Source of the DNA: Octopus vulgaris
Taxonomy: Eukaryota
Direction: 5' to 3'
Length of the DNA stretch: 64,000 nucleotides
Assembly (NCBI GenBank): GCA_951406725.2
Contig: OX597821.1
Span: forward strand, 62,806,001 to 62,870,000
Under the pieces are notes generated by a model. It had not been told where the DNA came from and ran no database searches. It saw only the letters and a program-made list of their open reading frames with translations. Shown piece after piece: positions 1-64,000 of the stretch. Positions within the stretch are counted from its first letter, which is position 1. The number at the start of each line of letters is the position of its first letter. A program made the position numbers and the translations under genes.

Positions 1-2460
1 TTGAGGGGGAGCTATTTCTGTCACAGTACAGAAATAATATACATCTGCTTTGAATCTACTTTGAATCCGGCGCTTTGAATCCGGCGCTTCCCAGTTAGTG
101 ATAGCTATTTTATTTTTATTGTTCCTGTTTGCAGCATCTTTTGGTATTAGTCTTGTATGGGATTTCTTATTATCTATTTATTATTTTCTAACTTCAGTTT
201 AGATTTTAGCACTCCACGCTTTCTGCTATACTTTCACCATTTTCTTTATAGTTATTTGCTATTGCAGCATGTTTTGTAGTTGACGTCTTCTTTGAAGATG
301 AAAAGTAATTTTATGCTCTGTTCATGTTTCGTAGCCGTTTGTATAAATTTCCATGATTCAGAATAGTTATTTTTATTGTGGATATTTTGTATTAGTTTTC
401 TAGTTATATAAGTCACAAAACTCTTTATATTCGTGGTAAATATAGTCTTGCAATTTTGCATGGCCTATTCTAAATGCTACCATAATTTTCCCTATTTTCC
501 TGTCAAGTCTAGACAGTTCGATAAACGTACAATTGAGAATATTAAATAGGTAACTTATTCCAGGCACACCTGGAGTATTGATGTCTGTTTCTTTATTCTT
601 TTTCACTTAACCCACTTTTAGGAAATAATCTGGTGCTTCTGTAATATTCCTTTGTAATCTTTACCCCCAAAATGCGTGTGTTGTTACACTGCCTTGTTCA
701 TTGATTCATAAGTATGTTTGGTCTAATTCTCTTATTTCATTTCCTTTATCTCATATGATATTAGTGTCTTAATTAATTTTCTTTTTGTCAGAAAATTACT
801 TTGGCACATTTTTTCTGAACTAATCTCATGTTTATTTCTGTGATAAATCCGTTTGTTGTCTGCAAAGAATGCGTTGACTTGTTTATCGTTTGCAACATTC
901 AACTTGGGATCATTCACATACGAAAGATTGTTAATCGTCTTATCATAATTGTATCCACATGCAGTTCTATTTAGCATAACGGCCAAAAGGCACTGGTGAC
1001 AGACGAAAAAGAAACAGTGAGATACATTGCTTCTGGGATATTACTCTTCTAATAAGAATGAGTTTAGTTTTTAAAACTCCTCCTTTTAACTGTAAATCCC
1101 AGTCACGTGCCATGTATTTTCCATTTATTGGAGCTGCACTTTTCATGACTTTCCCTCCGAGATCCATGTGAGAGTAATACTATCAAAACCTTCTCGTAGT
1201 CAGTCTATACCATACCAAGTGCTTCTATTGCCTTCGGTCATAGCTTTTTGGATCAGTAATTGATCATTACAACATGAACCTTTGCAGCATCCATTCTGCA
1301 TTTTTTACCAGATATCTTCTCACCTTCTGCGATATGTTGCAGTTAAGGTTTTTGTAAGATTTTAAGAAGACATGTTATGAGATTTTATATAGACTTGGGG
1401 ATAAAATTTATACATAGTTGGGGTGGGGGGTTGTACTTTATATCCAAGCGTTGTTTTCTCTAGCACCATCGGTATCTCATTGTACTTCTCTACTAGCAAC
1501 CTCTGTGTTTCTGTTAAACATTTTGTCTAGAAACTTTTTATATTTTCATGGTTCGATTAAATCCAGTAGTTTGCAGTACTGGGGTTAATCTTTCCGTTGT
1601 TATGGACACACAAGATTGCCCCAAAGCAGTATTAATTAATTCATTTTTTTTGCAAACCTTTTCTGTTAGGATTTTTTGCTGCCAATACTTCTCCCTCAAA
1701 CTTCTATTTCTGGTGCTTTTAGTACTGTATATATTTCATTTTACAAACCTCTTCATTGAAGCGTTTTGATGTTGAGTCGAACAGCTTTCATTCAAATAAT
1801 CTTTTGTGTTTCTCCTAATAACTGAATTTTATCGACCTAGTGAGAATACCATGCTTTAGTAGATCTTTGATCTTAGGTGCATATCATTTTAACATTTGTT
1901 ACTTTTGGTACCTTTTAGTCTTCCTATTTCATCATTGATTTTAAAAATTGACAAATTTATCTCATTCTCTATATATTTCTGGATATTTCATTTTTCATGG
2001 GTTTTCCTTATATTCTTTGAATGGATTTGAGAGAGTACCAATTATACTTTGTAACAACAGTGGTTGATAAATATATTATTTCACGACCATGGATGAACTT
2101 AAATTTGCGACAACGAAGTTCACGTTTCTTTTATTATTGATGCCGTTTCATGGTTCGATGCATCACAGTTGCTATTTAACATTGTATTATACTTCCATTG
2201 GCCAATAGGAGGATCGAATGCTCTCAATTGATACATAATACAGTTTTGGAGTGTTAGAGTCATGATGTTCACCTTTGGAATGTTTTCCTATTAAAATCTT
2301 TCCCTTATGTAACTATATTTACATTTTTCTGCAGTTTTTGTTTGTCTTTTTGCGTTGAATATTTTGGAGTTTTAGGGTTTGAATTTATAGTATTTCGTTG
2401 TTTATCATATTTGTATTGCACGTGTTATTTCTACAGTTGAAAATTACACGATCAATATTT
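1..2460 (-). pseudogene. Highly degraded R4/Dong-type non-LTR retrotransposon (RT region)
   Basis: Minus-strand fragments echo the better-preserved element at 3804-5810: RVISQKQCISLFLF ~ RGIFQGDSLSPLLF, INNLSYVNDPKL ~ INHLFYMDDLKL, DINTPGVPGISYLFNILN ~ AINTLALLVVQYSFNIINW, LDRKIGKIM ~ LDRKTRKLL. Many stops and frameshifts; ends approximate. Confidence 0.7.
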
Positions 2461-2571
2461 TAATTGTTCCTGTGTTTAGACTACCGTTACTTCTGTTAAA
2501 TATTCTCTTTCATCTTCTGTTATTAATTTTTCGTTTTGAAAGCTTATTCATTAGTTCAGCTAGTATGTCAT

Positions 2572-2710
2572 CGTCGACGCCGTCGTCGTCGTTGTTGTTG
2601 TTCTTCTTCTTCTTACACTTCTTCCCCCCCTCCTCCTCTTCTTCTTCTTCTTCTTCTTCTTCTTCTGCTTCTGCTTCTTGCTTTTATTATTATTGTTATT
2701 ATTATCATCG
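2572..2710. repeat. Compound microsatellite (CGT)n/(GTT)n/(CTT)n/(ATT)n
   Basis: Read directly from the sequence. Confidence 0.9.
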
Positions 2711-2769
2711 ACGTCGTTGTTTCTATTGTATTTACTATTATCATTCAAATGCTTTTATATAATAATTTA

Positions 2770-3010
2770 CTGTGATGGGATGCTATTGCTATCCCTAGGT
2801 TTTGTAGCAGTAAGCGTTTGAAAAATTTCAAGATTCTTTCTTAAGATTATTGCAGAATAGAGATGAGCACTTTTCTGTTGGTTTACAATAAGTTTCTAAA
2901 TTTTAATATCCTCCAGCTTCTTTGGTAACACTTTGAGAGCTGTGCCAATTACCACGAGAGCAAGTGATATATTTGTGTTGCAAAAACATTTTATCTTCCT
3001 GATATTTCAT
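2770..3010 (-). mobile_element. 3' end fragment of an R4/Dong-type LINE (RLE C-terminus)
   Basis: Reverse complement reads VVIGTALKVLPKKLEDIKI*KLIVNQQKSAHLYSAIILRKNLEI, matching the PVV(I)G...Q..A...TA.ILR..L C-terminal motif of the 4999-5658 ORF. Confidence 0.55.
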
Positions 3011-3448
3011 AATTTACTCAATAAACAGATAGCAATCGTTGCTAATCAGTACTTAAATAGAGAGTTCAGCGCTAGCGCTACTATATAAATGGAAGCGCAT
3101 GGTTGAGTCGTTTGCTTTCTGATTCGGTTTGGAGCTCCACATAGATAAGACTCGAACTCAGTTAGGTGCGCTGTGTCATTCTCACTCATCTAGAAATTTG
3201 CTACCAGAATTATATCCCTAGAATATCGGGTTCATTTATGAATATCTACATAGCTCTTAGAGTATATAACCACATCTGAATAGCGTACCTTTTTCCAGTT
3301 CAAACTTACCCAAATTTGACTTACGTTTTGAGAAGCCAAAGGACAGCATACAAAATAATTTATTGATTTGCGTCGCATCATGCTTGTTGTACGCAGATAC
3401 TTCAACACTAATAAGAACACAACCTAAAAACATTTTTATTGGTTTCAA

Positions 3449-3651
3449 GTTTTAGTACCAGACCAGCAATTTCGGGGTGGAGCTAAGTCGATTAAATCGA
3501 CCTCAGTGCTCAACTGGTACTTATTATATTCAAGCCAAAGGAATGAAAGGTAAAGTAGAGCGCAGCATCATTTGAGATTAGAACGTAAAGACGGATGAAA
3601 TGCCGCTAAGCATTCTCCCTGGCGTGCTAACAATTCTGCCACCTCACCGCT
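3449..3651 (-). mobile_element. tRNA-derived SINE, family 1 (Meta-domain-like core), degraded
   Basis: Homologous to the copies at 19.6-20.2, 40.7, 45.3, 50.1 and 57.3 kb (taagtcgatt..atcgacc.cagtg..caactggtactta...aaaggatgaaagg.aaagt). Confidence 0.75.
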
Positions 3652-3695
3652 TTCCTAACAACAGTAACAACGACGTCATTGTTAACACCAACACC

Positions 3696-3734
3696 AATAA
3701 TAATAATAATAAGAAGAAGAACAACAACAACAAC

Positions 3735-3803
<69 letters not shown>
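3696..3803. repeat. (AAT)n/(AAC)n microsatellite at the 5' junction of the LINE
   Basis: Read directly from the sequence. Confidence 0.95.
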
Positions 3804-3804
<1 letters not shown>

Positions 3805-5810
3805 TGGATAGACTACAGGAAAGCGTTTGACAGTGTCCCACATAAATGGATACTCAAGGCCCTTGAGATATACAAGATCTCTCCTGTCGTCTCAAAATTC
3901 TTACAGAATAGCATGACCATGTGGAACACACGACTCTTTCTAAGCCATAGTAATGGGATGAGCCAGTCCAACAGCATCAACATCAAACGAGGCATCTTTC
4001 AAGGTGACTCCCTCTCTCCATTACTTTTTTGCATGGCACTGATCCCACTCTCAAACGAATTGGATAGTACCAGATATGGGTACAAAGTTTTTAGTAAGTC
4101 AATAAACCACCTTTTCTATATGGACGACACTAAAGCTGTTTGCCAAGATTGACCAAGAGCTAGAAGGGCTGCTAACAACTGTTAAAGCGTTTAGCAATGA
4201 ATGGATTTTGGCATTGATAAGTGTGCTAAAGCAACTTTTGTAAGAGGCAAGCTCAGGCAAGCAGATTCTGTTAAATTAGATATTGACACTACCATCAAGG
4301 AACTTGACCCACAAGGAAGTTACAAATACCTAGGAATCAACGAAGGAGATGGTAAACATCATGCTACTATGAAGGAAAAAATAAGAAAGGAATACTATAG
4401 GAGAATAAGGTTTGTACTGAAGACTGAACTTAAATCCAAAAATTGCATTGAGGCCATTAACACCCTGGCACTTCTAGTAGTCCAGTACAGTTTTAACATC
4501 ATTAACTGGAACCTTACGGAACGCCAACGCTTGGACAGGAAGACAAGAAAATTACTGACATCCAAGAACATGCACTACCCTAAGGCAGATGTAAACCGCC
4601 TGTACCTACCTAGAAGCAGCGGGGGGAGAGGAATGATGCAATTAGAGCTGTGCTATAAGACCTCCACTGTAGGAATGAACAGGTACCTATCTAGTACAAA
4701 GGACTGGATGCTGCGACTTGTGTGCGAACACGAAAGCAGCAAAAAGCTGCATTCTATTGTCAAGGAGGCTTATAAGTTCGAAAGGGAACTAGACATTAAC
4801 CTTGAATCAGATGAAGAGCCGGAAACCTCTGCTACGAAGCAAGCAAAGCGAATCAAGCAGACTGCAAAAAAAAAAAACGGGCAGAATCAAACTGAGAGGC
4901 GGTGGAGCCAGAAGCCCCTGCATGGACAATATATTCACGGAAGCCAAAATGCTGATGTAGACCAAGCAACAACCCGTCAGTGACTGAAGAGTTCAGGATT
5001 GAAAGCAGAGACTGAAGGCTTCATATTGGCAGCACAAGATCAAAGCTTTTTTACCAGAAATTACCAGGCTAGCTTTCTCCGAAACGGTACTGACCCAAAA
5101 TGCAGATTCTGCGACACATTTGACGAAACAATAGACCATCTCGTTTCGGGATGTCCTGTGCTGACACCAAACGAATACAAAAATCGCCACGATAGGGTAG
5201 GACAGTATATACATTGGAAGATATGTAAACACTACAAATTCGGCACTCCTGCTAACTGGTATGAACATCATCCTCAGCCAGTTGTTGAAGGTAAAAATGT
5301 CACCATCCTCTGGGATTTTCCAGTCAACACTGACAGAACGATCAAGGCTAATCGACCAGACATAATTGTTAAAGACAGGGAAGAAAATACCTGCAGACTA
5401 ATAGAGGTAAGCGTCCCCACTGATAAAAATATATCTGTAAGGGAATTTGACAAACTTAGTAAATATAAGGACCTGGAAATCGAAATACAAAAGATGTGGA
5501 ATCTTAAAACAAAAACTGTTCCTGTTATTGTAGGGATGTTAAGAAAGGGATGTCAGAAACACCTAGACAATGTCCCTAAAGAACCATGTCTCAAGGAAAT
5601 CCAAAATATTGTGCTAACAAGTACTGCCCACATCCTCAGAAAAACCCTATCCATGTAAATGCTTGTGTTGTATTACATGGAGGTATTTCTCTACTTCCCA
5701 TCCCCAAGCTTTCAGCTATATTTCAACAACTCTTAACCTTCACTTGCCCTAGGGCGCTGGGTGTGCCCCGGCAAGTGATTGCATCAAACATGCAGATTAA
5801 AAGTAAATGA
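3804..5810 (+). mobile_element. 5'-truncated R4/Dong-clade non-LTR retrotransposon (RT + CCHC zinc knuckle + restriction-like endonuclease), disrupted
   Basis: Motifs WIDYRKAFDSVPH, RGIFQGDSLSPLLF, HLFYMDD, YKYLG, RLYLPRSSGGRG, CRFC..FDETIDHLVSGC, RHDRV, RPDII, IEVSVP, K..KY. Frameshifts near 4130 and 4200, in-frame stop at 4981, ORF ends at 5658. A ~150-bp 3' UTR follows, then (AAT)n. Confidence 0.92.
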
Positions 5811-7167
5811 CAATAATAATAATAATAATAATATTGTCGTTTCGGATCCTTGATCGAGCGACGCGTTTTGTTTCATGAGCAAAACAGATCATTTTATGCT
5901 GATCCAGCCCACTCAGTAGCAAAAATGAGTACTCCTACAGCGAATCGGCGTCTCGTCTCGGGCGGACGGGGCTGATAATATATGCCACAGAACCCGAGGG
6001 GAATCGGGAAGTGCTTTTATCTCTTTTTTACTGCCCTTCGAAATTGAAGAGTACGATTCCACTTGAATATAGAGTTATGTTTGTGTACAAATATTTTCAA
6101 CTTAGCAAAGCAACAATCAATTAATGGAACGGGAATTGATTGTTAAGTGTTTATTTTACAATTACCATAATTATGGATTCAACAATGAGAGAAGATTCTA
6201 TAATATTGGGACAAAGAACTTGTTCATTTAAAATAGTATTTAAAATACACTACTTACATTGTCATTTATAGAAACTATCTTGCAAAATAACGAAAGGAGA
6301 CTAAGATTTTAGAGTCCAAATGTATTATAAAATAAGACAATTATATTACGAAGAGTCTGCGCAGAAAATGAGAGCAGATTCAGTAAACCTTTTGTGATAT
6401 GACAGAACAATACATGAAAATAATGAACGATTTTTCTATTAAAGAGGCGAAATATTTTCTGCAAAAAATAGAAATTCAAAATGCAGGAACAGAGATCAAA
6501 ATAGCAGGTATAAAAAAATCAATAAGAAATATTCATAATCACAAATCGTCATAATATTTGTAATTATTAAAAATTTTGTGATCCATCACAAGCGCCTACG
6601 ACATTAGGGACAGTATAAAAACGAAGTAAAGACGACTGCGCGTGTTGGTAGAGGAAAATGTAATCAAAAACAGCAAAAACAACATCTAATTATAAAAAGT
6701 CGGTAAATAGAGAACTTGAAAGCAAGGGGATATCTAATTAGCGCAATTCAGTTGTTTGCACAAATCCCAGAAACCTTTGACTAAGAAACTTATCAAAGGT
6801 AATTGAGCCCTTTTCAACTTTTTACAGTCTTGTTATAGGCACATAATCACAGCGGTCTTGACATTCCAGTTGAAATTGATCATCACGTGTGATTTTCTCT
6901 GCACTGTGACATGACTACGCAACAGCTCGCACCACTGGGAATGCGCCAAATTGCTGGCAATTGCATCATATAGCTTTCAAGCATGTCGCAAACAAATCTG
7001 GCATGTAATTACGAAGGTAGAAGTGAAGTATTGCAGATAATGGCGGATATGTATGTACACATATATACACATACATACATACATACATACATATACAAAT
7101 ACGTGTATGTGTGTACGTATGTGTGTTTATATATATATATATGTATGAATACATATATATATGTGTA

Positions 7168-7209
<42 letters not shown>

Positions 7210-7227
7210 TATCATGTTGACATATAG

Positions 7228-7382
7228 TGAGCTTCAGCACAGTTTCCGTCACCCAAATTCCTCCAAAAGTCTTTGGTCAACACGGAGCAATAGTAGAATA
7301 CAGTAGCTCAACTGGGAATGAACCAGAAACGACATTGCTGCAATGCGAAACTCTTGACTGTATGTGCATGTTTGCACCTACT
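7228..7382 (-). mobile_element. 5' part of SINE family 2, degraded
   Basis: cagtttccgtc.acc.aaattc..c.caaa.gtctttggtc matches the reverse complement of the family-2 core seen at 51571-52055. Confidence 0.6.
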
Positions 7383-7434
7383 GAAATGTAAATACATACA
7401 CACACACACACACACACACACATACACACATACA

Positions 7435-7487
<53 letters not shown>

Positions 7488-9229
7488 AACTGAACTGATC
7501 TGCTCCTTTTTGAGTGAATCTAGGAAGCTAAAACCCCAGGAAGTGCACTCTGAAAGAGAAAATAAAAAACACAAAGTAAATGATTTCATTTTGGCAGTTC
7601 CCCATAAAAATGATTTTAAAACCCCTCTTATAATTACAAGAGGGTTTTTAAAATTACGGCCATTTGGGATCACCTTTACTATTGGATATTTTACGTCACA
7701 GTGAAGATAGTGGCACTGAGGAATGCTCACAGCAACCCCACGATATGGCACAATGTGCTGGTATCATCTTCAGTAATGTTGATTGTAGACCTTTCATGAT
7801 TAAATAATTGTAACTTATAATGTTCGTGTGGGCACATTCTTGGTGTAGCATATGCCGTAACGGTGCTAATACTGCGATTGTAGATATAGCTACTTCCTTC
7901 TATACCGAGCAGCCATGAAAAGAAAAGGGAATAGGTTCAGGAATATACAATATATAAAGCGACAATCACCATGGAATTCGAGGGTCAAGTGCGTATGTTC
8001 TTTTATAATATTCACTATAGCAAAGTACAACTTCCAGTATTCTAAGAGAGATTTACTACAATTGGCTTATTTTGCTGTAGAGATAGAGCCCACTGGCTAG
8101 AAAGAATTTAAGTAAAAAAAATATCTTATTCCTGCTGTAACTCTGTTTTGTTTTATGTTGTTTTCGGGGTTTTCTAACATTGAATATATTATTAAATTCG
8201 CTTTCGAAATTATTTTGTGTAAAACGATATTTAGAATCATAGCAGTGTTTATGCTTACAGCGATGTAGATTACGTCTCAGACTGTTTACAATTCTCTATA
8301 TATTCAAAACTGAAGAAATAAATGTATAAATATTCCCATGGTTGCAATCATTAATTAATGAAGAGGTTCACAACTGACTATTAAGTAAATAGGAATCTCT
8401 AAAATGATGAAACCCAGTTTAATTTGAAACATACAATTGACATATTATAACATTTAATATAATAATCAATAGGCAGCATATTTAACAAATTCCAATAAAC
8501 AATATTGTTTACCACTCCTAGATTTAAAATGTTTAAAAGAAAGGTGTTCACATCAGATATAAAAATATATTATAACCATGCAGTAATTGTTTTATTGTAA
8601 TTAATGGCAATTAACAATTGCATTAACAAATCATGTCTCGTGTGGTTAAGGAGTGCGTTATTATGGATATAAGAACATTTATAATTTCAGTTTTCTAATT
8701 ATGTTCGTTTTATCAACAATGATAATTATGGTATAAGGTTCTAAATTATATATATATAAAAAAAAACTGAATGATAACATTAAAAAAGTGATTTGTAAAA
8801 TTTTACATATAGAAGTGGTGTTTAATTCGTTACTAGAAGTATGTGTACGTTTCCATTTGTATTAATTACCTTTTTTAGATTTAACATCACGCATTGTAAC
8901 ATGTAAATCATAAAATTTATTTTTATTATGCTGTTTTATTGATAATACACAATCTTCCGCAATTCTATTTTTTTTATGATTTTAAAACAATGTTGCTTAT
9001 ATCTTTTATCAATGTTTAACTAAAACATATACACTGTAAAAATGAAATAGCAGTGTAAATTTACATTTATAGCAACACGAAATTTCATAATACAGGTTTG
9101 CTGGAATTAAAAATTTCATGAGATATCTATTTGAGGCAGAAAATCGATAGAATCCTGTCGATCTAAATAAAGACACAACAGCATTGTGAGCTCGGAGCTA
9201 CATCACCAAGAGAAAAGATGGAAATTAGT

Positions 9230-9900
9230 ATTATTGAGTTCTTAACAAAAACTCAGTGGATGATACTATAGAAACATTCTGTTCAGTTATTAATTTATAA
9301 TTCATGAAAGAGCTTGCTTTCGATATCTTGACTAGATGCGTTTTTATGCCGTCGCTAGTATACCTTTTTTGATAAATAGTACAAAACTTTAACCATCTTC
9401 GAGAAATGTAATTCAATATATTCGAAACTATAAACAACCGTACTTCTTTTTCTTTCCGAGAACAGCAACAGTGAAATCGTTCTAACCAGGATTTAATCGT
9501 TGTTGGGATTTAATCAATATCCCCCTATTTCTGCATACATTTTCTCAATCGAAATCAGCTTTCTAAAAGTGGACTCTTTTGGAATAACATTTTCAAATTT
9601 ATCAATATTTTCTAATAGTCTGAGATGAATACTTTTGTTTTTGGAAGTAGACATATTTTCTCCTTCAATATGATTCAAGGGTAAATTTTTCTGGCTCCTA
9701 AATCTGGATTGTATATATACAGCTAACGAAATTGTTATCACCTTATTAATACACATTTTTTGTCGTCAAAACGAAGACATGTTACGTAGATATTTAACAG
9801 AACAATAGATGATGAGCATTCACATCAAGATTAAACAATGAAATAAAAGTGCCATTGGTTTACTGAGATTAACGTCTTCGAAATTACCCTCGTTGCTGAT
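9230..9900 (-). pseudogene. Possible piggyBac-like transposase relic
   Basis: Minus strand gives CLRFDDK (~9760-9780), then KLISIEKM (~ITIDEQM) and KFCTIYQKRYTSDGIK (~QYMP.KP.KYGIK) in the expected order. Very degraded. Confidence 0.35.
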
Positions 9901-11279
9901 CTAGAATGCGGATGATTTCTCTGTAAACTTTTAGGAACGTGCAATGTATCTTGCAATATTTTTCAAATGACTCAATTTGGTTATCACGTGTCAACAGTTA
10001 AATAAAAAAAATTATTCTCTTACTGAAGTTACCGATAAATTTCTCTCTCAATGTCAATAACTCTTGGTCGTTTTATTGATGGAAGGTTAACAGTATTGCA
10101 GGTAATCTTCAAAGAGCAAAGTTATAATCTTGGTAAAGGTATTTACATACATGTAAAAATGTACTTTGAGTTTTTCACAGCCCACTATATATACGAAGAT
10201 TAATGCGCCACGAAACGTTTATAGGAGACATGTTTTACGGCATATTAATTATATGGTGGCTATCATCTACTCTAATATATTTAGAGAGGAGCTTATTATC
10301 ATTATTTTAGAGCAATAACGTTTATTTAGCAGTATGGTAGGCTATATAATTTTGAATAAATTGTTGAAGAATGGGATAACATATGTAGATTTCTAAACCT
10401 GCAGTGATCCTTTCCTTTAGATATATTAATTTTGTATTAAAATGAAACGATGTAGAATGTACAATTAGAATTTCAGTATTCTTTTGAAAGAGTTAACCTC
10501 CACAGGATTTGCATGAAAGAATTTGAATTCACTATGAAATATTTGTATCAGAGGAACTTTGCATATATAACTTTAATCGCACTACATTTTATTCCTATAC
10601 TTTACCTTAAGCTTCTGGTATATTCTGACTATGCTTTTTTACATTCTTTCTTTGCTGCAAGTGGTTCTTACTGTTCTGGCTACAAAACATTCACTTCTTC
10701 GGGAAGATTGCCTGAAGTTGAATCTAAAATAGTATTTGTTCCACAAATATTTGCAGAACTATATGTTAAGTGGAGTGAAAATCTATAGAGCATAATTTTC
10801 TCTGCACCGTTTTGAAAGAATATTTAGCAACGTTATATCTGCATATCTATTGTAATAAATAAAGCATTATTTCAACTATAATTTAACTTCACTGTATCTA
10901 GTCGAACATTGTATTCATCATTCCGAATATGTGTTAATGATATAAACAAAACTTTCACATTTCAAACAGGAAATCATATAATTTTACTCAAGAAATTCTT
11001 CTAATATTTACACTAGTATAACATAAAACCACGTTCCGTGTGAAGCAAAATTAAGATACAGCTTTTACTTACATCCATCATTTCAGGAAGAATTCAAATT
11101 GGAAGCAAGTAGTCTACAACAAATTAAGTACTAGACAAACTTAAAAGGAAATTCAATCGAAATAAGAAATACGATTGGCTGTTTTCACAGATACAAGCAC
11201 ACGCGTGCAAACATTTCCTATTGTATGTGCGCGTGTGTGTTTATGTATGTATGGATATATGTATGATAAATATAAGTTT

Positions 11280-11326
<47 letters not shown>

Positions 11327-11327
<1 letters not shown>

Positions 11328-12586
11328 GAGGGGCGTTCAATAAGTAATGCCCCTGACCCACTTCCCATAGCAGTAGAGCAACGAAACTTGGCACAGTTAT
11401 TAGTCTTTTTCTACATAGGAACCACCCAGAGTTACGCATTTCTTCCATCGTTTGATGCGGCTCTGGAGACCGTTTTTGTAGAAGAACCCAGCTTGGTCCT
11501 CCAACCTCAACGTGACTTCAGAAATCAAGGCTGCATCATCTGGGAAACGCTTTCCTTTCAAAAACAACTTCATGATTGGGAAGAGGTGAAAATCAGAGGG
11601 TGCAAGGTCAGGAAAGTAGGGGGGATGGGGAGGAGTTCATAGGCATACGCCTGTGTTTCTGATCTGGCGACAAGCGAGTTGTGGACCGGAGCGTTGTCCT
11701 GCAGGAGGAGGATGCCTTTGCTGATCTTGCCCCGCCTCTTGATTTTGATAACTTCTCTTAATTTCCTTAAAAGTGAAGCATAATAGGCTCCTGCAATTGT
11801 GGTACCCTTTGCCAGGAAATCTACCATCACTACTCCGTCCTGGTCCCAGAAGACTGTGAGCATGACCTTGCCAGCGGAGGGCTGCATCCTTGCCTTCTTT
11901 GGAGGGGTTGAGTCACGGTGCTTCCACTGCATTGACTGGGCTTTGGTCTCTGGATCATCGTGATGGACCCAGGTTTCATCCTGTGTAATCAGTCTTTTGA
12001 AAAATTTTGACTCATCTTCTTGGCACATCTCCAAATTCACCCTCGAGCACTCGACGCGTTCTTGCTTCTGGAAAGGCGTAAGCAACCTGGGAATCCATCT
12101 GACAGACACCTTTTGCATATGCAAATGGTCATGAATGATAGTTTCCACAGACCCGGTACTAATCTTGACCTCATGGGCTATTTGGCGAATAATTATGCGT
12201 CGATCTTCCAAAATGGCAGCCTCAACTTGACGGACAGATGCCTCATCAATGGCAGAAGGGGGCGACCAGATCTGGGAGCTGTTTCCACCGAGTTCCGTCC
12301 ATGTTTGAATTCACGATGCCAGCGTTTTACAAGGTCATATGATGGGGCATCATCACCATAAGTTACTTTCATTTCATCAAAAGACTCCCGTGGTATGCGT
12401 CCTTTCAAATACAAAAACCGGATCACTGCTCGACATTCAACAGGCTCCATTTCACACTTGACTCGGTTCAAACACATGTAAATCAGAAACCACTCTATAG
12501 AGATATAAATAATTGCACATGCAAAATTTCAGCTAGATCGAACAACTGCAAGTGGGTCAGAGGCATTACTTATTGAACGTCCCTCG
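11327..12586 (-). mobile_element. Mariner DNA transposon copy 1, frameshifted transposase
   Basis: TIR cgaggggcgttcaataagtaatgcccctgacccactt and its inverse at ~12550-12586, flanked by TA. Transposase motifs WIPRLL, ITQDETWVHH, VFWD, LLQDNAPVH and (shifted frame) PYFPDLAPSDFHLF; N-terminal HTH in ORF 12193-12477. Confidence 0.95.
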
Positions 12587-13424
12587 TATATATGCATTTA
12601 AAGACTTCGATTGAGGAAATGTGTGTTTGTAGATTTGGTAGAGGTAAACAACGCGAAATTAATATAAATATAACATTTTTTTTCAAGCAGCTTAAATTGT
12701 GCACACATTAGTCATATGACATATTCAATGAATGTGCGTAATTAAACGTTGTGAAGCTGCAGTACATTGTCCAAGAGAAGCCTCTTTAAAGAAGAAATGT
12801 ATTTAAAAGCACTGCACATACTAAAGCTGGAAGAAACGAAATCAATCCGGAAGTGACAGATATCGACATTTCGTGGCCTTTTTCGAACCTCTGTCCTACA
12901 TATTTATCCACCACTGAGACAATCTATTTCGCTTTTGTGCTTATTTATAGGTGTCTTTTTTTTTACGATATGTCAACAATAGCAAAGAGATTAGACGTAG
13001 AAGGCAATTAAAAATATTCCTTGAACTGGAAATTCGAGTTCATTTCAAAACGTTTTCTTTCAAATGCTAGTAATGATTATGCTAGAGGTATGTTTACAAA
13101 TAATGTAACAGCTCTTTGATGATGTGCATATGTACCGCATAAGGAAATCAAAATTAGAATTTTTGTTTAAAGCAGCTTCAATAATGTATACGTTATTAAT
13201 ACGACAAACAAGATATATATGCGTGGCTACCGATGTTTCACAGCTTTTCACAAGCAAATAGTTTTTACTTTATTTGTGTACATAGCTCTAACGGCCGACG
13301 TGGGTCGTTTCGTTTGTGAATGAGTCTGTGGCACTGACGAATGGAATCGACCACGAAATATATTTCAATATCTGGCCTTTCCAGGGTAACTTATTAATAT
13401 ATAATTTATAAATATATATATGTG

Positions 13425-13987
13425 CAGGACCGTCGCTGAGCCTCCGCAGTTGAGGGGCCCCATGTTGAGATCGAAGTACGTAGATGAGTCATCTATTTAC
13501 TTTGGTTAAGATAGTGAAAAAGAATTAAACAATATTCACTGAAACTTTCAAGAAATAAAATGGTAATGCATTGTACCTGCAAAAGTCTTGTAAAAAATAT
13601 ATCTTTGTACCAGGAACATGTACTAGACTTTGTAGATTGTCTATGATATCAATTGAACACGAACCTAGCTCTTAGCTTGATTATTCTGAATCGATCGATG
13701 ATTTTGCGAAGCGAAAACTGCGCCGTTTGTCTTTGAAAGTTGCCTCGATTATAAAAGTGCTGTTTTATTCATATCTGGAAGTATTACTTATGGGAAATTG
13801 TAATAGAGCTAAATGAATTTAACTTCTACTTTTAAAGATGTTTTTGGGATAACGTGAAATACTGAACTTCAAATAGAATAAAGTATAGCTATGAATAAAA
13901 GGTGTGTAGAATAGGAACTTTGATTGAGGGGATGGGGCTACGAAACTAAAAGTTGCAGGGGGCTTCTAAAGTCAGGCGACGGAGCTG
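13425..13987 (+). mobile_element. Non-autonomous hAT deletion derivative
   Basis: Imperfect TIRs caggaccgtcgc / gcgacggagctg; 8-bp TSD tatatgtg at 13417-13424 and 13988-13995. Internal remnant of the hAT dimerisation domain (RL.RLSMISIEHE....LDYSE.IDDFAKRKLRR). Confidence 0.8.
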
Positions 13988-14549
13988 TATATGTGTTATA
14001 CATATGCATATATGTGTGCGTTTGTACAAATGTAGATAGATATGTGTAGCGTCTACACTGCTGAACATGTTTACGTTTGTCAAAAGCCACAGCTGTTCAT
14101 GCTGTACATATTTAAGGATTATAACTTAGTGATTTGAAAATTAGAAACCAAACAACTGAAACTAGTACTGAAAATTTGAAAGCAGCGCTTCAGCAAGGAG
14201 TTCTTGAATGATCGAAAATTTACAGAGAATTAAAGACGTAACAAGAAATCGCTAAAAACACACCCCATGGAACGTTTTAGGCATGTGTCCTTTCTTTTCT
14301 GAAACGTATCTTTTTTAAAAGCATATATGATAAAACAGTTATTGAATATCTCCAACATTTATTTCTACTAGTTGTAAGAAATTGGTTTTCGTGTTTTAAT
14401 AACATACCCAGAAAGATATACAGTTTTACAATAAAATATTTAGATATATGTATTTAACATTAGCATGTCTCCAAAATTCAATTCGGTGTCATGGACTTGC
14501 ATGAATATTAATGAAATAAGATATGGAAATTTGTATATATACATATGTC

Positions 14550-14626
<77 letters not shown>

Positions 14627-14640
14627 GTCTAATATATAGG

Positions 14641-14690
<50 letters not shown>

Positions 14691-14859
14691 TAGACATATA
14701 TATGTAAACCTCCCATGAAGAAACCCATTAACTTCCATATGTATGTTTCAGATAAATATATCCCAGTCTATGTATGTATTATCCGATTGTACACGTGTGT
14801 ATGCGTATCTTTGTGCGTATGATTATACATATACACACTTGCATACATACACATATATT

Positions 14860-14909
<50 letters not shown>

Positions 14910-15056
14910 ATGAATGTATGAATATACACTCTCACCCCCACCCACACATGTATCTAAGTATTTATATCTGCTCAATTTATTCTAAACACTTAACGTGATT
15001 TATATTTCTACAAATGCGATATGCTACATAAATATATATATATACATGCATATATC

Positions 15057-15107
<51 letters not shown>

Positions 15108-15469
15108 CGTTTGTAAGTATTATACATGCATGTGTATGTATGTAAGTTTATATGTGTTTATGTTTAGTTTATATACTTGTGTATGTGTATATAGTTCGTA
15201 GAAACTTCTGATAGCAAGTTTCTAACGCCAGGTTTGAATGACTAATATTATGTACTTAATATTTTATGAATTAGTATAGGTATATTCTTTAATTCATATA
15301 AAGTTCATAGATTTTACGATGAAACCAATAACCTAAGCTAAACTACATTTGGGCAAAGTAAACATTTTTGCAATATTTGTAGAACCAAAAGTATAGACAC
15401 CCTACAGAATACTTACAAATACTCAATTAGAACACTCGTATACGTTTCTGTCACTGAAATTTTATGAAA

Positions 15470-15930
15470 TTTCATTCCCACTGCGTGGTACCTTGGGCAA
15501 GTGTCTTCTACTATAACCTCGGGCCGACCTAAGCCTTGTGTGTGGATTTAGTAGACGGAAACTGAAAGAAGCCCGTCCTATATATGTATATAGATATGTA
15601 TGTGCGTGTATATGTTTGTGTGTATATGTGTATGTTTGTGTGTATATATATATGTTTGTGTGTATATATATATATATATATGTTTGTGTGTATATGTATA
15701 TATATATATGTGTGTATATGTTAGTGTGTCTGTGTTTGTCCTCCCAACATCGCTTGACAACCGATGGTGGTGTGTTTACGTCCCCGTAACTTAGCAGTTC
15801 GGCAAAAGAGACCGATGGAATAAGTACTAGGCTTACAAAAGTAAGTCCTGGTGTCGACCTGCTCGACCAAAGACGGTGCTCCAGCCCGGCTGCAGTCAAA
15901 TGACTGAAACAAGTAAAAGAGTAAAAGAGT
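15470..15930 (+). mobile_element. SINE family 2 (CORE-like accttgggcaagtgtctt, internal TA/TG microsatellite, gcagtcaaatgactgaaac tail)
   Basis: Aligns with 32749-33191, 34219-34620 (-), 45509-45930 and 51571-52055. Confidence 0.85.
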
Positions 15931-16474
15931 ATACCGCCATAATTAACATATAAACGTGTAATACAAGTAACGAACACATATTTAGTTGCAGTGAAGAATA
16001 TCTTATATACCCACCGAAATGTATCTACGGACAGATGTCACTGAAAAGTATTTATTTAGCTTGTTTAATTCTTCACTGGCACCATATGAGCTTAAAAGTA
16101 TATACTGAGTGATATTCGTATAAGTGGCTCTCAAAGACGTATTTAATTTTGAGAATCTACTTGAGTTCATTAGTAACCCATCTTAATCTCTACATAATAT
16201 AAATGTTTGCACAGTCATATTTGCTTTATACACTCACATACTAGTGATACATCATCTCCTTCTCTCTCTGTACTAGAAACAATGTGTATCTAGTCTCTCT
16301 CTTTCTCACTCATTTTTCTCTCCATCGCTTAACTCATATTTACTTCCTCACACACACCCTACCGATACATCCTCCTCCTTTCTCTTTGTACTAGAATTTA
16401 TGTGTATCTAGTCTCTCTCCCCCTCTCTCTCTCTCTCTCTCTCCGTCTCTCTACATTTTCCAAATATGCATACG

Positions 16475-16582
16475 TTTAGGTGTTTTCGCTCAATAAACAC
16501 TCACAACGCCCGGACTGGGAATCGAAATCGCGATCCTACAACCACGAGTCCGCTGCCCTTACCACTGGACCATTGCGCCTCA
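16475..16582 (-). mobile_element. tRNA head of SINE family 3
   Basis: Reverse complement matches 50385-50495 (gaggcgcaatgg.ccagtgg..agggcagcggactcgtggt...ggatcgcg.tttcgattccc, A/B boxes). Confidence 0.8.
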
Positions 16583-17373
16583 ACACATGAAAGCGTAATT
16601 AAGCAGAAATCGTGAAGCTACTCTTTCAAAGATACGTAGATATCCAGAGATACCATACGTGAAAAAAATACAAAGAATAAAATTCATGTTAGACCTTTAC
16701 AACTATTTCAGGGATTGAGTTACGCTCGCACACACAGGCAAAAACAAACACATAGACACACGTACACAGTCTTACGTTGTATCTACGCACATTTTCTTTT
16801 TCTGTTCCTGTATCAAATAGCTATTTATAAGGAAGTATATAGAAATTTATTCATAATGTGGTTAAATAACAGACGTTTCTCATTTTTTGCCATCTCATTC
16901 CAGCATAACTCATATATCGGAATGCAAATATAATATCCTCAAATATTCTATGTGTATACATGTATGCTTCCGTTCGATTTGTTGGCATATATGTCATCGA
17001 AATGCATATTGAAGTAATATAGTTTTAAATTACCGTAACATACAACTTCAAACATCAGTTCTAAAGGATACGCTCATATAAAACACTCGTACATTAAAAA
17101 AAAAAGTATGTGGTAAGCACACAATCATATAAACATATAAACACTCACATACACCCATTTCCTGAATGGCCGTGATGGTCTTTCATCGTGACTTCTTTTC
17201 AGATATAAACTTCATCTCCGATTTTTTCCCCATCTCCATTTGTAATCAAAATGCATTGAATAAATATTTTACGGAAATGTTTTGCAAATCTTTTGGCTGA
17301 TGTGGTTGTTGTTGTTGTTATTATTGTTGCTGTTGTTGTTACTGTTGTTATTTCTTGTTGTTGTTCTTCTTCC

Positions 17374-17376
<3 letters not shown>

Positions 17377-17444
<68 letters not shown>
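17377..17444. repeat. (ATT)n microsatellite
   Basis: Read directly from the sequence. Confidence 0.95.
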
Positions 17445-17445
<1 letters not shown>

Positions 17446-18216
17446 GTTGGTGGATCTTTACGATTTTACCAGCAACGATGATGATATGGTGATTTATGAT
17501 ATTCATCATGTCGATATGATGATGATGATGATAATCAGCTGTCTTTGAAAGAATCGTGCTTTAATTATTCCGATTAGGCGAATGGTCCTTTATGAAAGAA
17601 AAGAAGAAAAAAATCTCCATTCATATCATCCTGTGTTCCTGCATTTGTGTGCTGGCAATTAACTTAAGAATGGATATGATTTCGTTTGGTGGATATGACG
17701 ACAACATAATCGTTACTACCATTTAAAAGAAAAATGTATTGAAATGAACTTGGAATATTCAGTTCAAAGAATATCTCTGATTGCATTCCGCGTCTAATCT
17801 TTTTGCCATTGTTGACATATCGTAAAAAAAAACCCTCATAAATAGACACAAAGGGCTCCATTTGTGTAGATAGTGTTAGATAAAAGGAATTATATTTTGA
17901 AGTTAAAATCCTACATGAAGTAGACAAAACAATCTTGAAATAATGAATTATTTAAAAACTCGAATGATATGAAATGTAGAAGAAAAATGTGAAAACTTCC
18001 TCGAAATAACTTTGGATGTAGAGAGGAACTGTAATTCTGTATAGTTAAAATACTGAACTTCCTCTTTTTTTATATAATATTTCTATTATTTTTCTTGGGA
18101 GAAAATTAAAGAACAGCGTGTACCATTTGCACCCTTAAGAATTGATCAAAATTTGAGATAGAATTAAGTAAGAAAAAAAAGATTGCATATATTGTACATG
18201 AACGAGAAAATACGTA

Positions 18217-19507
18217 CGAGGGGCGTTCAATAAGTAATGCCCCTGACCCACGTCCCATAGCAGTAGAGCAACAAAACTTGGCACAGTTATTAGTCTTTTT
18301 CTACATACAAACCACTCAGAGTTACGCATTTCTCCCATTGTTTGATGCAGCTCTGGAGACCGTTTTTGTAGAAGACCCCACCTTGGTCCTCCAACCACGA
18401 CGTGACTTCAGAAATCAAGGCTGCATTATCTGGGAAACGCTTTCCTTTCAAAAACAACTTCATTGCTGGGAAGAGGTGAATATCAGAGGTTGCAAGGTCA
18501 GGAGAGTAGGGAGATAAGAGAGAAGTTCATAGCCGCATGCCTGTGCTTCTGATCTGGCGACACGCGAGTTGTGGATCAGAGCGTTGTCCTGCAGGAGGAG
18601 GATGCCTTTGCTGATCTTGCCCCGCCTCTTGATTTTGATAGCTTCTCTTAATTTCCTCAAAAGTGAAGCATAATAGGCTCCTGTAATTGTGGTACCCTTT
18701 GCCAGGAAATCTGTCATCACTACTCCGTCCTGGTCCCAGAAGACTGTGAGCATGACCTTCCCAGCGGAGGGCTGCACCCTTGCCTTCTTTGGAGGAGGTG
18801 AGTCACGGTGCTTCCACTGCATTGACTAGGCTTTGGTCTCTGGATCATAGTGATGGACCCAGGTTTCATCCTGTGTAATCAGTCTTTTGAAAAATTTTGA
18901 CTCATCTTCTTGGCACATCTCCAAATTCACCCTCGAGCACTCGACGCGTTCTTGCTTCTTGAAAGGTGTGAGCAACCTGGGAATCCATCCGGCAGACACC
19001 TTTTGCATATGCAAATGGTCATGAATGATAGTTTCCACAGACCCGGTACTAATCTTGACCTCATGGGCTATTTGACGAATAGTTACGCGTCGATCTTCCA
19101 AAATGGCAGCCTCAACTTGACGGACAGATGCCTCATCAATAGCAGAAGGGGGCGACCAGATCTGGGAGCTGTTTCCACAGAGTTCCGACCATGTTTGAAT
19201 TTATGATGCCAGCGTTTTACAAGGTCATATGATGGGGCATCATCACCATAAGTTACTTTCATTTCATCAAAAGACTCCCGTGGTGTGCGTCCTTTCAAAT
19301 ACAAAAACCGGATCACTGCTCGACACTTAACAGGCTCCATTTCATACTTGACTCAGTTAAAACACCTGTAAATCAGAAACCACGATTAGTTCAGAGCTGT
19401 AATTTACCACTTAATCTATAGAGATATAAATAATTGCGCATACAAAATTTTAGCTAGATCGAACAACTGCAAGTGTGTCAGGGGCATTATTTATTGAACG
19501 TCCCTCG
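18217..19507 (-). mobile_element. Mariner DNA transposon copy 2 (same family as 11327-12586), disrupted
   Basis: Same TIRs with TA flanks and highly similar to copy 1. In-frame stop at 18826 plus frameshifts; retains ~31 bp (around 19383-19414) that is absent from copy 1. Confidence 0.95.
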
Positions 19508-19595
19508 TATATTGCAAATCTTTATACATAAAACAGAAATATATTGGTTTCATGAATCTTTGCTGGATTTTTGCTAGAGTGAAATAAATAATAAT

Positions 19596-20175
19596 TATTT
19601 CTATTCTAGGCACAAGGCCTTGAAAATTTTGGAGGGAGACGGCTACACGATTATATCAATCTTAGCCCGTAACTGGTACTTATTTCATCGAACCCAAAAG
19701 GATGAAAGACAAAGTTGACTTTGGAGGAATTTGAAATCAGAGCGTAGCGGCAGTCGAAATACCTATTTCTTTATTACCCACAAGGAGCCAAACACAAAGA
19801 GGACAATCAAGGACAGATAAACCGATTAAGTCGATTATATCGACCCCAGTGCGTAACTGGTACTTATTTAATCGACCCCGAAAGGATGAAAGGCAAAGTC
19901 AACCTCGGCGGAATTTGAACTCAGAACGTAACGGCAGACGAAACGCCTATTTATTTACTACCCACAAGGGGCTAAACACAGAGGGAACAAACAAGGACAG
20001 ACAAACGGATTAAGTCGATTACATCGACCCCAGTGCGTAACTGGTACTTATTCATTCGACCCCGAAAGGATGAAAGGCAAAGTCGACTTCGGTGGAACTC
20101 AGAACGTAACGGCAGACGAAATACGGCTACGCATTTCGCCCGGCGTGGTAACGTTTCTGCCAGCTCGCCGCCTTA
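19596..20175 (-). mobile_element. Multimeric SINE family 1 (three tandem core units, one tRNA-like head)
   Basis: The core actggtacttatt...cgaaaggatgaaaggcaaagtc repeats at ~19670, ~19855 and ~20040 (period ~185 bp). The head aaggcggcgagctggcagaaacgtt is on the minus strand at the right end. Confidence 0.85.
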
Positions 20176-22238
20176 CAAGTTCATAGAAATAATTTTTTCA
20201 GTAAAGTAAATGAGAAAGCAGTAGTATTTATGTCTTTTATGTGGCACGGTTATGGTAATAGAATCTATTAAATTAATCGAAACCCACTTATTCAAAACGT
20301 TTCGTCGCGAGTGAAAACTGTTAGAAATCTGATAGAATTTTTGTGGAAAATTAAAACTGGACGATATTCTTCATAAATTATATATGATCCAGACATAAAA
20401 AGAATGAAATATCTAACCGTTTTTCTGAAAAGAATACCACTACATATTTCTGATAAGTAACTCGTGTAAACTGAAGTTGGTGCTGTTAAAGAATGTTCTG
20501 TTGATTCAATTCAGTCTTAACCCAATTATGGTAAAATTTTCATTTTTTCTTGTCATTTCCCTCTTCCTGTGTTTCTGCCTTTGTTTACATACACAGGCAC
20601 ACGTCTGTCTGCACACACACACGCACGCACACAAAAAAAACACACACACACATGTTGCTATATCTCGGTAGGGTCATCATCCCAGTAAACATCCACTGAT
20701 TAACCAATTTGCTCAGTCAATTGCTCAGCCTGTTATGTAGTTGAAAGTCGTTTTGTCGTCATTGACGACCTCATTAGTGACATGTCCTCTCTACTCAGGA
20801 CTGCTTAGTATCTTCGTGTTTCCTAGTTTAAAAGTGCTATATTAATAATTATATAGAAGTCAGTGAGAAGAATCAAACATTCAAATATCTATAACTTAGT
20901 GAATTTCTTTAATGCCAATTTCGAAAGACTTCTAAAATAAATGGTGACCCTATTGAAAATTGCCGTGAAAAATATTATTCATAAGGATTATATAACGCTT
21001 TGTCATGATAACGTAATGTGATAATTGTTTAGAATCGATTCTCATAAGCGCTGAATTACAACATACGCTCTATTTTAACCAAGTAAATTATAAATCATTG
21101 AATATTTCCGAAACAAAATATTGTCATTTGATAATGGAAAGGTTAAAAGAAAATGCAGTTATCAGTTGATTTTTTTTTTACTTTAACCGTTGACTCATGC
21201 GTATTTTGCACTTTTGACTGAGGTAGTGTTTGGCATTATACATTCCAAGATATTTCCACGTAGACTGTAACTTCTCTTCAGTAAAGCAATTGCATTACTG
21301 AATATAATTTTCCTGCTGTACGAATAAATGTGTTATCTTTGTCTACAGGGAGATGGTAATTGTTTTGTTTACAAACGAATGGCACTTTTTCTAAATATAT
21401 ATGTTTCGTTGCAATTAGAAGAGTCAAGTTGCCATTAAAAAAAATATCTTGCATTGTTTCAGTTCACTTGTATATTGTGAAGAAGTAATTCCTAAATTTG
21501 TTTGGATTTTCAAAAATATATTTTTGCGAAACAAATAACTATATTTGACTTCCTTGTCGCAAAAAGACTTTCTTCTTACATATAGTTTTTTTACACTGCC
21601 AAGTTCTATTGACGCTGTAAATCATGTGGCTTTCTTGTGTTAGAGCATGTATACTTGAGCACGAGTGTATGTGTGATTTCGTGCTTGTGTTCTCTTGTAG
21701 TTGAATTGTTAGTTGATGATTATGATGCATGCGTGTGCAGTTTGGTGCACGCATGCGTACACGAATGTGTAGTTATGTCTAGAGGACACTTAGCAGCTTG
21801 CGGATGAAGGGCCGTTTTGTATTTGCCACAGATTCGCGCATTGATGAATTTCGTTTTTTAATTTGCCGAAACTTTAGAAATCTCTTGTAGAAATAATTCT
21901 ACATCTTTGCCTTCATTTTCATAATTGTCATCTTTATCACCTTAACGTCAAATTTCCAATGATTACATGAGAGGTCCTTGGGGCAGGTTTTTGACGGTAA
22001 TGTGAGCTTTCTATCACTATTGTTAACTCGTTTACTAGTGCAGCAATGTTTCCACATGACCGTTAATATTTTCATGGAAGTATGGATACAAATATCACTG
22101 CGTGTTTGATTTTGAGGCTCGTTTTCAAATAAGACACAAAACGAAGAAGCACAATTACACGTACACGCATTTATATATATTATAATATATACATGCACAT
22201 ATGTACTTATACACACACACACGCACACACAGACACAC

Positions 22239-22285
<47 letters not shown>

Positions 22286-22414
22286 TATATATACACATAC
22301 ATACATAAATATATATCTTTCTTTCTCTCTTTCTCTCTCTCTCTCTCTATTTATATATCTATATATTTATATATACAAAAGAAGGTTTGAAAATGCAATT
22401 TAAAAGATGTTTAT

Positions 22415-22459
22415 TTACTTAACCGGTTTCACTCTTTGGAAAAAGATTGTCAAAAGTAA
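22415..22459 (-). ncRNA. Variant minimal hammerhead ribozyme (U3-A8 core) in PLE tail
   Basis: Minus strand: TTACTT-TTGACAA-TCTTT ttcc AAAGA-GT-GAAA-CCGG-TT-AAGTAA. Stem I is 6 bp, stem III is the palindrome ACCGGT, triplet GUU. Confidence 0.55.
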
Positions 22460-23723
22460 CATAGAATATTATGAATTCAAAAACGTTTTTTACATAATTA
22501 CCACATTACATGTATATATATAGTCTTTGGTAACAGGGACATGTTAAGGACATAAAGAAGTTCAACAGTGTGATGAGAATATTTGAAAAAATGGGCAGAA
22601 AAGAATAAAACAAATATATTATTGGAAGTTTGGTTGCATTAATTATTGGTTGTTGCAAATTGCCACATTACATGTATATATATACAGTCTTTGGCAAAAA
22701 GGACATGTTAAGGACATAAGGAAGTACAACAGTATGATGAGAATATTTGAAAAAATGGGCAGAAAATATTAAAATGAATATATTATACATCTCAGGGTCA
22801 GTACAGAATATTATGAATTCAAGGCGAGTTTGTTTACTGACCTGTCCGTTTTAGCAGAATGTTGAATTGAGAAAGATGTACCCGTTTTTTTCTGTTTATG
22901 GCTTTCCTTCAAGCATCAATGATTTTGGGGTTAGGATGAAGTATGTGTGTCTCTCTGCGTGTGTGTGAATAGATGTGTCTGTGTGCCTGTAGTGTTTGGT
23001 CAGATGGCGTCTGTTTGTCAAGTGTGTGTGGTTGTCATGGTGTTGTGTGTGCGTGTGTGGTTGCGCGTGCGTGTGTGCGTGTGTGCGTGCGTGTGTACGC
23101 ATGCATGAGTGTGGATGGCATTTGACATGGTGCTCCGTGTGTATATATGTGCTTGTATGAGGCTGGTGTGAGTGTGCGTGCCCCTGTGTGCATGCACACA
23201 CACCGTATACAAGCGTCTGCGTGTGTGTGGGGGCTGTTTTTGAATGGTTCCAGGGTGGCGAAAATAGATGTGTGTTGTTTAAAGAATTTTTTGGGGTAGG
23301 ATGGTGTGTGTATATATGCGTGTCCGCCCGTGCGCGCGCGCGTGCACGTCTACGCGTGTGTGCGTGCCATACACACACACTACATATACATACATACACA
23401 CACACACCACACACACACATATCTGACCCCCCCACACACACACATACACACACAACACACACACACATACAGAACACACACACACAACGCACACACATAT
23501 AATATACACACACAACACACAAATATAACATGTATTTATATATAATACACACACATATAACACACACACAACACACACACACACAACACACGCACACATA
23601 CATACATAATATAAATATAACACAAATACACCTAGCGCATATATACATACAATACCCATACACAGCATATATATAATACACATACACACACATATACATA
23701 TACACAATGTACATGCAAATAAT

Positions 23724-23801
<78 letters not shown>

Positions 23802-24229
23802 TCACACATATACACATACATATATATATAATGCACACACACACAAAATACATACATACAGCGTACACACACACAATGTACTCACATATACACATATACC
23901 ATGCATACACACACACAACACACACATATATACATATATATAAAAACATATACACATATAAATACATACACACACACACAATGCACACACACACACACGC
24001 ACACACACACACACACAATGCACACACACACACAACCCACACAACACTTACACACATACATAACCTACATATATATAATGCATTCGTGTGCGTGCCGCGT
24101 ATGTGTGTGGTTAATGCCCGCTAGTGCGCCCTATGTGTGCCGATGCGTGCATGTGTCCGCCTGCACGATATGCTGCGAGTGTGCGCGTGCCCCTGTTTGC
24201 TTGCTCTGCATGTGTGCCTAGGGGGTATG

Positions 24230-24756
24230 TTAGAGTATGTTTAGTTGTGGTCTGTATTTTTGAATAAGATTACTTTCCCTATTTATTCGTGTTTGGTCTG
24301 TGGTGTTGTCCGAGCATTGGTATAGTGGGAAGACTAAGAATTTGGGGGACTTATTGTGTGCACAAAGGTCTAAGTGTTCACTTAGTGGTATCTGTCTTGT
24401 GGAGGGGTCCCTCAGTTGTTGTCGGTGAACTGTCATTCTTTCTCTGAGGGTAAGGCCTGTTTGCCCTATGTAGTCTTCGTGGCATCCTTCACACTTTATG
24501 ACGTAGAGTAAATTTTTTGATGCGCACGTGAAATTATTTTTTATGATGAATGTGTGTCCCGAGCGGAACTTGTACGTCGATCCCTCAATGAGGTGGATGC
24601 AAGTCCTGCAGTTGGGGCGACCACATTTTTTGATGGTGGGCGGTGGGTTTGTGTTGTGTAATTTTGCGTTGGTGAGGAGGTTTTTTAGGGTTTAGGTTGT
24701 CTCTTACTTTTTATTATTTTATGAACTGCCAGTATTTTTTTCAGGCGTGGGTCTTG

Positions 24757-24758
<2 letters not shown>
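24230..24758 (-). pseudogene. Penelope GIY-YIG endonuclease domain (frameshift near 24690)
   Basis: LYVI..YIG motif, CxxxxCxxC linker, conserved R (TLRER), E (RESNLI) and N (PQLN). Confidence 0.88.
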
Positions 24759-24817
<59 letters not shown>

Positions 24818-25475
24818 GTGTGTGTGTGTGTGTGTTTACATGATTACACATATGTACACATATACAACTATATATACAAAGAAATATATATGCATGCACA
24901 CAAACATATCAGGTCATTAAGGATGAAATGTCCGATTTTGAACTGAAGTTTCTGTTACTTTATCTAAACAAAAAGCAATGCAGTTAATCAAAGTATGTAC
25001 CACAATTATCAACACAATTTTGCCATTATATTGATAGCTTATTTATACCGACAGCGAAGAATTCTGGAGAGCAAGACGTGATGAAATCACGAAAATATAT
25101 AAAGGATTAAAAATATAAAGGATAAAAAAAATAAACCTAGGAATTGGACAAAAAGTATAAGTAAAACCAATTCCAGATGATTTGACATACTTTTACATCC
25201 CTTACACAGTTTACACTTAAATTACATTTATATTCGTACATTATGTATGTCTACAGCGGATCTCCTGGTTTCGTTTTCCGGTTACAAGTTAGGGTTTATT
25301 ATAGGCTACCATTTTTTCACGTTTTTTCCAGTATCCCGAAGAACGTGTTTGGATTTCCAGACACGTGAAATTATTAGTAGCACCCGGAGATATGTACTGT
25401 GATCTTCAAACGGAAATATTTGACTCTCACCAGATGGAGTACCCTCATTGTTGAATTATACCACGAACCAATAAT

Positions 25476-25545
<70 letters not shown>

Positions 25546-26839
25546 TTTGTGTGTGAGCGTGTGCGTGTGTGTTTGTGTGTGTGCGTGTGTGTGTAATACA
25601 CACAAATATTATGTGATATCAATTTATTTACTTATAGTCTTACAACTGTATTAGATAGGAATTTGTGAATGTTCAAGTTTCAATTCTATCAACCGATCGA
25701 CAGAAAAAATAAGGGGACAACTCACCCACAGTTATCGTATTCAGAACCGAAAAGAAAAACGCCCCCAAAAAAAGGAAATAAAGGAAGGAACATAACGAAT
25801 GAGGTCCCCCCCTCCCTCATTTTTAATTTTCGGTTTTTCTTTGAGTTTGACTTGTTTTGCTCTGAATACGATCACTTTGGGCTTGTAGTTTCCCATATTT
25901 TCAGTCCCTCAATCGATCAATTGGGGTATGAACGTTATTGGTTTGAGAATAATGTTTTCCTCATTCCAACCATTCTGAAAAGTTTCCTGTCACCTATCAT
26001 TGGGCATTGTGTTTATATTCTCACACGAATTGCAAGTTCAGTGTTAAAAGGAAACTAACTAATGTAGCAGGCGTAGGTTGTACAATAATATTCGATACTG
26101 TTATGGCCTAGAGCGTGACAATGAGCATCAAATGGATTTCTATTTATATTTTGGTTTTTAGTCAAAGCCTTTAGTAACATAAGAATCACGAAATATGACA
26201 AACTGTACAAAACATCTGAAGATTTAATACGATCAAGAAAATGTCAACCTTCAATAACTGTTAACAGATATGTAAGTCATATGTTTGTGACATGTTCTAT
26301 ATAATGTAGGCCACCGCCTAAATGTATTTAATCCATCAGGAGAAAAAGCTCTTAAGTGATCAGACTAAAACATGTCTCATGTTCAAAACACAAAAGAACT
26401 GTCAGCTAGGAATTATAATATGACTGATATAATAGATAAAACTGCAGATCAAAGCCTCATTTCACGCACATACAGTGATTTCACTAACGCAGTGTGTTCT
26501 TTTGTGAAAACAAATTTTTTGGTTTGTATCTGTCTTTTAACTTTCAACATTTTTGCGCAAATGTAAAGTTATTGTTCGTTTTATCCAGTTTTTCTCTGTC
26601 AAATCTTGTTTACACCCAGACAACTCACACACACACACACACACCACATATTCATATATATATATATGTATATATGCATGCTTATATGTATCTGTATACA
26701 CACACACACAAACATATATATAAATATGTAAATATATATATACATATATATATATAGATATATATAAATACACATATATATATACATATATATATATACA
26801 TATATATAAATACATATATATATATACATATATATATAT

Positions 26840-26903
<64 letters not shown>

Positions 26904-27820
26904 AAGCTTTTCTGTGCAGTGTACTTATATACATTTACATTTGTATAGTTTTAGTGTATACCGAATGTGAATTTGGATTTCATGATATATATAATTCAAA
27001 TGAAAGTCACGAGAATATCTCAAAAGTTCTGTGTGTATAAGTTGACACGGCAGGTTTTTATCCAATGTGCATGTGAAACATAATTATCCGTTGATTTTAT
27101 ACATCAAGAAATGCACATAACTATAGACATATATTCACACGAATACATATAAAAAACATAATTATGAATTCGTGTGAATGTGCATTTCGCACAAGAAGTA
27201 CGTGTGTTTCTTTTGTGTCTGTGCCTAATGTATATATACATAATTGTTTAAGAGGAAAACAAATTTTAAGACAAAACAAACATATTAAGTCATATACGCT
27301 GTTATTATTTGAAAAATTCAAGTCTTGCAGCTTTTTTCTGGGATGTCCCAAAGTATAGGTGGTTCTGTCATCTGACACAAATAGGAAAACTTTGAAGAGT
27401 ATAGATTAATGAAACGATTATACAGAGGACATGAGAAAAGAACTAAAGAAATGAAGAAATAGAAAAAGAAGAAAAAAGAAGCATAAAAGTCCACAGTTCA
27501 ACTTTCCTATAGTGCAGATGTGAGTCCATAAGTCTTTAGATGCAATCCGGTTTAGATTCCTGTATGGTTATAGCCTTAATAGCGTAAATGTCCAGAGATG
27601 AACGCGACTGTATCAACGTTTCCTAAGAGAATGATAGCGGAGGTGGCTATTAAATGATAAAAAGAAAGAAAATAAATAGAAAGAGAGGAAGGTATTGGTA
27701 GGGAAGCATGTGCTACAGAAAGTGAAGGAGGAAATCAAGGATTGGTATGAAGGATAAAATAAGGAACATATATATTATTTATATTATTATATGATTGAAC
27801 ACCACGCATGCATTTCCATG

Positions 27821-27851
<31 letters not shown>

Positions 27852-27857
<6 letters not shown>

Positions 27858-28150
27858 AATATAAGAGAGTGGTCACTATATTGATCACCCTAGCACCAGT
27901 TAATCCAAAAGGTTTCAACCACGAAAAATACATGTTTCCCATGTATTTTTCGTGGTTGAAACCTTTTGGATTAACTGGTGCTAGGGTGATCAATATAGTG
28001 ACCACTCTCTTATATTTATTTTGTGAAAATATTATAATATGTTATAAAATATTATAATAATCCAGGTTTCTCGTAGCACTAGGCCACTTGGTGTGGAATA
28101 AATATACTATTAAATTAGTATCTAATTCTCTCACCCTTATTAATTAATTA
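27852..28150. mobile_element. Fold-back copy of the HHR-element family found at 48 kb
   Basis: Perfect 83-bp inverted arms at 27852-27934 and 27940-28022. 27940-28150 is the reverse complement of ~48467-48680. Flanked by (TA)n. Confidence 0.85.
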
Positions 28151-28164
28151 TATATATATATATA

Positions 28165-28850
28165 TATGTAAAAAAAAATACAAACTGGGACAAGAACGCA
28201 AAACATTTAGAAGACGATACAAAAAACACGGACGGGACATTCGAAGCCTTCAATCTTCAGTCAAGAACCGGATCATCCTCGCAATTTCGGCTGATTAATC
28301 TTGAGATTGCTCCGATCTGGCCAGCCCCAAAGGAAAATCTAAGCCAAGCGTATTAGATTCCTTGGAAGAAAGCCTCGAATGTATACAAAACAAGGACGGA
28401 AAAACAGACGATGTTACACGAATAATAATACAAAAATACGTAAAAACTATAATGATAATAATAATAGCAAAAACAGGACGTCACAGACAGGCGTCCTTCG
28501 ACAGGACGAGTAAACTTTGAGCTGGCGTGTCAGAAAAATGCCTTAGGGCTACAGAGAGAAAAAATGTGTCTTGCCGCGACGACTGCTAAGCACGTAAGGC
28601 CGGCAATCGATCAGTTAGTCACGTGTGAGGAGAAGAGAGAGGAAAAGAGGGACAGAGAAAAAAAGGGGAACAAGGAACAAAGGAGGAGGAGAAGAGAGAG
28701 AGCGAGAAAGAGACAGATCAAAGTGGAGTGCAAAGTGTGAAAGGCAGAGAAATGTAGGAGAGGGGGGAGAGAGACAGTGTTATAGAATCGTACTAAGTTT
28801 AAAGAAATATGTACTTACATATAAGACCAAAGGGGTACGGGCGGCGATGT
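28165..28850. repeat. Unclassified, relatively GC-rich element between (TA)n tracts, with internal inverted repeats
   Basis: Bounded by (TA)n. acattcgaagcctt (28238-28251) pairs with aagcctcgaatgt (28370-28382), enclosing further hairpins. No credible ORF. Confidence 0.5.
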
Positions 28851-28883
28851 ATATATTTATTTATGTGTATATATATTTATATG

Positions 28884-28959
<76 letters not shown>

Positions 28960-29000
28960 AAAAAAAGCAACAAGAATGGATTGGGAATTCTCTGATGTTT

Positions 29001-29088
29001 TTTCGGCTGACGAGTACGAAACATCTGCATTTACTGCATTTTTTGTAGCTTATTAAAGATGTCCTCGTACGAAACAATTGTACCGAGA
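29001..29088 (+). ncRNA. Type-I hammerhead ribozyme
   Basis: TTTCGG-CTGACGA-GTACGA...TCGTAC-GAAA-CAATTG-TA-CCGAGA: full core, stem I, extended stem II (plus ACATCT/AGATGT), palindromic stem III ACAATTGT and a GUA triplet (cut after 29082). Confidence 0.85.
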
Positions 29089-29707
29089 TTTTAATCCATT
29101 CTTGTTGCTTTTTTCCTATTTGTAATCACCCCACTTGTCGTATGGTTAACACCATATAGATTTCCGGTGCATCCTAGTTAAGGACCATATTTATGTGAAT
29201 TCATTAGAATTCACTTGAATCTCAATTACTTAAACCGTATTCAATACAAAGTGTCTACGACTCCCGTTTCTAGGAATGTCGCTGCGCACAGCACCCTTGT
29301 CACTCTTGATGACGGTGAATTATTTCTTTTTGGCTTTAAAATTGCTGCTAGCAGCCTTGATTATTTTATTAATTTTCACATTACCATTTTACGAAATCAG
29401 TCGCTGGTTGCTATGGCAAATTCCATAATATTGACAGGTGTGAGTTGACGTCTAGCAGCTGTGATGGAGTGAGTATTACTGATGAGTATAAATGTCTTAT
29501 ATTAAATTAGCATGCTAATCTAGTGCATTATGGTCACAGTAGAGAGATTTTCTTCCCTGTCAATACAAAGAATCATGTGCTTTTTTGTGGCTTAAGGTGT
29601 CTACGACTCCTGTTTCGGGCAATGTTGCTGTTCACTCCACCATTGTCACGTTACGTGACGATTAATTATTACCTTCTTGGTTTCAAATTGCTGCTAGCCA
29701 CCTTGAT

Positions 29708-29850
<143 letters not shown>

Positions 29851-30559
29851 TATATAAATATATATATATTTATATATATACTATATATATTATGTATGAG
29901 AAATAGGTATTGAGTAGCTTACAATCATGTGTGTGTGTGTGTATGTAGGGGTGTGTGTCTACAGCCATACAGATGTGATTAGTTATCATTGTGATTAAAG
30001 GAATTTACGAAAGAACAAAAATTTTGGTGGTTTCCTGGAAAATAAAATCATAAAACTATAATACTGGTATCTGAAATCAACGTAAAGTGACGTCGTGAAA
30101 TGAGCTTGATGCTTCAGTTTATTTTTGTTGCTTGAAATATTATGCGAATTAATCATTGCCTGATAGTGAATTTGTAGCATATCCTAATATTAGAAGTGGG
30201 CGTTTGAAATAATGAGGCTTATTTCAAACATTATTTGAGGCTGAACATTATTTCAGATATACCATATAACATCATCCCTACTCAACTGGTTACACGAGAA
30301 CGAGCGGTGAAGTTTCATCAGGCAGTATCAACAGTATCATGAGAAGTGGAGTGAAACTTATAATCAGATTCCAGATTGTACACTCTTGAGAACTTTTTGT
30401 GCAGAAGCCAGGTTCAGGGACAACGCTGGGAATAGTGCAAGCACTATTCAGTGTGTACATATAAGTATCAGTGTGTGCAGAAAAAGTGAGGTCGAAATAG
30501 GTATTGAGTGGCTTACAATCATGGGAATTATCGAGAGGATGCCGTTTGGGAAATGAGGC

Positions 30560-30830
30560 TCATTGGAGTTAATGAGAGATGGGGAGACAGAGAATTGCGT
30601 CTTCATAGCATGCAGAGTATGCTTGAAGGGGTTGTTGCAATTTCAAAAGAACAAATAACAATGTAAACGACGTCACGCTAAGCCAATGATAATAGATTGT
30701 TTGTGCGTAAATTTTCTCCACTTTTTGTGGCACAATTATTTTCGATGAGGTCAACACTGATAGCTTTTGTGATATCATCACCTTTCTATGAATGAGAACA
30801 GGAATCCAATTGTGGTTCATATTTGAAAGA
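30560..30830 (-). pseudogene. Possible CR1/L2-type LINE RT relic
   Basis: Minus strand IPVLIHRK-GDD..AISV resembles VPIHKKGD..RPISL. Very degraded. Confidence 0.3.
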
Positions 30831-31149
30831 GTTTTATTACTGTGTGATTATTAATGGAATAGGATGCAATGAAATTGGTTTTGTATATTGATGTACATCT
30901 CCCAAATAGCTTGGATTGATCACATTAGTGAGTACACAGACTCAACAAATATAATTCGTAGTCCTTTCATGTAGAAGCATATTTTATCGCTGCAACATTA
31001 TTACCTACATTTCTTATTGAAGTTTCGTGGTTGTTGGATTGTGTTTACTTTAATTTGCTGTATATACACAGTATCACTAAATGCAGACAAATCGAACAAA
31101 ACGCGCGCAAACACACACATACACATATTAACACACACCCGTATATATA

Positions 31150-31500
31150 TCACCTTAATGACATTGCCCTTCTGACGAGCAGATAAAGAACGGTGTTTCC
31201 ACTATAAAGATTGTCCCTTTGTCTCTCGCTCAAAGTGATGAAACAAATAATCATCCTGAATTGCGAAATACTCAAGACAACCATCTGGATCTGCCTCAGT
31301 GCGCTTTTTTATCTAATGTCAGAAGACGTGGCATAAACCGGACAGAAACTTTCATCATGCTAAGTTGATTGTGCGAAATATTCTCAACTCTTTCACAGGA
31401 TATACTAATAACATTTGATATTTCATTTATAGACAATCGCCATCCATTAATTACTGTATGGTGAACATATGAGGGGCAGTTCTCTTTCACATTCACTTAA
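31150..31500 (-). pseudogene. Old mariner transposase fragment
   Basis: RLSINEISNVISISCERVENISHNQLSMMKVSVRFMPRLLT aligns with RQIAHEVKISTGSVETIIHDHLHMQKVSVRWIPRLLT of the mariner at 11.3 kb. Confidence 0.7.
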
Positions 31501-31950
31501 CACGCGTTTTTGGACCCGGAGCTATAGTGTAGGATACCTGTCTAAGGTCCCACGTTGTGGCACCGAAACCAAAGTCAGATGGTTGTAAAGCCATCTTCTT
31601 AGAATAGCCGTTTCAGATGCAGCTAGTCGCACAGTTCTCGTTACCTTGTAAGTGGATTTGGTAGAGAGAAAACTGAAAAAACTCGTCGTATATACATATG
31701 TGTGTGTGCTTGTGTGTGTGTGTGTTTTTGAGCGTGTGTGTGTGAGCGTGTTTGTCCTTCACCAACGTTTGACAATCGGTGTTGGTGTCTTTACGTTCTC
31801 ATAACATAGCAGTTCGACACAAGATACCATAAGAATAAGCATCCGGTTTTAAAAACTTACTGGGGTGGATTTATTTGACTAAAAATGACCTAAGATGGTG
31901 CTCCAGCATGGTCACAATCTACTGACTGAAACGGGTAGAAGATAAAAGAT
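31500..31950 (+). mobile_element. Degraded SINE family 2 (31635-31950), preceded by an inverted 5' fragment
   Basis: ccttgtaagtggatttggtagagagaaaactg...ggtgctccagcatggtcacaatctactgactgaaac. Confidence 0.65.
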
Positions 31951-32748
31951 AAAATGCGTACACTTCGGTGGTGCCGAATAATCGTACGAAATATATCAGA
32001 AAGCAATAAAACAATCTTGCAAATTGACTAAATATGCCTTTCTCGTCGAAACTGTCCGACCATGAGGAAAGCCTCTGGAAAGTCCTTTCAATTGGATAAT
32101 TTTTAAGCTCTGTTGCACATGACAGATAAAACATCATCCGCACTTCATGAGAAAAATAAGTTGTCAACGTGTCTGCTGGCTTAACACAGCTGGAAGGCAT
32201 GCAGTAAAATATCTATTTTCTCTGTCTTTCTCATTCTTGACCACGCACTCTTTTTTGTTTTGTCCCTCTTTTTGAAGATCCTTCTCGAATATAATATAAT
32301 ACAAAGAAAATATCACCACTGCTCTTACTATGACTGAAAACACGCAGTAAAAAGTTTGCTTTTCTTTGCCTTTCTTTCTGTTGACCACTAACCTGTTTAT
32401 TTCGTTTCCCTTTTCGAAGAGAATTATAGAATACGAAGAGACTAATACCATTGCTCTTGCAGATGACTGAAAGTAAGCAGAAATATTCGCCTTTCTCTCT
32501 GTTGACCACTCACTCGTTTGTCTTGTCTTCCTTGTTGAAGTTCCCTCCCCAAACGAACAGGAAATCAATTAATTCACAGCTTTTCCTTCGTTTCTCGCAA
32601 AGCAAACTGGAGCTTTCGCTACTTACACTTGTTAAATAATATCGATTGTTTACAATTTAGACTAAGAAATGAAGGAATACGAAAATAAATGTAAATATGA
32701 CTGCAATGAATCTAGTGAAAATTATTAATAATCAATTATATATTACAC

Positions 32749-32887
32749 AAGTAGCTTGCTTACCAAGCACATGGTCCCGGGTTCATTCCACTGCGTGGCA
32801 ACTTGGGCAAGTGTCTTCTACTATAGCCTCGGGCCAACCAAAGCCTTACGAGTGGATTTGGTAGACGGAAACTGAAAGAAGCCTGTC

Positions 32888-32932
<45 letters not shown>

Positions 32933-33191
32933 CACATATATATATATACATATATGTATATATATATATATATGTGTGTGTGTGTTTGTGTGTCTGTGTT
33001 TGTCCCCCTAACATCGTTTGAAATCCGACGCTGGTGTGTTTACGTCCCTGTAACTTAGCGGTTCGGCAAAATACCGATAGAATAAGTACTAGGCTTCCAA
33101 AGAATAAGTCCTGGGATCGATTTGCTCGACATAAGGCGGTGCTCCAGCATGGTCGCAGTCAAACAACTGAAACAATTAAAAGAGTAAAAGA
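32749..33191 (+). mobile_element. SINE family 2
   Basis: B-box gggttcattcc, core ttgggcaagtgtcttctactatagcctcggg, internal (TA)n and taaaagag tail. Confidence 0.88.
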
Positions 33192-34133
33192 CTACCGTGG
33201 ATAAAAGGAAGGCATGGAGTGCTGCGTTGAATGCATAAAATGTTGGCCCTTGATATATATATATATATATATATATATGCGTATGTGTGTGTATGTATGT
33301 ACATGTGTATGTATGTGTGTGTGTGTGTGTGTATGTATATACATGTGTATGTATGTGTGTGTTGTGTATCTACGTAGAATGTAGATGTATGTCTTCGTTA
33401 GCATGTGCTCATTCATTTATTGGTTGAGCAATTTACTGCATGCAACATACTGCGTCAAGAATTGCTGAAATAAATATCAAAAGAAAATTATTCAATTATT
33501 GTCGCATTCAATAAATTTTCGGAATGTCCAATATCAATGATAGCATTAATTATACATTAGTGATTACAATTCGTGTCCTCTTTTTTTTTTTTTTTTTCCA
33601 CGTCTTTGCCTAAATGATGCGTTAATTCAAATAATGAAATTTACACTGTGAGATTCACCACTAGCAACACTATGTACTGATGTGGTTGAAAATCAACCGA
33701 CATCTCCATTTTTGTTTATTAGAGTCGTTAATTAAGTAAACATCTAAAAATTGGAATAAATTAGCTTTATACGAGGAAGGTGACAAATTTGAGGTCTAGT
33801 CAGAGAGGAGCGAGACAGACGATCAAGAATTTCTTTGTAAAAAGAAATTCTTGATTGTCTGTCTTAACACTCTGTTTACACTTATTAAAAATGTCTCGTA
33901 GATCTCTCTCATGATATTAAATTCATTATTGTTAGTTAACAAGATTTTCCAAGCGTGAAGCTGTGCTGAAATATTTCTTTTCCGTAGTGTGAGACAATAT
34001 TCTGGCGAGTAATTTCAAGTGGTAATTGAATGTATCGGGTGGCAAATTTGCTTAACTTGTGGTTCATTTTATAATGAATAAATGGTATTTTGGCGCATTT
34101 TATGCACAAAATAAATCGAAGCCTGTTAATGTT

Positions 34134-34725
34134 CAGTAACCCCTCGACTACCACAGGTGCTACGTTCCCAAACCCCCCGTGAAAGGTGAAAGTCCAGGAA
34201 GTAGAAAAAGTAGTGTACTTTTATTCTCTTTTACTTGTTTCAGTCATTTGACCGCAGCCATGCTGTCGCACCGCCTTTAGTCGAGCAAATCGACCCCAGG
34301 ACTTATTCTTTGGAAGCCTAGTATTTATTCTATCGGTCTCTTTTGCCGAACCGCTAAGTTGCGGGGACTTAAACACACCAGCATTGGTTGTCAAGCGATG
34401 TTGGTGGGGGACAAACATATACACACATCCATATATATATATATATACACATATATACGACGGGTTTCTTTCAGTCTCCATCTACCAACTCCAAACACAA
34501 GGCTTTGGTTGGCCCGAGGCTATATTAGAAGACACTTGCCCAAGGTGCCATGCAGTGGGACTGAACCCGGAACCATGTAGTTGGTATGCAAGCTATTTAA
34601 CACACAGCCACTCCTGTGCCTATGTATATTTTTTTATTATTTTTATAATTTGTATATATTTATTTTATTAGAAATGCAAAACAGCACCATGGAGCAATCA
34701 ACCACGATAGGTGAACCACGCTAGT
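34134..34725. mobile_element. Possible Tigger/pogo-like MITE interrupted by a SINE
   Basis: Left end cagtaacccctcgactaccacaggtgctacgttcccaaaccccccgtgaaaggtgaaa resembles Tigger-type termini. A degraded right part aaccacgataggtgaaccacgc lies at ~34700-34721. Confidence 0.4.
34219..34620 (-). mobile_element. SINE family 2, full length
   Basis: Reverse complement of the family consensus from the ggcacaggagtggctgtgtg head to the aaacaagtaaaagag tail. Confidence 0.88.
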
Positions 34726-35029
34726 TCTTCTTTTTTTTCTTTTTCGTACTATACTGAATTTCCATTCAGAATTTAGTTAGTAGACAAGTTTTCAACGATA
34801 TATTTTCGTTATTGAATTTTGGATTTCAGCTTGTATTTTTCACACATTTTGACATAGAATCTTATTATTTGCCTGGAATACTAAACAACATTGCATGACA
34901 CACTATTGTGCTACGTAAACTTTTAAAGACACATTTGTGTAATGTATAATATTGAATTCCGTTTGGCTGGAATGTGTCAAACTCTTCGCACAGAGACAAG
35001 TAAGCTCAAGGCTGTAACATATTGTCATT

Positions 35030-35112
35030 CTTTTCTTCTTCTTCTTCTTCTTCTTCTTCTTCTTCTTCTTCTTCTTCTTCTTCTTCTTCTTCTTCTTCTT
35101 CTTCTTCTTCTT
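35030..35112. repeat. (CTT)n microsatellite
   Basis: Read directly from the sequence. Confidence 0.95.
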
Positions 35113-35149
35113 CCAATGAGGATTCACGCCATTAGCCACAAAGAATAAT

Positions 35150-35611
35150 CTCTAATTCGAGCTTACTCTGAGCTACTAAGAATGCGTGCGGCAACTTGAA
35201 GATCCACCCACCACACACGATAGATTGGCGGTTGTACGGGCGCGAAATCTACGTTGTTATCCTCATTCCGTAAACGGTGGCTTTTTAACGGGTGGCGAGC
35301 TGATCCATCCTGCTGTACAGAGGATTCTCAATCTAGACTAGGGTCTGAAAGTTTACCACACCATAGTGGGTTACACCATGATTCCTCTGTTTTGTGACAG
35401 AAGATTGAGGAAAGAGTGAGAGAAAGTATGAAGAAAGAGAAGAAAAGTTGTAGTGAAAGAGTACAGCGGGGTTGACCACCACTCCGCGGAGACTCGTCGA
35501 GCTTGGGTGTTTTTGCTCAATAAACACTCACAGTGACCTGTTTGGGAACCGAAACCGCGTTTTTACGACCGCGAGTCGGCTGCCCTAAACACTGGGCCAT
35601 TGTGCCTCCAC
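35150..35611 (-). mobile_element. SINE family 3 variant (shared tRNA head, different tail)
   Basis: 35450-35611 is the reverse complement of a sequence homologous to 50385-50560. The left boundary is uncertain. Confidence 0.7.
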
Positions 35612-37299
35612 TTCGTTGTTGCCGTCGTCATTGTTCTTGTTACGTTTGCTGTTTAAACTCTGATATATTCTGAACGGAGATATTTTTAAACCAAACCATT
35701 TCTTTGGTTACGTTCACATATTTTAGACTAATAGCTAATCTAACATTTAATATTTGAAATGCTAAGGTGATTTTTATTAGGACATTTTTGCTACTATTTC
35801 TAGCAGGTCGATCGAGAGACCGTGTAATCACTTTGGCACTTCCGTCTGCACGTGTAATATACGTATACTCGGTCGTCATTTTGTTCAGTTTTCCCGTTAG
35901 TTTGGTTACTCTTGGTCATTTCTTCAGGAAGATGTTTATCATAGTCAATGCAATATATAATTACATTTGGAAACTCTCGATGTTAAAGACAATGTATGAT
36001 GAACTGATTCCTGCTGTAGTTGAAAATTTGATGGAATACTTTCGATAATGTAATTTCGACTCTCAATGTCAACTATTTAACGCCGATTTCTTTGCATAAC
36101 ACAGAAAATTTATCCATCAACCATCGATATAGCTAATACAATATTGATGAATGTCACTTGCTATGAATACCCAAGTGGAACGTGCATACACATGCAGTTT
36201 GGTTAGATATAGCAGCTTCACGAAATAAGTTTCTGTTTGTCTCGCGTTTGGCTATTTCAACACACGTCTCTGTAATTATAAAGGAAGTACTTGAGAATTC
36301 TATTTTCTAGATATGGAATATTATTATTTTTTTTTTGTAGATTGTTATACAACCGACGAAATTATTATGTGGTAAGAAATTATGATTGCCATATTGTTAA
36401 ATTGTATATCAGTGGCAGTTATCATACTTTCTTTCCACTTAGTGTCAGTGTTACAGAACACATAATGCAGCCTTTTCTTCATTTTTAATTCAACTAGCTC
36501 TAGTAATATCACACCATAATAGTTGTAATTTTCTTAATAACAGTTTCCGAACAGCAGTTTCACATAATTTTAGACATATTAATGTCATATGGGCATTGGA
36601 TCGTGTTCATCGCGGCAGATGTAACTTACTACCATAAAGATATTCTCTTTATTGAAGACATTTTTATTATCGGTGATAAGATTGACGAAGAATACAATAA
36701 TATTTATGTCTATTATTCACCATAATTTAGCTCCAACTATCAATGTCTGATAATATAAGAATCTGGGGAGATTATCACTTTCAACCACTTCATTATATGA
36801 TATACGCTGCTTGTGGTATGTAATGCTCATCTCAAAGTTACTATTGATACAAATACATTAAATTTTATTTTCGTTGTAAATCCATATTTCTGACTTAGAC
36901 TTTCGCAGATGGTCAGATTTGATGAGTCAAAATTATTTCGCAGTCCTTTCTCATTTATTTCTGTATAATAAGCCTACCGTTGCTCCAAGTAATCTTCAGT
37001 AAAATATATTAGCCATAGTGGATATATTGAGTGACTTGTGTTAAACGTTATGTAAATTACCGGGTCTTCAATACCTTCTGAAAATTAGCCATCTAAAACT
37101 TTCTGAATGTCCGTTGACCACAGTGGTAAGTATTAATGTTTATTATGAAATGCAAAAAGTACATGATGGATCTCAATCTCGTAAGAACTTTTAAGGCTCT
37201 AGAAAATAGCGTAAAAGTGAAGAGAACTGGGATTTACGTGACCGACTAAATAATTAATCCCGGTCAGCGTGCATAGATTAAGCACAAAATACATATAAA

Positions 37300-37355
<56 letters not shown>

Positions 37356-37399
37356 TACATATATATATAGGCTTCATTTATGAGGATGTACCCCTGTAT

Positions 37400-38820
37400 C
37401 TATCTGTGTCGTGTCCGGGTGCTTGGATAAAATACGGATGTCAAGTCGGCTCGGTGTGCCTCCATGTTGGTGTTTTGGCATGTTAGTATGGAGGAGTGTG
37501 TTTTGTCGTCATATTGTCTCAAATGTAAATTAAGTCTCTCTGCAATATCCAGCTCATATCTGCTCATATCCAGAGAACTGCATGCGGTGCATAAAACTCA
37601 GTACATGTTTCTTAGATTTACTGCGTTCGCATAGTGAGGACACGTTTTTTTATTATCCTAAGTTTGCTATCAATATGTTGGTTTTTATGTTTTGTGACAA
37701 ACATGAATTCTTCTGAACAACATATTTAGAAGCCTTAGATTTCATGTAATAGGAATGGAGGAGCTGCACTCTGTTCTTCCCAGTCTCTAAGCAATGTTTA
37801 ATATCAAGGACAGGGTGTCTATCATTAGGGTGCCTAGCGGGTTAATCTGTAGTTACCTTAATACTTTGGTGGATAGAGTTAGCTATGTGCTGGATGCTCT
37901 CCATTATAATACTGACGGTTTCTACACTACAGTTCATAGAATGTGTCTCAACTAGAATATTTATGTCATCTACCCACCAACAGTTAAGCAATACAGTTGC
38001 AGATTGTTCAGCTAAGGATTAAGTTTTCTGTTCCACCAGGTCATGAAGAGACCAGACATATCTCCAGCCACATCAACGCAAATGACTGCACCTTGACCTT
38101 GGATAAATAGTTTCCTGTGGAACTTTATTGTGTGGGTTTTCAACGTGGTTCTTATGCTAGCTTTTATTGCATGTGTAATCATTCTTTTCATTTGAATGTT
38201 GTTCTCAGGGTACTGGGTAGTTATGGTCCACTTCAGTGTTCTACAGTGCTTTTCTTCACTACCGAGTTGATGATGAATGTCTTCCTCTCTGTGACCTGGT
38301 GGGGCAGAATATACGAAGGTCATGGTTGTCTAGGTAATTACTGTCATAGCTCACTTTAAGGAGTAGACCCTTTTCCCTCGTGTTGACTTCACCGGACTCT
38401 ACCTCACTCTCACATGTATGTCTATAGATGGATAGAGTGAAACTACATCCATACTACCCACTACACAACCTGTAAGGTCGTTGCAGTGGTTGATATTACT
38501 GGTCCTCCGTGCTCAATCACACGTCCGGGGACATTTCAATGAGTAACACCTGTGAGAGGAAATAAGCCTGTAATTGCTGGGGATATTCGATCCACAAACT
38601 GACCGGGTTGAGGACGCCATAATAGGGTTTACGTAGGGTTTATGGTTCTTACGCAAGCCGTGTAGCGTAGGACCATCTTTGCTGAATACTTGGAAATTTT
38701 GTGCAGTCCGTTTCTTTGGTTGGAGTATGTTACACCACGTTCCTATGTGTGCATTGAGACGTTTTTCCACACTTTCATGTTCCTGTCGTGCAATTTCTCT
38801 CATGCTACTGATGCTGAATG
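37400..38820 (-). pseudogene. Degraded Penelope-like reverse transcriptase
   Basis: Minus strand, in order: PTLHGLRKNHK (PxLYGLPKxHK), HTIKFHRKLFIQGQGAVIC (FxxxxYxQxxGxxxG), WVDDINI (YVDD), DYP.RHPNDRHPVLD (LPFLD). Confidence 0.75.
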
Positions 38821-40669
38821 GTGTGGACATATTTATATTTGTGTGAATATGTGTGTGTGTGGACATACATACATACCCCTGCCACTTTATCTTTTACAGC
38901 TGATACCAAAGTAACATCAAATTTTATTACAAATGAATTCTATAACATAATTTTCCTTTCCAAGTGTAAAAGTGCATATGGGATGAAAGCACAAAAAGTT
39001 TGTAAGCCCTGCTTCTTAGAACTACCATAAATGTCTAAAAAGTAAGTTCAAATCAAATGCGTGGTGATAGAAAGCCATAAAAGTCTTTGTAGGCAATCTC
39101 TGCACAGCTATTGTGCCTTTGGTATAAGGAATGATATTATTACATTAAAAACTAGATATTACGATGAAAAACAAATCGAATTATATTAATTTGATTAGTA
39201 GTGATTAATTCCTTTCTGTTCTCTTCTAAGCTGATGGCCTGATTTCTGGGTTAAACCATTTCATGAACCTAACTGCTAGCACTGTTGTGGTTCAATCATC
39301 TCTTTTCAACATAATAGGAACAGTTGAAACTGAAACCCACTTCCAGCTGAAAAAACGATGGGAGGAGGATTATATCATGATGGTTGAAGCTACTATTTCA
39401 GTCATATTTGTCGAATCTACAGTTTGTAACTTCCCTAATTTGTGACTTTAATTGCTTTCAATGATTTTAGTCTATTTTGGTTTATACACTCAATCATGTG
39501 CTATTTAGCTGAAAGCTCTAGATGATGCAGTAATAAAGCATCTGTATTTTTAGCTTGTCAGAAAATTGTATAAAGTGGAGTAATATATTAACAATTTGAC
39601 AGGTAATATAATATTGATCAGTACTGTTTGGTCAAAAGAATAAATTATTGATTTGTTATATTTAAGAGACAAAATTAATTTTAAACAATAATGTAACCAG
39701 TAGAGCAATAATGTTTTTTTTTTCTCAACCGTGCTGTTTATGTCGACATGTTGAAAAGACAACATGAAAATACTAACTAGTTTTTTTAATACCTGATAAC
39801 AGTAATATATGCAAGAATCTGATTGCACGAAATAATAAAGAAAACAAAAACCTAAGAATTCATCTTTATACTAACTTGAAGTAAAATATCAGTACATAAC
39901 ATGAAGCTTCTAGCTGCATTCCAACTTTGGTTAATTAAATAACTGTATTGTTCTTTACATTAGCATGGAGCGGTAAAAATATATATATTATGCATATGCC
40001 ATTCCAATGAGTATTATTAGTGTACATTAAGTACACAGTCTTTAAATAAACCCTAGGTGAATAATTACTGTAACACTTAATTAATGATTTATGCTTCAAG
40101 TGTTTGTTTGTTTTCATTTGGCATTACCATATGTTTAATCCTTTTACTTATATTTATATTTTCGTTGTTATTAATATTTTTTATTAGATGACAGTGTTCT
40201 CTATAGATTTAAATTATCTTTATATCGCAGCGTGCTTAGAATACATCCATAACATATGCATCTATAATTAATTTGATTTATATTATTCGGTTATGGAATT
40301 AGAATGAGGCAGGTGAAATATTATACACAGAGAAATCTTCTATTATTAGCTATTTTTACATTGGCATATTTCTTCTTTGAATTTTCACATAACAAGCTTA
40401 GTATGCTGCCGTCCTAGAGGATCGTTACTTTGTTCCTAACATTCACATCTAATGTAAACTATTCTGTAATAATCACACTACATGGTGTAGCACGGTGATG
40501 TATACATATTGTTACAGAATATTAGTAAAGTCGGAAGATGTCCTCAGTTGCCTTTCGCCGAAATGATAAAAATACTATTAAGCAAAACGTTAATGTTCTC
40601 TCCTCGTGATATTAATATCAAATCTCTTCTCGTAATATCGTTATCAAATCCTGGAATAGCGTTAGCAAT

Positions 40670-40854
40670 TTCGTGGCTGGGGTTAAATCGATTACATCGA
40701 TTCCAGTGCTCGACTGGTACTTATTTTATCAACCTCTGAAAAGATGAATAAAAAAAATCGACCTCGGCAGAATTACAAATGAGATTCTTCAGACATACGA
40801 AATGCTGCTAAGCATTTCGCTAGGCGTGCTAACGAACCTGTCAGCTCGCTGCCT
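40670..40854 (-). mobile_element. SINE family 1, degraded
   Basis: Core and head homology to 19596-20175. Confidence 0.75.
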
Positions 40855-41743
40855 TCCTCTTCATATTAATGTTGATATTAAAATTATTTGCTCTGCAACT
40901 CTGCTTCACATTTGTGTTCATCATGAGCTAGTCTGTTCAGAATCTGTAGATTTACATGTCTTGTATCCAATGATATGTGTAAATTGTCGAAAAATCTTTC
41001 AGCCAACGATAGTATACACTATAGAAGCACATCCGACTATTGTACTATTACAACAAAAATATTATAACCGTTCACATTTAATGAATATATTAGCTTGAGG
41101 CTCGATGAAAATTTTAGATGGAAAATTATAAGTGAAAACAGGACGTTTCAAGTTTCGCTCTTCTTCGGACAGCGAAAGAAATTTCAGAGAATAGAAAAAG
41201 TAGGATTGACCAGTTACTCAGGATATTTTCTGCATGATATTGTGAGAAGTATCATGGATATGTTGCCAATTAATATTGAAAATATATTGCTTTTCCTAAC
41301 CTTCAATTGAGAAGATATTTTGTTTGGTATATTCATATTTCATATAAAATCAAATATTATAATCAAAATGGCTCTCATCAGAAGAGATTATAAGACTATA
41401 CATGATTTATTCTTTTCTATCAAATAAATTTTAGAAAAAGAAAAATTTTTTAAAGTCGTTTATTCATGAAACAAAGTGAGTGACTTTCTGCACCATGAAA
41501 TTATGGTATCGATTTCGGAAAATTTTAAACACAATATTAGAATTCAAATGAAGTATTTACTTTTAAATATCATTGAATACAATAAGGACATATGTATAAA
41601 CACACACAAACACACACATACACACACATACACACTACATGCACACACAGAAATATATACACACTCAAATAAACACACACATACACATACATACACATAT
41701 ATGCACACAAATAAATACATACATACATACATACATACATACA

Positions 41744-41935
41744 TGATGGAAGTCTGTCGGGGTTCGACAATGACGTCAGTGACGCCGGTGGTGCGAATGT
41801 AACCCGAAGGCAGACGCGCAGACTCAGCCACATGGTGGGTACTTAACAACAGAAGTAGGGTTGGGGATCCTCTCTTTTCGGGCTTGTCGCTTCTGGTCTA
41901 GGCTCTTGAGGCGCTTTTCCTCGAACAGCCTAACA
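41744..41935 (-). mobile_element. 3' end of an RTE-clade LINE
   Basis: Minus strand [22 protein letters not shown]...YPPCG*VCASAFGLHSHHRRH* matches the RTE C-terminal FE..R.....KR..RK plus C2H2-like finger. Short 3' UTR; flanked by (CATA)n and (CCAT)n. Confidence 0.75.
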
Positions 41936-44900
41936 TCCATCCATCCATCCATCCATCCATCCATCCATCCATCCATCCATACATACATACATACATACAT
42001 ACATACATGTAAAACGGGTCCAATTGAAGACTGCCGAGAATGATCAATACGCATGTGCTCTTAAGCTGTGTTGACAGCGTCCTCTGTAGGAGAATACCAT
42101 TTTGAAGAAAAATATGATAGGTGAATAACTATAATTTTTAACTACTGCCATTATAATACTTAGTGATGAAATCATTTAATTTACTAATAATGATATTGGA
42201 TGTGCGTCAATAAGTCAAATTGATACTGTATAAGCGAAACATTTTTTAATTTCAAATATATTATCCGTGTGCAGGTGATGATTGTCACCAGAGCTTTTTG
42301 TTTACATGCATTGAATTATCCTGGAATTATCAACAGTAACATACTTTGGCATGACATTTTAATATGCAATCTTATACTCATTATGGACAAACTGCGTTAG
42401 CAAATATGAGGCAGTAGATGCTGCTTGAAACCTAGCAAACAGATCTTTTCATTTCGTGAAGGAAAATAATCTTAGAGTTAGTCCATCCAGAGAGGGAGAT
42501 ACAATGCTTGTACAGAGCCATATCAATGAAATTCGATCGCAGATCTCACGGCGGCATCGTTGATAGATTTCAACCAGATGTGTGAACATATATACTTATG
42601 GGGGAGATGGGGGATATGATTAGTCGTGTGTGATATTTACACATACACACACACACATACATGCACACATACACACACACACACGCACACACATATAAAT
42701 ATTTGAAAAATTCCTTACTTAAATATACACAGGTGTATGGAATGCCAGAGCGTTTTGGACCTCATATTTCAACTAAACAAGGCCTTCAAATATTTATCAC
42801 TTTATTCATAGTTGCCGGGGTGTTACATTAAGAATAATTTCCTTAAATCAGTATATACTTCTAACGATTAAGCATAATATCAAATTCGTCTTAAGCTATG
42901 TAACACTTCATCTTATGCTTTAACGAACTTATCATTCGCCCAAACACTGGATCTCTATTATTCTGATTAAGCCATTTACTCCCTAAACATGTACATTTAG
43001 CTAATAACATTTCGCTTAATGAGTTTGTTTTACGTATATTTTGTTTATTGCACAAATGCATTAAATCGCTTTAAATTTTATTTAATAAAAAGCGGGTAAG
43101 ATTTAATAATTTACTAAAACAGAAGGGAATGCTAACGTACAAGAAAAGGGATTAAAGAAGCTGATGCTAGTCGAAAATTAAATAAACAGCTGTTATTTTA
43201 CAGTACTTACGTAGTTCTTGTATTTTCTAATTCATTAGTTTCCTTTCTATGATTCATAGCATTGCTAACACCACAGATATGGAATTACGAATATGATTGT
43301 CGTCATCGTTTTGTCTCTATATTTGACTTCATTGTTTTTTCTTCACACAAACAGTTGCTGTCAGAGAGGAGAATGTTTCTTATCTAGTTTTGTCTGAGAA
43401 TAATGAACCATTTCATTATATTTCTTTTAATTTATTTTATTCATGTAGAATGTCAGATATATCTCGTTTAAAGGTAAATTATATACTAGCGATAAGTTTC
43501 GAATAAAATGTAATTTTAACTAAAACTGTTTTAAAGGTTGCTTAAGCTATTTCTATTTCGTACGTAGTATTGGATCGATACTCAAACTGCAACTGAGATG
43601 GTATGTTTCTTCTTGTTCTTGATGAGTTCCATATTCATTTGGATAATTCATCTCGTCTAAGAGGGGCTTTCACTACTAACTTTTATATCCGTGACTGAGT
43701 GGGAACACTTACGGAAATTTAAGAGCAATTTATATCTTATATAAAATATGAATACAAAGTTGTTCTTTGTTTATGTCAATGGGCTTATAGATTCAATAAT
43801 AACTGATAGCTCGTTAGGCAGAAAGAGAGAGGAGAGGGTGGTTAGTAGCAGAAGAAATGGTGAAAGAATTCCTCCTTTAATATTAACCTTCTGAATTTTC
43901 TCTCATTTAATCAACAATAGAATTTTCTGCTTCATATTTTAACGAGCTTTAGTTTTGCACAATATCTGCATGGATATATTGTTTCTCAATGTTTGAATGG
44001 CAGCTGCTCAATAAGTGTATTGTTTTCTAATTGCTTTATAATTGTTTGTAGGACAATGATCGTGTGAATTGATTCAGGAACTAGTTTTCTATAAAATGAT
44101 TCTAGGCGTCTCATTAACCCTGCTATGACTTTTCACACAGAAACATATCAGATCATAAATCATTATGCGTTTAGATTGTATTGTCTGTTTTCGGGAAAAT
44201 CCTTCTCCATTCGGATTTTGATAACAAAATATTGGCACAGACGAGTTTTAACTACTAATTTTTAACATTCAGTTGTTTATTTAATACTAACCTCCAAATT
44301 TGAATTTCCAAGATGTGTAGTTCTTTACACTACTGTTCTGTTTAAGATAACTGTCCTCGAAATTAAATATCTTCAAATGATGGAATCACTCCAGCATCAA
44401 AAGTCATCATGTAATAGGTTTGTTGTAACTATTCAAAATGTCGGCGTAGACATATTTCCATGCAGTATGCATTTACTAACCACGATTGACTGGTGAGAAT
44501 TTCTAGTAAAAATTATTTTCCCATTAAATATCCAGAAAGATATTGCTTACATAAAACTAGAATGGACCTCAAATAAAAACTGCCTGCTACCTGTCACAAA
44601 ACTTAGATCCTCTTCATAACGGTAGCACCATTTGGCAAGGGTTTTTCGAGGAAACCTTCACATAAACTGGATTACCTAACGCACCAAAATAAGTGCATTC
44701 TCCCGACTTCCCCACAGCGTGCAACGACATATTGAGTATAGTCTCATACAGTTGCGAGAATAGAGTGCCGTAGAATAGAGATGAATAACTCGTTTTCCGA
44801 GTGCTGTAAGTCACAAACATGCTAACTTAATGCGAAGAAAAGTTAGTATATGATCCAAAATTGTGCAAATCCTGATGATTGTATCCTGGATTTTTAAATC

Positions 44901-45282
44901 ATATATGTCAAATGTCACTTGTATGGTGCACATAATGCACTTGGAGATATGACAATGTAGCTAAGCTGATTCGTGTACGCTTTACTATCAAATCTCCTCC
45001 GCTACACTCACATGAACCTGCAACATTGTTAGAAAAAGAAAAATACTATAGAATTTTAAAATGCAAACAGACAAATAGTACACAATAATTAATTTTCATA
45101 AGAAAAATGACAGTTAGAAATCAAGAAAATTAGCTATACCAAAGGATTCTAATGTTGCGAACATGCTTGTTAATGTGGTGCCTCTATCAATGTGCTGCTA
45201 GTTAATGTGTTGCGTCTATCCTTTAATAAATGGAAAAGTGGAAGTGATACACGACAGTTTGTAAAATTATATTGATTCCAAG

Positions 45283-45485
45283 TTTTGGCACAAGGCCAGT
45301 GAATTCGGGAAGGGAGCATGTCCATTACATCTACCCCAGTACTCAGCAGGTCCATTTTTTATCGACACCCGAAAGGATAAAAGGCAAAGTCGACCCCGGT
45401 GGAGTTTGAACTCAGAACGTGAAGACGGACGAAATGTCGATAAGCATTCCGCCCGGCGTGCTACCATCCATGACAGCTTGGCCCT
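45283..45485 (-). mobile_element. SINE family 1
   Basis: Core ccgaaaggataaaaggcaaagtcgacc..ggtggagtttgaactcagaacgt. Confidence 0.8.
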
Positions 45486-45508
45486 GTAGCTCTTTCCATT
45501 ACATTATA

Positions 45509-45930
45509 AGCGCACGTATGGCTGCGTGGGAAGAAGCTTGCTTCTCAATCACATGGTTCTATGTTCAGTTCCACTTGCTGGAACCTTGGGCAAGTGTCTT
45601 CAACTATAGACTCGGGCCCACCAAAGCCTTATGAGTGGATTTGATAGACGGAAACTGCCCAAAGTGTATATATATAGATATATATGTGTCTGTATGTGTG
45701 TGTGTCTGTTTCTTTGTATCTGTGTTTGTCCCCCGCCATCACATGACAACCAATGTTAGTGTGTATACGTACCCATGCGTAACTTGGCGGTTAGACAAAA
45801 AGAGACTTATAGAGTAAGTACTACGCTTACAAAGAATAAGTACCGGGGGACTTATTCGACTACAATCTCTTTAAGATGGTACTCTAGCATGATCACAGTC
45901 GAATGACTGAAAGAAAAAGAACAGAAGAAT
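45509..45930 (+). mobile_element. SINE family 2, older copy
   Basis: Head, core accttgggcaagtgtctt and tail cacagtcgaatgactgaaa. Confidence 0.8.
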
Positions 45931-47239
45931 AATATTGACATTAACATACAAATTTCGGCACAGACACGTGCCAGAAGAGAAAATAACAAACATAAACCTA
46001 AGTACTGTGAATATTGTACGAAATCTCTTGCGACCGAAACGTTTTCTTCACCTTGAAGTGTTTAGTTAAAAGTGAGCAGATTCATACAAGTCTTCCATAC
46101 AATATACTCATGCTTAACCATCTTCAGATGTTTTGTTAACCTTGAATTCCTTTGAGCATCTTTTCCCTAGAAGATTAGCCTACAAATAATAATAAAGAAG
46201 TTAGTAAATATGAGAACATTACCGCCTGATTAACGCATAGAAATTGCTGACAGCTGACAATAATGTACAAGCAAACTGCTGATTTGATTGGAAGAGAACA
46301 GGATGTTTTAAATTTAGAGTACTTTAGGGGATTTTAGCATGAGAAGCTCTGACGGGAAATTAGTTATTACAGGCAAGGAAATTCCTCACGAGCAAAATGC
46401 TTCAGAACTGCTGGCATCTTTAATCAATAAACTCTACACAGGTATATTCATATTTTTATTATCACATAATAGTAAGTACGATTGTATTGTGCATGCAGGT
46501 GTACGCCTCATAGACTGCTTATTATGTTTCATGCATTTATGTGTGTGTGTGAGTGCGCATATATTGTCGTGTATTTGCGCACATACCACTATGCATGTGT
46601 TTCCACTTACTGAACCATTAGCACTTGACTGCATTCAAAATAATTAATCAGCGTATTCACAGACTACTTGTGCACATGAATACCCGGTAGTTTCCAGTCT
46701 TGTTTACCTTCCATAAATAACAATATGCAGTTGCTACTAATCCTAGACGCCTCCATACCGTGAAAAACATAAGTCAATATTGTTGATATAAAGGCTTTAA
46801 ACTACGAATTACTACATTTCAATAACATATATTATTCATTAATTTGCCAATATAATAAAAACAAAATGACCATTTTTGGAAGTGTGCATCATCAAAAGCG
46901 AAAACTAATTTGCAGAAAATATAATTTGCATTTGGAATAGTGTGGATGTGGAGTTTTAATGGCTTTTATTAAATATTCTTCATAGAAGAATCTCCCGTAC
47001 AACTGACAAGTGACGAAACATCAATGCATTAAATTATATAAAATAAAGGAAAACACTTCATCCCACAAAATAAAATTTGATGTATTAAATAGAATTACTA
47101 TTAATAAAAACAATTATATATTCCCAGACCCCTTCAAACATCAGTATATTGAAAATATCAACGTTTACAAGATACGTTATGACATATAATCTATACATAC
47201 ATACATACATACATACATACATACATACATACACAAACA

Positions 47240-47296
<57 letters not shown>

Positions 47297-47299
<3 letters not shown>

Positions 47300-47640
47300 C
47301 TTGGCTAATTCCCAATTTTACAACATAAAGACAGAAATATACACGTCACTGAAGTGAACAAGGGTATTAATCAGCACCATTGTTCTTAGTAAGAGTCAAA
47401 ACAACTCAATAGCCACAATGTATTATGTTAATGAGCTACGGTCGCAGATAGAACCAGATCACCGATGGTTTCATATGTTCGTGCTCAACGCGTCTCAACT
47501 CTCATCAGTAGCTTCCACGACGTCTAAGTTTAAAGTCAGTGTCTTCGTGCCTATTTTGTTGTTTTGACTCTTATTTCTAGTAATACTAGCGCTGACTGGT
47601 GCCCTTGTTGACTTTAGTGACGAGTGTTTACATAAATATA
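47297..47640 (-). mobile_element. Hairpin element with degenerate minimal HHR (47483-47512)
   Basis: Inverted arms 47341-47375/47591-47627 and 47388-47405/47558-47576. Minus strand GCTA-CTGATGA-GAGTT-GAGA-CGCG-TT-GAGC. Confidence 0.55.
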
Positions 47641-47919
47641 TATGTACATACTATTGAATCTTGCGAGGGGCATTATGTTGTTAATAAAAACACTCACACT
47701 GGTTCCGCCCCTTATTGTTATTGTTAGTTAGAGGATTAGATATTCAACTAACAAATTTATCGATCAACCGTTTACTTTTACTAGTTTTTTTCAAACTCGT
47801 ATTTTAAACTCTTTCCTCAAACAGTCAATCGATAGTTCAAATGTTCGGCATTGCTCATGTTATCATTTTTTTAATAAATTTTTTTATATCGCATTGTTGC
47901 AATCTCTTCAGCGTCTCTC

Positions 47920-47972
<53 letters not shown>

Positions 47973-48010
47973 CAATAATAATAATACGGGTAAAATTACT
48001 AATCGATTAA

Positions 48011-48061
<51 letters not shown>

Positions 48062-48062
<1 letters not shown>

Positions 48063-48891
48063 AAATAAATATAAGAGAGTGGTCACTATATGGCTCACTC
48101 TAGCACTAGTTAATCCAAAAGGTTTCAACCACAAAAATACATGTTTCCCATGAAAGTCAGTACGATTGTTAGCTCACACGGACAGGGCAAATAAAAAATA
48201 ACAAAAATACAGATTATTTTGGGACAATTGTTTCGCTATTAATGAATTAAATGTAATTTTACTTACAAAAAAATCCACTTGTAGCTCGTCAGCCAAAACT
48301 ATCTGGATGAAATCCACTCAATCACACGCCAGATTTTACCATAACGATAAATACACGTGTGGTTCAATTGATTACATCCGACGTTATAATTCAAATGCCC
48401 CAACTAACAGCGCGCCAAACTTTCACGGAAAACAAATACTGCATTTAGAAATAAATGTAGCATAATTATAATTAATTAATAAGGGTGAGAGAATTAGATA
48501 CTAATTTAATAGTATATCTATTCAACACCAAGTGGTCTAGTGCTCCGAGAAACCTGGATTATTATAATATTTTATAATATATTATAATATTTTTACAAAA
48601 TAAATATAAGAGAGTGGTCACTATATGGCTCACTCTAGCACTAGTTAATCCAAAAGGTTTCAACCACAAAAATACATGTTTCCCATGAAAGTCAGTACGA
48701 TTGTTAGCTCACACGGACAGGGCAAATAAAAAATAACAAAAATACTGATTATTTTGGGACAATTGTTTCGCTAAAAATATTATAATATATTATAAAATAT
48801 TATAATAATCCAGGTTTCTCGGAGCACTAGACCACTTGGTGTTGAATAGATATACTATTAAATTAGTATCTAATTCTCTCACCCTTATTAA

Positions 48892-48900
<9 letters not shown>
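48062..48900 (-). mobile_element. HHR-containing non-coding element: 535-bp monomer + partial tandem copy + inverted segment
   Basis: Direct repeat 48062-48238 = 48597-48773; inverted repeat 48467-48595/48772-48900; (TA)n on both sides. Confidence 0.85.
48217..48298 (-). ncRNA. Type-I hammerhead ribozyme
   Basis: Minus strand TTTTGG-CTGACGA-GCTA...TAGC-GAAA-CAATTG-TC-CCAAAA: perfect core, GUC triplet, 6-bp stem I extendable with AGAT/ATCT. Confidence 0.88.
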
Positions 48901-48955
<55 letters not shown>

Positions 48956-48959
<4 letters not shown>

Positions 48960-49389
48960 GAGGGTGAAAAATGTGATATTAATTTAATAATACCATCAAT
49001 TTAACATCAAGTGGCTTAGCACATAAAGATCAGGGATACAATACAAATTTATACATAAATATGAGAGAGTGACCACTATGTAGTCTACTCTAGTGCTAAA
49101 AGTAGATCCACTATGGTATAGCCACTAAAATAATTATTTCTAAGGAGAAATAACACAACATTTAACGTGGGGCAAGTGAAAAATAACGCAAAAATAGATT
49201 AACCCTGAACAATTGTTTCATTATTAAAGTAAATACAATTTTATTTACACAACATCCATAAATCATCAGCAGGAGTTTGTCTTAAATACAATTTATTAAA
49301 TCGGTCGTTATATTTCGACGCAGCAGTGGCTATACTATAGTGGATCTATTTTTAGCACTAGAGTAGACCACATAGTGGTCACTCTCTCA

Positions 49390-49396
<7 letters not shown>
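48956..49396 (-). mobile_element. Diverged sister subfamily of the 48-kb element, with ~72-bp inverted arms
   Basis: 48958-49025 is homologous to 48480-48545 and 49055-49110 to 48600-48655. Arms at 49055-49126/49325-49396; (TA)n flanks. Confidence 0.8.
49204..49273 (-). ncRNA. Type-I hammerhead ribozyme (U.U at the base of stem II)
   Basis: Minus strand CCTG-CTGATGA-TTTAT...ATAAT-GAAA-CAATTG-TT-CAGG. Confidence 0.75.
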
Positions 49397-49457
<61 letters not shown>

Positions 49458-49581
49458 TCTCTGCACAATATATACCTATATTTAATATATATGTGAGTAT
49501 ATTTGTGTGTATAAGAAGAGAAGAAAATTGAGATTAGGAAGTTAACAATTATTATTAACACTATATTGACCAACATCAAAT

Positions 49582-49637
<56 letters not shown>

Positions 49638-49982
49638 TATTAGGAGGTTTGGAGATGATGTACAAGTATTTTTATTAGAAGAAATGAGATACTCAGAAAT
49701 TCGGATGGTTTTATATTTACAGATATTTATTTGTATGTTACATGTTTTTATACATCATATATCATATATCACATAATAGCGCTTTCGTCCATTCTAGTGT
49801 AAAAATTAGCAAAAATACTCCATTCTAGTAAGAGTACTCCATCTAATGAGAGTTTAATATTACGATGAAGGCTACATACTACATGCACTATATGCGCCAC
49901 TAATAGTTACACGTACATAAGTACGTTTATGAGGTGCATATAATGCATGTAGGTGACGGATTTATAATAATATATACATATT

Positions 49983-50045
<63 letters not shown>

Positions 50046-50084
50046 TAATGTATATGTGTGTGAAATATATTGTTTTCAAATTTC

Positions 50085-50293
50085 AAATTCTGGCACGAGG
50101 CCAGATATTTTGAGGCAGATGCTAAATCGATCAGGTCATCTCCAGTGCTCAATTGTTACTTATTTCACAGTCCCCGAAGGAATAAATTGTTAAGTCAACC
50201 TGGGCGGATTTTGAACTCTGGACGCAATGAATGAGAAAATGCCGCCAAATATTTTGGCCGCTGTCATAACGATTCTCCCAACTTGCTGCCCTT
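50085..50293 (-). mobile_element. SINE family 1, old copy
   Basis: Degraded core and head homology. Confidence 0.7.
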
Positions 50294-50384
50294 ACGTGTG
50301 CCTAATATTAAAAAAAAAACTGGCAAACATAAATCTCAGAATAATTTGAGAATCATATGAAATAGCAACAGTATATTATTTGTA

Positions 50385-50706
50385 GTGGAGGCGCAATGGC
50401 CCAGTGGGTAGGGCAGCAGACTCGTGGTCGGAGGATCGCGGTTTCGATTCCCAGACCAGGCGTTGTGTGTGTTTATTGAGCGAAAACACCTAAAAGCTCC
50501 ACGATGCTCCGGCAGGAGGTGGTGGTAACCCCTGTTGTACTCTCTCAACACAACTATCTCTCACTCTCTCTTTCAATTTCTTGAGTAACGCTGCGATAGA
50601 CTGGCATCCCGTCCAGCTGGGAGGAACGCTCACCACAGAAACCGGGAAACCGGGCCCATGAGCCTAGCTAGGCTTGAAAAGGGCGATGCTTATCGTTTAT
50701 CGTTTA
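50385..50706 (+). mobile_element. SINE family 3, full length (tRNA head; V-domain-like ctgcgat.gactggcatcccgtccag)
   Basis: A box tggcccagtgg, B box ggtttcgattcc and short tandem tail (tttatcg)2. atattatttgta occurs on both sides and is a likely TSD. Confidence 0.85.
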
Positions 50707-51570
50707 TATTATTTGTAACATATTTTGGTAACAACTCATCACATTTAACTGAAGCGGCCAAGTGTCTTATCCAATCGAGATTATAGTATTTCAATGTAAC
50801 AGAAAAACCTACATATTCGTAATAGATACTGGCTTAGAAGGACAGAAGTGTTGGTGAGAGTGACATTGTAAATAAATATGAAATACTGTATTACATAAAG
50901 GTTGTATCTCATATCAACATTTCATAATCTATTCGCCTGTGGGTAACTTAATGAAGCATCCTTTAAAATTCCGATTATACAGTGATTGGAGCTCACATCA
51001 AATACATCCTTGGAGTAAATATGTTAGTTACTTGATTTTTCCATTTTATTTCTTTTTATGTGCGTCAGTTATTTATTTGTAAATATATATATACAAAAAA
51101 ACATCAATTTTCTTCTTTGATAAATCTATTACTAATATACATAGAGAAAAACACGCAGTAATATTCTTTAGATGCAGTCATTATAACACACATATATCTG
51201 TATGGTTCTTAATGGATACGCATAGATGAAAAGTTAGAATTTTGTTATTTATTTGGCATAACTGCTTATAGGCAGTAAAAATACTTTCTTTCTTGAGATA
51301 GTACACAACTCCAGAATCGAACAAGATCTATTAACAGGTTGATTCTATGCCAGAAGAGCAAATATATACGAAACTACAGTTTTAGATCCATTTCATATAA
51401 AATTGAAGAGATATTCCCTGCAGTATCACTGTAAAGATATACAACATAGTATATCAAACGAAACATAGCTCTCTAAAAGCAATATAGTCTTTATTATGAC
51501 AAACTATAGAATTCTTTCCACTACATTGTACCGTAAATATTTCATTAATATAGATTATTATATAATAATA

Positions 51571-51746
51571 AAGCGTAGGAGTGGCTGTGTGGTAAGTAAC
51601 TTGCTTACCCGCCACATGGTTCCGGGTTCAGTCCCAGTGCATGATACCTTGGGTAAGTGTCTTCCACTATAGCCTCGGGCCGACCAAAGCCTTGTGAGTG
51701 GATTTGGTAGACGGAAACTGAAAGAAGCCTATCGTATGTATGTATG

Positions 51747-51831
<85 letters not shown>

Positions 51832-52055
51832 GTGTGGGTATATGCTTGCTTGTCTGTATTTGTCCCGCCAACATCGCTTGACAACCGATGGTGGTGTGTT
51901 TACGTCCCCGCAACTTAGCGGTTCGGCAAAAGAGACCGATAGAATAAGCACTAGGCTTACAAAGAATAAGTCCTGGCGTCGATTTGCATGACTATAGGCA
52001 GTGCTCCAGCATGGCCACTGTCACGTGACTGAAACAAGTAAAAGAGTAAAAGAGT
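51571..52055 (+). mobile_element. SINE family 2, full length
   Basis: Head gcgtaggagtggctgtgtggtaag, B-box gggttcagtccc, internal (TA)n and (gtaaaaga)n tail. Confidence 0.9.
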
Positions 52056-52096
52056 ATTAGTATAAATTTAAACAACTTTTTTCTTTTCCATTTCAG

Positions 52097-52297
52097 ATAT
52101 CAGATGCAAAGCTATAAACACCAAAATTTCCAATGGCAAAGTAGTTATCTTTCCTTTCAACCAATTCGGTGCAGTAGCCAAGTATTCCTGTGTGGACTCA
52201 TACAAGCTAGTTGGCCTCTTCATGAGGGTATGCCAAGGAGATCTTTCCTGGAGTGGAGAAGAACCAGAATGCGTTCTCAACACGGTAGATGGCACTG
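52097..52297 (+). CDS. Internal coding exon encoding one Sushi/CCP (SCR) domain of an extracellular protein (possibly LEV-9-like)
   Basis: Polypyrimidine tract + tttcAG acceptor and G|GTGAGG donor; 201 nt, phase 1-1. Reads xIRCKAINTKISNGKVVIFPFNQFGAVAKYSCVDSYKLVGLFMRVCQGDLSWSGEEPECVLNTVDGT, with 4 Cys, NG, Y.C...Y.L.G and C....WS...P.C. Confidence 0.9.
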
Positions 52298-52564
52298 GTG
52301 AGGACATTTTTTCATTCAATTGATTCTGCAATTTGCACTAAACACAAGCACTGCTGGCTTTGTCGGTTAAAAACCTATCCAACCCTGCAACGTTTTATAT
52401 TATTATGCAATTGGTATTGTTTGCCCCCCTTCCTATCATTGCTATTTACACGTTTTATTGTTCCTATTGTTCATTTATTCTTATTTAATATTGTTGATCT
52501 TAGTGGTGTTTGCTTTCATATGGTGATTAGTGCATAACCAAGCCCACCCCATCACTATTCTGCG

Positions 52565-52686
<122 letters not shown>

Positions 52687-52975
52687 AAAAATATCGAAGT
52701 ACCAGGACCTAGCTATAGAGTTACGGAGACTATGGAAAGTGCGGGTAAAATGTATCCAAGTAGTTATAGATGCATTGGGAACTATCCCTAAATATCTGAA
52801 CAAATGGATAGGGGAAATAGGCATAAAAACCAATTTAGTACAGCTCCAGAAAACAGTGTTATTAGGGACAGCTAGGATACTTAGGAGGGTTTTTGGAATC
52901 TAAGGTTACTTGTAGCCCGATGTTAGGTTTTTTTTTCCTTCTCAACAGTCTAATCTGTTGAGTGTATATGAAAAT
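52687..52975 (+). mobile_element. Severely 5'-truncated R4/Dong LINE (second subfamily), RLE C-terminus + 3' UTR
   Basis: KISKYQDLAIELRRLWKVRVKCIQVVIDALGTIPKYLNKWIGEIGIKTNLVQLQKTVLLGTARILRRVFGI*; embedded in AAT repeats on both sides. Confidence 0.85.
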
Positions 52976-55397
52976 AGTAATAATAACAACAACAACAATA
53001 ATTATAATAATAATTAGAATCATTAGAATAATAATGAATACACCAATTATGATTTGCTCCTAAAAAGTTCAAATAAAAATGTTTAGAAACTACAAATAAT
53101 GAAAATAAGGAAAATGTTAAAAGATAATTACATACGTAAATCTTGTAAAATTTATTGAAAATTAACTCATATAATTAGTCTACTATCAGTTTTAATAGTG
53201 GTCCTTGATGAAATTTCAGCGAAGTAAACAATCTTGCTCTGTTTAATAAAGACATTATAAAAAAATTTAACTATACAAATGGAAATCGTTTTATTAAGTC
53301 CAAGTTAACTCGAAAATGCTTATTTGGAGAGTAGAATTAAAAAGTGCAGAAAGTGGAACGTGCGTAACCTCTGTCAGTAGAATCAAATAAACTGGTAACT
53401 GCCGAAAATGATAGTATTCTAAATAGAACAGGACATAAACAAAAGAGAAGAGTTGAAAGTAGATATGTTAAGAATATGTTGCAAGCTTAGAGGAGTATAT
53501 TTCTGTACATTCTACTCTTAACACAGCAATTTCGATAATAAACTGCGATAATTTCGAAAATTAACAGCCCGTGTCTAAACAAAACTTTGGACCTTAAGGC
53601 ATAATCTAAATTAGGAAAATACATTTTAAGAGATACATATAGAAAAAGAAAGGCAAAAAGAGAAACAGGCCGCATGGAAATATGTAACGAGAAAATATGT
53701 AACGAAACAAAAAAAATGACCGCAAATTATACAATTTACAACATAAATCACGAAGATACACTTCCCACATGTAAATCAGGATGAAGAGGAGTAACAAAAC
53801 CAATACTAAAGCGAGTATAGAGTACCCGGTCAATAGGATGCTGACCAGTAAACACAGTCAAAAATATATATATGATAAATATGCCTACATTGGTATAAGA
53901 AATTTTATAGAGGAAAATAGTAAGTTTTAAAATTTGGGGTACTTTTAACTTACGATTTTGACTTTTAACAATTAAAGAAATAATTACATTTTAAAAACAC
54001 ATCTGTTTATGACAAAATAGAGGTATTTCCTGATTATGAATCTGAACGTTAAAATAGCATCATAAAAACGCAAACCTTGCCGTCTCAGACCTAATAAAAA
54101 CAAATACGTATATCAATATGATCATGCTCGGTAAAGTAGCACAGGCAATTCGAGGCATCGACGAATTCACACAACATGGAACACTAATATAACAGTATGA
54201 TAGTAAAAAAGGGGAATAATAACTGAACACATAATAGAAAAAATTATGATAACGATATAAATACTATAGTGCATAATTGCATAAAATCTATGGCGATTGA
54301 ATAATGTCCGACTATACTGCCTGCATGTATGGAGTTGATTACCACTGCTCAGGAAATAATCTTACAATAATTTTTAAAGAATGCATAATGACATTCCAAA
54401 GCATATTATACACCTAATCTAAAAAATCAATTTAGAATAGAAATTCATCCAAGTCGCACGTCATCTGAAGTAATGAGCTGGTTTTTAGTCGATGTTTTTG
54501 ATATCTCTGCAAACTCGGCCTAATTGAGCTGCGAATTTCTGGCTCAAGGCTAAACACAAAATGCATTAATGATTGAATGACATTTATTATATTGGCCAGC
54601 TATACAGTTACTTTAAATTAATAGCAATTCCTCGTGGCGCTCACGAATAGAAGCTGGATAAATAAATAGGGAGTGAATTACAAACATTATTATCCACGAA
54701 AAAAACATGCATGAATGATAATATCTGAAGTTAATTAGCTGAATTTAGTATCATAATATATTGCTTCTTAAATTATGCCTTTTAGAATGATTATAATAAC
54801 AATTGCTTCAGATGACGTCCCACCATACATAGAGTGGTAAAAATCGATGTACTGAATGTTCACACTGCAGCTCTAAATCTTGGCAATGCCAATTAAGTAA
54901 CAATCTGCGCTAGAATTGGTAATAGGAACTGTACAAACCGAACTTATTTGCTATATGTATTTCAACAGAGAGTTCAACGATTTGAAAATGAATTTTGTCA
55001 CGATGTGAAAATTGTTTCTCTTCTTTCTACTGCCTTAACTCTGAGAATAGTGCTTTAATTAACACTGTAATGAATATAAAACACTTTACTATTTATTTCT
55101 TAGTCACAACGTTATCAAGAAAACATGAAACTATTTTGAAATATCAAACACTAACATATGTTTTAAAACTCCCATAAAATAGTTCCATATTTATATGTTC
55201 TAGTGCAGATAAATAAACAACTTGCGACAAACAAAATAGTAGTTGCCATGTTTGTAATTCTAGTACAAAAATTACCAGTGAAAATAGAAAACTTACGAGC
55301 AAATATGAAGTGTGCAAATAAGAAGCTGAAATTAAAATAATGAAGCTTAAGTTAAAATAATTAACGATTATTATTCAAATTTTACGTAATTTTAAAG

Positions 55398-55457
<60 letters not shown>

Positions 55458-55759
55458 GTTTGATTATTATTAAAAGCAGATCTGTCCACTTAATTGCGAC
55501 CTCATATGTTGTAATTACACCCTACCGTTCTGACATCGTAATTATTATGTATGTATTTGATGTAATATTATGAAATGTTCTGGAATTGTTGTCTTTTTTA
55601 GGAGCTTAAATTAATCAAAGAAAACTGGCTCAGTTCAATGGTTAACTTGTAAAGTCTATAATAATTCTTATGAAATTATTTTTCATCTATCGCTTATTGA
55701 ACGATAATTTGTATAACTGTTTCACTACGTTAATTATGCTTAATGTTACTACTGTTTTT

Positions 55760-55778
55760 GCTGCTGCTGCTGCTGCTG

Positions 55779-55847
<69 letters not shown>

Positions 55848-55848
55848 T
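55760..55848. repeat. (GCT)n-(ACT)n compound microsatellite
   Basis: Read directly from the sequence. Confidence 0.95.
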
Positions 55849-57249
55849 GATGATCTATTGTACAGATTACACATACATGTATACATATGTATATAAATAT
55901 ATACATTTACACATACACACACTCATATATGAATGTGTATATATATATATATTTATATATATATACACAACCTATATCGGTTATGGGATAGGTTGATGTG
56001 CTAATATACACGTGCATATAGAATGCGTTTTCCCTTCATGGCAATAGTTCAAATATGGTTTGCATCACATCATGATATAGTGCATAATTTATCCTTATAC
56101 ACTAAATTTGTTAACACATTGAATATCCTTGCGATATTTTATATTAGTACAAATGTATTTAAGCACTCACTGTAGCATTTCATGCAATGAAACTAAACTA
56201 TTATATATATCGATATATTTTTCTACCCTTCTATATTCATTGATACTCAATGTCTCCTCAAATTTAGGTCTTCTTATGTGGTTACGTAACTGCCAAGAGA
56301 TTTTGATTATTATTTCGGCTGATATTACATATGTCACTCTAATAAAATAAAAGTATAGTTAACAAGAATATCTGTAAAGTAAATAGAGCTTTTGTATTTA
56401 AAATGGGATTTTGTTCTTAAGAGAAGACTCAGAAATATGTACAACTCTCAAATAACATTGTAATAAGTGTATCGGCAACTCAATGTATCGAAGAAAGCTT
56501 TCAATGTGGATCGCTCTATATCATAGTGTTGAGCTCTTTTTCAAAGTAGGGTTACATTAACCTGTTTATCAATGCTAATCTCCTAACAAAAAGCAGCTTC
56601 TATGCTATTTGCTGACCTGCTAGGGATAGCAAACTAATTTCCCTTATATTTAACCCTGTCAGCTAAAAATATATATCCAAGAATTTATTCCACCATGTAC
56701 TATAAGATACTACTGAGTTGATAAAAGATAGCACAATGGTCATTGCTGGAAGGCATTTATCTCAGGTACACTCCGTACGGGTTGACACAAACACGTCTAC
56801 ACCATCAAAACATTTTGCACTAAGTAGAGGGAAACAACAAGACATAATGTCGATACATCACCATATGTGCAAGTATATATAGAAAGAAAAAACCACCAAC
56901 TTAGATAAGGAATCAATATACTGAAATGCATTCAAGTGCTGTTTATTTGCGTTTTCCGAGTTATAAGTTTTTGACAAAATGAGTAGCCTTTAACAGAGAG
57001 TTTTAGAGTAGCCTTTTGCGCTCTATGCAGGAATATTAACACACAACAAGTAACGTTTTAGAGTTTATGGTAAAAGAAACCTGACTAAAATTATGATAGT
57101 AATTATAATATTGCTTCAATTAATATATAACAGTAAAACAAAAGTTTTTAGATCTAGCGAATGATTTACATAAATTTTCAGTGGCAGTCCCCAAACATCT
57201 GTAATCAAGCAACACGGTAAAAAACAGCAAAACAAATTGTAAAAATATT

Positions 57250-57665
57250 CTTTTCTACTCTACGTACAAGGCCCGAAATTTTGGTGGAGGCGGGGCAAGT
57301 TAATTAGATCGACCCCAGAATGCAGCTAGTACTTAATTTATCGACTCTGAAAGACTGAAAGACAAAGTCGACCTCGGCGGAATGTGAACTCAGTACGTAA
57401 AGACAAACGACATACCACTAAACATTTCACCCCGCGTGCTAACGTTTCTTATTTCTTTACTGCCTACAAAAGGCTACACACAGAGGGGACAAACAAGGAC
57501 AAACAAACGGATTGAATCGTTTATATCGACCCCACTGCGTAACTGATACTTATTTAATCGACCCCGAATGTATGAAAGGCAATTTGAACTCAGAACATAA
57601 AGACAGACGAAATACCGCTAAGCATTTCGCCCTGGGTGCTAACATTTCTGCCAGCTCGCCGCCTT
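57250..57665 (-). mobile_element. Dimeric SINE family 1
   Basis: Two cores separated by the same spacer (..cacagaggggacaaacaaggac..aaacggatt) as at 19.8-20.0 kb. Confidence 0.82.
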
Positions 57666-60600
57666 AAATTGTAAAAATATTATTGCAGTCACATGCTCCC
57701 GAATGAAGATAATTTTATTAGATAAAGTGCAATATATCCGCAATGACAAATTGGCTTTTTATTTATCTCTTTATATTTCATTCTGTGTGTCTGTTCCTCT
57801 TCTTCTAGTCCTTGTTACATATATATATATGTGTGTGTGTGTGCGTGTGCGTGCGTGTGTGTATGCGTGTATGTGTGTGTGTTGTGTGTATACGTATGTA
57901 TATATGTATACCCACACACACATATGTGTGTGTGGGTATATATGTATACCCACACACACATATGTGTGTGTGTGTTGACTGATTCAGACATCCCAGCAGA
58001 AAACTCTTGTATATTAGTATCATATGAACAATATTTATTGCAAGAATATCAATCTATATTTAGATATTAAGCAGAAAGATGATCTAGGGAAATATTTTAC
58101 AGCCAATAAAAAGAACAATACTCAAGTAATTTAGGGATCAATTCCTGTGTATATTCAAAATGGACTCATTGAAGCACAAAAAAATGCATAAATGCTGAAG
58201 CGCGCAGACACACACACACAGACATACTCACATAAGCATGCACATACACACATGCGCGCTTAAATGCATGTTCATTTTAAGGTATTGAGTGAATCTTGAT
58301 AAACATTTTACAGTGAAATATCTCAATGCTGACGATTCATGAAAGGAATGAGGTTGTGTGTTAGGTGATTACTACCGACTAGATATTTTAAGAACTTTGT
58401 AATAATGAAGCAAAAATTTAATATGGATATTGTATGTATCCTCTTTTTCCCTAATTTCCGTTTCAAATTTCTACTCTCTACAAATAGTTTGATGAAAGGA
58501 TCACCTCTTTGGTACTTTCAACTGTGTTAGAAAATGAATACAGTTACAGAGCCAAATTTATGCTTTGTAGAGTATCATCTATAGCATCATGTTTCATAAT
58601 AAACTTTCATTTTATTCAAATTTTCCACGTAGATTATATCGTAGTTAAGTGGATTATTTTTCTTTTTTGTGTGATTTCAGTGCATTCCGTTCGTTATTAG
58701 TAAGGCATGTAAAAACAAACAGGCGTAATATTTATAGCAAACACTGATTACCCACAAACAAATATTGCTATTTATGCGATAGCTATAGTTGTAAATATCT
58801 GCTAAAAATACATTTTCATTGTGAGCCGATTTAGAGGTTCCTTACAGAACAACTTGATCTGCTAGCAACAGCAGCCAAATCTCCCTCAAAAACCTAGTTG
58901 CTGTTGTATAAACTGATATTCCCTGGATAATATTAAACTAGACTCTTGTCACACGATAAACAACAGCAGATGCAACAAAAACAAAAAATAATTTTTGTGA
59001 AGTAGCTGAAAGACCATTGATCATATATCGAATAAGCCATTGTGGATAAGAAGAACAATACCATTTATAACTATATCGATTGTACCAGAATTTGTTTCCC
59101 TTGTGCCAAAAAAAGGGTTGTGTAATTTTTCATATAATTTGATGTCTAAGAAATCTCATAAATATAAAAGAAACAAGAATCAAACGTCAAGAAAGAGTTA
59201 TATTCTTGATGATATTCCATCACATCATTCTCGCTGAGTAACTGACTACGCAAACACTTAGTCAAACACATATATGCTCAGTGAAACATATAACAAGCCA
59301 AATGCAAAATAAATATACACAAACTTAGATGCATGTTTACACCAAACTTGCAGTGAAATCATTAATTTTGGCTTCTCTTGTTACAGTTTCTTTCTTTATT
59401 CCCGTTTATATTTCCCATTTCTACATAATTAAATATTGGAACGGAATTATCTTCTGAAATACTTGTTGCTAATATTTCATTCCTTATGTTTACACGAAGA
59501 ACACATTTTGATTAACAGTAACAATCCTGCATTGGTAATTTATTGATGTTCTTTATTGAAGGACAAATATAACATTTGTAACAAAAAACAAATAATTATA
59601 AGAGAACGGCAAAAAGCCAAATAATATGAAGAACGTCAAATGCATCAAGAATAGGAAGCGTAGAAAAAGTGACTGCGAAATCATATATTTACAAATAGGA
59701 AGATGTTACATTGGGTCATATTCCATACGGATGCAAATACAATCCGTTAATATAATTCACAGGAAGGGAAAATGTATTGCATATATGTAAATATTGTTCA
59801 ATACGCATATATGAAATGGAATATGTACAGAAATATGTGTGTGTATGCCTGTGTGTATGCATGTGTGTATGTATCAATATGTATCTATATATATATGTAT
59901 GCATAAATATATATATTCATATATATATATATATAAATGTATATATATATGTATAAACATATGTATATATACATATATATAAATGTATATGTATATATAT
60001 GTATATATACATATGTATAAATGTATATGTATATATATGAATATATACATATATATATATGTATATATAAATATATATATTTATTCATACATATATACAC
60101 GCATATATATATATACATATATACTTGTATATGTATGTATATATGTGTACATATATATTATACATACATATACACACATATATATATGCACGTTTATATG
60201 CATGTATGTATATGTATAGCGACCACTGTACACGCACATGCATATTCACATGGCTTACAAACATGGCCTTCTGGATGATTGGTTTCATAGATAGGGACAT
60301 TGGTTGTTCATTGCTTTGAATGAGCCACAAAATATAAGAGATTTATTATTGTGCGTTATACCTGCATTTCACGCTTCCCTAAATAGCTACAGTTACACTG
60401 GCATATTAAAACACGCCCACACACACACATACACACACAGATACAGACGCATCCACACACAATCAAACTCACACACACACTTATATATTCACATCTTCCA
60501 CCAATTTTCTGAAACCCGTTAAAGTAACTGCTGTTATATTGTAATGATTGCCTGCAAGTGGTTTGAGAACTATAGGAATTATAGATGTATATTCGTGCAA

Positions 60601-60947
60601 CACATTCATATTTTGAGAAACACTACTAGTCATAAACAGGCTAATTGCAAATTTTGAGACGATGATTCGTTTATTGAAATATACATGACATATCATTTTC
60701 TGTACTACTGTCGAGCGAAATAACCATTTTGACACACCAGCTATTGAAAATTGCTTTTGTTGAATTTTATATCTAGGATTTATTATTATTTACTGAAAAT
60801 ATCACTTCATATCAGTTATGTTACATTATATTTGATATATGGTTATTACAATTTATATTGTATTTCTTCTATATTAACACTTAAATCTTGTATACGAGAA
60901 ATCGTTTATCGAAGCTTAAATAAATATTTTCAGAACAAACTTTGTAT

Positions 60948-61017
<70 letters not shown>

Positions 61018-61019
61018 GT

Positions 61020-61078
<59 letters not shown>

Positions 61079-61086
61079 TAGATATA

Positions 61087-61139
<53 letters not shown>

Positions 61140-61143
<4 letters not shown>

Positions 61144-61330
61144 TATGTAGATCGCTAGCCACTAAACCTATTTCTATTTTCTCTCACTGTGTTTTTTTTG
61201 TGTTCCATTCTTCGAAGACCGTTGGCTCGAAACGTAAAATACTTTCTAACTTCCCGAGCGTTAAACTAACACATCTGCCTGTTGTTTACACACCCATCTT
61301 CGTCTTTTGCTCCTTTGTAAATTTTCGCTA
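61140..61330 (+). mobile_element. Short PLE-tail-like element between (TA)n tracts, with degenerate HHR remnant
   Basis: TCGAAGA-ccgttggctc-GAAA-CG-TA (61212-61236), with palindromic ACGT stem III and a mutated core. Confidence 0.4.
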
Positions 61331-63352
61331 TATATATGTATATATATAAAAAAATTTAAAAAATTGGAATGACACAGAGCTCTATATATATTAGAATATT
61401 CAGTATGTTGTTTTTCACTGAGATAGGAAATAATTTCAATTAGTTTCAACACTGCATTTCAGATTTAAATTACGTGTTCCAAAATATTCAATACAAGAAC
61501 TGCGACCATGTAAACTGTTAAATATTAATTACTCAGTCACTTTTGTCTCGGAATATCTGCATCTATATACGTTTCATTATGTTACTAGGGTTATCATCCA
61601 TGACACACATTTATTACGTCTATCCGTTCATTAATTCGTTTGAAATATTGCCGGTGTCCGAATTCAAACTTTGTATCAATGAATCGAATAAATCTCAATT
61701 TTGTATGCAGTGACAGTGTACGATATCTGCAATAGCATATAACTCACGTTAAATCTCAGAGTATAGGAAAAAAGTTTCTATTTCATATTTTTATAATTAC
61801 TGAATTCATAGATAACTATAATTTTTAGACGTAGTTAATGCTTGTGCAGGGACTCCTACTTAAGGTATTAATTCTTGGAGTTATGGATTAATAAGACAAT
61901 GCCGAAACGATTTCAACGCTGAAAGTAGAAATATTATGCTAGATATTACGAATTATTTTTTCTGCTGCACAAATTTCGATATGAAATCAATGAACTTATC
62001 TATATGCATCATTGCTGTTTAGTTCAGTCACTAGAATTTTTATAATAAATTGAATCCACTCCATTACACCAAATTTAATTATTTTATTGCCCCGCCGTCA
62101 TGTTACATAAAAAGCGACAGAAGAAAACGCAATTTGATAGGCATTTTATTTTGCATTGTACTTAATCTGTCTTTTGTCCATCATATATTTTTTTCTTTCA
62201 ACTATTTGTGACAAGACTGATTTAATAGAATGAATATACGAGCTGATTGAGATATGTAATTCAAATCATGTATGACTCACTAAGCTTGGATTATTTTAAT
62301 GTTTTAAACATGTCTTGAAAAGTAAATTATTTCCCAATCGCTAAAGAAAACGAAGACTCACAAGGTGTAGCAAATTAAAGTGCTGTCATAGAAAATGAAG
62401 CTGGTCATGAATTGTCATATTTCGTTTAACATATTTCACATTATGTATTCGCCACAGAAAATGGATTAAAAACAATAATAAATTTTAAATCGAAGGAGCT
62501 GAAAAATATTCCATCAGTCAATTATTAACGTTCAGAAAATATTTCCATATAGCTTTAAAATTAAGCTTAAAATCATTCCATTTCTATAAAATATTTTCGA
62601 ATCTTGTTTGCAAAAATTTTTGCAGACATTTCTTTTCGTTGCATTTTTATGCCTACGAAGTGGAATTTAACGTTCGCTTTATTAATAAATTTATCAGAAT
62701 TCTACTTCATAAATGTACACTGAATAAATTTGAAATCATAACAAGTTCAACGATATTGATTATTAGAAAGTACCGTAAATAGAGTAATTGAAATGTAAAT
62801 TGAAACGCAACAGCGCTGAGAGAGTTGTGACACATTCCTACGCAAATATAGATAGTTGATGTCAATTGAAACAGACAAGCATAAACACTGTATTAGTTTT
62901 ATAGGTTATAATCAGAAGCTGGGAAAATACAACTTAAACGATGTAAGTTAATGCGTTAGTCAATAGCAAGAGGAAAGACTTAGGGAAATTAAAATACATA
63001 AATTTTTAAGACAAAAGAAATTTAATAAAAAACGCACACGCCCGAAGTAACGTGAAATAGAAAGAATGAAAACAGGGGAAATAATAAAAGGGCTCAAGTT
63101 AAAGATAGCCACAGGCACTCATATATAGAGACAACATGAAAATTACTGCAAAGACATATGCACTCGTATATGAGTATGTTCAGAAACGCTGTGTATTCTC
63201 TCCTCTCCTAATAGCTCTTGAAATTTACTGGCGTATGAGGGGAGCTATTTCCACATCCCTCTCTATATATATAAATGCACACACACACACGCACACAAGC
63301 AAACACACACGCACAAGCACACACTTGTATATGTGCGTGTGTGTGTATATAC

Positions 63353-63392
<40 letters not shown>

Positions 63393-63593
63393 GTGTGTTT
63401 TATGTGTATGTAGGGCATATACCCATGCACGCATGCATACATACAAACTGTATGTTGTCATGGGTAATTAAATTTGTCAAATTTAGCAATATCAATTATT
63501 TGAGATATTATAGAATCAGTAATTAAACTATTAACAAAGTAACGTTAAGAAACAACAATAATAATGGAAATGCAAATATATGAAAACTTAGAA

Positions 63594-63626
<33 letters not shown>

Positions 63627-63676
63627 TGTATATAATATGTATACATATATATAGCAGCAGTAGTTTTTTCTATATG

Positions 63677-63839
<163 letters not shown>

Positions 63840-64000
63840 CCCAGCGTGCTGATGATTCTGTAAGATCGCTACTCTTTTCGCAGTTAACATAGCAGATTTG
63901 ACTTGAAAGGCTATCAACAGTCTTTTATATATAAATGTGGTTTTTAAGCTTTTAGTACTTTAAAACTTTACTCTAGTTTGTCTACATTTTCAGTAAAACT

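Follow-up and report, generated by a model that had tools for sequence, protein, structure and literature searches.

The 64,000-nt stretch of DNA analysed here (hereafter the window) contains a protein-less repeat family with a unit length of 535 nt, a hammerhead ribozyme (HHR) motif on the minus strand and two fixed ends. This family is likely a non-autonomous Penelope-like element (PLE), which would be copied by a reverse transcriptase (RT)/GIY-YIG endonuclease supplied in trans. The window consists of AT-rich DNA of animal type, rich in microsatellites and old transposons, and the insertion at 48062-48900 is embedded in it, flanked by one (TA)n run of 44 bases and one of 60 bases.

Two kinds of repeats make up the insertion (Table 1). 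Positions 48062-48238 recur at 48597-48773 with a period of 535, and 176 of 177 nucleotides are identical, the sole mismatch being 48211/48746. Furthermore, reverse-complementing 48467-48595 gives 48772-48900 without a mismatch (129/129). An earlier note on this DNA had given both the direct repeat and the inversion with these coordinates, which proved exact. The direct repeats are separated by 358 nt of non-coding sequence. Read in the sense orientation of the ribozyme, the insertion starts with the inverted arm, followed by the 177-nt truncated repeat with half a ribozyme and the full 535-nt unit. Only one copy of the unit is complete, the upstream copy being a half. Counted from the two termini, End A and End B, the arms measure 712 nt and 129 nt, respectively. 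No target-site duplication was readable at this locus, as the (TA)n flanks mask any. The unit has no coding capacity; the longest Met-initiated ORFs comprise 19 aa in sense and 52 aa in antisense direction, and an 87-aa frame at 48202-48462 had no Pfam match. To the left of the insertion, a 48-nt piece at 47970-48017 is placed between two (TA)n runs. Its last 12 bases are the same as those of End B, and there is a 26-nt match at 55386-55411; the piece is possibly the stump of another insertion.

Table 1. Coordinates of the 48062-48900 insertion, its flanks and the related insertions in the window.
Feature	Position	Strand	Remark
(TA)n target microsatellite, left flank	48016-48059		hides any target-site duplication
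Full 535-nt unit	48062-48596	-	3′ end is End A at 48062; no ORF
Hairpin immediately 5′ of End A, with the 5′ strand of the helix pairing with the tail	48072-48106	-	predicted RT docking/start structure
Complete type I hammerhead motif	48216-48299	-	predicted cut 48223/48222
Tail of 130 nt separating End A from End B (at 48467)	48467-48596	-	
Upstream 5′-truncated repeat, 177 nt, pLTR equivalent, half hammerhead	48597-48773	-	half-site cut 48758/48757
Inverted head-to-head arm, exactly the tail, terminus End B	48772-48900	+	2-nt TA overlap with long arm at 48772-48773
(TA)n right flank	48897-48956		common to the 48062-48900 insertion and the neighbouring related element
Second family copy, about 94% identical	27852-28152		92-nt End A arm and 213-nt End B arm; (TA)n on both sides
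Related subfamily element, 70-80% identical in blocks	48956-49395		End B arm long, inverted End A arm short; tail of about 95 nt

The hammerhead, whose strand was unstated in the earlier note, is located on the minus strand and belongs to type I, as the core elements CUGANGA, GAAA and UH are combined with stems I to III at 48216-48299. Stem I comprises 7 bp (48299-48293 paired with 48222-48216) and leads into the catalytic core CUGACGA at 48292-48286. Stem II has 4 bp and is extended by a structured insert of 43 nt. The 3′ part of the motif reads GAAAC-AAUU-GUC with a stem III of 2 bp and a palindromic AAUU loop. The core pattern matched three times in the window compared with 0.02 matches expected, and none of 100 shuffles reached three, although this significance is overstated by a pattern shaped on these very motifs. 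Two of the three matches passed the stem filter, and folding of the HHR region gave a z-score of -3.8. No hammerhead appeared among the 150 of 160 Rfam matches listed or among the nine of a second search, all hits being microsatellite and hairpin noise. This is likely because stem II carries the 43-nt insert. A pattern scan of metagenomes returned 121 matches at 120 loci, none of which combined a stem I of at least 4 bp with a stem II of at least 3 bp. The three blast hits span stretches of only 18-28 nt, and the matches were treated as due to chance.

As the earlier note had recognized, the part of the ribozyme that recurs upstream is the cleavage half: loop 3, the cut site and GAAAC, together with the 3′ strands of stems I and II. 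The repeated 177 nt contain neither CUGACGA nor the 5′ strand of stem I. It had further been proposed that the two halves pair through ACAAUUGU and release a unit-length RNA. The first part of this proposal is feasible by fold energy: a half-plus-full double-hammerhead fold via ACAAUUGU was calculated at -153.9 kcal/mol, compared with -155.4 kcal/mol for the free fold and -149.8 kcal/mol for the monomer geometry. The second part could not be upheld as worded. Since CUGACGA and the 5′ strand of stem I are missing from the half copy, pairing via ACAAUUGU would build a single active site that cuts only the upstream site, and release of a unit from this arrangement is predicted to need a second step.

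Only three insertions of this kind are visible whole in the window. The copy at 27852-28152 ends at the same nucleotides as the 48062-48900 insertion, that is at End A and End B, 130 nt apart, while its inversion point differs. Its arms are identical at 83 of 83 positions and are joined at a native CATG-TTTCC-CATG hairpin. The related element at 48956-49395 displays the mirror arrangement of arms with termini equivalent to End A and End B, and it has a hammerhead motif of its own (CUGAUGA...GAAACAAUUGUU) with a weak stem II. Each of the three insertions combines one End A with one End B, both of which are 3′ ends in the ribozyme sense. The arm lengths differ (712+129, 92+213 and about 368+71), and the 5′ junction is variable, with overlaps of TA and CATG in the two copies of the same family. 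All six insertion ends abut (TA)n, two of them at the same run; such runs are common in the window (38 in 64 kb).

The earlier note had suggested a test for circularly permuted start points. Applied to the copies in the window, this test revealed starts that are not permuted, since two insertions of the same family end identically and the related element ends equivalently. Fixed starts do not refute a circular template because the RT of PLEs starts internally (PMC11167929), and the permutation test cannot decide this point. The inverted end had been attributed to a template switch. Instead, the inverted arm stops at a fixed family terminus against (TA)n and looks like a second priming event, not a random template switch. 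The nucleotide T48536 was informative for the origin of the arms. It is nearly absent from the family: C accounts for 99.9-100% of the depth in all four sequencing runs compared (see below), and the family base also stands in the second copy. T48536 is nevertheless present in both arms of the 48062-48900 insertion. This rare base suggests that both arms were likely copied from one template, or else were homogenised later.

Two of the three elements are foldback-like and all lie in (TA)n, which would also fit a MITE with long terminal inverted repeats (TIRs) and an incidental ribozyme. However, the ends differ by the tail in all three insertions and hence are not TIRs, arm lengths and junctions vary, and the ribozyme core is conserved while its free position N7 varies. 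As identical TIRs were found in none of the three insertions, the MITE reading was rejected as highly improbable.

The layout is that of published PLEs, and the comparison with PLE pLTR tandems and retrozymes drawn earlier is supported. According to Craig et al. (PMC8557442), general PLE features are partial tandems, an adjacent inverted 5′-truncated copy, a tail of 30-40 bp on one end and a (TA)n bias. Arkhipova et al. (PMC3846280) describe two direct pLTRs and one inverted pLTR, palindromic sequence at head-to-head junctions, and pLTRs that act in trans. Like insertions of endonuclease-positive PLEs, the 48062-48900 insertion contains a partial head-to-tail tandem with a type I hammerhead inside the repeat, the upstream pLTR equivalent carrying half of it. 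An inverted 5′-truncated head-to-head copy is present in 3/3 related insertions, with microhomology or a palindrome at the inversion. The tail is one-sided and bounded by two fixed 3′ ends, and the target is an AT-rich or (TA)n microsatellite. In contrast to these PLEs, the 535-nt unit is devoid of an ORF, its tail comprises 130 nt instead of 30-40, and its stem II carries the structured 43-nt insert. The tail, which is also long in the related element (about 95 nt), counts against the PLE reading, as do a loose end at 48403 and a stem I variant at 48297 (see below). Non-autonomous Chlamys PLEs such as MRC1 likewise form pLTRs and head-to-tail insertions but are algal, mostly devoid of hammerheads and directed to another microsatellite target, as far as described in PMC8557442.

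An ORF for RT and GIY-YIG endonuclease, as in an autonomous PLE, is absent from the unit, and tblastn with proteins P0001-P0006 gave no match to it. Likewise, no autonomous partner sharing the end sequence was found within the 64-kb window. The minus strand at 24230-24756 harbors the 5′-truncated 3′ end of a PLE beside a (TA)n run. It encodes a GIY-YIG domain with a CX4CxxC linker, which appears Neptune/Nematis-like by the account in PMC8557442, and is 75% identical to the 772-aa RT and GIY-YIG protein P0001. Endonuclease-bearing PLEs are thus present in the genome. This fragment was rejected as parent of the 535-nt unit, with which it shares no DNA similarity. Penelope expansions in coleoids have been noted by Marino et al. 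(PMC8967140).

From these features we infer the following course of insertion. A PLE endonuclease would nick both strands of a (TA)n tract. Each nick would prime a cDNA at End A or End B, two fixed positions inside the RNA that are 130 nt apart and would be set within a conserved multi-helix structure. The two cDNAs would be joined head to head via short microhomology, leaving one tail-less end and one tailed end per insertion. In the case of 48062-48900, the End A cDNA would have run for 712 nt and crossed the ribozyme cut site twice. In twin priming of L1 elements, two nicks also prime two cDNAs, which are joined by microhomology and leave an inversion; there, the second start is taken opportunistically and the arms adjoin one another on the RNA, whereas in the 535-nt family both starts are fixed and the arms can overlap. 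In the in vitro experiments of Frangieh et al. (PMC11167929), a PLE protein cut AT-rich DNA on both strands and extended both, RT started at two internal sites bounding the tail, and ribozyme cleavage was not needed.

A single priming event might produce similar structures if one cDNA folded back or jumped onto itself, or inserted into a copy already present, the second end then being set by an endonuclease that resolves at fixed sites. Both self-priming (PMC3846280) and endonuclease-mediated resolution (PMC8557442) are in print, and the 27852-28152 copy, with its fully identical arms, turns exactly at the native 4-bp hairpin. Self-priming fold-back explains this perfect palindrome (27852-28022) equally well, and for this copy it is a fair rival. 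At 48773, however, the inverted arm jumps back by 177 nt instead of retracing the adjacent sequence. Moreover, the tail is present in only one arm of the second copy and so was not copyable from the other arm, and the in vitro data link the tail to two RT start sites (PMC11167929). Taken as a whole, single priming followed by DNA-level events is unlikely, and priming at both nicks is the explanation we prefer.

The long arm also bears on the template, which the earlier note had correctly taken to be longer than one unit. It measures 1.33 units and crosses the cut site twice, while cDNA on a cleaved linear monomer could extend no further than 161 nt from End A or 291 nt from End B. Barring an origin of the tandem by insertion into a pre-existing copy, the template was therefore likely either a tandem transcript left uncleaved or a 535-nt circle closed by ligation. 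A linear multimer is slightly favoured, mainly by the in vitro PLE data, and the circle is kept alive by a strong closed fold and a precedent in mussels. A circle would imply the life cycle of a retrozyme, in which tandem transcripts self-cleave, a host RtcB-type ligase closes the 535-nt circle and a PLE RT rolls round it from the fixed internal sites. Such a cycle refines the view of the earlier note, is compatible with the PLE explanation, and is a real possibility to which we assign somewhat less than an even chance.

Several observations are in line with a retrozyme cycle. Like animal non-LTR retrozymes, the 535-nt unit is protein-less, low in GC, highly self-paired and multi-copy, and its type I hammerhead with a 2-bp stem III and a palindromic tetraloop is of the invertebrate retrozyme type. 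Mussel retrozymes give abundant circles, circles of 170-400 nt have been shown, and PLEs were named as likely mobilisers (PMC7229834). The same authors, Cervera and de la Peña, had earlier (2014) described palindromic stem III, dimeric cleavage and a circle model for PLE tandems (PMC4209133). Li et al. (bioRxiv 10.64898/2026.07.22.740005) argue that animal retrozymes are non-autonomous PLEs and list the mobilisation mechanism and invertebrates as open; the unit falls within the range of 51-972 bp given in that preprint. On the other hand, the same preprint defines non-LTR retrozymes by two or more units in a row that have their hammerheads complete, whereas 48062-48900 holds 1.33 units with one complete and one half hammerhead, and no longer tandem occurs within the window. 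The unit exceeds the circles of 170-400 nt shown experimentally. Fixed double ends or inverted arms are not described in the accessible text of PMC7229834 or the preprint. Furthermore, an Anolis PLE inserts without HHR cleavage, with uncleaved RNA as main substrate and no reads ending at the cut site (PMC11167929), and eight of nine Xenopus retrozyme dimers stayed uncleaved in vitro (bioRxiv 10.64898/2026.07.22.740005). Contigs cannot reveal a circle, whose junction would equal that of the genomic tandem.

The closed fold was obtained by structure prediction. The cut-to-cut 535-nt RNA is predicted to form a closed branched rod, in which 67% of the nucleotides are paired at a GC content of 31% (z -7.6; 0/60 shuffles as low). 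The opposite strand reached a z-score of -4.8. Eleven of 12 control windows (10 shuffles each) scored between -2.2 and +2.4, and the remaining one, itself another TA-flanked insertion, scored -5.9. All three elements have retained a hairpin just upstream of End A and two helices that connect this hairpin with the tail, with 55 of 57 cells paired. Three of 19 pairs were changed on both sides, a result that rests on three sequences only and was reached by 31 of 500 shuffles, the structure being derived from the same alignment as tested. For a conserved multi-helix structure spanning End A, this covariation is no more than suggestive.

Public sequencing runs provided further copies of the family. 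The stretch was contained in 20 of 24 listed runs, which come from 12 studies, bear several organism labels and are in no case recorded as RNA. Four runs (X1, X2, X4 and X14) were compared as contigs against a permuted single unit; three are DNA-like, and an RNA nature of X14 is a guess. They yielded 4590, 2383, 644 and 63 matching contigs, respectively, and summed depths were not taken as copy numbers. In the three DNA-like runs, 82-84% of the contigs were at least 95% alike, and all 30 bins were covered. This high identity and full coverage thus identify a young multi-copy family. The 535-nt family was not described in the mostly open-access literature searched, and it may be catalogued already.

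Contigs of X1 and X2, among those listed, bridge the 48596/48597 tandem junction with at least 31 letters on each side. Joints of the type 'goes back 535' were rejected as tandem evidence, since they restore the continuity of the permuted reference unit. Among the 24 of 216 loose-end rows listed, (TA)n ends occurred near End A at 48587 (five contigs of X4), at End B 48467 (one contig of X14) and elsewhere once, at 48403 in X1. The inversion joint of 48062-48900 was absent among the five joints listed, and one other strand-change joint was listed (X2). This absence, together with the trouble that tandem and inverted PLE structures cause in assemblies (PMC8557442), would agree with an artefact of collapsed or chimeric repeat copies between TA runs. 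Against this, the window holds a separate copy whose ends agree but whose junction is different, one base distinguishes the two direct repeats, the rare base is common to both arms, and the tandem junction is bridged in other runs. An assembly artefact is thus very unlikely. Recurrent loose ends with common sequences were seen at 48183 and 48316 in X1, X2, X4 and X14. They suggest sister families with nothing but the ribozyme region in common, one of which could be the pLTR of the autonomous partner.

Within the ribozyme, N7 (48288) is the only core position that commonly varies in the three DNA-like runs (28%, 3% and 38% of depth, among the 40 of 52 rows listed). A stem I variant at 48220 keeps the pair as G-U. 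Another one at 48297 breaks the fifth pair and makes up 8% of depth in X1, 76% in X2 and 0 in X4. Judged from contigs, this pattern of variation would lend indirect support to self-cleavage of the hammerhead.

Several neighbouring elements were observed in the window. The plus-strand element at 28958-29716 is flanked by (TA)n and has a hammerhead motif at 29007 with 6-bp stems I and II, the same AAUU loop and a GUA site. Its left arm is inverted over 22-28 nt, and 122 nt are duplicated internally at a distance of 346 nt; beyond the ribozyme core, comparison with the 535-nt unit detected no DNA similarity. A structured (TA)n-flanked insertion at 47298-47922 (z -5.9) contains a 79-nt inverted repeat (76%) around a minus-strand hammerhead-like variant (CUGAUGA ... 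GAAAC ... AUC) with an imperfect stem III, and is probably another PLE-type family. Other elements are a broken LINE with an RT domain at 3631-5658 (+), two mariner-type transposase copies at 11570-12310 (-) and 18460-19200 (-), and a weak match (E 0.005) to PLE-type RT proteins at 37674-38039 (-). At about 52097-52290 (+), an exon-like Sushi/CCP domain (PF00084, E 1.8e-10) follows a polypyrimidine-AG acceptor; no upstream exon of this gene was found. If 48062-48900 is intronic to it, the host pre-mRNA would carry the non-ribozyme strand and a perfect 129-bp hairpin.

Run X14 differed in the type of nucleotide changes. T>C or A>G accounted for 35 of its 39 changed places; for the DNA-like runs the figures were 12 of 21, 14 of 23 and 10 of 17. 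Fifteen of the 40 rows listed were changes exclusive to X14, all of them T>C (12) or A>G (3), where a plus-strand T>C corresponds to A>G on the ribozyme strand. The X14 changes include 48233 (A13), which is absent from the DNA-like runs, and 48231 (A15.1), found at 0.04% in one of them. As a lead, this pattern matches the expectation for a structured transcript that undergoes A-to-I editing, and it would reach catalytic adenosines; it comes from few contigs, low depth favours the listing of X14 rows, and the DNA-like runs are other samples. Edited retrozyme hammerheads were not described in the mostly open-access literature searched. A more far-reaching reading, which we consider rather improbable, combines these points: an abundant 535-nt ribozyme circle would be read by a PLE enzyme from two fixed, structure-defined starts, one per nick, and editing of A13 and A15.1 by host ADAR would switch cleavage off. 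PMC7229834 leaves open how the ribozyme is blocked in circles and if their heterogeneity is due to editing. If this reading were true, retrozyme circles would be tied directly to PLE integration chemistry, every insertion would be built with one tailed and one tail-less end by paired starts, and editing would be a possible answer to what stops hammerheads in animal circles from cutting.

Every architectural feature of 48062-48900 is already in print for PLEs, and as a single insertion it is ordinary; among PLE insertions, the long tail and the long stem II set the 535-nt family apart. Thanks to the long tail, the two start sites can readily be told apart. That PLEs move animal retrozymes has been argued from phylogeny, and the insertion structure adds to this argument. 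The 535-nt family represents a small, young, multi-copy model, in which a protein-less RNA seems to carry all that PLE mobilisation needs, and it opens to testing whether circles give rise to PLE tandems and whether genomic hammerheads are under the control of RNA editing.
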